Shown here one piece after another: positions 1 to 64,000 of a stretch of DNA of 64,000 bases (its first letter is position 1; every line of letters begins with the position of its first letter). The notes beneath the pieces were generated by a model, which saw only the letters and a program-made list of their open reading frames with translations, was not told the origin of the DNA and made no database searches. Position numbers and translations under genes: made by a program. The DNA is from Mobula hypostoma (taxonomy: Eukaryota). The DNA lies in contig NC_086108.1 of the NCBI RefSeq assembly GCF_963921235.1, positions 86,988,001-87,052,000 on the forward strand. Direction: 5' to 3'.

Positions 1-811
1 CAGTTATAAAATAGGAAATAAATGAAAATGAGATTCTAAACTTGAGTTCTAAATTTTAATGGCACAAGGTAAAATGACTATGAATATATACTATGATAAA
101 TTTATGATCTAGATGCTGAAGGCACAGGGAAAATGTGAGTGCACTTTATCAGTTGTAAGCACAGAAATATTAGACTCTGTTTTCTAAAAATCATAAACAC
201 AGTATGAATTTTAAAATGTCAGGAATAGTATTAATGTCTGTTTAAGCAACACTGTTGTTAGACTGTGTTATCTGAAGTGCAATTTAACAATTGCTGCCAG
301 TGGACTGAAAATCACAGCAAGCCAATACATACAGGGCAAGTCCAATTAAGTCACGGAATGCCATGATTTACCCTTGATGTTATTGGCACATCATGTCATA
401 TTCAAATCAGTGGTGCTCTAAATTCTCCTGCCTTGATCGTGGCTGAATACAAGGTGCTGGATTACCCAGTTACTGCATTTAGCTTTAACAAAAGATAAAT
501 CAGACCTAAAGATGACATGATAATGATGGGGAAGGTCAAGGACTGGGCCTTACTCTCATGAATGTGTAAAGCAGCAATTTTTTTTTTCATTTCCTGGATG
601 TGTTGGTTCCTTCAATGGGAAAAACAATGAAACCGATCTTATTGGTAACTACTCAAAAGTCTGACAGCAAGTACAATTCAATCCCACTAAATTAATTGCA
701 TTCACACAATTCATTTGAACAGTGCAGCTAACTACAAGGCCTGTGAAGGACTTTTCGAAGAAAATTTCAGATGCTAGATATCATAAAATAAAAAAAATGC
801 TGGAAATACTC

Positions 812-1764
812 CTTGGAAATACTGATGGAATAGATGGCTTTGTTGCAAAGATTGGCTGAGGGGCAGGTAATGTTGAGGAAATAGGTAGGATGCAGAAGGA
901 CTTAGGCAGATCATGAGAATGGGCAAGAAAGTGGCAAATGAAATACAATATTGGAAAATGCATGGTCATGCACTTTGGTAGTAGAAATAAATGTGCGGAC
1001 TATTTTCGCAACGGGGAGAAAATCGAGGAATCTGAGATTCAGAGGGACCTGGGAGTCCTTGTGCAGAACACCCTGAAGGTGAGGAAGGAAAATGCCATGT
1101 TAGCACTCATTTCAAGAGGTCTAGAGTACAGGAGATGCTGAGATGCTACGTGTGATGCTGAGGCTTCATAAGGCACTGGTGAGGCCTCACCTTAAGTATT
1201 GTGAACAGTTTTGGGCCCCTCATCTTAAAGAAGATGTGCTGGCATTGGAGAGGGTCCAGAGGAGGTTCACAAGGATGATCTCAGGAATGAAAGGGTTATC
1301 ATACAAGGAATGTTTGATGGCTCTGAGTCTGTACTCGCTGGAATTCAGAAGGATGGGTGGGGTGGTGGGGGAGAAATCTCATTGAAACCTTTCAAATGTT
1401 GAAAGTCCTAGACAGAGTAGATGTGGAAAGGATGTTTCCCATGGTGGGAGGACCTAGAACAAGAGGGCACAGCCTCAGGATAGAGGGGTGTCCATTCAAA
1501 ACAGTAATGCAGAGAAATTTCTTCAGCCAAAGGGTGGTGGATTGGTGGATTTTTTTTGCCACATGCAGCTGTGGAGGCCAGGTCATTTGGTGTATTTAAG
1601 GCAGAGGTTGCTAGGTTCTTGATTGGACACAGCATCAAAGGTTACGGCGAGAAGACCGGGAACTGGGGTTGAGGAGGGGAAAAAAAGGATCAGCCATTAT
1701 TGAATGGCAGAGCAGACTTGATGGGCCAGATGGCCTAATTCTGCTCCAATATCTTATGGTCTTT
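812..1764 (+). mobile_element. CR1 LINE, 5'-truncated and decayed (RT C-terminal region plus 3' UTR)
   Basis: Frameshifted ORFs 938-1599 carry CR1 ORF2 motifs (KCMVMHFG, RDLGVLV, LVRPHLKYCEQFWAP, LERVQRRFTRMI, RTRGHSL, RNFFSQRVV). It splits a Penelope-type repeat (tgctggaaatactc...ggtcaggca). Confidence 0.9.
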
Positions 1765-2326
1765 TGGGTCAGGCACATTGGTGGAAAGGGGAGCAGAAGT
1801 ATTTTTTCAGCCCTAACCTAGAACTTTGCAAATTATTTTGTCGGCATTTTCTCTCCAGCACCATCATCTCATGTCTTTTACTCCATTGATTTCTCTTTCT
1901 AACTGCTCCCATGAATTCATCAACCAGTGACCTCCCCAACGAATCTTCAGGGTGTCATTGGTCTTTCCATGTAGAGGACAGATGTAAAGGAGAAATATTC
2001 CCTTTCTTCTTGAGAAACTTTTTGCCCAGTTTTTCTTTTATGCATTGGTTGTTTGTCAGTTTTGTCTGTTTATGTACAGTTTTTCATAAATTCTATTGCA
2101 TTGCTTTTATCCTGTAAACGCCTACGAGAAAATGAATCTCAAGGTAGTATATAGTAACATATACTGTATGTACTTTAATAAAAAATGTATTTTGAACTTT
2201 GAATCTCTCCCCAACCCGCTCTAATCTTAAACGTCTTCCTTCTTAGTTCATGAACAAGTCTTCAACTTTTTTTCTCTTTCTTCAGATGGGGTGAATGTGC
2301 ACCCATTACTGTATAATGGGGTGCAT

Positions 2327-2511
2327 GGGGTGTCAGGGAGGGGTAGCACCTCTGGTGGGGGAACATGTCGTGTCCGTTTCAGTGCTGTTTGTCCACCTTT
2401 TTTCCCCACCTGGCACTCAGCTCTCACCTGTGGCTCCCCGTAGCTGTTTGCATGCGACAGCAGCCACACCCCGGGCAACGGCTTCGACAAGCCGGCTAAA
2501 CCAGGTGAGGG
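2327..2511 (+). ncRNA. HDV-like self-cleaving ribozyme (predicted)
   Basis: Manual fold: P1 GGGGUGU 2327-2333 / ACACCCC 2466-2472; P2 CUCUCACCUG 2421-2430 / CAGGUGAGGG 2502-2511; P3 GGC/GCC; L3 begins UCCCCG; GGGCAA 2473-2478; P4 CGGCUU-CGAC-AAGCCG 2479-2494; J4/2 GCUAAAC with candidate catalytic C2496. Helix order matches the HDV double pseudoknot. Confidence 0.8.
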
Positions 2512-2835
2512 TAGCCAACGGGTCTCAAACCCTTGGTGAGATAGGGAGTTCTCTACCCCAGCATGTGAAGACAGACTCCAGCGGATTGAGCAGACAAGAC
2601 CAATGGAAGGTCCAACGGTGAAGAAGACAGTCTCTGCAAGCGTCGTGGAACGCGAAGAGCACGACGAGACACAGAAGATGTCCTGGTCATCCACTGCGCC
2701 TAGTTCCATCTCCAGCCATCTCAACTCTTGTCTTGCCACTGGATACAGATGGGAATTGGGAAGAGAGAGTGAGGCTGACGCTGCACAACTCTCCCTCACT
2801 TAAATCCAAATCAAGCACTAGTCTCGGCACCATCA

Positions 2836-2979
2836 AGCCGGCTGGTGGTGCAGTGACATCAGCGCTGGACTCCGGAGCGAACATTCCCGAGTTCAAATCC
2901 AGTCGGGCCGCTCCCAGGCACGCTTTCCATCCTTGCTGGGTTGAGTGTCGAGCTAGCAACTCGACCTCGTAAAAAGTAC
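2836..2979 (+). mobile_element. tRNA-derived SINE nested in the ribozyme element
   Basis: A-box-like TGGTGCAGTGA and B-box-like GAGTTCAAATCC, ending in CCTCGTAAAAA. It is absent from the homologous copy at ~30220. Confidence 0.75.
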
Positions 2980-3984
2980 TAATGGTGTTAAGGTCTTCAT
3001 CGATGATGATGGACGAACCTTACTGTATAATATTATGGTAATTCTTACACTATCTTCTTATTGGTGTGCACTTGGAAATCTTGTAAGTCTTGTAATATTT
3101 GACTTGTAAATCTTGTACATCTTATGTTTAAGGTAACTTTTTTATTCTTTCTTCTCTATTAATATTTGTATATCTGTGGACTTGTAATGTTACTGTGACA
3201 CTGTAATTTCCTATGGGATCAGTGAAGTATCTATCTATCTAAGCTGTCTGCCTGATGAGTATTTCCTGCATTTTCTGCTTGTATTTTGTGGTAATTTGGT
3301 GGAAGCAAAGGTCGGAACATATATTAGAAATATCACAGTTGACAAATGAGTCAAGCTAAACCCTGAACTTCTTGTTATTTTTTTAAAAATTGCTTCAGTT
3401 GGGGTGTTTTTTTACTGTGAACAAAATCAGGTGGCTTAGTTGTTAAAAAGATCAAAGGAAGTCTCAAATTCTCGTCCCCGTGAAGAAAATTAGATCAAAC
3501 TCAGGAATAATAACAATTAAAGAGCAGTTTGGGCTTTACTGTAATTACATCTATAACAGAATTTTAATTTCATTTCATATGATTATGAAATTTTGTGTTT
3601 TGCCCAATACCGCCCAATGCTTTTATCTTTCCAGCCTTCTTCCCACCCCGTTATGCCACTGACCAGCACGTCCCACAGAGTAATGGAATTGCTCAGCAGT
3701 CTATGTATGCATTTTAAAACCAGGCGCAGCATCCCGAAAGAATGAAAATGTAAATCCTGTATGGTTGACATTTACTGCATGTGAAGAGTGTTATCAGTGA
3801 AAAAGCAGTTTTCCAGAAAGTTTTTTTTTCAGTTTAGACAGCTTAAACTGAGAATTTCAAGCGTGACCAACCACTTAAAAGTTATTTGCTTTGTATTAGA
3901 ATAAATCTTTAGATAGAATCTCCAGACAGAAAATGATGTAGTTAAATATCTAACAATTTAAGAGATTTACTACTCAGTTAGCAG

Positions 3985-4300
3985 GACTCTTAACCAATTC
4001 AGAAGGTCGTCTGTTCAAGCTGCAATCCAGAGCCATAAGTATGATGATCTCAGCTGATACAGTAATAGAGAAATTGTCTTTTGGATGAAACTTTAAACCG
4101 ATATGCTTACTTTCTCAGATGGATGTGAAAGATATCATGGCACCATTTTGAAGACTCTCTTTGGCGTCTTGACCACGATCACGCATTATTAGATCATAAT
4201 CATTCTGCTATCTGTCTGTTAATGGTTTGCAGATTGCTTACTGCATGAAGGCGCATTGAGATAATGACAGGTTTTCAGCAATGTCTGTTTGTCTTGCTTT
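3985..4300 (+). mobile_element. Ancient Deu-domain SINE (SacSINE1/AmnSINE1-like), degraded
   Basis: TTTGGATGAAACTTTAAACCGA...CTCAGATGGATGTGAAAGATATCATGGCACCATTTTGAAG resembles the Deu core as I recall it. Confidence 0.6.
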
Positions 4301-4612
4301 GTCAAATGGGACTCCTCTGTACCTCAGGCATTGGTGATGGGACCCTTACCATTTGTCGTGATCACCAGAAATTCAGATATATTTAAACCTTTAGGTAATC
4401 CTGCACAAGAATTCCCAAATCCCTTTGCACTTTTGATTTCTGAATTTTCTCCCCACTTAGGAAATAGTCCACACCCTTATTCCTTCTAAAAAAAAAAGTG
4501 CAAGACCATAGAAACAAGAGAAAACCTGTAGATGCTGGAATCTGAGCAACACACACAAAATGCTGGAGGAACTCAGCAGGCCAGGCAGCATCTGTGGAAA
4601 AAAAGTACAGTC

Positions 4613-7460
4613 AACACACACAAAAATTGCTGGTGAACGCAGCAGGCCAGGCAGCATCTATGGGAAGTGGTACAGTCGACATTTCGGGCCGAGACCCTTC
4701 ATCAGGACTAATTGAAAGAAGAGATAGCAAGAGATTTGAAAGTGGGAGGGGGAGGGGGAGATCCGAAATGATAGGAGAAGTCAGGAGGGGGAGGGATGGA
4801 GCCAAGAGCTGGAAAGTTGATTGGCAAAAGGGATATGAGAGGATCATGGGACCGGAGGCCTTGGGAGAAAGAAAGGGGGAGGGGGATAGGCAAGGAGTAT
4901 AGTGAGAGGGACAGAAGGAGAAAAAAGGGAGAGAGAAATATAATTAATTAATTAATAACCAACCGATGGGGTACGAAGGGGAGGTGGGGCATTAATGGAA
5001 GTTAGAGGTCAATGTTCATGCTATCAGGTTGGAGGCTACCCAGATGGAATATAAGGTGTTGTTCCTCCAACCTGAGTGTGGCTTCATCTTTACAGTAGAG
5101 GAGGCCGTGGATAGACATGTCAGAATGGGAATGGGATATGGAATTAAAATGTGTGGCCACTGGGAGATCTTGCTTTCTCTGGCGAGCAGAGCATAGGTGT
5201 TCAGCGAAACAGTCTCCCAGCCTGTGTCGGGTCTCGCCAATATATAGAAGGCCGCATCGGGAGCACTGGACGCAGTATATCACCCCAGCCGACTCACAGG
5301 TGAAGTGTCGCCTCACCTGGAAGGACTGTCTGGAGCCCTGAATGGTGGTAAGGGAGGAAGTGTAGGGGCATGTGTAGCACTTGTTCCGCTTACAAGGATA
5401 AGTGCCCAGGAGGGAGATCAGTGGGGAAGGATGGGGGGTACGAATGGACAAGGGAGTCATGTAGGCAGTGATCCCTGCGGAAAGCAGAGAGGAGGGGAGG
5501 GAAAGATGTGCTTGGTGGTGGGATCCCATTGGAGGTGGCAGAAGTTACGGAGAATTATATGTTGGACCTGGAGGCTGGTGGAGTGGTAGGTGAGGACAAG
5601 GGGAACCTTATTTCTGGTGGGGTGGCAGGAGGATGGGGTGAGAGCAGATGTGCGTGAAATGGGAGAGATGTGTTTGAGAGCAGAGTTGATGGTGGAGGAA
5701 GGGAAGTCCCTTTCTTTAAAAAAAGAGGACATCTCCTTCGTCCTGGAATGAAAAGCCTCATTCTGAGAGCAGATGCGGCGGAGACGGAGGAATTACGAGA
5801 AGGGGATGGCATTTTTGCAAGAGACAGGGTGAGATTAGGAATAGTCCAGGTAGCTGTGAGAGTTCGTAGGCTTATAGTAGACATCAGTGGATAAGCTGTC
5901 TCCAGAGATAGAGATAGAAAAATCCAGAAAGGGGAGGGAGGTGTCAGAAATGGACCAGGTAAACTTGAGGGCAGGGTGAAAGTTGGAGGCAAAGTTACTG
6001 AAGTCAATGAGCTCAGCATGCGTGCGGGAAGCAGTGCCAATGCAGTCGTCAATGTAGCGAAGGAAAAGTGGGGGACGGATACCAGTGTAGCCTTGGAACA
6101 TGGATTGTTCCACAAAGCCAACAAAAAGGCAGGCATAGCTGGACCCATACGGGTGCCCTTAGCTACACCTTTAGTTAGGAGGAAGTGGGAGGAGCCAAAG
6201 GAGAAATTATTAAGAGTAAGGTCTAATTCCGCTAGACGGAGCAGAGTGGTGGTAGAGGGGAACTGGTTAGGTCTGGAACCCAAAAAGAAGCGGAGAGCAT
6301 TGAGACCTTCCTGGTAGGGGATAGAAGTATATAGGGACTGGACATCCATGGTGAAAATAAAGCGGTGGGGGCCAGAGAACTTAAAATCATCGAAAAATTT
6401 CAGAGCATGAGAAGTGTCACAAACATAGGTAGGAAGGGATTGAACAAGGGGGATAAAACAGTGTCAAGGTATGCAGAAATGAGTTCAGTGGGGCAGGAGC
6501 AAGCTGAGACAATGGGTCTATCTGGACAGGCAGGTTTGTGGATCTTGGGTAGGAGGTAGAAACGGGAAGTGCGGGGTGTGGGAACTATAAGGTTGGTAGC
6601 AGTGGATGGGAGATCCCTTGAGCAAATAAAGTGGGTGATGGTGTAGAAGACAATGGCCTGGTGCTCCTTGGTGGGGTCATGATCGAGGGGTAAATAAGAG
6701 GAGGTATCCACGAGTTGTCGCTGTGCCTCAGCAAGGTAGAGGTCAATACACCAGACTACAACAGCACACCCCTTATCGGTGGGTTTTATAGTAAGGTGAG
6801 GATTAGTGCAGAGGGAGTGGAGAGCAGAGCGTTCGGAAGGAGTGAGGTTGGAATGGGAACAAGGTGCGGTGAAGTCGAGATGGTTGATGTCCCGTTGGCA
6901 GTTAGCAATAGAGATCCAGAGCAGGAAGAAGACCAGAGCGGGGTGTCCACAAAGAGGAGGAGGGTTGAAGACGGGAGAAGGGGTCATCGGTCGGGGTGGG
7001 AGAGCCCTTGCCAAAGAAGTAGGCTTGAAGATGGAGGTGGCGGAAGAAGAGTTCAGCGTCATAGCAAATGCGGAACTCGCTAAGGTGTGGCGAAGTGGGA
7101 CAAAGGTAAGGCCCTTACTGAGGACAGAGCGCTCTGCCTCAGACAGACGAAGGTCGGAGGGGATGGTAAAGGCCCGGCACGGATGAGAAGTGGGATTAAG
7201 AGGGGGGTGTCAGTGGAGAGGGGAGGGTTGGGGTGAGAGGAAGATGGAGCCTCTGAGGGCCCAGGAGCTGACGGTGGGATCTGAGGGAGACAGGGGTGCA
7301 GAGTGGTGGTGGGGGAAGGGGAGACAGGAGTAACAATAGCAGCACATAAAGACCTGGCCTGGAGTTCAAGGCTGGAGTCGCAGTTGGAGGCTGCGCAATC
7401 GCTTTGAAGGTGTTCATGGTCGTTGGAGCCCGCATTGATGGTGCTAGAGTCCAGGTTTTG
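4613..7460 (-). mobile_element. Penelope-like retroelement (Neptune-type), RT plus GIY-YIG endonuclease, frameshifted
   Basis: ORF fragments: IKPTDKG, FYLLPKIHK, RPIVS, MDVQSLYTSIP, FLRYIDD, YKPTNSHSYL (RT); CKRNKCYTC linker; VIYCVQCSRCGLLYIGET..RL...EH (GIY-YIG). 12-bp TSD AAAAGTACAGTC at 4601-4612 and 7461-7472. Confidence 0.93.
4674..4709 (-). ncRNA. Minimal type I hammerhead ribozyme motif in the Penelope terminal repeat
   Basis: Reverse complement reads AGUC-CUGAUGA-A-GGGU-CUCG-GCCC-GAAA-U-GUC-GACU: stem I AGUC/GACU, intact core, stem II. GAAAU instead of GAAAC suggests CpG decay. Confidence 0.75.
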
Positions 7461-8355
7461 AAAAGTACAGTCGATGTTTCAGGCTGAAACCCTTTGGCAG
7501 GACTGAAGAAAAAAACTAAGGAGTAGATTTAAAAGTTCGGGGGACGAGAGAGAGAACCACCAGGTGATGGGTGAAATCTGGAGGGGGAGGGATGAAGTAA
7601 AGTGCTGGGAAGTTGATTGGTGAAAGAGTGAGAAGGCCATGGAAGAAAGAAACAGGGAGAAGGACTACCAGAAGCAGGTGATGGGTGAGCAAGGAGATGA
7701 GAAGAGAGGAAAAAGGGGTTGGGAAGTGGAGAAGGGGGGGTGTGAATAGGGGGCATTACTGAAAGTTTGAAAAATAGATGTTCATGCCTCGGACTGGAGG
7801 CTTCCCAAATGGCCAGAAAAAGCAGGATGTCCTAGTGGCCATCAAGTTTAATTCCACTTCCCATTCCCATTCCGATATGTCCATCCATAGCCTCCTCCAC
7901 TGTCGTGATGAGGGTACACTTAGGTTGGAGGAACACCTTATATTCCATTTGGGTAGCCTCCAATCCGATGGGACGAACGTCAATTTCTCAAACTTATGAT
8001 AATGCTCCCCAACCCACCCCCTCCTTCTCCATTTCCCATCCCCTTTTCCCTCTCTCCTCATCTCCTTGCTCACTCATCGCCTCCCTCTGGTGCTCCTTCC
8101 TCCTTTTTCTTTCTTCCTTTACCTTCTGTCTCTTTCACCAATCAACTTCCCAGCTCTTTACTTCATCCCTCCCCCTCCAGGTTTCACCTATCACTTGGTG
8201 GTTCTCTCTCCCCTCCCACCACCCTTTAAATCTGCTCCTCAGCCTTTTTATTTCTCCAGTCCTGCTGCAGGGTTTCAGCCCGTAACATCGACTGTACTTT
8301 TTTCCATAGATGCTGCCTAACATGCTGAGTTCCTCCAGCATTTTGTGTGTGTTGA

Positions 8356-9512
8356 ATGACCATTGATTTCCCTGCACTATATTCCTTCTGCCTCTTCTTT
8401 ACCTATTCTCCTAATCTGCCCAAGTCCTTTTACAGACTCCCTACTTCCTCAAGGCTACCTGCCTTTCCATCTACCTTTGTATCATCTGCAAACTCGGCCA
8501 TAAAGTCATTAATTCTATCATCAAAATCATTGACAAATAACGTAAAAGGAAGCAGTTCAAGTACTGACTCACATGAAAACTACTTGTCACCAGCAGCCAA
8601 CCAGAATAGGCCCTATTTATTCTAATAGTTTGTCTCCTGCCAATCAGCCAATCTTCTATTCATGCTCGTACCTTTCCTGTAATACCATGGGTTCTCACCT
8701 TGTTAAGCAGCCTCATGTGCATCACTTTGTCAAAGGCCTTCTGAAAGTCCAAGTAAACAACATCCCCTGACTCTCCCTTGTCTAAGCTGCCTAATATTTC
8801 ATCAAAAAATTCCCATGTATTTGTCAGCCAAGACTTGCCCTTACTGAAACCATGCTGACTTTGGCCTACTTTATCATGTGTCTCCAAGTACCCCAAAATC
8901 TTATCCTTAACAATGGACTCCAACATCTTCCCATCCACTGAAATCCAGTGAACTCGACTACATATAACTTCCTTTATTCTTCCTCCGCCCGTTCCTAAAA
9001 AGTGGATTTACACTTGTAATTTTCCAGCCCTCTGGAACCATTCCAGAATCTAGTGATTCTTGAAAGATTATTACTAACTTCTCCACAACTTCTTCAGCCA
9101 CCTCTTTCAGAACCCTGAGGTGTAGTCCATCTGGCTTCAAACCCTTCACCTTCCCAAACTCCCTCTCCTTAGAAACTTCAATGCCACTCACTTGTTCCCC
9201 CTAAAACTCTCAAATTTCTGGCATACTACCAGTGTCTTCCACAGAGAAGACAGACACAAAGTACTCATTATGTCCGTCCACCATTTCAGTTTCGCCCATC
9301 ACTACTTCTCCAGCATAATTTTCCAGTGGTCCAATATCCATTCTCACCTCTCTTTTACTGCTTATATATCTGTAGAGAAAAACACTTTTGGTATCCATTT
9401 TGATGTTATTGTCTAACCTATCTTCATATTTCATCTTTTCTCTCCTTATGTTTTTTTTACTTGTTTTCTGTTGGTTTTTAAAAGCTTCCCAATTATCTAA
9501 CTTCCCACTAAT
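8356..9512 (-). mobile_element. CR1 LINE internal fragment, decayed
   Basis: ORFs 8660-9434: PDGLHLRVLKE, QSQHGFSKGKSWLTN, DVVYLDFQKAFDKV. Confidence 0.88.
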
Positions 9513-9869
9513 TTTGGACTCAACAACTCATATTCTCAATATTATTTGTTTAGTTAATTATTATATTTGTATTTGCATAGTTTGTCTTCTTTTGCACATT
9601 GCTTGCTTTCCAGAATTCATTTGTATGTAGCTTTTTTCATTGATTCTATTGTATTTCTTTTTTCTACCATGAGCGCCCACAAGAAAATAAATGGTGACAT
9701 ATAAATACTCTGATAATGAATTTACTTTGAAATTTGAACTGAAGAGTGGGTGTATTGTGTAAAACAATGACAACTGGAATTTAATCCTGATAAGCATGAG
9801 TTGATGTAGTTTGTGAGATCTGCCAACCATGAATGGTGAGGCCCTTGGGACTAATGAAGAACAGAAGGA

Positions 9870-10646
9870 TAGAAACTTAGAAAACCTACAACACAATACA
9901 GGCCCTTCAGCCCACAAGGCTGTGCTGAACATGTCCTTACCTGAGAAATTACCTAGGGTTAGCCATAGCCCTCTATTTTTCTGAGCTCCATGTACCTGTC
10001 CAGGAGTCTCTTAAAAGACCCTATCGTATCTGCCTCCACCACAGTCGCTAGTGGCCCATTCTACGCACTCACTACTCTCTGCATAAAAAACTTACCCCTG
10101 ATATCTCCTCTGTACCTACTTTCAAGCACCTTAAAACTATGCCCTCTCGTGCCAGCTATTCCAGCCCTGGAAAAAGCCTCTGACTATCCACATGATCAAT
10201 GCCTCTCATCATCTTATACACCTCTATCAGGTCACCTCTCATCCTCCGTCGCTCCAGGGGGGAAAGACCGAGTTCACTCAACCTGTTTTCAATATGCATG
10301 CTCCCCAATCCAGGCAACATCCTTGTAAACCTCCTCTTCACCCTTTCTATGGTTTCCACATCGTTCCTATAGTGAGGCGACCAGAACTGAGCACAGTACT
10401 CCAAGTACGGTCTGACCAGGGTCCCATATAGCTGCAACATTACCTCTCGGCTTCTAATCTCAGTCCCATGATTGATGAAGGCCAATACACCGTATGCTTT
10501 CTTAACCACAGGGTCAACCTGCACAGCAGCTTTGAGTGTGCTATGGACTCGGACCCCAAGATCCCTCTGATCCTCCACACTGCCAAGAGTCTTACCACTT
10601 ATACTATATTCTGCCATCATAGTTGACCTACCAAAATGAACCACCT
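9870..10646 (-). mobile_element. CR1 LINE 3' fragment
   Basis: ORF 10156-10728: RDLGVRVH, LVRPYLEYCAQFWSP, RRMRGDLIEVYK; typical 3' hairpin and short-repeat tail near 9870-9930. Confidence 0.9.
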
Positions 10647-10774
10647 GAGAATTATCTGGTATACAAATCCATTCATCCCTAAAAGCATCTTGGTATACAA
10701 ATCCATTCATCCCTAAAAGTGAAAGCACCTTTAGATAATGCGGTGAAGAAGGCCAGAAATGAGAAGAGACAAGC

Positions 10775-10968
10775 GAGAGATACTGGAATCTTGAGCAAGA
10801 AGCAATTTGCTGGAAAACCTCAGCAAGTTGAACAGCATTTGTGGGAGGAAAGGAATTGCTGATGTTTTGGATCTAACCCTGATGCAAGGGTTTGAGCTGA
10901 AATATTGACAATTCATTTCCTCGCACAGATACAGCCCTACCCGTTGAATTCCTCCAGCAGATTGTTGC
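10775..10968. mobile_element. Palindromic Penelope terminal-repeat MITE-like element, decayed
   Basis: tgctggaaaacctcagc...gaattcctccagca inverted ends around a degenerate CTGATG..GAAA core. Similar elements occur at ~47772-48005 and ~61918-62075. Confidence 0.6.
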
Positions 10969-10999
10969 AGCAATGAGGGGAGACTGAATTGGGTTCTTT

Positions 11000-11362
11000 T
11001 CCTTGCTTCAGAGGAGGATGATGGGAAAACTAATGGAGATATACAAATTTATTTGGAACAAGTTGGATAAAGAAGAACTTGTGTCCATAGCGGAGTTTAA
11101 AAATCAGAGGTTTAATGTGACAAGTAAAAAATGTCGAAGGAATCTAAGAATTTTTTCACCTGCGATGTGGTTGCAATTCAGAATATACTCCTTGATGAGA
11201 TGGTGGAGGCAGGCATTTTCACAACACCTAAAAGGTACATGGACAAGCCCTTGAATCACCAAGGCATGGATGGCTGTGGATTGGTATAAATGGGAACTTG
11301 TTGGTCAGCATGACCATGGTAGACCGAATGGTCTGTCTCTGTGCCGTATGGTTCTGTGACCT
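11000..11362 (+). mobile_element. Old CR1 3' fragment
   Basis: RRMMGKLMEIYKF remnant and a CR1-like 3' hairpin (gaccgaatggtctgtctctgtg). Confidence 0.6.
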
Positions 11363-11458
11363 CATGAACTATCAGGAAGGTTCTTCATTGATTCGATCTG
11401 TTTTACCAATTACAATGAAGAGGCTGCAACAAGGAACTATTTTCAGTTACTAGAATTA

Positions 11459-12029
11459 CACTCAGTGGCCACTTTATTAGATACCTTCTGTACCTAATAA
11501 AGTGGACACTGAGTGTGTGTTCATGGTTTTGTGCTGCCGTAGACCATCTACTGCAAGGCTTGTGTTGTCGTGAATTCAGAAATGCTCTTCTGCACATCAC
11601 TGTTGTAATGCATGGTTATTTGAGTTACTCTCGCCCTAGTGACAGCTTGAGCCAGTCTGGCCATTCTCCACTAACTTCTCTCATTAACAATGCATTTTAC
11701 CAACAGAACTGCCACTCACTGGATGTTTTATTTTTTTTATTTTCACACCCTTCTCTGTAAACTCTAGAGACTGTTGTGCATGAAAATCTCAGATCAGCAG
11801 TTTCTGGGAGAATCAAACCACCCGGTTTGGCACCAACAATCATTCCACAGTCAAAGTCACCTAGACCACATTTCCTCCCTATTCTGATGTTTGATCTGAA
11901 AAACAAATGAACCTCATGAGCATGTCTGCATGTTTTTGGGCACTGAGTTGCTGTTACGTGATTGGCTGATTAAATATTTGCATTAACCAGCAGATGCACA
12001 AGTGTACCTAATAAAGTGGCCACTGGGTG
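11459..12029 (-). mobile_element. Non-autonomous Tc1/mariner DNA transposon
   Basis: TIRs CACTCAGTGGCCACTTTATTAG / CTAATAAAGTGGCCACTGGGTG with TA on the left. ORF 11697-11906 (LGDFDCGMIVGA...ETADL.FSCTTVSRVYRE) resembles the Tc1 transposase N-terminal HTH. An extra inverted TIR copy lies at ~11490-11515. Confidence 0.85.
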
Positions 12030-13104
12030 CATATAATTAGTATGTGAGAATGGTTAATGCCTCCCAGCTCTATTACCAAATAATGGTGCTGTCATAAAGC
12101 AAAAGAAACTCAAGGAAGTGACAAATAATTAAATATCAAGCACTTGTATGTTCTTTTGTGTATAAATGAAACAAATTAGATTAATGGCAATTTTTTTATT
12201 CCAATGTAGAACAAGAACAAAAGCTGTTAAGTAGACCCAAGAAACTTAGTCTTGCAAAGATATCTATAAAAGACTTCCCATTCTTTTATTTGTATACTGT
12301 ATGACTCATCTATTGATTTTAAAATTGTGTGACCTCGTTGTAATTTCTTTTTGTCAACCAGCATTACTATAGACAGATCTTTGATTTTCTTTGCACTTTT
12401 ATCTCATGTGCCGTGTGCTTCTGTGCAATATCTGTGTGTGACCTATGCAGCAGCAGCTAAAGGAGAAAGGATCATGTCCACATTCAAAGCACAATGGAAT
12501 TTCTCGATAGCCAGTAAGCACCCAAAAACATCTTAATTTAACTTTCTGAGAAATGGGTACATAACCATATGCATGTATTACAATCTGTGTCTAGATAGAG
12601 AGATTGCTGGCCTAGGAGTTTCCTAACCATCATGATGTAGACTTTGTACATTGGTTTTGACAGAAATTGAAGGCTACCATTGATCTGGCTGTGCTCAGAC
12701 TAACCTCTCTCCTGCTAGACTTCTTAATGATGAATGTATTTCCAATATTGACCAGAGCTCTTAAGTGAGCAGCCTGTTGAGTTAGCTCCATGCTCATTTT
12801 AAGCAATGGCTGGAATAAATCTATTAATGTAAGTGTAGTACAACAAATTCTAGGAGCCTTATAATAATTGATCTGTTTCAATGTATATTTGATATCAGCA
12901 CCACTTTTCTATTATCCTGTACAATATGATAGATATCAGAATTATCTGCTAAACATTCTAGAAAGAAATTAACTCACATTTTCACAACATAAAGTTCAAA
13001 AAATCTCAGAGCAATTTCATTAATCACATTCCCCCACATATCCCCCTTTATATTTTTGTCTATTAAATGTCCATCAGCTGATTTTACTACTACTCACTGT
13101 AGAA

Positions 13105-13285
13105 GTATTATCTCCTACAGCCAGTAAACCTACCAATGAGGAAGTGTATAGATTGGGGGAGGAAAGCAGAACGCCAGCTAGTTCCAAGCAGAACGTACAA
13201 ACTCCACAGAGAATGTACCAGGATCAGATCCGTGCCACCAGATTTCCAAGGCAGCAGCTCGACCTGCCGTAACCACTGTGTCACC
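13105..13285 (-). mobile_element. V-SINE/HE1-like SINE fragment
   Basis: agaacgtacaaactccacaga core and tRNA-like head (aaccactgtgtcacc) on the minus strand. Confidence 0.55.
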
Positions 13286-13759
13286 CTGTAGTAATACTTC
13301 AAGACACAATCGCCGTTTCTGTCAACTATGTCTTCTTCAATGGACATTGGTGGTTTGGGGCATTCTGGTCTACTGTAGACATCAACAATCAGTTATGGAC
13401 ATCTGTGGCCTTCGTACCTTTTCACTCACTTTCTACTCCTCCACCTTCATTGTCTTTCAGATACGGACCATCCTGAGTTAAAAGCACCTGATTTATGATC
13501 ATCCCCTATGTTCCAAGAAACATTTGGGAGATGAGGGAATGGATTTGCTGGCTGTTGCAAGTTTGAGGGCATCTTCTGTGTTTATGGGACATGCCCTCTC
13601 TCCCAGTCGGTATAGCCTGTACATAAATCAAGTTTTCTTAAACTGGAGATGACCTGTATAATAATGATAGCGTGGAGCTGATGCAGCAGGTGGTGGCTGA
13701 GGAAATTTAAGGGGAAGCTGAATAAATATGAGAGGAAGGGTAAGAAGGAAAGAATTCTG

Positions 13760-14565
13760 GGGAGACAGCAAAGTCAAGATGGCGCTAAACAGCGACTCCT
13801 TTGTTTGCATCTTCGGAAGCAGCTCTGTTTCTATCTTTGATATCTCTTTTTTCCCTTTTCAAGGTTCTTTTGAAGACCCTGACCTGGAGTTACACTCAGA
13901 CTTTGGTTCTTTGTGGGAATGGGACCCGCTCTGAGGGCCTCACGGCCGGCCGCTTTTTGATATCTCAAGGACACGGCCTGGAAGACTAGCGCACCTTCAG
14001 GGTGCCGGATTTTCATGGCTTTGGAGACAGGCTGATTCAAGGCTGGTGCCCCTGACTGAGCATCGCAGGAGAACATGGAACATCGGGAGCTGCGTGTCCA
14101 GAGACCTGAGCTGATTCTCTGGGCACAGAGCTCGGGAAAAGCGACACTACAGACTTTTAACATCATAAATCAGTTGTTATGTCTCCCCTCTCGCTGTGAA
14201 ATGGGAACCTCTTTTTTCCTTATTAGGGAGAGAGAGAGCCTGTGGTATGTCAAATTACTGGGTGAATGAGACGTCTTTGGGATACTGCAAGTCTGTGTCT
14301 TTATTGGTGATGCTTTGCTGCACGCTTGCATGGTCGGTGGAGGGCACCAATGCTTTTTTTTGCTGGTGAGGGAGGGTGGGTTTGTTGCTTTGCTGCTGCT
14401 TATGTGTGGGAGGGGGGAGCTTGGGGGGGCTTTGGGGTTCCAACATTTAACAATTATTCATTCTTTGGGGCACTCCTCTGTTTTCATGGATGTTTGCAAA
14501 GAAAAAGAATTTCAGGATGTATATTGTATACATTTCTCCGACATAATGTACCTATTGAACCTATT
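13760..14565 (+). mobile_element. Non-coding, probably non-autonomous LINE-derived element with a CAAGATGGCG 5' motif
   Basis: CAAGATGGCG (YY1-type) at 13775-13784 and a short repeated tail (cctattgaacctatt). Its 3' half resembles ~49640-49830 plus ~52130-52300. Confidence 0.55.
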
Positions 14566-14669
14566 ACATGACGGGTACTGGAGGGGGTTCAAATACATGG
14601 ACTAGTTTGTTTGAATGGCAGGGTTCTGTACTTTGCATGATGTGCAGATCAGTTGTATTTTGCTAGAGT

Positions 14670-15360
14670 CACTAAAAGCTCTACAGCTGTTCCGTGGAGA
14701 GCATTCTAACTAGTTGTGTCACCATCTGGTATGAAGGGGCCACTGCACAGGATCAGAAAAAGCAGCAGAAAGTTCCAAACTAGGCAAGCTCCATCACGGG
14801 CACTAGCCCCCTCAGCATCAAGGAACCCTTCAAAAGGCGATGCCTCTAACGGTCTGCAGTCATCATTAAAAACTTCACTTCACCCAGGACATGCCCTTTT
14901 CTCACTACTACCATCAAGGAAGAGGTACAGGAGGCTGAAGACACACACTCTTGCTTTAGGAACAGCTTCTTGCCATTCAACATCAGATTTCTGAATGGGC
15001 AATGAACCCATGAACACTACCTCACTATTTTTTGTGCTATTTACACATATATATAACTTATATAACCATATCAATCTCACTGTTCCTTTGGGTTTATCAG
15101 AAGCATGGAGAGGAGGAGCTTGCTACATTGGCAACAGCTTGCTCTCCTTGTTGTACTGCCCAGGTTCACATACCTAGACAGCTAGGAAGCACCATCCGTA
15201 GTTGACCCTAACTGACGGAGACCACATATATACTTATTTGTATATATTCTTATTGAAATTTATAGTTTTATATTATCATATATATTGCACTGTACTGCTG
15301 CCGCAAAACAACAAATTTCATGACGTATGCCAGTGATATTTAATCTGATTCTGATCTTGA
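14670..15360 (+). mobile_element. Rex1/Babar-like (or L2-group) LINE 3' fragment with a nested short SINE-like piece (~15078-15225)
   Basis: HPGHALFSLLPS.KRYR.LKTHT motif and (TGATTC)n tail; a homologous copy at 35530-36035 lacks the insert. Confidence 0.7.
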
Positions 15361-16169
15361 TTCATTTACAGAGTCTTTGCTCCAGGGAGATACTTGAATA
15401 GTAATAGTAGAAAGTAGCAATCAGATTAATATCTGATATAGTCACTACTTATATATCAGACCACACTGACAAAATCAGCAAAGAGTGAATCTCAACCAAG
15501 TAAAGTAGCAAGTAATTGCCATGGACATATGCGAATATTAGTGATATCTTCACAAGGGAAGAAACCTTTCCTGTGCTACTCTTGGTTAGCAGCAGAGATT
15601 TTATGATTTGTTGTAAATTATCAGTCATTGTAACAATACAGGTTGATTGTAATGAGTGGCAACTACAATCACATAAAACAACCTAAAGGTACATATGAAA
15701 AAGGCAGCTCAAAATGGCAGGAACATTTAAAAAAGATCAACTATATTCTTCAAAGATTGTTAGAAAAGGAGAGTAAATTTAAAAGGAAGTAATTAAGATA
15801 ATTAACAAAATGCAATGTTTTATATCTGAGGGAATCATGGAGAGGGGTTCAATCTGGAAAAGTGATGCTGATGTAAAAGATCTGACATGATTTTATTGAA
15901 TGGTAGAACAGCAAATGTGGCCAAATACTCCACCCCTTTGTTTGGAGTACAATGGGAGTTAGACCTGGGAATACACAAGCACAGAATACGTAATAATCCT
16001 GGCAAATATCATTTTTTATTTTACAGGTGAAATCGGGGTAGAAGAGAATCTCATAAACTTGTTTCAACATGGCTATTAACAACAACTGCTGGCAAATAAC
16101 ATCTGTCTACAACATCATTGGCCTGCACAGAATTGCAGCAGCTTTTAGGGTGGTAACAGAATATAGGGC

Positions 16170-16972
16170 TACACACTTGTCTGCTCCAGCAAACCAGTGA
16201 CACAAACAGTTAGAGCTCAGGGCCACACACTAATCTGCTCCAACATCCAGGGACACGAGCAGTCAGAGTTTAGGGCTACACACTATAAACTGCTTCATCG
16301 CTCAATGACACGAACAGTCAGAGCTCAGGCCGCACACTAATCTGCTCCAATGACCAGTGACAGAGTCAGAGCTCAAATCAACACACTAATCTGCTCCAAT
16401 GACCAGTGACACAGTTAGAGCTCAAATCAACACACTAATCTGCCCCAATGACCAGTGATGCAGTCAGAGCTCAAATCAACACACTAATCTGCTCCAATGA
16501 CCAGTGACAGAGTCAGAGGTCAAATCAACACACTAATCTGCTCCAATGACCAGTGACACAGTTAGAGCTCAAATCAACACACTAATCTGCTCCAATGACC
16601 AGTGACAGAGTCAGAGCTCAAATCAACACACTAATCTGCTCCAATGACCAGAGACACAGTTAGAGCTCAAATCAACACACTAATCTGCTCCAATGACCAG
16701 TGACACAGTTAGAGCTCAAATCAACACACTAATCTGCCCCAATGACCAGTGACAGAGTCAGAGCTCAAATCAACACACTAATCTGCTCCAATGACCAGTG
16801 ACAGAGTCAGAGCTCAAATCAACACACTAATCTGCTCCAATGACCAGTGACAGAGTCAGAGGTCAAATCAACACACTAATCTGCTCCAATGACCAGTGAC
16901 AGAGTCAGAGCTCAAATCAACACACTAATCTGCCCCAATGACCAGAGACACAGTCTGACCTCAAGGCCACAC
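16170..16972 (+). repeat. 49-bp minisatellite, ~13 near-identical units plus ~3 diverged units on the left
   Basis: Unit CACACTAATCTGCTCCAATGACCAGTGACAGAGTCAGAGCTCAAATCAA starts at 16382, 16431, 16480 and so on (period 49). Confidence 0.97.
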
Positions 16973-17314
16973 TCTGTATGACGCATTCATGTAATCATCA
17001 CCCTCAATGAAACAGCTCCATTCATTTGTCAAATTTATGACTTTCAGGCTTATTCTTTCACACCCACATGAGAAATTCTGGAAGGACTAGGGGCAGGTAG
17101 TATACAGGACAGGAGGTTCACTGGAGCAGTGATAAATAGTCCAACTGGGAGCGGTGACAATGAGAAGTACATTAGTCTCCCCAATTAGTGGTAAAGAAAC
17201 AGGAGCTTGCAGGTACCTGTGCCATAACTTCAGCTATCTCTAACACATATCTGTTAACTTATTTCATCATCATCTGAACTCTGAGAAGATGATTGTTAAT
17301 GTTTCCATATTATC

Positions 17315-17600
17315 TTGTGACAGAAAGAGGCCATTTGGCCCTTTGAATCTATGGTAGCTCTCAGAACAATTGCATCTCCCCACTTGTTTCCCACTATCAT
17401 ATTCTCTCTCACACACCCATTAGTTCCAGCCACCCCCACTAATCCTACCAACCAGAATGCCTTTGGGATGTGGAAGAAAACCTGGTGGACATGCACAATA
17501 TTACATAAAAACGTGTAAACTGCACATAGATCACACTCAGTGTTAAAGGGTTGAACCCAGGTCAGTGGAGGTGTGAGACAGTTGGCCCTAGTTGCCCTAG
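17315..17600 (-). mobile_element. Decayed V-SINE-like element with a CR1-type 3' tail
   Basis: gaggccatttggccc tail hairpin; ctttgggatgtggaagaaaacctgg..aaactgcacataga core. Confidence 0.5.
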
Positions 17601-18829
17601 TGGATCCTTTTAGAACAACACTGACTTTGCACTGTCTAAATTGTCTTTCTTTTGCCTTCCAAGAGCTCCTTTACATGGAGCAACAATCTACAGCTGATGC
17701 CGCTGAGGTTGTAGTTTTTTTTAACTGAGGCTGCAACTGTCCGCGGAGACCCCTAGCCAGGATTTCACATGGGTATTTAGGACAAGACTGAGCATAAGCA
17801 GACTCTGGTGGCAGGAAGAGCTGTGCGCTGCGAACACAATCCTCTCAGGATGTCACATAGCTCTTGTCTTCTAGAAATAAATCTAGCTGGATCTCAAGAG
17901 TCTTTGTTGAGAAGGAAGATGATAACTAGCCAGCAGAATAGATATGCCATGCACATTCTAGATAATAACAGAAAGGACAAGGCAGTCCCATTTAAACATA
18001 GTGGATTGGCATCACAGGACATTAGGAGACTATTTTAATTTCCATCGAGATTTAAATACATCTCCTCAATGAGACCAGACAGATGATGCCAACCTTTGGA
18101 ACATTGTTTCTGCTAGTTTACACAGAATGACAAATATAGCCTTGCAGCATAACACTAATCATCTCCAAGCCGATCTCCAGCAGGATGGTGGATGTGATAT
18201 GGCACTGCTTCCGGACATGACTACTGCAAGAATCTCTGGCAGCAAAGGTTAAGCAGGATACTTTGCACACAGTGAACCCTATTATTTCACCTTGTCTTTT
18301 CTCCCTTTACTGTGATTTGAGGCAGTGTAGCATAGATTTATCTGAACTTTTCAGAGTTAAATTACGCTCCCTACATTCTCAACCCCCCCACCAACACCCC
18401 GTGCAGCATTAGCTGACGTCTTCCTCCCTGTTTGTGTTTTCTGGAATAGTTAAGAGGTGATTTGAAAGTAGTTTTCAGAATAGTGCAGGGAACCCAAAAA
18501 GTAGACAGAGAGAAGGTGTTTCCATTTGTTGGGGACAGAAAGAGGGAAGATGGCACAATAAAATTAGATGAGTTGACTAGAAGCAAATCTGTGCAGAGCT
18601 GGTAAAAGTCTGGACTAAAGGCAAGGATGTCACAACCTCCAATCGGTCCTTGTGGAGTAAGTTTTCATAAAAGTGACCACTCCACAGTCCTTAAACACTG
18701 AGATCATTTTTCCTTGTGTTACGAGACATTACATTTATTAATTTATTGAGATACAGTGTTGAATAGGCCCTTCTGGTCCTTTGGGCCAGGCAGTTCAGCC
18801 AGCCGTCGATTTAACCCTAGCCTAATCAT

Positions 18830-21592
18830 AGAAACATACATAGAAACATAGAAAATAGGTGCAGGAGTAGGCCATTCGGCCCTTCGAGCCTGCACCGCCA
18901 TTTATTATGATCATGGCTGATCATCCAACTCAGAACCCCGCCCCAGCCTTCCCTCCATACACCCTGACCCCCGTAGCCACAAGGGCCATATCTAACTCCC
19001 TCTTAAATATAGCCAATGAACTGGCCTCAACAGTTTCCTGTGGCAGAGAATTCCACAGATTCACCACTCTCTGTGTGAAGAAGTTTTTCCTAATCTCGGT
19101 CCTAAAAGGCTTCCCCTCTATCCTCAAACTGTGACCCCTCGTTCTGGACTTCCCCAACATCGGGAACAATCTTCCTGCATCTAGCCTGTCCAATCCCTTT
19201 AGGATCTTATACGTTTCAATAAGATCCCCCCTCAATCTTCTAAATTCCAACAAGTACAAGCCCAGTTCATACAGTCTTTCTTCATATGAAAGTCCTGCCA
19301 TCCCAGGAATCAATCTGGTGAACCTTCTTTGTACTCCCTCTATGGCAAAGATGTCTTTCCTCAGATTAGGGGACCAAAACTGCACACAATACTCCAGATG
19401 TGGTCTCACCAAGGCCTTGTACAACTGCAGTAGTACCTCCCTGCTCCTGTACTCGAATCCTCTCGCTATAAATGCCAGCATACCATTCACCTTTTTCACC
19501 GCCTGCTGTACCTGCATGCCCACTTTCAATGACTGGTGTATAATGACACCCAGGTCTCGTTGCACCTCCCCTTTTCCTAATCGGCCACCATTCAGATAAT
19601 AATCTGTTTTCCTATTTTTGCCACCAAAGTGGATAACTTCACATTTATCCACATCAAATTGCATCTGCCATGAGTTTGCCCACTCACCCAACCTATCCAA
19701 GTCACCCTGCATCCTCTTAGCATCCTCCTCACTGCTAACACTGCCACCCAGCTTCGTGTCATCCGCAAACTTGGAGATGCTGCATTTAATTCCCTCATCC
19801 AAGTCATTAATATATATTGTAAACAACTGGGGTCCCAGCACTGAGCCTTGCGGTACCCCACTAGTCACCGCCTGCCATTCTGAAAAGGTCCCGTTTATTC
19901 CCACTCTTTGCTTCCTGTCTGCTAACCAATTCTCCACCCACACCAATACCTTACCCCCAATACCGTGTGCTTTAAGTTTGCACACTAATCTCCTGTGTGG
20001 GACCTTGTCAAAAGCCTTTTGAAAATCCAAATATACCACATCCACTGGTTCTCCCCTATCCACTCTACTAGTTACATCCTCAAAAAATTCTATGAGATTC
20101 GTCAGACATGATTTTCCTTTCACAAATCCATGCTGACTTTGTCCGATCATTTCACCGCTTTCCAAATGTGCTGTTATCACATCCTTGATAACTGACTCCA
20201 GCAGTTTCCCCACCACCGACGTTAGGCTAACTGGTCTATAATTCCCTGGTTTCTCTCTCCCTCCTTTTTTAAAAAGTGGGGTTACATTAGCCACCCTCCA
20301 ATCCTCAGGAACTAGTCCAGAATCTAATGAGTTTTGAAAAATTATCACTAATGCATCCACTATTTCTTGGGCTACTTCCTTAAGCACTCTAGGATGCAGA
20401 CCATCTGGCCCTGGGGATTTATCTGCCTTCAATCCCTTCAATTTACCTAACACCACTTCCCTACTAACATGTATTTCACTCAGTTCCTCCATCTCACTGG
20501 ACCCTCTGTCCCCTACTATTTCTGGAAGATTATTTATGTCCTCCTTAGTGAAGACAGAACCAAAGTAATTATTCAATTGGTCTGCCATGTCCTTGCTCCC
20601 CATAATCAATTCACCTGTTTCTGTCTGCAGGGGACCTACATTTGTCTTTACCAGTCTTTTCCTTTTTACATATCTATAAAAGCTTTTACAGTCCGTTTTT
20701 ATGTTCCCCGCCAGTTTTCTCTCATAATCTTTTTTCCCCTTCCTAATTAAGCCCTTTGTCCTCCTCTGCTGAACTCTGAATTTCTCCCAGTCCTCAGGTG
20801 AGCCACTTTCTCTGGCTAATTTGTATGCTACTTCTTTGGAAATGATACTATCCCTAATTTCTCTTGTCAGCCACGGGTGCACTACCTTCCTTGATTTATT
20901 CTTTTGCCAAACTGGGATGAACAATTGTTGTAGTTCATCCATGCAACCTTTAAATGCTTGCCATTGCATATCCACCGTCAATCCTTTAAGTGTCATTTGC
21001 CAGTCTATCTTAGCTAATTCACGTCTCATACCTTCAAAGTTACCCCTCTTTAAGTTCAGAACCTTTGTTTCTGAATTAACTATGTCACTCTCCATCTTAG
21101 TGAAGAATTCCACCATATTATGTTCACTCTTACCCAAGGGGCCTCTCACGACAAGATCGCTAATTAACCCTTCCTCATTGCTCAAAACCCAGTGCAGAAT
21201 AGCCTGCTCTCTAGTTGGTTCCTCGACATATTGGTTCAAAAAACCATCCCGCATACATTCCAAGAAATCTCTTCCTCAGCACCTTTTCCAATTTGGTTCA
21301 CCCAGTCTACATGTAGATTGAAGTCACCCATTATAACTGCTGTTCCTTTATTGCACACATTTCTAATTTCCTGTTTAATACCATCTCCGACCTCAGTACT
21401 ACTGTTAGGTGGCCTGTACACAACTCCCACCAGCGTCTTCTGCCCCTTAGTGTTACGCAGCTCTACCCATATCGATTCCACATCTTCCCGGCTTATGTCC
21501 TTCCTTTCTATTGCGTTAATCTCTCCTTTAACCAGCAACACCACCCCACCTCCCCTTCCTTCATGTCTATCCCTCCTGAATATTGAATATTG
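18830..21592 (-). mobile_element. Young CR1 LINE, 5'-truncated in the endonuclease; ORF2 broken by one frameshift
   Basis: TSD AATCAT at 18824-18829 and 21593-21598. ORF 21236-21619 has APE endonuclease motifs (RRDR..GRGGGV, GVVYRPP, IMGDFN). Tail is (TTCTATGT)n. Confidence 0.97.
18930..21263 (-). CDS. CR1 ORF2 reverse transcriptase (777-aa open fragment)
   Basis: KSPGPDG, NYRPVSLTSVVGK, QHGF, YLDFQKAFDKV, SGVPQGSVLGP, KFADDTK. Confidence 0.95.
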   Translation of the reverse strand: MECMRDGFLNQYVEEPTREQAILHWVLSNEEGLISDLVVRGPLGKSEHNMVEFFTKMESDIVNSETKVLNLKRGNFEGMRRELAKIDWQMTLKGLTVDMQWQAFKGCMDELQQLFIPVWQKNKSRKVVHPWLTREIRDSIISKEVAYKLARESGSPEDWEKFRVQQRRTKGLIRKGKKDYERKLAGNIKTDCKSFYRYVKRKRLVKTNVGPLQTETGELIMGSKDMADQLNNYFGSVFTKEDINNLPEIVGDRGSSEMEELSEIHVSREVVLGKLKGLKADKSPGPDGLHPRVLKEVAQEIVDALVIIFQNSLDSGLVPEDWRVANVTPLFKKGGREKPGNYRPVSLTSVVGKLLESVIKDVITAHLESGEMIGQSQHGFVKGKSCLTNLIEFFEDVTSRVDRGEPVDVVYLDFQKAFDKVPHRRLVCKLKAHGIGGKVLVWVENWLADRKQRVGINGTFSEWQAVTSGVPQGSVLGPQLFTIYINDLDEGIKCSISKFADDTKLGGSVSSEEDAKRMQGDLDRLGEWANSWQMQFDVDKCEVIHFGGKNRKTDYYLNGGRLGKGEVQRDLGVIIHQSLKVGMQVQQAVKKVNGMLAFIARGFEYRSREVLLQLYKALVRPHLEYCVQFWSPNLRKDIFAIEGVQRRFTRLIPGMAGLSYEERLYELGLYLLEFRRLRGDLIETYKILKGLDRLDAGRLFPMLGKSRTRGHSLRIEGKPFRTEIRKNFFTQRVVNLWNSLPQETVEASSLAIFKRELDMALVATGVRVYGGKAGAGF

Positions 21593-21959
21593 AATCATGG
21601 GACAGTCTACAATGACCAATTAACCTACCAACCAGTATGCCTTTAGACTCTGAGAGGAAACTGGAAGCACCAGGAGGAAACCTCTGCAATCACAGGAGAA
21701 CGTATAGACTCCTTACAGACAGCGGTAGAAAAGATCCCGGGTTGCCTGTACCCTAAAGTGTTGTGCTAAGCACTGTGCTACCATGCCGTCTTACCAACCC
21801 CTTTATTTCCTCAGGAGGCTAAAGACAGAAACCAGTATCTCCTCTATGGACTCTGGCTGTAATGTACTAACGCATGGTTCCCATCTCCCTGCAACTCTAG
21901 TTTAATCACTCCCCACCCCCCCCCCATCCCTGCAGCACTAAGTGATGCCTTCCTCCCTG

Positions 21960-22085
21960 TATCCGTCAATCCTGATGCAGGGTCTCAATCTGAAATGTTG
22001 ACTATTCATTTTCCTCTTGACCTCTAAGCTTCTCCAGCAGTTTCCTTCTTGCTCCAAATTCTAGCATCTGTAGTCTTTTGTTTTT
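21960..22085 (+). mobile_element. Penelope terminal-repeat fragment with a decayed hammerhead
   Basis: CCTGATGCAGGGTCTCAATCTGAAATGTTGACT...ctccagca...agcatctgtag. Confidence 0.6.
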
Positions 22086-22264
22086 CCACCATAACTAAGA
22101 ATTTCTTTCAGAAAACTTCATATCACAGTATATTAGGTATCTTATAAAGAGTCAATGTTCACTTTATTATTTGCCTGAAAGTTTGCCCATTTTTCATTGC
22201 TGCTCACTGATAATTTTTTTGTGTTATTTCATATGGCATTTGTCACATTCTTCTGAGTAAACTA

Positions 22265-22635
22265 ATTCTAGGTTCAAAGTCCATTCCTTAAATTTATGTG
22301 CAGAAGTCTGGACTGACTAGTGCACTAATGATGGAATACAACTCCTTCAATGGAGTGCTTAGATGATGTTCAACTGCTCTTCGTGGTGATGCAGAAGGTC
22401 CCAAAAATCCCAATTTAAAAGGACAAGGAGAATTATCATTAAGTGTTTAGCTTAATATTTATAGGTCAAGCAACATCACAATTACAGATTATCTCATCGT
22501 ATCACGTTTCTCTTCGTGGGAACTTGCTGTGCACAAATTTGTATTTGTATCCTGCACATAGTGCATTGGAAGTGCTTCATTAGTGATTAAATTGGCTTGA
22601 AACGATGAAAGATCCGTTTAAGTGCAGCTTTTATT
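22265..22635 (+). mobile_element. Ancient Deu-domain SINE (SacSINE1/AmnSINE1-like), degraded
   Basis: AATATTTAT..CAACATCAC..ACAGATTATCT..ATCAC..GTGGGAACTTGCTGTGCACAAATT..GTGCTTCATT matches the Deu domain and tail as I recall them. Confidence 0.65.
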
Positions 22636-23123
22636 TAAAAATAAGTCTTATTACTTAACCTAATTGCATTACTTTAATGCTTTATATTAAGATTTTGTGC
22701 ACAAAAAATGGACTGTTTACAGACCATGTAAAATAAATAGAAGTTCGTCCAATTTTTTTAAACAGCATAAATTGAATTTAAGTTAGAATTATAGACTTAT
22801 AAAATATTTAATGCAGGAAAAAAAGCCTTTTGGCTATTTGTATTAAAAGAAGCATGACTTTATTACTTGTTATTCTTGGTACAAATCTTGATGCTATTGT
22901 CTTTATAGTTGCTTCTGTTTGTCATATCAAGGTACTTGGTGGTGTTGTGCAATGACCAGACTATTATTTTTTATTCCTCCTGTGCTTACACAAAATTGCA
23001 ACAGTTGCAACAAGTGTGGCAGCACCTCCTTCTCCCTCCACTCACCTGCCTCACAGTAAAATTAGTCCAGATAATTATCGGAAGATTTAATGGAGACAGA
23101 ATCAGGATTTACCAAAAGGTATA

Positions 23124-26100
23124 TAGTAATATATGAATCTATTTCTTTTAGAGAAATGACCCCCCCCCCACCCCGCACCACTTATTGGTCTGCTGTCTGC
23201 CCATGTGCATTGATATGTTGTCTGCGCATGAGCTGTTGTCTACAGACACACTTTGTTCTCTCTTTCACTGCAATGTGAATACACCAATTAAAGGTGTCTC
23301 CCGGGTGCATGCTTTTATTTAATAGATAAGTAGTTGTGCACAGACAAAAAAAGTTGTTGATGAGTACGAACCTGAATGTCAGAAAATATCACAAACTGCG
23401 TTGACAGTTACAGGACAAAACAGCAAGAGTTAAACAGCATGACAAAGTCATCACGGACTAAAAAAAGGAACGCGCGAGTAACAGAGAAAGACACGCTGGA
23501 TTCAAGGTGCAAGTAACATGCCGATGGCTTCAGTCAGGAAAGGTGACTAATTTGATAGCGCGAATGAAGACTGGGAGTCATATATCAAGAGGGGTGAACT
23601 GTATTGTAAAGCAAACAACGTGGAGGAGCAAAAGAAAGCCCCTACACTTCTTAGCTTAATTGGCCCAAGAACTTAGTTTCATACACAACCTAGTAACCCT
23701 TGAAAAAGCCAGCAAGCAAGAAGTTCAAAGAAATTGCTACAATTTTACAAAATCACCTGAGGCCTAAACTGCTGGTAATAGCTGAGAGATTTAGATTTCA
23801 CTTAAGGAACCAGTCAAAAGATGAAAGCATTTCTGAATACATTGAAGAACTGCACAAACCTTCCCAATACTGTGGCTTTAGAGATGGACTTTCTGATGCA
23901 TTAAGGGATAGGCTTGTATGTGACATGCATAGTCAAAGCACACAAGCGAGGCTGCTGGCAGAAAGAGACCTAAGCTTAGAATGGGCATTGACCATTGCAA
24001 CATCATTACAGACTGCCGCAAAGCATGCAGCAGAACTAGAGAAAAGGAGGTTGGAATGTGAAATGCACAATACGTCACAATGGTGCAAAAAGCCAAAAAT
24101 GTTATTGTTGTGGCAAGTACTCCCATGATGCAAATGACACTTGAGTTAAAGTAAAAGTCTGCAGAAAGTGTCATAGACAAGGTCACATAGAGAGAACGTG
24201 CAAGGTAGACAAAAAGCACAACTGAGTGAAAAGTCTCAAACACAAAACTAAGCAAAGGCATAAAGTTACCGAAAGTAAAACAGAATCAGACAACATAGGG
24301 ACTGACAACGGTGAACTGCCATGCCTAGAACTGCATAGTATCACTGAAGCAAAGCACAAAATCATCAGGATCACAATAGATGAGTCTGGTGTAAAACTGA
24401 AAATGAAGCTGGATACAGGATCTGCTTTGTCTATAATTCCAGAGGCTGACTACAACAGTCTGTTTTCTAAGATACCATTAGAGAAGACCTAAGTGATGTT
24501 AAAGACCTGCACAGGTTAAAAAATGTCCCCAAAAGATAAACTGAACGTGAAGGTGACTTATGGAGGCCAAACACAGCAGTTAGAACTTCATGTATTGAAA
24601 AGTGGAGGGCCAGCGCTTTTCAGATGTGAATAGTTGAGAAAAATCCAATTAGACTGGAACTCAATCAAAGCTTTCCATGTGAAATCAACAGGCAACAGTA
24701 ATGCTAATGAGATAGTGTTTGAGAAGAAGATTGGTAAACTCAAAGGCATGAAGACCAGAACTGACCTGAATGAAACTGGAGCCGTTTGCATATGTGGGGG
24801 ATTTCAAGCTGAGCATCAATCCAGTTTTGCGTACTGTGCAGTATCCCCTGCCATGAATAGAAGACATTTTTGCAACTGTGGCAGGTGGTGACAGGTTTCC
24901 AAAGATTGACTTGTCACAAGCCTATCTGAAAGTGGACATTGAGGAGTCAAGCAGAAAGTTCCTCACTATTAACACTCACAAGGGATTGTTCCAGTATAAT
25001 CGTCTCATCTTTGGCTTTGCATCAGCTCCAGCAATTCGGCAAAGAGCAATGGACCAAATGCTTCAAGATATCCCGGAAACACAATGTTACCTTGACGACA
25101 TCATCATGACTGGCAAAAATGATGAAGATCAGCTCTAGAACTTTGGTAAAGTGCTTACCAGGCTGACTGAGTATGATCTGTGTGCAAAGAGAGGTAAATG
25201 CGAGTTTTTCAAGAATGAAATCTCATATTGTGGACATATCATTCACAAGCATGGCTTACATAAGTCACAAAAGAAGACTGAAGCAGTGCTATAGGCACCC
25301 AAACTGGAAAATGTGTCACAACTCCAGTCATACTTAAACCTTGTAAACTACTATCATTGGTTTCTCAAATATTGCTACGGTGCTGCACCCATTGAAGGCA
25401 CTGTTACCAACATCTCACATAGACATCCTGAAACCAGATCTACAGAGGGAAGTGCAGAATAAACAGTTTAGCCAGTTGCCAAGTGAAGCCACAAGGAGCT
25501 TCGAGATAAGACTAGAAGTCCTAGCGCGGGATTACCGAGAAGACAAGTGGACACCCGGTAGGATAGCTACAAGAACTGGACCACTGATGTTCGCAGTGGA
25601 TGTTGGAGATGAGACATGGATATGTCATGTGGACCAGATACTGGATGCTCGACCGAAGAACACACCAGAGTCAATTGTATTGAACAAGATGGACACATTA
25701 CAGTCACTGGATTTACCTCTCCATGATGATCATGACACTTACAGCATCGTGACTCCAGAAACCAAGAACTTTGTCTTAGACAAGACACCTACCAAACCTG
25801 ATACAGGTGTCCCCCGCTTTTCGAACGTTCGCTTTACGAAACCTCACAATTACGAAAGACCTACATTAGTACCCTGTTTTCGCTTTCAGAAGGTGTTTTC
25901 ACTGTTACAAAAAAAAATTCAGTGCGCGATAAAAGGCAGAGCGCACCCCGAGCAGTCGCTCTCCCTGGGATTCGGAACTGCTTTGCTTTAACATGTGCCT
26001 GTGAGCAGCCATTTGCAAGATGAGGTCTATGGTATTGGAAAAGCCTGAAAGAGCTCGTAAGGGTGTTACACTTACAGTAAAACTAGACATAATTAAGCAT

Positions 26101-27747
26101 TTTGATCATGGTGAATGAAGTAAGGACTAAGTGAGTTTGGCTTGTGGAAGCTGATGAACATGATGTTGAAGAGGTTTTGGCATCCAATCACCAAGAATTG
26201 ACAGATGAAGAGCTGATGCAATTGGAAGAAAAAAGGATAACAATCGAAACCAAATGAGTAATGATAAAGTATGACTTTAATTTTAAAAGGGTACATCGGT
26301 TTAGGAGATATTTGCAGGATGGTTTGAGTCCTTATTAAAGAACTGTGTGATAGAAAAATGCGTGAGGCTCAGCAGTCAAGCAAGCCTTCCACATCAGCCA
26401 CAGCAGACGACGAACCTCGACCTTCGACATCGAGGCGGGCAGAGATAGAAGATGATGAGCTGTTTCTCTAATGGAAAGAGACAACGAGATGACACCCCAG
26501 TGTCCCACCACTCCAACCCCCAGGACACGGACAGATACCGATTCGCAGAAATTGCAACGGCAGCCGGGACACACACAGCACATCTTTAAGAAAAAAGCCG
26601 AAATAAATATGCTAAATAATTAGGTGCCGCCAACACGTAATTGTCGGCCCAGATCAGAGACGACGCAATTGGAAATCGGCACTGATCTGGGCCGACAATT
26701 ACATGTCGGGTGGCACCTAATTAATTAGCTTGTTTATTTCGGCTTTTTTCTTAAAGATGTGCTGTGTACCTCCCGACTACCGCTGGACCCCTGCGTGCTT
26801 CGCGGCAATGTATCGCTCGGAGGCCTGGAGGGTGGGGGCCACTGCACCACCCAACCTGCGACGACTCAGTCTAACACACCATCATCAGTGTGCTCGGCAA
26901 GCCATCTTCCCAATTCCGGTAAGTGATACTACACTGTACGTACATTATTTCCACTTCATATAGGCTGTGTATTTTTACGTGTTATTTGGTATGATTTGGC
27001 AGCTTCATAGCTTAAAGGTTACTGGAGAGAGTGTTCTTGCCAACAGCGCTTGCGTGAGATTTTCTGCTGACGGCGCTTGCGTGAGATTTTCGCTACGAAG
27101 AACAGTTCAGTAATGATTGTGGAAAAGTATTTCTACTTTATATAGGCTGTGTATTTATCATATCATTCCTGCTTTTACTATATGTTACTGTTATTTTAGG
27201 TTTTATGTGTTATTTGTCATGATTTGGTAGGTTATTTTTGGGTCTGCGGACGCTCACAAAATTTTCCCATATAAATAAATGGTAATTGCTTCTTCGCTTT
27301 ACGATATTTCGGCTTACGAACCGTTTCATAGGAACGCTCTACCTTCAGGTGGCAGGGGAAACCTGTACCACTCCACAAGTCCAGAGCCGCTATCCTGAAA
27401 GAAACAGAGTGCCACCCAAAAGACTGAACTTTTGGAATTGTGAAGTTAGTTATGAACTGTTATTGTGAAAGCATGTTTATTTGGAATATGGGTTTATGAA
27501 AGGAAAATTGAATGTTTAGTACATATAGTTTTGTGCTGCATTATTCTAAAAGGGGAGGAAGCATAATACATGGATCTATTTCTTTTAGAGATATGACCCC
27601 ACACTTAGAACTACGTACTGTTCTGTTGTCTCCACTTGAGCATTGTTCTCTTTCTCTCTTTTTCTGAAATGTGAATACACCAGTTAAAGCAATCTCCCAC
27701 ATGCGTGCTTTTGTTTAATTGATATGTAGTCATGCACAGACACAACA
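23124..27747 (+). mobile_element. Ty3/Gypsy LTR retrotransposon, decayed and internally deleted
   Basis: Diverged LTRs at ~23124-23352 and ~27561-27747 (shared atctatttcttttagaga.atgacccc and aatgtgaatacacca.ttaaag); PPT AAAAGGGGAGGAAG at ~27548. gag (AERFRFH.RNQ..ESI, LRDRLV), protease (LDTGSA), RT (IDLSQAY, INTHKGLFQYNRL.FG, YLDDII), and integrase tail (WTPGRI; RYPERNRVPPKRL). RNase H and integrase core are missing. Confidence 0.92.
25804..27365 (+). mobile_element. Tigger/pogo-like (TcMar) non-autonomous DNA transposon nested in Gypsy pol
   Basis: TA|CAGGTGTCCCCCGC...GCAGGGGAAACCTG|TA. Remnant KPERARKGVTLTVKLDIIKHFDHGE (CENP-B/psq-type HTH) at ~26041 and an acidic ELTDEELMQLEE C-terminus. 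The Gypsy frame resumes across the TA. Confidence 0.9.
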
Positions 27748-27926
27748 TTAATGTCAGTCCAAAATGGATGACCTCTTAACTGCAACTCACCTGAGTCACC
27801 CTACCCCTAGGCCAAAAGGAACCACCACTCAGAATCTACCTTGTCAACCCTGTCATTCTTCTAAGCTGAGTATCACACCATATGGAAGGTCACCATTATC
27901 AAATGTCGACTCAAAATGTTAACATC

Positions 27927-28062
27927 ATCTCTCTCTTTTTCTCTTTCTCTCTCTCCCTCTCTCCTTTTTCCCCACACACTCTCTCTCTGTCCCTCACTCC
28001 TCCTTCTCCCCCTCTCTCTCTCTTTCTCTCCCCCTCCCCATCTTTCCCTCTCACCCTCTCAC
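27927..28062 (+). repeat. CT-rich low-complexity tract inside a Penelope tail fragment (~27895-28120)
   Basis: (CT)n-like run between aaaatgttaac and cagatgctccctgacctgccgagt. Confidence 0.8.
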
Positions 28063-28364
28063 GTATACACACACAGATGCTCCCTGACCTGCCGAGTATT
28101 TCTAACAATTTCCTGTTTTTATAAAAAGTGTAGTATCTATGTCTTCCTCAACCAGGGCCAGTCCATCCAAGGCTGGCTGTGGCTCCTGTTTCCTTCTGAA
28201 TGGAAATCCAGTCTTCTAAGTCCCTGGTTGACATTGAATGCCTGTGCATTTTATTAGAAAGGAAATTAGAGTGTGTTAAGCCTTAAGAATCAGAGTACCA
28301 GGGCCAGTCCATCCAAGGCTGGTTGATGAAGGTTGTGTTGAGTACCTTTGTTCTGACGACCTCA

Positions 28365-28992
28365 AAAAGCAGGATCTCCGGTGGCTAACCATTTCAATTC
28401 AACTTCCTCTTTCCTATTTCCATTCTGGCATGTCTGTCCATGGCCTCCCCTACTGCCATGATGAGGCCAAGGTCATTTTCGATAAAACATGTCATATTCT
28501 ATATTGGTGGCCTCCAACTGGAAGACATGAACATCGGTATCACTATCTTTAGGGGATTTCCCCCCTTCCCTCTTTCTCTCTATTTCTGGTTATCCTGTCA
28601 CTCCTTCTCTTCTCCTCACCTGCCTATCACCACCCTCTGATTCCCCTCTTCCTTCCCTTTCTTCTATGGTCCACTGTCTTCTCCTCTTAGATTCCTTGTT
28701 CTTCAGCCCTTTACCTCCTGCCTATCCCTTCTTAGCTTCTTACTTCATCCCCCTTCCTCCCACCCATCTTCGCCTTTATCTGCTCCTATCTATCACTTGT
28801 CAGCTTGTATCCCATTCCCTTCCCCCATCTTCTTATTCAGGTTTTTGTCCCCCTTCCTTTCCATTCCAGATGAAGGGTGTCAGCCCATCTATTTATTCCT
28901 CTACGTGGATGCTGCCTGACTTGCCGAGTTTCTCCAGCATTTTGTTGTGCTGCTGAAGAATTTCAGCATCTGCGGAATATCTTGGGTTTATA
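28365..28992 (+). mobile_element. Penelope 3' fragment, decayed
   Basis: Homologous to 7811-8355 (caggatctccggtggctaaccatttcaattc...ggatgctgcctgacttgccgagtttctccagcattttg). Confidence 0.8.
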
Positions 28993-30182
28993 GATTAAGC
29001 CTATGGCTGCATAGTATTATTCTTCTAAGCGGCACCAAACATCAATATACTCATGTGCTTGGAGCTGCTGAGGTGCCTTAGAAACCCTGCAATTTGTCCA
29101 AGGTGCCAACTTAAGTTAGGCTGTGGCTCCTGTTTCCTTCTGAACAGAAATCCAGTCTTCTAAGTCCCTGGTTGACATTGAATGCCTGTGCATTTTATTA
29201 GGAAGGAAATTAGAGTGTGTTAAGCCTTATGAATCAGAGTACTGGTAATAAATTAATTTGTCAAGCTGTTTTGAGGTCGTATTTGCTGCAAGTTGATTTT
29301 CCTGTAGAAGGTGGCTTGTAATATACCAACTGATTGTACAATTTATGCTGCAACGGTTAGTCCCCCACTAAATCAATATAATTACAACAAGTAGTTGAAA
29401 ATAGTCATAAGTGGCTTTGAATATGAAAAAATACTGTTGCAGATCACATCAAATTGAATATTAATCACTCACTGCAATTGTATAGATCGTAGCAGGTTTA
29501 TACCTAACTGAAAATATACGTAATATATCTATGATTCATGAAGGGAGAACTGAAGACATTGCACCCCTTTAAATGTGACATCTAGCACAGGAAATGGCAG
29601 TTTGCCTTAGCTGAAAAAACATCCCCTACAATTGAATTAATTGATGGTTTAGTCACAGGTGGTAATCCATTATGATGAAGCACAATTCAGTTTATAAAAT
29701 ACAGGTAATTGTGATAAGTGCCTTATTATTACCAGTGGAAGCTTTGATGATTTTAGCATGGCAGCATGTCACACACCACAGAGAGAATGTACTCAGCCGA
29801 TTGAACCAGTACCGGCCTTTGGCCTGAACCAACGCCGTTCTCCTGTTCCTTCGCTACAGACCAGAATGTCAATCCTTTCGAGCTTTATGCCATTGTCTTG
29901 TGAATATTACATTTGGATTTAATTATGATGAATTTGCCAACTGAGGCTCTGACCTGCCCATATTTATCTACCTGAATGCTGGCTCCCTCTGCTTGAGAGT
30001 CATCGATGAAACGTAATGAGTGCTCCAGGTGATTTGGTCCCAGGATGAGGTGGAGCCCTGCGTCCAGACAAAGTAGGAGGTTTCAACAGTGTCTCTGATG
30101 TCCTGTCCAAGATGACGCTTGTGACCCACAGCGACATGGTACAGGCTGCTCACAAAACTACTAGATATTCTGCTAGTTGTGT

Positions 30183-30598
30183 GTTCGTCCATCGTCGACA
30201 TCGATGAGGACCTCGACACCATTATGATGGTGTCGAGACTAGCGCGTGATTTGGATTTAAGTGAGGGAGAGTTGCACAGCGTCAGCCTCACTCTCTCTTC
30301 CCAATTCCCATCTGGATCCAGTGGCAAGACAGAGTTGGGACGGCTGGAGATGGGACTAGGCGCAGTGGATGACCAGGATGTCTTCTGTGTCTTGTCCTGC
30401 TCTACACGTTCCACAACGCTTGCAGAGACCGCTTTCTTGACCATTGGACCTTCCATTCGTCTTGTCCACTCAATCTGCCAGAGTCTGTCTTCACATGCTG
30501 GGATAGACAACTCCCTATCTCACCAAGGGTTTGAGACCCATCGGCTACCCTCACCTGGTTTAGCCGGCTTGTTGAAGCCATTGCCCGGGGTGTGCCAC
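30183..30598 (-). mobile_element. Second, 5'-truncated copy of the HDV-ribozyme retroelement
   Basis: Reverse complement aligns with ~2463-2835 plus 2980-3018. It keeps P1', P4, J4/2 and P2' but lacks the ribozyme 5' half. Possible degenerate TSD tctgctagttgtg / tctactagctatg. Confidence 0.85.
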
Positions 30599-31349
30599 TC
30601 TACTAGCTATGCATCTTCTGAACTACAATCATTGTGATCCACAGCCTGTAATTTCCCTATAAAAGATGTACTTTTGAACCATCTAAACAAACGAGTGATT
30701 GTACCATCTCCTGAAGGATTCGGTGAACTTGACTCATGAGAATGCAGGTATGGCAGCAGCGCCCATAGCCCACTGTATCAAGTCCTGAGAGCAGGAAATG
30801 AACCTTTGCTCAGCTCCATTACTTCACACTGATTAAAGCTTCAAGCCAAATTAAATCATCAAGGACCAAGAGTGGAAAATGAGCTGGTGTTCAGCACCAT
30901 CTGCCTGCGTTTGACCCACTACCAGTGCAGGAGTCTTAGGTCCCATGCCACCAGGTTCAGGCGCAGTTGTTGCTCTACAGCTATCAGGCTCCTGGGCCAG
31001 CTTCACTCGTCTCAGCGGTGGACTCACATTCCGGGACTCTGCAGCTCATGTTCCATGTGTTATTTGTTTACTTTTCTTTTACTATTTGCATGATGTGTCT
31101 TGTTGTGCACAATGGATGTTTGTCAGTCTTTGTTGTGAGAGGTTTTTCGTGGATTCTATTGTGTTTCTTTGTTTTGTGGATGCCTGCAAGAGGATTCTCA
31201 AGGCTGTTATACACTACATGGTATACATACTTTGATAATAGATTTCAACTTTAAACTTCGACCTGATAATCTGAAACGCCTAAATCTATTAATATTGCTT
31301 TAAATAATTAAAAATACTTTATTGAAAACTAAAAATAACATTCATTAAA

Positions 31350-31661
31350 TATAGTAATATAGGCATCCATTAGTCTCGTGAGACCACGGATTTGCGCCTT
31401 GAAAGTTTTCCAGAGTGCAGGTCTGGGCAAGGTTGTATGGAAGACCGGCAGTTGCCCATGCTGCAAGTCTCCCCTCTCCACGCCACCGATGTTGTCCAAG
31501 GGAAGGGCACTAGGGCCAATACAGCTTGGCACCGGTGTTGTCGCAGAGCAATGTGTGGTTAACTGCCTTGCTCAAGGACACAACACGTTGCCTCGGCTGA
31601 GGCTCGAACTAGCAACTTTCAGATCACTAGACCGACGCCTTATCCACTTGGCCACGCGCCA
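31350..31661 (-). mobile_element. tRNA-derived SINE with an RTE-like 3' end, full length
   Basis: Minus-strand head GGCGCGTGGCCAAGTGGATAAGGCG...AGTTCGAGCC (A/B boxes); TSD ATTCATTAAA at 31340-31349 and 31662-31671. Confidence 0.85.
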
Positions 31662-32289
31662 ATTCATTAAAACATTTCAAAGTATTAAGTAATGATTGAC
31701 TACTTCAAATCCAATTTATGTTTTGCCTTCTAATCTCCAGGTGAGGTATCCCCATTCAGTGAATTCAAATTAATAGAATTAGTATGTCTGTCTATCAGAA
31801 TTGCAGAAATGGATTCCATTGCATGAAGCTGGGAAGTTGCAGCACAGCTGGTTTCTGTCATTGGATTCCACGCGGAATCCAGTGGTGGAGCTGGCACCTG
31901 TCAATTACCATGTTCCAATATTACAGCAGGCACAAGCAAGACCAGTGTTCTCTTACCTGAGAATACCTCATTGTTTATTGTTCTCAGCTTTGAAAAGGGG
32001 AAGTGTGTCGATATAAGGGAAGCATGCAGTACTGGGGCATGGGACTCACTGGGCAGTTAGTTGAAAGAGCAGCTGGATTACTTTTATTTTCCATGGCAAC
32101 AATCAGTGACAAAAGGAAATGATGCAGATGAACATTTTGAACATTTATTTACTGATATTTCTCTAACATTTAAACAGGTACAATTCTGACATAGAACATA
32201 GAATAGTACAGCACAATACAGGCCCTTCAGCCCACAATCTTGTGCCGACCTTTTAACATTATTGAAGTATCCTAAACTCTGAACATTAG

Positions 32290-34935
32290 ATAGAGTCATA
32301 GAGTCATCGAAAACTACAGCACAGAAACAGACCCTTCGGTCCATCTAGACCAGACCAGACTATTTATCTGCTTAGTCCCATTTACCTGCACCCACACCCA
32401 AGCCCTCCATATCCCTCCCATCTCTGTACCTATCCAAACTTCTCTTAAATGTTGAAATTAACCCTGCACCCACCACTTGCACGGGCAGCTCGTTCCACAC
32501 TCTTACCACACTCTGAGTGAAGAAGTTTTCCCTCAAGTTCCTCTTAAACATTTCACTGTTCAGCCTTCCCCGTGACCTCTAGTTGCTGTATCACCCATCC
32601 TCAATGGAAAGAGCCTGCTTGTGTTTACCCTATCTATACCCCTCATAATTTTGTATACCTTTATCAAATTTCCCCTCAATTTTCTATATTCTAGGAAATA
32701 AAGTTTTAACCTATTTAACCTTTCCTTATAACTCAGGTCCTCCAGTCTCAGCAACATCCTTGTAAATCTTCTCTGTACACTTCCAATCTTATTTACATCT
32801 TTCCTGTAGGTAGGTAACCAAAACTGCACACAATACACTCCACTACAAAGTAGGCCTCACCAATGTCTTAATTTTAACATAATATCCCAACTCCTGTACT
32901 CAGTACTTTGATCAATGAAGGCCAAAGTGCCAAAAGCTTTCTTTACAACCCTATCAACCCATGATGCCACGTTCAATGAATTACGGACCTGTGTTCACAG
33001 ATCCCTTTGTTCCCTGCCACTCATGGTGTAAGAACTGTCCTGGCTGGTCTTCTCAAAGTGCAACACCTCACACTTGTCTGCATTAAATTTTACCTGCCAT
33101 TTTCGGCCCATTTTTCCAACTGATCCAGACTTTGATAGTCTTCTCTGCTGTCTACTACACCCCCAAACTTGGAGTCATCCACAAATTTGCTGATCCAGTT
33201 AACCACATTATCATCCAGATTATAGATATAGATGACAAACAATAACAGACCCAGCACCAATCCCTGAGGCACTCCACTAGACACAGGCCTCCAGTCTCAA
33301 AGGCAACCATCTACTGCCACTGTCTGGCTCCTCCTGAAAAGACAATATCTATCCTATTTACTACCTCATCTTGAATGCCAAGCAACTGAAGCTTCTTGAC
33401 CAACCTCTCATGCGGGACCTTATCAAGTGCCTGGCTGAAGTCCAAGGAGACAGTATCCACTATCTTGCCTTCATCAACTTTCCTGGTAACTGCCTTGAAA
33501 AACTCTATAAGACAGGTTAAACAGCAAGTACCTTCTCCTCTGTAACCTGTATAGGATCCGTGACCTCGCTGCTGCTTTGCCTCACTTCCATGGAGTCTGT
33601 GTCTGTCTCCAGAGTAAACACAGATGCAAAAACTCTAAGATCTCCCCGGTCTCTTTTGGCTCCACACATAGATTACTGTTCTGATCTTCCAGAAGACCAA
33701 TTTTGCCCCTTGCAATCCTTCTGCTCTTAACATATCTGTAGAAAACCTTCAGATTCTCCTTCACCTGTCTGCTGCAGCAACCTCGCACCTTCTTTCAACC
33801 AAGCTGCTTTCTTTCTTGTTCTCTTGCATTTCTTATACTCCTCAAGTACCTCATTTGTTCCGACCTGCATATACCTGCTATGCACCTCCCTTTGTTCTTA
33901 ACCAGGACATCAATATCTCTCGAAAACCAAGGTTCCCTAAACCCTTTATCGTTGCCTTTTATTCTGACAGTCACATACAAGCTTTGTACTTTCAAAATTT
34001 TACTTATGAAGGCCTCCCACTTCCCAAGTGCACCTTTCCCTGAAAACTGCCTGTCCCAATCCACATTGAGTCCTGATGAAGTACCTCCGGCATTTTGTGT
34101 ATGTTGCTTCGGATTTCCAGTATCTGCCGAATTTCTCATATTTGTGGTAACTTTCTTACACCTCATTCCACCCATAAAGCTTCACCAAATGAGTTCTCCA
34201 GTCTGTCCTGATGGACACTACTGTGACAATTTTCCTGACTAGTAACATCACACTTCCTTTTTTAATCCCTCGCACTCTATCACATCTAAAACAACAGAAC
34301 CTAGAACAATGAGCTGCCAGTTTTGCTCCTCCTGAAACCAAGTCCTACTAATGGCAACAATATCATAATTCCATCCCCTGGCCTTACGTGCCCTTCCTGC
34401 AATACTTTTTGCATTGAAATATACACAACTCAGAACATTAACCCCACCACTCTCAGCCTATTGATTGCTGATTTTATCTGATACCTTAACAACTTCTGTC
34501 TCCACAACCACTCCACTATCTGTTCTGGCACTTCATTAACCCTCTCCCCCTCAACCCCCCCCCCCCCCCGTGTAATACCAGTGAACCTTCCCGCTAGGAA
34601 ATTAGTCTCCTTCCAGTTTAGGTGAAAACTGTCTCTTCTGTACAGGTTCCATCTTCCCTGGAAGAGAGCCCAATGATCCAAAAATCTGAAGCCCCCCCTC
34701 CTACACCAACTCCTCAGCCATGTGTTAAACTGTATGATATTCCTATTTCTGGCCTCACTAGTACGTGGCATAGGCAGCAACCTTGAGATCACAACCATGG
34801 GGGTCCTGTCCTTTACTTAACTGCCTGAACTCACTTTGCAGAACCTTGTCCCTCTTCCTATCTATGCCATTGGTACCTATATGGACGACAATCTGTGGAT
34901 GCTCATTGTCCCACTTAAGAATGCTGCAGACTGAA
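32290..34935 (-). mobile_element. Old CR1 LINE with an ORF1 SGNH/GDSL esterase remnant and fragmented ORF2; Penelope fragment nested at ~34066-34150
   Basis: ORF 34430-34798 (VVIS.LLP, NTWLRSWCRRGGFRFLDHW, YRRDSFHLN) is the CR1 ORF1 esterase. ORF2 pieces include SGVPQGLVLG, KFVDDSK and YCVQFW. Confidence 0.88.
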
Positions 34936-35529
34936 ATATCTCAAAATCCTTTACCTTGGTTAGAACTTTACCTTGGTTTGAGTGGGCAGCACACCACTAG
35001 GTAGAGTTACAAACAAAATTACATACTATAGATTGAATATTATACCATTGAATTGAATATTAAATTGTGTTAATGTGTAAATAAATGTGAAATCTTGCAA
35101 TCCTCACCTTCCAACATATATTTTTAAGGTCTGTGAATGTCATGAGTGCTTTCAACTTTCCTACATTTCAAGGGCGTACCTGCAAGGGTAACACAAGACC
35201 AACCATTGTTAATACACGCCTCCATCCATCATTTTGCTTGACAGAGCAAACAATTACTACAGTTTCTTCTGCGGGTCAAGAAACACTGGCAGGAGAGGGT
35301 GAGTCACTTTTCAAGGTGGTTTGACTTACCAGTGTGTAAGAACTCTGATAATGATCTGAGCTGACATATGGACTTCTTGCAAATTTGCCTTGGAATTATT
35401 GCATGCTTAAGGATTTAACTCTGTAAACAATAATCTGCCAGGGGAACTCAATGGGTTTAACAGTATCTGTGGGGTGGGCAATGGGGGGTGAAAGGGTTAG
35501 AATCATAAAGTCATAGAGGATAGAAATGG

Positions 35530-36035
35530 GCAAATTTCTCGCAAATTTCTGTTGATGGACTGTGGAGGATATTCTAACTGAATGCATCACCATCTGGTGT
35601 GGGTGCAGAGCACTGCACAGGGTCAAAATAAGCTGCAGAAAGTTGTAAACTCAGTCAGCTCTGTCATGGCTACTAGCCTCCTCAGCATCCAGGACAACTT
35701 CAAGGAGCGATGCCTCAAAAAAGTGGCATTCATCATTAAAGATTCCCATCACCCAGGACATGCCCTCTTCTCATTGCGAGGGAGGAGGTACAGGAGCTCA
35801 ACAATTCATGAATAGCTTCTCCCCCACTACCATCAGATTTCTGAATGGCACTGAACCCATGAACAATACCTCTCTTTTTGCACTACTTATTTAATTTAAT
35901 TTTTAAAATATTTATACGTATACACTTCTTATTGTAATTTACATTTTTTATTATTATGTATTGCATCGTACTGCTGCCGCATAACAACAAATTTCACGAC
36001 ATATGCCAGTGATATTAAACCCGATTCTGATTCTG
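35530..36035 (+). mobile_element. Rex1/Babar-like LINE 3' fragment
   Basis: IIKDSHHPGHALFSL motif and (GATTCT)n tail; same family as 14670-15360. Confidence 0.75.
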
Positions 36036-36039
36036 AAAT

Positions 36040-36530
36040 GGTCAGTCGGCCCAATAGGTCTAATACAGCCGATTCCAACCTAAGATAATCCTGTTTGTCT
36101 CAGTTTGGTCCATTGCCTCTATCTATGTCCTTCAGGTACTTTTCAAAAGCTGTTAATGTACCTGCCTCAACCACTTCCTTTGAAAGCCCTATCCCTACAA
36201 TGACTGCCCACTGGGTAGAAAAGTTGCCCCTCAGGCTCCTACTAGATCTCTCCCTTCTCTTACACCTATGCTGTCTAGTTTTTGATTCACCAGCTGTGGG
36301 TAAATACTGTGTGCATTGGCCCTATTTATGCCCCTCATGTTTCTAAATGACTCTATAAGATCACATCTCATTCTCCTATGGTACGATGAAAAAAATCCAA
36401 AACTGCCCGATTTTTCTCCATAACTTACTCTCTCAAGTCTGGACAATATCCTTGTAAATCTCCTTTGTACTCTTTCTAGCTTAAAGGTATCTTCCCAGCT
36501 TAAAGGTATCTTCCCTGTAGCAGGTAGAAC
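36040..36530 (-). mobile_element. Old CR1 3' fragment
   Basis: RRMRCDLIE remnant in ORF 36231-36446. Confidence 0.65.
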
Positions 36531-37178
36531 AACTGAACCATTGCTCTTTTGGGTTAAAAAACTGCAACAGGACTGAAACTGGAGAGGGTAGCTAGCCAGT
36601 GTAAAGTGAAGGGGATGAGCAGTGAGACACTAGGTCTGTGTTGTGTGGCCAGGTACCAGGTCTTCTGGTGGTTATTTGGATTTATCCAGCTTAGTCTAGT
36701 CTGCAGGCCTAGTCTTCTGTCAAAATCATTCTACCCTACTCTATCTCCTAGAACTATGGATAGCAGGCATGGCCCCTTGAAAGAATCAGGACAGTCCCTC
36801 TAACTGACAATCAAGTTTTGGGCACCAAAAATTGAGCACTTAAACTCACCCGAACTGAGTTTCGGTGCTCAATCGTAAGCCAATTTGTGATTTCATCTAG
36901 TGACTGTTTTGTGCTCAGATTCTCGTTCCAGTTTGAGACCGTGTCTCGATCCTTGCCGCAGATACTCCAGCACTTGGGTCCAACCCATTCTCGTCAAAGT
37001 CTTTCGTGACAGGGAAAGGTTGAGTAGGTTAAGGCTTTATTGCCTGGAGCATAGATGAATGAGGGGAGATTTGGTAGAGGTTATTGAACCAGAAAGCAAA
37101 ACCATACACACCACAATTTAGCAACACTATGACCACTTTGACCACTTTGCATTCAAATAGACTGTTTCATTTTTATTC

Positions 37179-37908
37179 GATAGATAGATAGATAGATAGA
37201 CATACTTTATTGATCCCGAGGGAAATTGGGTTTTGTTATAGCTGCACCAACCAAGAATAGAGCATAAATATAGCAATACAAAACCACAAACAATCAAACA
37301 ACAATATGCAAACTATGCCAGATGGAAATAAGTTCAGGACCAGTCTATTGGCTCAGGGTGTCTGACCCTCCACGGGAGGAGCTGCAAAGTTCAATGGCCA
37401 CCGGCAGGAACAACCTCCAATGACACCCAGTGTTGCATCTTGGTGGAATATGGCCAGAGTCCAACAGCAAAAAGATCAACATCCGGGCTACAAGCACGTT
37501 TCTTGATCGTAATATGACCAGAATTGCACCATCTGTTGTTAACCAGAACAGCAAGCCCCCCCCCCCCTTTTACGCTTACTGCTCTCAGTGCACTTCCGGT
37601 CAGCCCAAACGGTCTGGAAACCCTCTATGGACATGTTTTGATCGGGTATGACCTCGTGCAGCCACGTTTCAGTAAAACACATAATGCTGCTCTCCGGAAA
37701 TGTTCTCTGACTCCTGGCTAGCGCCGTCAACTCGTCCATTTTATTACCCAGCAATCTCACATTGCCCATAATGAGAGAGGGAAGACATGGCTTATAACTC
37801 CTCTTCTCCATAAGTCTCTGTTGTCTCGACCCGATCCTCTTTCCTTGCCTTTTTGATCCCCCTCTGCATCCTCTGTGTGTTTTCCTCCAGATTTCAGCTG
37901 GGGTGTTC
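37179..37908 (-). mobile_element. Rex1/Babar LINE, internally deleted (endonuclease N-terminus fused to the 3' end)
   Basis: ORF 37539-37961 has IMGNVR.L.NKMDEL and CFTETWL (APE). The 3' end is homologous to 51860-52100, with a (TATC)n tail at ~37179-37200. Confidence 0.9.
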
Positions 37909-38248
37909 CTCCTTTCTTTCTCAAACTTTTTTATTAAGTTTCGAATTGATAAACATAACAATGATAATGATACAAAGAGATCGGGATTACATTAATGTCA
38001 ATGTATACAGACACAGACTCCGAGTAACATATGTAATTTAAGCCTCCCAATCTCTTAATAACTAAACATGAAAAAGATTCAAAAAATTTTATACAAAGAA
38101 TAAGTTCCTCTACACTAAAAAAAAACAAAAAAAGCAAAACAAAACAAACCAAAACAAAGGCTGGGCTGCCATGTTTCATCCGTTAAAATCATTATTTGTC
38201 ATAAACTCCACTCCTCTATACACAAACAAAAAGTTATTGAAAAGGATG

Positions 38249-40014
38249 CAATAGACAATAGACAATAGGTGCAGGAGTAGGCCATTCAGTCCTTCAAGCC
38301 AGCACCGCCATTCACTGTGATCATGGCCGATCATCCACAATCAGTACCCTGTTCCTGCCTTATCCCCATATCCCTTGACTCTGCTATCTTTAGGAGCTCT
38401 ATCTAACTTTTTCTTGAAAGAATCCAGAGAATTGGCCTCCACTGCCTTCTGAGGCAGAGCATTCCACAAATCCACAACCCTCTGTGAAAAAGTTTTTCCT
38501 CAACTCCGTTCTAAATGGTTTAACCCTTATTCTTAAACTGTGGCCTCTGGTTCTGGACTCCCCCAACATCAGGAACATGTTTCCTGCCTCTAGCAATCAG
38601 ATCCCCTCTCATCCTTCTGAATTCCAGTGTATACAAGCCCAGTCACTCCAATCTTTCAACATATGACATTCCCGCCATCCTTGGAATTTACCCAGTGAAC
38701 CTATGCTGCACTCCCTCCATAGCAAGAATGTCCTTCCTCAAATTTGGAGACCAAAACTGCACACAATACTCCAGGTGGGGTCTCACCAGGGCCTTGTACA
38801 ACTGCAGAAGGACCTCTTTGCTGCTATACTCAACTCCCCTTGTTATGAAGGCCAACGTGCCATTAGCTTTCTTCACTGCCTGCTGTACCTGTATGCTTAC
38901 TTTCAGTGACTGATGAACAAGGACACTCAGATCTCGCTGTACTTCCCCTTTTCCTAACTTGACACTATTCAGATAGTAATCTGCCTTCCTGTTCTTGCCA
39001 CCAAAGTGGATCACCTCACATTTATCCACATTAAACTGCATCTGCCATGCATCTGCCCACTCACTCAACCTGTCCAAGTCACCCTGCATTCTCATGACAT
39101 CCTCCTGACATTTCACACTGTCACTCAGCTTTGTGTCATCTGCAAATTTGCTAATGTTACTTTTAATCCCTTCATCTAAATCATTAATGTATATTGTAAA
39201 TAGCTGCGGTCCCAACACCGAGCCTTGCGGTACCCCACTAGTCACTGCCTGCCATTCTGAAAAGGACCCGTTCATCCCTACTGTTTGCTTCCTGTCTGCC
39301 AACCAATTTTCTATCCATGTCAGTACCCTACCCCCAAAACCATGTGCTCTAATTTTGCCCACTAACCTCCTATGTGGGACCTTATCAAGGGTTTTCTGAA
39401 AGTCCAGGTACACTACATCCACTGGCTTTCCCATGTCCATTTTCATAGTTACATTCTCAAAAAATTCCAAAGGATTAGTCAAGCATGATTTCCCCTTTAT
39501 AAATCCATGCTGACTCAGACCTATCCTGCTACTGCTATCCAAATATGCTGCTATTTCATCTTTTATAATTGACTCCAGCATCTTCCCCACCACTGTTGTC
39601 AGACTAACTGGTGGTATAATTGCCTGTTTTCTCTCTCCCTCCTTTCTTAAAAAGTAGGATAACATTAGCTACCCTCCAATCTGCAGGAACTGATCCTGAA
39701 TCTATAGAACATTGGAAAATGATTACCAATGCGTCCACAATTTCTAGAGCCATCTCCTTATGTACCCTGGGATGCAGACCATCAAGCCCTGGGGATTTAT
39801 GAGCCTTCAATCCCATCAGTTTACCCAACAACATTTTCTGCCTGATGCAAATTTCCTTCATTTCCTCCGTTACCCTAGGTCCTCTGGCCACTATTACATC
39901 TGGGCGTTTGTTTGTGTCTTCCCTAGTGAATACAGATCCAAAGTACCTGTTCAGCTCGTCTGCCATTTCCTTGTTCCCCATAATAATTTCACCTGTTTCT
40001 GTCTTCAAGGACCC
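38249..40014 (-). mobile_element. CR1 LINE, 5'-truncated, nested in the L1 3' region
   Basis: ORFs 39604-40008 and 38688-39665 (RT: QHGF, GVPQGSVLGP, KFADDTK); (TATTGTC)n tail. Confidence 0.95.
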
Positions 40015-41308
40015 AACGGAAAATGTCAGCTTACATCATATGAAAATGTTGAATAAATGGCCTCCAAGTTTCTTCAAATTTAACTGAAGGATCAATAGTA
40101 CCACTCCTAATTTTTTCCAAGTTTAAGCATTGAAAACCATTGAAATGTAGTAGGGGGATTAGAATCTTTCTATTTAAATAAAATGGATCTTCTGGCTATT
40201 AATGTAACAAATGCAATCAAACGACAAGCTGAAGGGGATAAACGACTAGCCTATCACTGGTAGTCCAAAAATTGCAGTAATAGGATGAGGTTGTAAATCA
40301 ATACGCAAAACTACTGAAATAATATCAAAAATGTCTTTCCAACATTTTTCCAAAAGAGGGCAAGACCAGAACTTATGTGTCAAGGAAGCTACCTCAGAAT
40401 TACATCTGTCATAGAGAGGATTTATATGGCAATAAAAACGAGCTAATTTATCCTTAGATATATGGGCCCTATGAACCACCTCAAATTGTATGAAAGCGTG
40501 TCTAGCACACATCGAAGAAGTGTTGACTAGTTGAAGAATTTTCTCCCATTTCTCTGTAGGTAAAGATACCTGAAGTTCTCTTTCCCATTCATTCTTAATT
40601 TTATCAGATGTACCTAGACGTATTTTCGTAATTAAATCATGAACAATTACTAAGAAACATAAAGATCTATTTAAAGTTAACTTTTTACCCTTAATTGATC
40701 ATGTTAAACAACTGCTTCCTAAATGGTCCCCATTGTCCTTATCATTGATTGGTCGAATTAATGCTATTAAGATGATTATTTTACCTAAATATCTGTATCT
40801 ATTTCAGGCAGTACCAAACTTCATCTCTAAATCCTTTTTTGATATTATTGATTCCAAAATTTCTTCATATATATGGCAGAATAAAAATCCTAGGTTAAGT
40901 AAGAAATCTTTACAGAAATCAAAAAAGGACGGCGGTTTGACATTGCTGAACTTTAGATTCTATTATTGGGCAATTAATATTCGATGTCTAACGTTCTGGA
41001 CACAAGATTTGGATGAAATTCAATGTCCACGATGGGTGAACCTTGAGTGCGAGTCTGTACAGGGGTTCTCATTGGCTTCTATTTTAGGGGCTTCACTTCC
41101 CTTTGCACTTACTAAACTGAATAAACAAACAATTAATCCAATAACTAAACATACAATACGAATATGGTTTCGATTTTGTAAATTTTTTGGCTTGAATAAA
41201 TTTATCCTCTCAACTCCTATTATATCCAATTTTTTCTTCCAACCATCCAGAACTGATCAAGCTTTTCTTTTATGGAAAATGAAGGGAATAACATGTTTTG
41301 GTGATTTA

Positions 41309-42790
41309 TCTATATACTACTAAAACTCTCATGCACTGTCTGTCTGTTTGTCTGTTTGTGACCTCCAATTACCGCAAATGCTGCATTACAGCGGCACTTG
41401 TTTTGGCTAAATCGAATTAAAATCCACTAACTTACAGAACGCAGGCAAAGTTCAGGGTTATATATTCATATCAAATTGCTCATTCACCAAAAATCAACAG
41501 GCTGTCTTTCACTCCAAACCCGAACGGCCATCATGGAACTCAGGACGCTACAGCCCAACGCATGCACACAGCCAGCCTCAGCAGCACCTGACGATGCTCA
41601 CAGAGCTGCTTCATCCTTCCATGGAGACCGTGACGCCACAGCCCAACGCATGCGCACGGCCAGCCTCAGCAGTTTAGAGGCTTTGGTGTTACTGCTTCCT
41701 ATCTTCTATCAAGCATTAGGGTAAAAATATACGGATAGCCCAATTATGCCACGTGGAAAGAGAAGGGGGACATTATGGTCAAGAGATGACGCCAAACGTC
41801 GTCGGGAAGCAGCAAGGAGAGGGAGAGAACAACAATCGGATGAGGCCAGGGCCGCATGACTCCAGGATCAAAGAGTCAGGACAAAAAAGATGAGAGAAGA
41901 CGAGACAGAGGAGGAGAGGTATGCATGTCTCCAAAACGACAATAGGCACAGACCGAGGAGAGAACAAGAATCCGGTCAGGCCAGGGTCACACAACTCCAG
42001 GATCAGAGAGAAAGAACAAGTGGTAGAAGAGATGAAGAGATGAAGGATGAAAGGGCTGCGCGTCCCCAGAATGATAAAAACAGGCAGAGAAAGAGGAGAG
42101 AGGAAGAGACAGAGGAGAAAAGGAAAGATCAACTCGAGAATATGCAGCACAGAGTAATTATTGCAAGAGTTGCTGAAGACAACAATGACCGCTTTCGACG
42201 ACAGTACCTCGACAGAGAAGGGGCAAGGGAAAATACACGACTCGCATGCCGTCACATTTCTGCAAATGTTGGTTCGATGACCAGAGTATGCCCTCATTAT
42301 TCACTGGAGAAACTGCACATTTCTGCTGTATGAAGGGACAGGTCAGGATAGGCAATTTGCAGCCTCTACCTAATGAACTCCTCAATTTGTACAGCAATGA
42401 TGAACCTATTGCAAATGACTTCAGGAAGAACATCAGACAATACAATTGCCTCTTCCAAATGACATCTTTTGGTGCCAAAGAAGTCATTCCAACTAGGAAT
42501 CGATGGAATCCTTCTGCGATTATTCAAGGCCAAATCCATCATTACATCGGACATTTAATTCCAGTCCCGACCCAGCAAGCCCCATTCCTTCAAATTTACT
42601 TCAGGATATTTAATGTTCATTCTGGTCACATATTTGTCTTGCAATGCATCTTTCTTCTTTAATAAGCTGAGTTTTTCTTCTTTAATTTCCAAATCAAAGA
42701 GATAGTAATAGCATTCAGGAAAATTTAATGTTTATTCTGGTCACAACAGACTGTACTACCCTTCTCTCAAAGGGTGCCCCAACTATCTAG
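41309..42790 (+). mobile_element. Non-autonomous Helitron (RepHel N-terminal remnant)
   Basis: 5' TC and 3' CTAG ends, inserted between A and T with no TSD; subterminal hairpin ACCCTT...AAGGGT. Coding remnants are R/E-rich repeats, VGSMTRVCPH, CCMKGQV and FRKNIRQYNCLFQMTSFGA. Removing it restores the L1 reading GDL|FMDN. Confidence 0.93.
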
Positions 42791-42892
42791 TTCATGGATA
42801 ATTGTCTCATGTCTTTTGAACAGTTGTCTAATAAATATAATTTGCCTAGATCACATTTTTTTCAGATATTTACAGATTAGAAACTTTTTGAA

Positions 42893-44068
42893 ACTCCTTT
42901 GACAAGGTTCCACATGGAAGGTTAGTTAGGAAGGTTAAATCCTTAGACATTAATATCGAAGCAGTAAAATGGATTCAGCAGTGGCTGGATGGGAGATGCC
43001 AGAGAGTAGTGGTGGATAACTGTGTGTCAGATTGGAGGACGGTGTTTGGCGGTGTGCCTCAGGGGTCTGTACTGGGTCCAATGTTGTTTGTCATATATAT
43101 TAATGATCTGGATGATGGGGTGGTAAATTGGATTAGTAAGTATGCAGATGATACTAAGATAGGTGGCGTTGTGGATAATGAAGTAGGTTTTCAAAGCTTG
43201 CAGAGAGATTTAGGCCAGTTAGAAGAGTGGGCTGAAAGATGGCAGATGGAGTTTAATGCTGAAAAATGTGAGGTGCTACATTTTGGTAGGACTAATCAAA
43301 ATAGGACATACATGGTAAATGGTAGGGCATTGAAGAATGCTGTAGAACAGAGGGATCTAGGAATAATGGTGCATAGTTCCCTGAAGGTGGAATCTCATGT
43401 AGATAGGGTGGTGAAGAAAGCTTTTGTTATGCTGGCCTTGATTAGTCAGAGCATTGAGTATAGGAGTTGGGATGTAATGTTGAAATTGTATAAGGCATTG
43501 GTAAGGCCAAATTTGGAGTATTGTATACAGTTCTGGTCACCGAATTATAGGAAAGATGTCAATAAAATTGAGAGAGTACAGAGGAGATTTACTAAAATGT
43601 TGCCTGTGTTTCATCTCCTAAGTTACAGAGAAAGGTTGAACAAGTTAGGTCTTTATTCTTTGGAGCGTAGAAGATTGAGGGGGGACTTGATAGAGGTATT
43701 TAAAATTATGAGGGGGATTGATAGAGTTGACGTGGATAGGCTTTTTCCATTGAGAATGGGGGAGATTCAAATAAGAGGACAAGAGTTGAGAGCTAAAGGG
43801 CAAAAATTTAGGGGTAACATGAGGGGGAACTTCTTTACTCAGAGAGTGGTAGCTGTGTGGAACGAGCTTCCAGCAGAAGTGGTTGAGGTAGGTTCAATGT
43901 TGTCGTTTAAAGTTAAATTGGATAGATATATGGACAGGAAAGGAGTGGAGGGTTATGGGCTGAATGCAGGTCAGTGGGTCTAGGTGAGAGTAAGAGTTTG
44001 GCACAGACTAGAAGGGCCGAGATGGCCTGTTTCCATGCTGTAATTGTTATATTGTTATATGGTTACAT
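42893..44068 (+). mobile_element. CR1 LINE, 5'-truncated, nested in L1; open 324-aa RT C-terminal ORF (43009-43983)
   Basis: GGVPQGSVLGP, KYADDTK, LVRPNLEYCIQFWSP. The L1 reading IRNFL|NVILPTFP is restored on removal. Confidence 0.95.
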
Positions 44069-44851
44069 GAATGTTATTTTACCTACTTTTCCGATACCAC
44101 ATCAAACTGAAATTACAGAAAAAATTTTAGGTTTAAACCCTTATCAGAAGAGTTTAATAGCAATTGTTTATAATTTAATTACGAAAATACATCTAGGTAC
44201 ATCTGATAAAATTAAGAATGAATGGGAAAGAGAACTTCAGGTATCTTTACCTATAGAGAAATGAGAGAAAATTCTTATTTTTATTCTAATTGTGTTTCTT
44301 GTAAAGTATTGTGTATAATGTTTGTTTATGCCTTCCTTAATGAATACTGCTTATATAATACTCTGTGCGTGTGATGTAGCTGCAAGTAAGTTTTTCATTG
44401 CACCTGTGTATGCATGTACTTGTGCATATGCCATTGAACTTGGTTTTGACTTTCTACTACCCATATTACTGTCAGTGGATCCTCCATCAATTATAATGGA
44501 ATTCATCAAATTTCCTTTTGGTTGTACATTCTACCTTAACTGCTGCTTCTTCTGACAACAGAAATTAATAGTTGAAGCTGCAAGTTTGCTGAAGAACATT
44601 TTATCCTGTCTGGCTTTGTATAGCCAATCTCTATCTTCTCCTTCCTCCATTTCACTGGGTATAGCTATTGGCAGACTGCCATGCCAACCAACATTGACCA
44701 ACAGGCTGCTATATGGATAACAAACATCTGCCCTTACAGAACTCACAAAAATGTGAGGGCTTTAGATAGGGAAAATGTAAGCAGGCTTTTTTCCACTGAG
44801 GTTGGATGAGATTAGAACTAGAAGTCATGGGTTAAGAGTGAAACCTGAAAT

Positions 44852-46138
44852 TGTCATGGTCCGGTCCGTGAAGTCCGCATTCCGGTTCACGGTTTGGTCC
44901 GTAGACTCAGGAGTCCGGGTCTTCCAGCTGTCCCTCATTTAAGTTAATCATAGGCACCTGATTCCCATCTTTGGGCTTGCAATATAAGTAGCCTTGGGAT
45001 TGAGTGTGGGCTGCTGGCTTGTCTTGCCAGTTCTCCTTGGAGCAACCTGCTGATGGAAGGCTAGTGAAACCATTTGTGATCTCTAGGCCTGGTTGGAGGA
45101 CCACTGCTTCATGGAGCCTTGTTGCCACTTGTTGGAGTGGTCTTTGTGGTATGGATTTGGCTGTTTCCTGGCCCAGTTGAGTGGCTGCTAGCCACTTGAA
45201 GCTAGGTAGGGATCTGGCTGTTTCCATAGCTGGCTGAGGTTGCTGGCTGAACTGAGACTCAGAGCTTCCCTGGAGCAGAGATTGAACTGTCTGTTGTTCT
45301 TTGTTGTTTGTCTCTTCTTGTCCTTGCCTCTGTGGGGTAAGCCAGGCTGTTTTGCTGTTGCCCTGCAGGGTGATCTGTCTTGTCTTGTCCTTGCCTCTGT
45401 GGGGTAAGTCAGGCCATCTGGCTGTTGTCCTGTGGGGTGACCTGTCTTGTCCTTGCCTCTGTTGGGTAAGTCTGGCTGTTCTGCCGTTACCTGATAGAGA
45501 GACCTGTCCCACCTTGGTGTGGAGATGAAGTTGAGTCCTGGCTTGTCGTAGGATGAGTCCTGGCTCTATGTCTATGTTCTGTCCTGTCTCATGTTACTGT
45601 TGTGTTAAAGATGAGTCCTGGATTGTTGAAGGATAAGTCTTGGCTCTATGTTGATGTTCAGTTCACAGTCTGTCTCTCAGCTCCAGCCTCTGAGTTATCA
45701 GCCTCTGCATTTCAAGACGAGGATCCGGCAGCCAAGCTCCAGGAGCCCGAGCCGCGAGGATCCGGCAGCCAAGCTCCAGGAGCCCGAGCCGCGAGGATCC
45801 GGCAGCCAAGCTCCAGGAGCCCGAGCCGCGAGGATCCGGCAGCCAAGCTCCAGGAACCCAAGACCTCGACATGTCATGTCCTTGCCTGGTTCTGGGGTCT
45901 GAGCCCTAGATAAGACCCAGGTTCTGGGTCCTTGTCCTGTATCGGGCTTGGAGTCTGAGCCTTGTCTCCTAGTCCATGGTTCCTAGTTCTGGTCCCGCTT
46001 TCCCTAGCCCAAGTCTGCGTTCTTGTCCCTGCTCCTTGCCTGTATCCTGTCATGTCCCTTCTCCAGTCAAGTCCTGTTTCTTGTACTTCAGTGTCTGTAT
46101 CTCACAACTGGGTCTGTTCCCAGCACCCTATTGTGACA
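44852..46138. mobile_element. Solo LTR (Gypsy-like) inserted in a CR1 3' fragment (~44750-44851 and 46139-~46385)
   Basis: TGTCA...TGACA inverted termini and a short (A)AAT duplication. The flanks rejoin as CR1 gtgaaa..gaaat|atttaaggggaacatga. Internal tandem repeats are present and there is no coding capacity. Confidence 0.8.
45718..45855 (+). repeat. 37-bp CpG-rich tandem repeat (~3.7 copies) inside the solo LTR
   Basis: Unit CGAGGATCCGGCAGCCAAGCTCCAGGAGCCCGAGCCG starts at 45718, 45755, 45792 and 45829. Confidence 0.95.
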
Positions 46139-47771
46139 AATATTTAAGGGGAACATGATGGGTAACTCCTTCACCAAAGGGGTTGTGAGAATATGGAATG
46201 AGAAGCCAGTGGAAGTTGTGGATGTGGGTTTGATTTCAATATTTAAAGGAAATTTGAATAAGTACATGGATGGGAGGGGTATGTAGGGTTATGGTGCAGG
46301 TGCCAGTCAATGGGAGTGGGCAGAATAATAGTTTGGCATGAACTAGATGAGCTGAAGGTCCTGCTTCTGTTTTGTTGTGATGTCTTCTGAGAAGTGCCAA
46401 TACAGAAGCCAGCACCTTTGAAAGAGTAATTGGTGAGACTGGTCTCCAAGTATCATGGACCAGTTATGATACTTGCTCCATGATATTCCGAGACCAAATG
46501 ATGAAATATCATCTCACTCTGTCAAGTCTGTGTGGTAGCTTGATTGTATTGGCCACCCTGTGTTAAGAGAATCTGTACATTGTCATCTTCTACCTTTGGA
46601 ACTGGAGAAGAAGGCCATCTTCAGTCTCCAAGGACTGGCTTAGAGGAGGATAGTATAATTGCCAGGAATGGAGGCAAACCCAATTTTTAATGGTGCTGGG
46701 GAGATCAGAGATGCTGACTTCAAGGGTTAGGTTTCCATTTGAAAATTTTTTCCAGATGTGTAATATTTCCAGAGGTTTGAAATTCTTCCAGTATTCTTTC
46801 ACACCATGCCTGACAATATGGGACAGCTTGTTACTTTCTGAGGCAAGCCAGAGCAGGAGATCAGAATCCCACCATTTACCTGTAGATTTGCCACTACTTC
46901 AATGGGTATTGCAGCATTGAAATAGTTCAGGCTCTGTGATCTGCTCTACAAGTACTGATTAGAGGCATTCAGCCTCTGGACCCCATCATTTATCATCTTT
47001 GAAAAGACGAAGGATCACAGGGCTTTCCTTGATCTCCTACAGCTTTCTTCCTTGCTGCTCATGGGAAGATGATCACTGTTCCCTCTAAGCTGCGTGGGTA
47101 TGCAGTTGTGCAATACCAGAATTTTCTAGTGCACAAAATTTCCAGTGTGGCTGAATTTTATTTTATATAATGTTAATATAATTTTGAAATGATATTAATA
47201 TAGTTTTAAAACCTGTTACTGTAATTGTGAAATACTCTGTGTTAATGAATATAATCCATATTTTAATAATAAATGTACCACAACCTTTGAAACATTTTAG
47301 AACTTCAATGTATTTACATTATCAATATTTCAAGTTACAACACTGTTACAAATTGTGACAATAAGCACAGAATGGAAATTGATAGCTCTTTGTTAATAAA
47401 CCATCGGCCCACCAATGCCATCTGAGTTTAAACGTTTGCAAAATATGAAAGATTTTCCTTGTTGTTCTCTATCTCATTATACCCTTCAATTAATAAATAA
47501 AACCAAAAGTATATGACTTTTTTCAAATTTCAATCTAAATATTCATAGTCTGCATATTACCAAAAACACGTTTACAGTTTTCAGACCATGTAAAAATTTC
47601 CTGCTCAGAGCAACAGTTGGTCCATGAAACTGTTTATAATAAAAAAAAATGTCAAAGATGATACATGCTCAGTACTTCAGGATGACAGTTTGTGCCGAAC
47701 TCTTCTGGCACCTGTCACCTGTAAATGATTCCTTTACAAAGGCAGTACAAACTAGACTGCACGCTTCTGAG

Positions 47772-48005
47772 TACCACACAAAATGCTGGAAAAACTCAGC
47801 AAGTCAGGCAGCATTTATGGAGGGGAATAAATAGTTCATGTTTTGAGCCAAGACCTTCCATAATTCATGAGGCCTGGTGAAGGGTCTCAGCCCACAATGT
47901 CAACGGTTTATTCCTCTCTGTAGATGCTGCCTGACCTGCTGATTACCTCCAGCATTTTGTATGTGTTACTCTGGATTCCCAGCATCTGCAGAACCTCGTG
48001 TTTAT
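47772..48005. mobile_element. Palindromic Penelope terminal-repeat MITE-like element
   Basis: acacaaaatgctggaaaaactcagcaagtcaggcagcat ... atgctgcctgacctgctgattacctccagcattttgt inverted arms, with two decayed hammerhead halves in the centre. Confidence 0.75.
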
Positions 48006-48104
48006 GATTCACTGAACATTTCTGAGAAGGGTATGAGAACAGAGGAATTTGGTGGGTAGGTTTGTTGAGATTGTCATGAAAGGAGGAGACTGTGGTAATA
48101 AATC

Positions 48105-48320
48105 AGCACGGTAATGTAGCAGTTAACACATTGCTTTAAGGCATCACCGATCTGGGTTCAATTCCCATTGTTGGCTGTAAGGAGTTAGTATACTCTTCAG
48201 TTTCCTCTGTGTGCTCCAGTTTCCTTGCCCATTCCAAACACATGCAGCTTAGGTTGGTAAGTTGTGGGCATCAATGTTGGTGCTAGAAGCAAGGCAACAG
48301 CTGTGGGCTGCCCAGCACAA
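48105..48320 (+). mobile_element. V-SINE-like tRNA SINE
   Basis: gcacggtaatgtagcagtt (A box), gggttcaattccc (B box), ctgtaaggagttagtatactct..tttcctctgtgtgctccagtttcct (V-domain-like). Confidence 0.65.
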
Positions 48321-48831
48321 AATGCTGCAATTCAAAGTTCAAAATAAATGTATTGTCGAAGTACATATATGTCACCATATACAAAGCTGAGATTCATTTT
48401 CTTGCAGGCATACACAGCAAATTCAAGAAATACAATAGAATCAATGAAAGACCAAACAATGGCCAAACAACCAATGTGCAAAAGACAACAAACTGTGCAA
48501 ATGCAGAAAGAAAATAATAAATATGCAATAACATATGGAGAACATGAGCTGAAGAGTCCTTGAAAGTGAGTCCATATGCTGTCAGAGCAGTTCAGTGATG
48601 GGGTGAATGAAGTTGAGTGAAGTTATCCCCTTTGGTTTAAGAGCCTGATGGTTGAGCAGTATTACCTGTCCCTGAACCTGGTGGTGAGAGTCCTGATGCT
48701 CCTGTACCTTCTTCCTGATGGTAGCAGCAAGAAGAGAGCATGGGCTGGGCGGTGGAGGTCCTTAATGATGGCATTTCACTATATGTTTCAATGTACATGT
48801 GCCAAATAAAGCTAATCATTAGGATCCTGTG

Positions 48832-49497
48832 TTTTACTTTACTTTATTGTCGCCAAACAATTGATACTAGAATGTACAATCATCACAGCGATATTTGATT
48901 CTGCGCTTCGCGCTCCCTGGATTACAAATCGATAATAAATATTAAAAATTTAAATTATAAATCATAAATAGAAAATAGAAGAGGGAAAGTAAGGTAGTGC
49001 AAAAAAAAAACGGAGAGGCAGGTCCGTATATTTAGAGGGTACGTCCCAGATCTGGGTCAGGATCCGTTCAGCAGTCTTATCACAGTTGGAAAGAAGCTGT
49101 TCCCAAATCTGGCCGTACGAGTCTTCAACCTCCTGAGCCTTCTCCCGGAGGGAAGAGGGACGAAAAGTGTGTTGCCTGGGTGGGTCGTGTCCTTGATTAT
49201 CCTGGCAACACTGCTCCAACAGCGTGTGGTGTAAAGTGAGTCCAAGGATGGAAGATTGGTTTGTGTGATGTGCTGCGCCGTGTTCACGATCTTCTGCAGC
49301 TTCTTCCGGTCTTGGACAGGACAACCAGGTTGTGATGCACCCTAGAAGAATGCTTTCTACAATGCATCTATAAAAATTAGTGAGGGTTTTAGGGGACAGG
49401 CCAAATTTCTTTAGCTTTCTCAGGAAGTAAAGGCGCTGGTGGGCCTTCTTGGCAGTGGACTCTGCTTGGTTGGACCAAGTCAAGTCATTTGTGATAC
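48832..49497 (-). mobile_element. Rex1/Babar-like LINE 3' fragment
   Basis: KKAHQRLYFLRKLKKF, NFYRCIVESIL, HPGNTLFVPLPSGRR, NSFFPTVIRLLN. Confidence 0.85.
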
Positions 49498-49831
49498 AAG
49501 TAGAAGCACAGAATAGAATAGCAATAATGTAAGATACTAAAACACAGGCTCAGCCACAAGTGGCCACCACACTTGTGGCTGAACCTGAAAAAGAAGTAAA
49601 AGCTTCTGACATGGTGTTGACATGCGGGTGGGACTGTAACATTGAAAGAGCGACTGTTGTCTTCCCTGTCGCTGTGGAAGGAATAATACCTGTCTTTCCC
49701 TTGTTAGTGAGAGAGAGAGCCTGTGGAATGTCAAAATATTGGAAGGAACAGTTAGTTTTTGATGGACTGCAGGTGATGGTCTCTCTTCGGCAGCTTCGCT
49801 GTTACTTGCATGGTGAGTGGTGGGAATGCTG

Positions 49832-52115
49832 AGGCTTTAGGTCAGATGGTCAGATCACAGCCTGGTGCATCTAAAACCCTGCTACGTGCCTCTGGTGAAG
49901 AGTAAACCTGCAACCTCGAGGACAGTGAGGAAATGGTCAGAGGAGGCTTATGAGGCGCTCCAGGGTTGTTTTGAAGTGACAGACTGGCAGGCACTCTGTG
50001 AGCCACATGGAGAGGATATTGATGGGCTCACAGAGTGCATCACTGATTACATTAACTCCTGTGTGGACTGCAATGTTCCGACAAGAACTGTCCTTTGTTA
50101 TTCAAATAACAAGCCATGGGTGACAAAGGCCATTAAGGACATCCTGAACACTAAAAAGAGGGCGTTCAGAGATGGAAATAGGGAGGAGCTGAGGGCAATA
50201 CAGAGGGACCTGAAAGCCAGGATCAGGGAGGCTAAAGACAGGTACAGGAGGAAGCTTGAGTGGAAACTCCAGCAGAACAACATGAGAGAGGTCTGGAGGG
50301 GGATGAGGACCATCACTGGGTTCCGGCAAACTAGCAACAGAGGAGCTGAAGGCAGTGTGGACAGGGCCAACAAACTTAACCTGTTCTTTAACAGATTTGA
50401 CATTGTGACCCCTGCCCATCCCCCACATGAGCCATCAGTTGTCGGCCCCCAACCAACACATATTCCACTCTCCCCTCCTACCCCTCCTCACAGTCCCCCA
50501 CCCTGCTCTCATGATTATACCCCTCCCCTACATGAAACCACCACGGTGGGCTTCACGGCTGAACAGGTGAGAAGACAGCTGAAACATCTCAACCCAAGCA
50601 AGGCTGCAGGACCGGATGGTGTCAGTACCAGGGTGCTCAAGGCCTGTGCCCCTCAACTATGTGGAGTACTTCGCCATGTCTTCAACCTGAGTCTGAGGCT
50701 CCAGAGGGTTCCTGTACTGTGGAAGATGTCCTGCCTTGGCCCTGTGCCGAAGACGCCGCGCCCCAGCGGCCTCAATGACTACAGACTGGTGGCATTGACC
50801 TCCCACATCATGAAGACCCTGGAGAGACTTGTTCTGGAGCTGCTCCGGCCTATGGTCAGGCCACACTTAGATCCCCTCCAGTTCGCCTACCAGCCCCAAC
50901 TAGGAGTTGAGGATGCCATCGTCTACCTGCTGAAACGTGTCTACGCCCACCTGGACAAGCCAGCGAGCACTGTGAGGGTCATGTTTTTTGACTTCTCCAG
51001 TGCGTTCAACACCATCCGCCCTGCTCTGCTGGGGAAGAAGCTGACAGCGATGCACGTGGATGCTTCCCTGGTATCATGGATTCTTGATTACCTGACTGGC
51101 AGACCACAGTACTTGTGCTTGCAACACTGTGTGTCCGATAGAGTGATCAGCAGACTGGGGCTCCACAGGGGACTGTCTTGTCTCCCTTTCTCTTCACCAT
51201 TTACACCTCGGACTTCAACTACTGCACAGAATCTTGTCATCCTCAGAAGTTTTCTGATGACTCTGCCATAGTTGGATGCATCAGCAAGGGAGATGAGGTT
51301 GAGTACAGGGCTACAGTAGGAAACTTTGTCACATGGTGTGAGCAGAATTATCTGCAGCTTAATGTGAAAAAGAGTAAGGAGCTGGTGGTAGACCTGAGGA
51401 GAGCTAAGGTACCGGTGACCCCTGTTTCCATCCAGGGGGTCAGTGTGGACATGGTGGAGGATTACAAATACCTGGGGATACGAACTGACAATAAACTGGA
51501 CTGGTCAAAGAACACTGAGGCTGTCTACAAGAAGGGTCAGAGCCATCTCTATTTCCTGAGGAGACTGAGGTCCTTTAACATCTGCCGGACGATGCTGAGG
51601 ATGTTCTACGAGTCTGTGGTGGCCAGTGCTATCATGTTTGCTGTTGTGCACTGGGGCAGCAGGCTGAGGACAACAGACACCAACAGAATCAACAAACTCA
51701 TTCGTAAGGCCAGTGATGTTGTGGGGATGGAACTGGACTCTCTAACGGTGGTGTCTGAAAAGAGGATGCTGTCCAAGTTGCATGCCATCTTGGTCAATGT
51801 CTCCCAACCACTACATAATGTACTGGGTGGGCACAGGAGTACATTCAGCCAGAGACTCATTCCTCCGAGATGCAACACAGAGCGTCATAGGAAGTCATTC
51901 CTGCCTGTGGCCATCAAACTTTACAACTCCTCCCTTGGAGAGTCAGACACCCTGAGCCGATAGGCTGGTCCTGGATTTATTTCATAATTTACTGGCATAA
52001 TTTACATATTACTATTTAACTATTTATGGTTCTATTACTATTCATTATTTATGGTGCAACTGTAGCGAAAACCAATTTCCCCCGGGATCAATAAAGTTAT
52101 GACTATGACTATGAC
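49832..52115 (+). mobile_element. Rex1/Babar LINE, 5'-truncated, RT with one frameshift (ORFs 49865-51271 and 51178-51963)
   Basis: NNKPWVT, KAAGPDG, NDYRLVALTSHIMKTLERL, DPLQFAY, FFDFSSAFNTI, KFSDDSAIVG, YKYLG, LYFLRRLRSF; (GACTAT)n tail. Confidence 0.95.
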
Positions 52116-52841
52116 TTATGCTAGAATAAATGTGAGGAGGCCGGATGCTACTTGCTGCTGTTTGGCCATTCGAGGGGGCAGGGGGCTTTGGGGTTCTTAC
52201 GGCTTTTCTCTGTCATTTATTCTTTGGGTTCTCTTTTCCTTCTGTTTTGAGGATGTCTATAAACAGTAAGAATTCCAGGTTCTGTATATGGTATAAATAA
52301 ATGGAACTATCAAACAAAATTTCACTAGAAATGGTACTGGGGATGAATGAATCATGTCAGCAGTTAGTCTGGGCACATTCCCCTGCGACAAGAAAGGTTG
52401 CAAGGGTGTCTGATACTCAAAAACAGAAGGGAATTGTTGGGGTAAGTCGAGGCCCAACAGTCAAACCAATGATTGGCAAGTCCCAGGGTCAAGGCCCAAA
52501 CATCAAACACATGATCAGTGAGTCATGGGATCGATACCGAGAGGTCAGTGAAGTCTGGAGGGCAAAGCCGAAGATTGAAGTCCAGAGGTCAGCAAGTACG
52601 GAGGTAGAAAGACTGAAAGGTCAAAGACTGAATTCAGCGAGTCCAGAGGTAGAGGCCTGAAGGTCAAGACTGTGAGTCCAGGCCAAAGGCTAGAGGTTAG
52701 AGGCCTGATGTCTGAGAAACTGGGGCCTTGCAGGCTGCCCCCAGCACATCCTTGAGTGTGTTGATTGTTAATGCAAATGCCATATTTCAATGTACATGTG
52801 ATAAGTAAATCTTCTGAAGAGGGAGTGAATCGTGCGGAGGT

Positions 52842-53469
52842 ATGACTGACCTTGTACGTACTAAACGTACTCGGAAGACCAAAGCTCCGCAGGTGCCGAA
52901 GAATGATTCCATATCCAAGGTGATCATACATGCAGTGGCGGATACAAAGGAGCGCTGCGGCCTCTCGCTCGCCGGTGTCAAGAAGGTGCTATTGGGCAGC
53001 GGCTACGATGTAACGAAAAACAACTCTCAGATAATCCAGGCGCTGAGGACTATGGTGAAAAAGGGTTCGTTAGTGAACGCCACTGGTAAAGGAGCCTCAG
53101 GCTCCTTCAAACTCAGCAAGGAACAGAAGGACCAGATGGAGCGGGCAGAGAAGAAAGAGAGGTCGCATCACGAACCTCCGCCGTCAAAACATCGGGGAAA
53201 AACATGCGGCCAAGAGACCCGCCCCCGGTAAGAAACCCAAAAAGACGTCTCGGGGGATGAAGAAATTCGGTGGCCGTAAGAAGTGGGCGAAAGACGGCAG
53301 AAAACCGAAAACTGTTTCGGGGAGAAAAGCAGTCAGGAAAGGTAAGAAGGCAAGTCGCCAACGTCCAGAAACAAGGAAACCAACCAAATGGCCGGCAAAA
53401 GCGGAGAAGCCTCAGATACAGACATTGTCCTCCGAGAAAGTTGGCTCAGAGCAGCACCAGAACACCTGA
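52842..53469 (+). pseudogene. Linker histone H1-like gene, intronless, frameshifted in the C-terminal tail (pseudogene or assembly indel)
   Basis: ORF 52842-53231 has the H1/H5 globular domain (I..AV...KER.GLSLAGVKKVL...GYDVTKNNS.I..AL..MV.KGSLV..TGKGASGSFKL). The K/R-rich tail KHAAKRPAPGKKPKKTSRG...KAVRKGKKASR continues in another frame to TGA at 53467-53469, and AATAAA overlaps the stop. Confidence 0.88.
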
Positions 53470-53739
53470 ATAAAGGCATCAACAGAGACCTAAATTACCT
53501 GAATTACCTGAATCTGAAGTGTTCTCATATGCAGAAGGGTTATAAACTAGGCAACGTGGAAAGAAGATGATTGACAAAAACTTTAAGAGATGAAAGGAAA
53601 TCTTTTACACAGCAGGTAATTTTTTGGAATTAAAAGCCAGGTGTAGTGGTGGAGGCAGATTCAATTGTAGTGCTCACAGGAAAGCCCGATAGTTACCCGA
53701 AAGAAAAGAATTTGCAGGACTATGGAACCTCCATGCACC

Positions 53740-56070
53740 GTGAGAGGCCCTTTGGGTAAGAGTGACCATAATATGGTGGAATTCTTCATTAAGATGGAGA
53801 GTGACATAGTTAATTCAGAAACAAAGGTTCTGAACTTAAAGAGGGGTAACTTTGAAGGTATGAGACGTGAATTAGCTAAGATAGACTGGCAAATGACACT
53901 TAAAGGATTGACGGTGGATATGCAATGGCAAGCATTTAAAGATTGCATGGATGAACTACAACAATTGTTCATCCCAGTTTGGCAAAAGAATAAATCAAGG
54001 AAGGTAGTGCACCCGTGGCTGACAAGAGAAATTAGGGATAGTATCAATTTCAAAGAAGAAGCATACAAATTAGCCAGAAAAAGTTGCTCACCTGAGGACT
54101 GGGAGAAATACAGAGTTCAGCAGAGGAGGACAAAGGGCCTAATTAGGAAGGGGAGAAAAGATTATGAGAGAAAACTGGCAGGGAACATAAAAACTGACTG
54201 TAAAAGCTTTTATAGATAATGTAAAAAGGAAAAGACTGGTAAAGACAAATGTAGGTCCCTTACAGACAGAAACAGGTGAATTGATTATGGGGAGCAAGGA
54301 CATGGCAGACCAATTGAATAATTACTTTGGTTCTGTCTTCACTAAGGAGGACATAAATAATCGTCCAAAAATAGTAGGGGACAGAGGGTCCAGTGAGATG
54401 GAGGAACTGAGCGAAATACATGTTAGTAGGGAAGTGGTGTTAGGTAAATTGAAGGGATTAAAGGCAGATAAATCCCCAGGGCCAGATGGTCTGCATCCCA
54501 GAGTGCTTAAGGAAGTAGCCCAAGAAATAGTGGATGCATTAGTGATAATTTTTCAAAACTCGTTAGATTCTGGACTAGTTCCTGAGGATTGGAGGGTGGC
54601 TAATGTAACCCCACTTTTTAAAAAAGGAGGGAGAGAGAAACCGGGGAATTATAGACCTGTTAGCCTAATGTCGGTGGTGGGGAAACTGCTAGAGTCAGTT
54701 ATCAAAGATGTGATAACAGCACATTTGGAAAGCGGTGAAATCATCGGACAAAGTCAGCATGGATTTGTGAAAGGAAAATCATGTCTGACGAATCTCATAG
54801 AATTTTTTGAGGATGTAACTAGTAGAGTGGATAGGGGAGAACCAGTGGATGTGGTATATTTGGATTTTCAAAAGGCTTTTGACAAGGTCCCACACAGGAG
54901 ATTAGTGTGCAAACTTAAAGCACACGGTATTGGGGGTAAGGTATTGATGTGGATAGAGAATTGGTTGGCAGACAGGAAGCAAAGAGTGGGAATAAACGGG
55001 ACCTTTTCAGAATGGCAGGCAGTGACTAGTGGGGTACCGCAAGGCTCAGTGCTGGGACCCCAGTTGTTTACAATATATATTAATGACTTGGATGAGGGAA
55101 TTAAATGCAGCATCTCCAAGTTTGTGGATGACACGAAGCTGGGCGGCAGTGTTATCTGTGAGGAGGATGCTAAGAGGATGCAGGGTGACTTGGATAGGTT
55201 GGGTGAGTGGGCAAATTCATGGCAGGTGCAATTTAATGTGGATAAATGTGAAGTTATCCACTTTGGTGGCAAAAATAGGAAAACAGATTATTATCTGAAT
55301 GGTGGCCAATTAGGAAAAGGGGAGGTGCAACGAGATCTGGGTGTCATTATACACCAGTCATTGAAAGTGGGCATGCAGGTACAGCAGGCGGTGTAAAAGG
55401 CGAATGGTATGCTGGCATTTATAGCAAGAGGATTCGAGTACAGGAGCAGGGAGGTACTACTGCAGTTGTACAAGGCCTTGGTGAGACCACACCTGGAGTA
55501 TTGTGTGCAGTTTTGGTCCCCTAATCTGAGGAAAGACATCCTTGCCATAGAGGGAGTACAAAGAAGGTTCACCAGATTGATTCCTGGGATGGCAGGACTT
55601 TCATATGAAGAAAGACTGGATGAACTGGGCTTGTACTCGTTGGAATTTAGAAGATTGAGGGGGGATCTGATTGAAACGTATAAAATCCTAAAGGGATTGG
55701 ACAGGCTAGATGCAGGAAGATTGTTCCCGATGTTGGGGAAGTCCAGAACGAGGGGTCACAGTTTGAGGATAAAGGCAAAGCCTTTTAGGACCGAGATTAG
55801 GAAAAACTTCTTCACACAGAGAGTGGTGAATCTGTGGAATTCTCTGCCACAGGAAACAGTTGAGGCCAGTTCATTGGCTATATTTAAGAGGGAGTTAGAT
55901 ATGGCCCTTGTGGCTACGGGGATCAGAGGGTATGGAGGGAAGGCTGGTGCAGGGTTCTGAATTGGATGATCAGCCATGATCATAATAAATGGCGGTGCAG
56001 GCTCGAAGGGCCGAATGGCCTACTCCTGCACCTATTTTCTGTGTTTTTCTATGTTCTATGTTTTCTATGT
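53740..56070 (+). mobile_element. Young CR1 LINE, same subfamily as 18830-21592
   Basis: Near-identical protein fragments (53722-54219, 54281-55396, 55409-55960); a frameshift at ~54217, a TAA at ~55394, and a (TTCTATGT)n tail. Confidence 0.97.
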
Positions 56071-56532
56071 TTTGGTTGCCATGTTGTAGGAAAGACATTA
56101 TTAAACTGGGAAGAGTACAGAGGTTGCTGCCAGATCTCAAGGGCCTGAGCTACAGGGAGATTACTTTAATTTATGTAATATAGGAGATCGAGGGGTGACC
56201 AGAAAAAGGTGTATGAAATCATGAGCGGATGCACATAGTTTTTTTACTGAGGAAGGGGAACTAAAAACTGGAGGATGTAGGTTTGAGGTGAATGAAGAAA
56301 CTTTTAAAAAAGCCCTGAGGAGCAGTTTCTTCACAGAGGATAGTGCATGGACGGAATGAGCTGCCACAGAAAGTGATTGAAAATGGTAACAACATTTGAA
56401 GTACATTTGTTTAAGGTCATAGATAGATGGGGCTTGGAGGGATGTGGACTAAATGTGGGCAAAAGAGATTAGTTTGGTGGGGACCATGGGTGGGATGAAC
56501 AACTCAGACTGAAGTGACTGCATGACTCTATA
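56071..56532 (+). mobile_element. Old CR1 3' fragment
   Basis: FWLPCCRKDIIKLGRVQR remnant and ttcttcacagagga..tggacggaatgagctgcca. Confidence 0.7.
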
Positions 56533-58876
56533 GGAAGAGGGATGAGCTTAATTTCTCTTACATAGAGCCAGTAAAAAAAAATTTACTGGACTGAATAGCT
56601 TCCTTCCCACGATTGTAACCATCCCACAATTCACTGGTTTAGACCAAAGCTTCTCACCATGTTTCACGGTAAACACATGGACAGCAACAAAATTCCACCA
56701 GCCTTGCTGAAGGATTTAGTTTAGATTTGGTGAGGGAGTGCTGATGCCTAGATTCTATGTGGAGACCTCAGAGAGCTTGGGCCTGAGGGAATGGAAGGGC
56801 AGTCTCTTAGCAAATCTACAAACAGGTTGAAACATACAGTAGGTGAATAGCTGATGCTAGCCATTAAGAAAAAAGTATTTGTCATTGTAACTTTACCTGC
56901 AGTCTGATTTCATAGAAGGCACCAAGCATTCATTGTCAAGCGTTTCTGTAAGATGATCAGAAATGAGTGGATATTAGCTATTGAAATGAAGAACTGATAA
57001 AGAATCAACAGGAAAGCATCAATTGGTGAACTCACTGAACAATCAGTTGCTCACTTTAAGCTGCGGCTCTAGCCTGACCTTCCGACAATTTCAAATTCTT
57101 CCAAACCAGGAGGGAGATTCTTCATGCCATGCTTGGTCCATATGTATGTTGGCAACATTTTATAGAATTTAAGGCACGGTCATTCACAATATACAGAAGG
57201 TAAATGCTTGATGACTAGTGAAGAGAGCCTTCAGACCTCCAGAGGAAGTTCTCCACTGTGCACCTATAGAAGTTTGTCAGATGACATGCTGAGTATCTTA
57301 AGAAAGTATCGATTCTCTCTGTCTTCATGGTTGCATCTATGTCCTGGGCCAATGTAAAATTTTGACACCCGGAAACTTGTGGTTGCTCACCCTTTCCAGC
57401 ACAAACCCTTCAATGAGGATGGTCCTAGTTTGCCTATCTTCTCCTTCTTAAAATCCACAATCAGCTCTTTGGTTTTTCTGATGTTGATTGGAATTCTGTT
57501 GTTACAATACCACTTCACCAGCTGAATCTAATCTGATATAATATAATCCTCGGTTTATTATATGGGCTGGCAGATGATTGGGAGGTGCTGCCATTACATT
57601 TGTGCCATCACTAAGAGTCTACATGTGGGAAAATAAACTGAAGCACAAAAGCTCCTCCATTTTCCGCACATGGTGAGTAACTTTGTGGGTTGTATCCAAA
57701 TAATCTTCCTGGTATGAGAAGAATTTGAGAGTTGCATTTTACTGGCATAGACAAAAGGGTCATCGATGTCACATTCTGTACACTGGAATAAACCAAAGGC
57801 AAAATAACTCACAAAATCTCTAATATAAGTATCTTCCAGTCTACAAGATTACTTGAATTGGTTTCTGTTTGCAACCAGACAAGAGACACATCCAGTCCAA
57901 CAGCAAGTTAAATAAAATGTTAACACCATTCATGCCTTCACACATTCAGGAACTACTGTTGCCAATATCAGATAGAAGCAGCTTCATAAGGTAGGAATAT
58001 CATCACATGATATCATGACATTCACTATGTTGAGGGCTGCATTCACACTACCATCCCATATTTAAAATCACATCAAGCTTAAATCATGAAACTCAGAGCG
58101 AAACTACACGTCGGTCTTCCTTTTCTCCTTCCCATCACCTTTATAACATAATCCCAGCTAGAGAGAGTACAGTACTGCCTGCAGGCTAACAAAGCTGAAA
58201 AGCCAGGCAGAGGAAATTAAAAGTAGTTAAATTCCTGCCTTCAGTTCTCCCTGTCTCTGTCTCGCTCAGTCAGTGAAGCACGAACATTGCAGGTCACATT
58301 TCAGTTGACTTGATGGTGAAGTGCCTCCGGGGTGACCAGACTGGAATGGGAAAAGTTTATGAAGTTCAGAAATCACAGCAGCCTGCTGAAGATAGCAAGC
58401 CGCTGGTGACTGGCACTGGAGCCAGTGCTGTGAGCGGTCCAGATGCCAAGTACTGAATAGGAAAGGGAGAAAATGTAATTAAGCAATAAAATAAGGAGCC
58501 CTGGGAGTGTGAGGGGAGAAGTTCTCCCAGGCGACCAAATAAACAACTTTTAACTCTGAAGATTCTTTAATCATTCATGTGTATATGTGCCCACACTTGT
58601 CTCTGTCTATTACATGTCTGCATGTAATATTAGAATCAAGTGCTTTTGTGTTTGTAGATAACTGGATTTAATTATGTCTGTGTATTTGTGCCCACATGAT
58701 TATGTACATTTATGCATTTTATTCTTGTGAATCTGCACACATCTGATCACTGTGCCTGTTTAATGCTGCTGTTGTCCGTACTTCCTAGGTTGAGAGTTTA
58801 TCCTGAATGGACGCATTCCACTGAGGGATCTCAAGCACATATAAAAAAAATCTAGAAAAGTAACATGCAGGCAGAT

Positions 58877-59366
58877 AGAAACATAGAAACATAGAAAATA
58901 GGTGCAGGAGTAGGCCATTCGGCCCTTCAAGCCCGCACCGCCATTTATTATGATCATGGCTGATCATCCAACTCAGAACCCCGCCCCAGCCTTCCCTCCA
59001 TACCCCCTGACCCCCGTAGCCACAAGGGCCATATCTAACTCCCTCTTAAATATAGCCAATGAACTGGCCTCAACTGTTTCCTGTGGCAGAGAATTCCACA
59101 GATTCACCACTCTCTGTGTGAAGAAGTTTTTCCTAATCTCGGTCCTAAAAGGCTTCCCCTTTATCCTCAAACTGTGACCCCTCATTCTGGACTTCCCCAA
59201 CATCGGGAACAATCTTCCTGCATCTAGCCTGTTCAATCCCTTTAGGATTTTATACGTTTCAATTAGATCCCCCCTCAATCTTCTAAATTCCAACTAGTAC
59301 AAGCCCAGTTCATCCAGTCTTTCTTCATATGAAAGTCCTGCCATCCCAGGAATCAATCTGGTGAAC
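58877..59366 (-). mobile_element. Young CR1 3' fragment (third copy of the subfamily) nested in an older CR1
   Basis: ORF 58973-59293 is almost identical to the C-terminus of the 777-aa ORF; TSD CAGAT at 58872-58876 and 59367-59371. Confidence 0.95.
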
Positions 59367-59371
59367 CAGAT

Positions 59372-61095
59372 CTGGTGAAAAGATGAAATATAAAAGTAAG
59401 CTAGCTAGTAAGATAAAAGAAGACACCAAAGGTTTTTTTTTCAAATCTATAAAGAATAAAAGAAAAACAAGAATGGACATTGGACCTGTGGAAAACATTG
59501 CTGCAGAGAGAGTAATAAGAATAAAAAAATGGTTTCCCATTGTTACTACTCCCGAATAATGAACTAAATAGGTATTTTGGGCCAGTCTTCGTTGTGGAAG
59601 ACACAATCAATATGCCAGAAATTTAGGAGAGTCAGGGGCCAGAAATGAGTATATTTGCTACAACTACAGAAAATGTGCTTGGGAAGATGGAAGATATCAA
59701 GGTGAATATGTCACCTGACCGGGTGGTCTACACCCCAGGGTTCTAAAAACAGTGGTTTTCAAAATAGTGATCTTCTATGAATCACTACAGTTCAAGAAGA
59801 CTGGAAAATCACTAATGTTATTCCACTCTTTAAAAAGGTAAGGAGGCATAAGACAAGAAATTATAGGCCAGTTAGCCTGACTACAATGGTTGGTAAAATT
59901 TTAGAGCCCACTGTTAAAGATGAGGTTTTGGGGTATTTGAAGCGCATGATAAAATAGGCTGAAGTCAGCATGGTTTCTTTAAGGGGAGATCTTGCCTGCC
60001 AAATCTGTTGGAATTCTTTGAGGAATTAACAGGCAGGATAGACCAATGAGAGTCAGTCAGTGTTACTTACCTAGGTTTTCAGAAGGCCCTTGACAAGATA
60101 CTGTACACGAGGCTACCAAACAAGATAAGAGCCCATGTTATTACAGGACAGATGCCAGCATGGTTAGGAGATTGGCTGACTGACAGAAGGCAAAGGGTGG
60201 GAATAAAGGGGGCTGTTTCTGGTTGGCTGATGGTGAGTAGTGGGTGTTTCCCAGATGTTGGTGTTTGGTCTGCAGCTTTTCATGTTATATGTTAGTACTC
60301 TGTTTGATGGATTTAGTGGCCTAGCGCCCAAGTTTACGGATAACACAATGATAGGTGAAGGATATGTCGTGTAACAGGGAGACTGCATAGGGACTTACAC
60401 AGGTTGGGAGAATGAACAAGTAAATGGCAGATGGAATACAATGTAGGGAAGTGCATGGTTATACCCTTTGCTGGAAGGTACACAGGCTTCTAAGAAAGGT
60501 TAGCATTCATTTCAAGAGGACTAGAATATAAAAGCAAAGATGTTATGCTGACATTTTATAAGGCATTGTTCAGACAACATTTGGAGGACTGTAAGTAGTT
60601 TGGACCCTATATCTGACAAATGATGTGCTGTTGTTGGAGAGGGTCCAAAGGTTTATGAGAATGATCCTGGGGATGAAAGGGTTGACACGGGTGGAGTGTT
60701 TGAAAGCTTTGGGCCTGTACTCACTGAAACCTACTGGATATTAAAAAGACTGGTTAGAGTGGATATGGAAAGGATTTTTCCAGTAGCGGGAGAGTCTAGG
60801 ATCAGAAGGAACAGCCCTCTGGCCTTAGATTCTCCCTTTTAAACAGAGATGAGGAGGAATTTCATTAGCCAGAGGGTGGTGACTCTGTGGAACTCATTGT
60901 CATATACAGCTGTGGATTCCAGGTCATTGGGTACGTTTAAAGCAGAGGTTGATCGGTTCTTGATTGGTAAGATTGTCAAAGATTTTGTGGAAAAGGTAGG
61001 AGAATGGAGTTCAGCAGAATTAATAAATCATCTATGATAGAATGGCAGATCAGACTTGATGGGCCAAATGGCTCCTGTGTATTGTGATTTTATGA
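59372..61095 (+). mobile_element. Old decayed CR1 LINE (probably beginning near 58800, before the nested copy)
   Basis: aattataggccagttagcctgac (NYRPVSL), agtcagcatggtttc (SQHGF), RRNFISQRVVTLWNSL; many stops. Confidence 0.88.
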
Positions 61096-61917
61096 CCTCA
61101 CATTCTTGTGTGCACGTGGAGTGGGGAGGATGCACTGGATCCAATGTCTTAGGATGAACCTAAATACCTTATCAGGGAAAAATGGATGACCTTGGTGGAA
61201 AGCTCACCACAGTTGAGATTTGAGATCAATTTTAACTAACTTCCATTGTCTTAAAGAAATGAAAGCTACCTTTATCCACAAGTCTATTTTGCTCATATTG
61301 ATTTCTAATATGGTTCCCATAGTAGAGAATTAATCACTGTATTGAGTGCTGACGACCAATTTTATGTATGCATTGACTGGGGAAATGGTTAATATTTGAC
61401 AGAGGTTATATCACCGTATATTCTTTTTTTATGGTAAGGTTATAAATTTCTTCAGCGGATGGGGTGGGAAAGCCCCTGTGATCTCCCATAGTTCATAATA
61501 TTGTTCAATAGAGAGCAGCATCCCCAAAGGAACATGGCTAAAGGCAACGTTGAGAACTTGCGACTGTCACTTTGATACAGCAATGGCTAAAACTCATTCT
61601 TGCACGCGAATTAATCTGTTACTGATTTACCCATTGGCAGAATAAATCAGAGCTTTACATTCTAACAACCTTTACATAAAATATTACCTTGAAGAATTTT
61701 TTGAATTATCAGTGGAATAGTGAAGTTGGTATATTCATGGCTGTCCAATGTATATCCTTCTACTACTATGACTTCAAGATACCAAGCTAGTCTAGAACTA
61801 CGGCATAATGTCTACTGTGAGTAAAATCCAAATATTCACATTAAACGTCTCAAGGTATACAAAGCCATCTCTTGCTGAAATGACCTGAAATGAACCCAAA
61901 ACTATATGGAGAGGTTT

Positions 61918-62075
61918 GAGACTGCAGATGCTAGAATTTAAAGCAACACACAAAAAGTCAGGGGAGCTCAGCAGGTCAAGCAGCATCTGTAAACAGACAG
62001 TCAATGCGTCGAGTGAAGACCCTTCATCTAGTCCAGATCAAAGGTCTCAACCCGAAGCCTTGAGTGTTTATTTCT
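61918..62075. mobile_element. Penelope terminal-repeat MITE-like fragment
   Basis: actgcagatgctagaa..gcaacacacaaaa..ctcagcaggtcaagcagcatctgt..gacccttcatc. Confidence 0.65.
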
Positions 62076-63459
62076 ATCCAAAATCATTCATTCTTTATCA
62101 TCAGTAGGAATAATCTGGTATTCATTATGACTATTGCATATGAGCCTAATATCTAAGGATAATATTTTAATCTTCAATTTAAAAATATAAAAATTATAAT
62201 CTTAAAAATGTGAAGTCACTGCTAAACTATGAATTAATGAGATACACTATTTCTCTGATCTCCACGCTCGCAGCTATGTTAATGATTCTCTCAACATGTA
62301 TAAATATGTAATTTTTCTCACAAAATCTTGCAGACATGAGATCATTGATTATATTCACAGAACCATGAAAAGATTAAGTAGAACTGTTTTTCAAAGATCT
62401 AGGTGCAGAGGAAGGATTTGTACGTCAGGAACACAATCCATCTGTGCACTATACAAACAAAAGAACAGTGAACTCACATTCATGGTTAAAGGATGGCTGC
62501 CGCCTGCTCTAATTTTACCTGCATAGCAAATCTAACAAGACCAGGCTGGAAGTGGTTTCGCTCCAGAGACCAATCTACTGCAAGCACATTAATCTTGTCC
62601 CACTTTCTAAGCAAACTACAGGACCAGAAAGACCTGTGACAGGCTTATGTTAAATCTCTTACTCAACTAAGGAGCCAGGAATTTAAGAGATTTGCATAAA
62701 TTATTCCACTCCATTCCTCCTGTCACTCTGGGTGGTTACTAACTGCATTGATTGTTTCCTCCCTGTCACATTTTCAGCCCAAAATTAGTCAGAACTTTCA
62801 GGATTCTTGTGTGATGAAGCTATTCTACTGAAGGATGGCAGAAATAAATCAATTAGATGAAGTCTATGTGATTTTGTTCGTTATTAATATAAATCTGCAG
62901 AATTGTTTGGGCAAAATTGCTCAGAAAAATTGTGTCACAAGCTGAATTTTAATTTCTTGACCGGCTTTAGATTAACTAATTAACTGCTTTGGATGTATGC
63001 TGCTTTTGATTTACATTGCATTTTGTTAACGATGGGATTAAACATTGCCAAAGGCAGGTGGGAAGCTGCATGATTCATTGAATAAATCAAATGACAGCTG
63101 AGAGATTTGTTGAGGGCATCTTGGATGCGTTCACACACCTTTAGTGCTGCTGCAAAGTGCGAGGTGTCGCTGTGTGTAAACAGCTCAACAGCTGATCAAT
63201 TCAATCTCCAGACCTGTCAGAAGAATTCTCCAGCACAAGGCAGGTGCCACAGAAACTGGAAATCTCATGTCACAGTATAAACCTTAGTATAAAATCAAAG
63301 GGAAAAAATTACAGATGCTGGAAAGCTGAAGTTAAAAAATATAATGGAGACATTCAACAAGTCAGGCAGCACCTGACGAAAGAGAAGCAAAAAGTTTCAG
63401 GTCCAAGATCAAGAAGCGTAAGTGGGAAAACACATTAGTTTAAAAGGGTAGACTTCTGG

Positions 63460-64000
63460 CCTATAATGCTCCTTCGGTTGACATCTTCTGGATAGATCAA
63501 TAAACCATATATTTCAATCCTTTTATGTCTTTTGTGTTTGTTTTTCATCTTGGATGTGATTCTGGAACTTTTGGAGCTGTGATTTGCTGTTTGGAGTTTG
63601 TTTGGGTGTTCTAGTGCTCTGCAGTCTCCGAGAGGATTCCGGGAGTCGGAGGCAGCATGTGCAAACCTCATAGAGGGCAGGTTGTGGGATAGTGTGAGCC
63701 GACGTTTGACTTCATTTTGCCATTTAAAACTTTTATCATGCGCCGATTAAAGCAATGAGGGAGATTGAAGCATTGAGGCGAAATCTGAGGGTGCCTGCCT
63801 TTTGATCGTTGAGGATCGCTCTGCTATGTTACTGGAGAGGGGAGAGCCTGCCGCCGTGCCGGGAGTATGTTGCCCGGGTTTTTTGCGTTTTCGATGTGGA
63901 CTTGGACTTTTCTTGGTCTTACAGTTTTTTTGTATTTTGTGTTTTTCGCCTGATTATTCTCGTTTTTTTTGTGTGTCTGGGGGTGTTTCGGGGGTTGTTG
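63460..64000 (+). mobile_element. Probable non-autonomous LINE-derived element running off the window edge
   Basis: CpG-containing, T-rich non-coding segment similar in style to 13760-14565; no protein motif seen. Confidence 0.35.

What the first reader, a model, noticed from the sequence alone, without database searches (positions are those of the whole stretch)
37169..44286. L1 and Rex1/Babar apparently inserted as one chimeric unit with a single TSD
Seen: ATTTTTATTC occurs at 37169-37178 (abutting the Rex1 (TATC)n tail) and at 44277-44286 (abutting the L1 end). The outer flanks read as two halves of one older repeat. On the minus strand the L1 3' tail (AATAAAAAAGTTTGAGAAAGAAAGGAGGAA) runs directly into Rex1 sequence at ~37908. 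Inference: a cross-clade chimera made by RT template switching, or by retrotransposing an L1-to-Rex1 read-through RNA primed at the Rex1 3' end.
Basis: partly seen in the sequence, partly recalled or inferred. Interest (0 to 1): 0.7.

Follow-up and report, generated by a model that had tools for sequence, protein, structure and literature searches.

The report
Twin-primed L1 carrying a Rex1 remnant
Inside one 10-base target duplication in a fish genome (likely a ray) lie an L1 retrotransposon copy with a flipped front half and a cut-down piece of an unrelated Rex1-type element; they likely arrived together as one read-through RNA, though a later separate Rex1 insertion is nearly as likely, and there is no sign that the fusion spread as a family.

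Summary
ATTTTTATTC flanks the unit exactly (37169-78, 44277-86), the flanks join in other repeat copies, and the L1 tail meets Rex1-type sequence at 37908 through 3 extra bases.

The L1 is 5'-inverted: about 120 bp are duplicated in opposite orientation, with microhomology at the inversion point (twin priming). The Rex1 piece is 5'-truncated and has lost about 2.4 kb internally. Two CR1-type copies and a Helitron-like piece (about 4.4 kb) landed later; the core is about 2.7 kb.

The junction is not an amplified family: contig depth drops from about 280,000 (Rex1) and 10,000 (L1) to about 100 at the joint, and no listed contig bridges it. One copy cannot be told from a few.

The 10-bp duplication and the inversion point to L1 machinery. 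Best reading: one read-through RNA (3' transduction), 0.40. Rivals: Rex1 inserted later at the tail/duplication boundary (0.32), template jump (0.18), Rex1-driven copying (0.07). A single event of any kind totals about 0.65. The parts are known mechanisms; the combination in a cartilaginous fish was not found in my searches.

The parts
37085..37168 (.). Left half of an older repeat (start approximate)
   Evidence: Contigs join 37140 to 44379 in 4 of 4 runs
37169..37178 (.). Target-site duplication, copy 1 (GAATAAAAAT on the element strand)
37179..37448 (-). Rex1-type 3' end: last ORF codons, 3' UTR, AATAAA (37206-11), (TATC)n tail 37179-37200, no poly(A)
   Evidence: 77% to the 3' end of the second Rex1-type copy at 51859-52106
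37449..37908 (-). Rex1-type 5' part: N-terminal endonuclease region, 5'-truncated at about codon 37; joined to the 3' end across a deletion of about 2.4 kb with ATT microhomology at 37447-49
   Evidence: tblastn to P0001 aa 37-153 at 70%, and to P0002 up to aa 201; paralogues continue past 37906/37908
37909..37911 (-). Three bases (GAG) matching neither parent; read as a decayed (GAAA)n unit or untemplated bases
   Evidence: piece ends and loose ends
37912..38247 (-). L1 3' UTR with AATAAA (37930-35) and complete (GAAA)n-type tail
   Evidence: L1 paralogues end at 37912 with mixed flanks
38248..40017 (-). Nested later CR1-type LINE (clade label recalled)
   Evidence: Joint 38247 to 40018 in paralogues; RVT_1 E 3e-26
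40018..40652 (-). L1 forward arm, ORF2 aa about 1057-1260
   Evidence: tblastn with P0024 and P0027
40643..41308 (+). L1 inverted arm, ORF2 aa about 779-996; overlaps the forward arm at 40643-52 (AATT core microhomology)
   Evidence: 72% to P0019
41309..42790 (+). Nested later Helitron-like fragment (TC...CTAG ends, between A and T)
   Evidence: Joint 41308 to 42791 in 4 of 4 runs; ends; Atlas lead PF14214 on 35% of members at rank 23
42791..42888 (+). L1 inverted arm continued, ORF2 aa about 995-1021
42889..44067 (+). Nested later CR1-type LINE (clade label recalled)
   Evidence: Joint 42888 to 44068 in 4 of 4 runs; RVT_1 E 3e-19
44068..44276 (+). Outer end of the L1 inverted arm; 44158-44276 duplicates 40534-40652 in opposite orientation
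   Evidence: 93.6% over 125 nt; 5 transitions in 115 nt
44277..44286 (.). Target-site duplication, copy 2
   Evidence: organism-C contig starts aligning at 44277
44287..44440 (.). Right half of the older repeat (end approximate)
   Evidence: joint and depth

Best explanation
The locus holds a 5'-inverted L1 copy and a truncated, internally deleted Rex1-type piece inside one 10-bp duplication, and they were likely inserted together when L1 machinery copied one RNA that likely ran from a donor L1 through its tail into a neighbouring Rex1 remnant (3' transduction with twin priming). Shown: the anatomy, the duplication, the inversion with about 120 bp duplicated and microhomology at the inversion point, the complete L1 tail, the three later nested insertions, and the lack of an amplified junction. 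Inferred: (1) a donor locus with an L1 sitting at GAACACC inside a Rex1 remnant; (2) read-through to the Rex1 AATAAA/(TATC)n end; (3) an L1 endonuclease nick after ATTTTTATTC priming the first cDNA at the Rex1 tail; (4) the second nick, 10 bp away, priming a second cDNA inside ORF2 (aa about 1090); (5) joining of the two cDNAs at 40643-52. The product lacks most of ORF2 and both 5' ends, so it was likely dead on arrival.
For: One long duplication encloses both elements, with exact boundaries. The order L1 (5') then foreign piece (3'), same strand, ending 27 nt after an AATAAA, is the order of a 3' transduction; catalogued mammalian switch chimeras carry the foreign sequence 5' of L1 (PMC13174262, section 10). 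Inversions were seen almost only with L1, with 10-20 bp duplications, whereas L2 and CR1 peak at 3-5 bp (PMC4245944 passages). The L1 is L1 clade: its closest long homologue P0019 hits human ORF2p at E 4e-175 and R2 at 3e-27. Other Rex1-type copies show only 3-5 nt duplication candidates (2 of 2 that had both ends). Decay at conserved residues is the same in both parts: Rex1 6 of 68, L1 4 of 53, p = 1.0. Two mechanisms acting on one continuous RNA need no exact second hit.
Against: No donor or sibling junction was seen: 0 of 32 listed contig pieces bridge it, with 1,646 pieces not shown. The test is blind at low copy, since the window's own junction was not seen either. There is no poly(A) after the Rex1 tail and no microhomology between that tail and the target. 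This L1 family ends in (GAAA)n rather than poly(A); if it recognises its own tail it should not start at a foreign end. The target starts with GAA in phase with the L1 tail, which fits an L1-only insertion equally well. The 5' junction has no microhomology as it stands, against 95% of human 5'-inverted L1s having one (PMC2912911); one lost G would give a 13-bp duplication with 4-nt microhomology (untested). Equal age does not exclude two insertions close in time.
Confidence: 0.4

Rival explanations
1. Two ordinary insertions. A twin-primed L1 inserted first with the 10-bp duplication; a Rex1-type piece later inserted exactly between the L1 tail and the duplication, making only a 3-bp duplication (GAA) that doubles as 5' microhomology.
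For: The Rex1 piece starts GAA(CACC) and the duplication starts GAA(TAAAAAT). Removing Rex1 leaves an L1 tail in phase with its target. Rex1-type copies elsewhere have 3-5 nt candidates. The Rex1 subfamily is far more abundant than this L1 (about 26:1 peak depth in X1), and the L1 took three other later insertions.
Against: It needs a hit at one exact position and in the same orientation; no strong Rex1 target preference is visible in the 4 tail flanks seen. Ages of the two parts are indistinguishable. An organism-B contig runs 38 nt past 37168 and stops in the masked tail zone (record 18), which suggests, without showing it, that Rex1 was already there before the A/B split.
Confidence: 0.32
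2. Template jump in one event: reverse transcription began on a separate Rex1 RNA, stopped at 37908, jumped through GAA microhomology onto the (GAAA)n end of an L1 RNA, and was resolved by twin priming on the L1 RNA. The internal Rex1 deletion could be a further jump.
For: A complete L1 3' end meets a 5'-truncated partner with 3 extra bases and GAA in phase. No second copy was seen. Double jumps inside one duplication are documented in a fungus and in mouse (PMC2104539 passages), and 452 Alu/L1 chimeras in human (PMC13174262 section 12).
Against: L1 is here the 5' partner, the reverse of the usual order. It needs trans priming on a poly(A)-less foreign tail, a jump and twin priming in one event.
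Confidence: 0.18
3. One read-through RNA copied by Rex1 reverse transcriptase, which recognised its own 3' tail and carried upstream L1 sequence along.
For: It explains a start exactly at (TATC)n without poly(A); LINEs with repeat tails are thought to need their own 3' end (PMC3747384 passages).
Against: The 10-bp duplication and the inversion are L1-like; other Rex1-type copies show at most 5 nt (n = 2).
Confidence: 0.07
4. The 10-mer match is chance, or the structure is an assembly error.
For: The 10-mer is AT-rich and occurs once more in the window; the junction itself was not seen in contigs of the same species.
Against: Chance is about 1e-4 to 9e-4; the organism-C contig breaks at exactly 44277; the twin copies differ by 5 transitions, so the duplication is old.
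Confidence: 0.03

Closest known systems
5'-inverted (twin-primed) mammalian L1 insertions (Ostertag and Kazazian 2001, seen only as cited in PMC2912911 and PMC4245944)
   Same: Inverted 5' arm plus forward 3' arm, duplication of 10 bp or more, microhomology at the inversion point.
   Different: Cartilaginous-fish L1 with a (GAAA)n tail; no 5'-junction microhomology as it stands; a foreign LINE piece at the 3' end.
L1 3' transduction (PMC5673974, start of abstract in a search listing; otherwise recalled)
   Same: L1 followed by downstream sequence on the same strand, ending shortly after an AATAAA, inside one duplication.
   Different: No poly(A); donor not found; the carried piece is a remnant of another LINE clade.
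Template-switch chimeras: U6/L1 and Alu/L1 (PMC13174262), U6/L2 and U6/RTE-like (PMC4476161), fungal MINE and tripartite elements (PMC2104539)
   Same: Two retro-sequences fused on one strand within one duplication; usually no further spread.
   Different: Both partners are autonomous-LINE derived and from different clades; L1 is the 5' partner.
Bipartite non-autonomous LINEs (RTE, Ingi, Vingi, R2; PMC5786205) and SIDEs from CR1 (PMC6740152, search listing only)
   Same: The Rex1 piece has a 5' part joined to the 3' end by an internal deletion.
   Different: It keeps endonuclease coding sequence rather than only UTRs, lacks the 5' end in this copy, and family status is not shown.

Membership tests
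L1 clade LINE | ORF2 related to L1 ORF2p more than to other clades | tested here: met
   Pieces are 72% identical to P0019, which hits human ORF2p at E 4e-175 and R2 at 3e-27; full-length homologues of about 1,270 aa carry endonuclease and RT. No tree against Tx1 was built.
L1 clade LINE | Poly(A) tail as in mammalian L1 | tested here: not met
   Paralogues end in (GAAA)n-type tails.
Twin-primed 5' inversion | Inverted arm whose outer end lies near the start of the forward arm | tested here: met
   Inverted arm runs from ORF2 aa 779 to about 1090, forward arm from aa 1057 on; about 120 bp overlap.
Twin-primed 5' inversion | Microhomology at the inversion junction | tested here: met
   AATT at 40645-48; 10 nt with one mismatch to each arm, the inverted arm's parent inferred from protein homologues.
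Twin-primed 5' inversion | Microhomology at the 5' junction | tested here: inconclusive
   None as it stands; a one-base loss would give 4 nt. The empty-site sequence was not seen.
Twin-primed 5' inversion | Duplication of 10-20 bp | tested here: met
   10 bp.
Rex1/Babar clade | Single ORF with AP endonuclease and RT; tandem-repeat tail | tested here: met
   Homologues of 890-1,050 aa from bony fish at 51-70%, with RVT_1 and PF09004; (TATC)n tail also on the full-length relative L003.
Rex1/Babar clade | Placement in an RT tree with named Rex1 and Babar references | not testable with these tools
L1 3' transduction | Donor locus with the same downstream sequence | tested here: inconclusive
   No bridging contig among 32 listed, but the window's own copy was not seen either.
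L1 3' transduction | Poly(A) after a downstream polyadenylation signal | tested here: not met
   AATAAA is present at 37206-11 but no poly(A) follows; the family itself has none.
Chimeric (single-event) retro-insertion | Both parts present or absent together across species (criterion of PMC13174262, section 10) | tested here: inconclusive
   Organism C lacks the L1 beside the right duplication; no intermediate state could be read.
Amplified chimeric family | Many copies of the junction | tested here: not met
   Depth 98/116/167/25 at 37908-11 against 10,000 or more beside it in X1, X2 and X5.
Bipartite non-autonomous LINE family | Many copies sharing the same internal junction | tested here: inconclusive
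   Depth ratio of 5' to 3' part is 0.17-0.29 in organisms A and B and about 0.01 in C and F; 0 of 150 proteins carried the junction peptide (one regex flag was a full-length ORF) and one search found none; contigs across 37448 were not examined on their own.

The most novel reading that the evidence does not exclude
A ray L1 that ends in (GAAA)n instead of poly(A) can start reverse transcription on the microsatellite tail of an unrelated Rex1 RNA and finish by twin priming, so L1 machinery crosses LINE clades without poly(A); and the Rex1 piece belongs to a bipartite Rex1 family amplified to thousands of copies in one ray lineage, a clade not listed among those known to make bipartite elements.
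Probability: 0.2. Interest if true: 0.55.

Novelty: new variant of a known kind. Interest (0 to 1): 0.32.

Why it matters
If it was one event, it shows that a fish L1 without poly(A) can prime on another clade's tail. That bears on whether non-mammalian L1s recognise their RNA strictly or loosely, and on how LINE tails get exchanged. Independently of that, the inversion is a clear twin-priming signature in a cartilaginous fish, whereas the papers I saw describe it from mammalian L1. As a single dead copy it has no evident function, and each mechanism is already known.

Tried and rejected
No own genome is held, so the junction could not be counted in an assembly.

Pattern scans for ray copies: none in metagenome contigs for the Rex1 5' pattern, none in genome contigs or viral contigs. 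The tail pattern gave 3 loci, of which 2 are Rex1-type relatives from another fish and 1 (L002) is a chance match.

Protein searches across the internal Rex1 junction gave nothing; this is weak evidence.

Earlier findings of the scan: nothing in 3 look-ups.

Missing cover of the junction in X1 and X2 is not taken as absence of the insertion, because contigs drop rare variants. Runs with small word shares (X13, X14, X21-X23) and the other unlaid runs were not used; 5 of 23 listed runs were laid.

Rejected: Rex1 first with the 10-bp duplication and L1 later at its 5' edge, because a twin-primed L1 would then have no duplication of its own. Rejected: an amplified chimeric family. Rejected: a full-length Rex1 5' end at 37908, because paralogues continue. 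Dating by decay at conserved residues did not separate the parts. The open frame at 44537-44707 stayed unidentified. Ichiyanagi and Okada 2008 is not held. No supplementary files were read; the chimera tables of PMC13174262 may hold L1-then-foreign cases that bear on the order argument.
Full report
Setting. No whole genome is held. The nearest named protein hits are from rays (Mobula birostris P0006; Hypanus sabinus P0020-23), so the host is likely a batoid. A run search listed 23 runs; I laid 5 of them in two calls. X1 (organism A) matches the flanks with 0 differences over 442 and 360 nt, so it is likely the same species. Flank divergence is 21/957 for B, 15/255 for F and 76/869 for C.

Observation. 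The 10-mer is at both stated places and is exactly 10 nt. Its two copies touch the (TATC)n tail and the last L1 base. Chance is about 1e-4 to 9e-4. Contigs joining the two flanks (37140 to 44379) occur in 4 of 4 runs. One organism-C contig aligns from exactly 44277 and continues 114 nt unlike the L1; its letters were not shown, so the empty site is inferred, not read.

Anatomy. About 4.4 kb of the 7.1 kb are later guests. Paralogous L1 contigs skip 38248-40017, 41309-42790 and 42889-44067. The first and third encode RT and I read them as CR1 from recall. The second has TC...CTAG ends and a weak Helitron lead. The core is about 2.7 kb. On the minus strand it reads: duplication, inverted L1 arm (ORF2 aa about 1090 back to 779), forward L1 arm (aa 1057 to the end), 3' UTR, (GAAA)n-type tail, GAG, Rex1-type endonuclease region from codon 37, a deletion of about 2.4 kb with ATT microhomology, Rex1 3' end, (TATC)n, duplication. 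The L1 is L1 clade.

The inversion. About 120 bp of L1 are present twice in opposite orientation, and the arms overlap at 40643-52. This is the twin-priming structure described in PMC2912911 (passages), where about 31% of recent human and chimpanzee L1 insertions are inverted. PMC4245944 (passages) found inversions almost only with L1, with 10-20 bp duplications, against 3-5 bp peaks for L2 and CR1. One feature does not fit: there is no microhomology at the 5' junction, which only 4.6% of human cases lack; a single lost base would restore it (untested). The twin copies differ at 5 of 115 sites (4.3%, interval 1.4-9.9%). That lies between the A/B and A/C divergences, but the interval overlaps both.

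The junction. Laying 37852-37968 gave peak depths of 282,000, 313,000, 1,168,000 and 1,183 on the Rex1 side and 10,800, 10,300, 37,300 and 3,570 on the L1 side, but 98, 116, 167 and 25 at 37908-11. None of 32 listed pieces bridges it (longest 63 nt; 1,646 not shown). So there is no amplified chimeric family. One or a few copies cannot be counted this way, because the window's own junction was not seen. Rex1 paralogues continue upstream with their own sequence, so this piece is truncated. L1 paralogues end at 37912 with mixed flanks, so the L1 tail is complete and poly(A)-free.

Mechanism. The long duplication and the inversion point to L1 machinery. The two other Rex1-type copies with both ends visible (L001 and 49847-52115) give only 5-nt and 3-5-nt candidates. 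The open question is whether Rex1 was on the template. For one RNA: one duplication encloses both parts; the order is that of a 3' transduction, ending 27 nt after AATAAA; and the two parts are equally decayed (6/68 against 4/53). Against: no poly(A), no donor seen, and GAA starts both the Rex1 piece and the duplication, so a later Rex1 insertion with a 3-bp duplication reproduces the sequence exactly. GAA is also in phase with the L1 tail, so it is expected under read-through and under a jump as well. My rough per-insertion estimates (inference, not a call) put read-through and sequential insertion within a factor of about two. I commit to read-through at 0.40, sequential 0.32, jump 0.18, Rex1-driven 0.07, chance or error 0.03.

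Comparison with what is known. Chimeras inside one duplication are documented for U6, Alu and other RNAs with L1 (PMC13174262, passages and sections 10 and 12), for U6 with L2 and RTE-like LINEs (PMC4476161, passages) and in a fungus (PMC2104539, passages). The first of these uses joint presence or absence across species to tell chimeric from sequential insertion, which is the test missing here. Strict against loose 3' recognition is reviewed in PMC3747384 (passages). PMC6274825 (passages) gave no duplication length for Rex1. PMC5786205 (passages) lists only RTE, Ingi, Vingi and R2 as makers of ORF-less bipartite LINEs; PMC6740152 (listing only) adds CR1. Ten searches listed no paper whose title or abstract start concerns an L1/Rex1 fusion or an inverted L1 in a cartilaginous fish. 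The library lacks most subscription journals and Repbase, so this is weak.

Side result. The ratio of Rex1 5'-part to 3'-part depth is 0.17 in X1 and 0.29 in X5 but about 0.01 in X9 and X15. This hints at a short two-part Rex1 family amplified in the A/B lineage; it could also be a recent burst of long copies. Protein searches across that junction found nothing.

Verdict. Interest 0.32.

Noticed in passing
window 37419-37908 against 37146-37418: The Rex1 5' part is about 15-45 times more abundant relative to the 3' part in organisms A and B than in C and F: a possible lineage-specific bipartite Rex1 family.
   Followed up: partly
window 44535-44708 (-): Open frame of 57 codons bounded by AG and GT, in a stretch conserved in organisms B, C and F; possibly a host exon, which would put the unit in an intron in gene sense. 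No Pfam, PDB or Atlas hit.
   Followed up: partly
window 49847-52115 (+): Second, 5'-truncated Rex1-type copy of another subfamily with a (TATGAC)n tail, 68-78% protein identity to P0001; only 3-5 nt duplication candidates.
   Followed up: partly
window 41309-42790 (+): Helitron-like fragment of 1.48 kb, much more abundant in organisms A and B than in C and F.
   Followed up: partly
P0006: An annotated Mobula birostris JAZF1b isoform carries about 95 residues of this Rex1 endonuclease region in frame: a possible exonisation or an annotation artefact.
   Followed up: no
L003:2152-5500 (-) and L001:620-745: Near full-length and 5'-truncated Rex1-type relatives with the same (TATC)n tail in a metagenome-collection record; ray and bony-fish proteins of this family are 60-70% identical, which may point to horizontal transfer.
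   Followed up: no
window 16165-16964; 45309-45508; 45718-45859: Minisatellites of 49 bp (13-16 copies), 62-67 bp (3 copies) and 37 bp (3.8 copies, 99% alike).
   Followed up: no
window 3183-3241 (+): Short Rex1-type 3' end with a (TATC)n tail.
   Followed up: no
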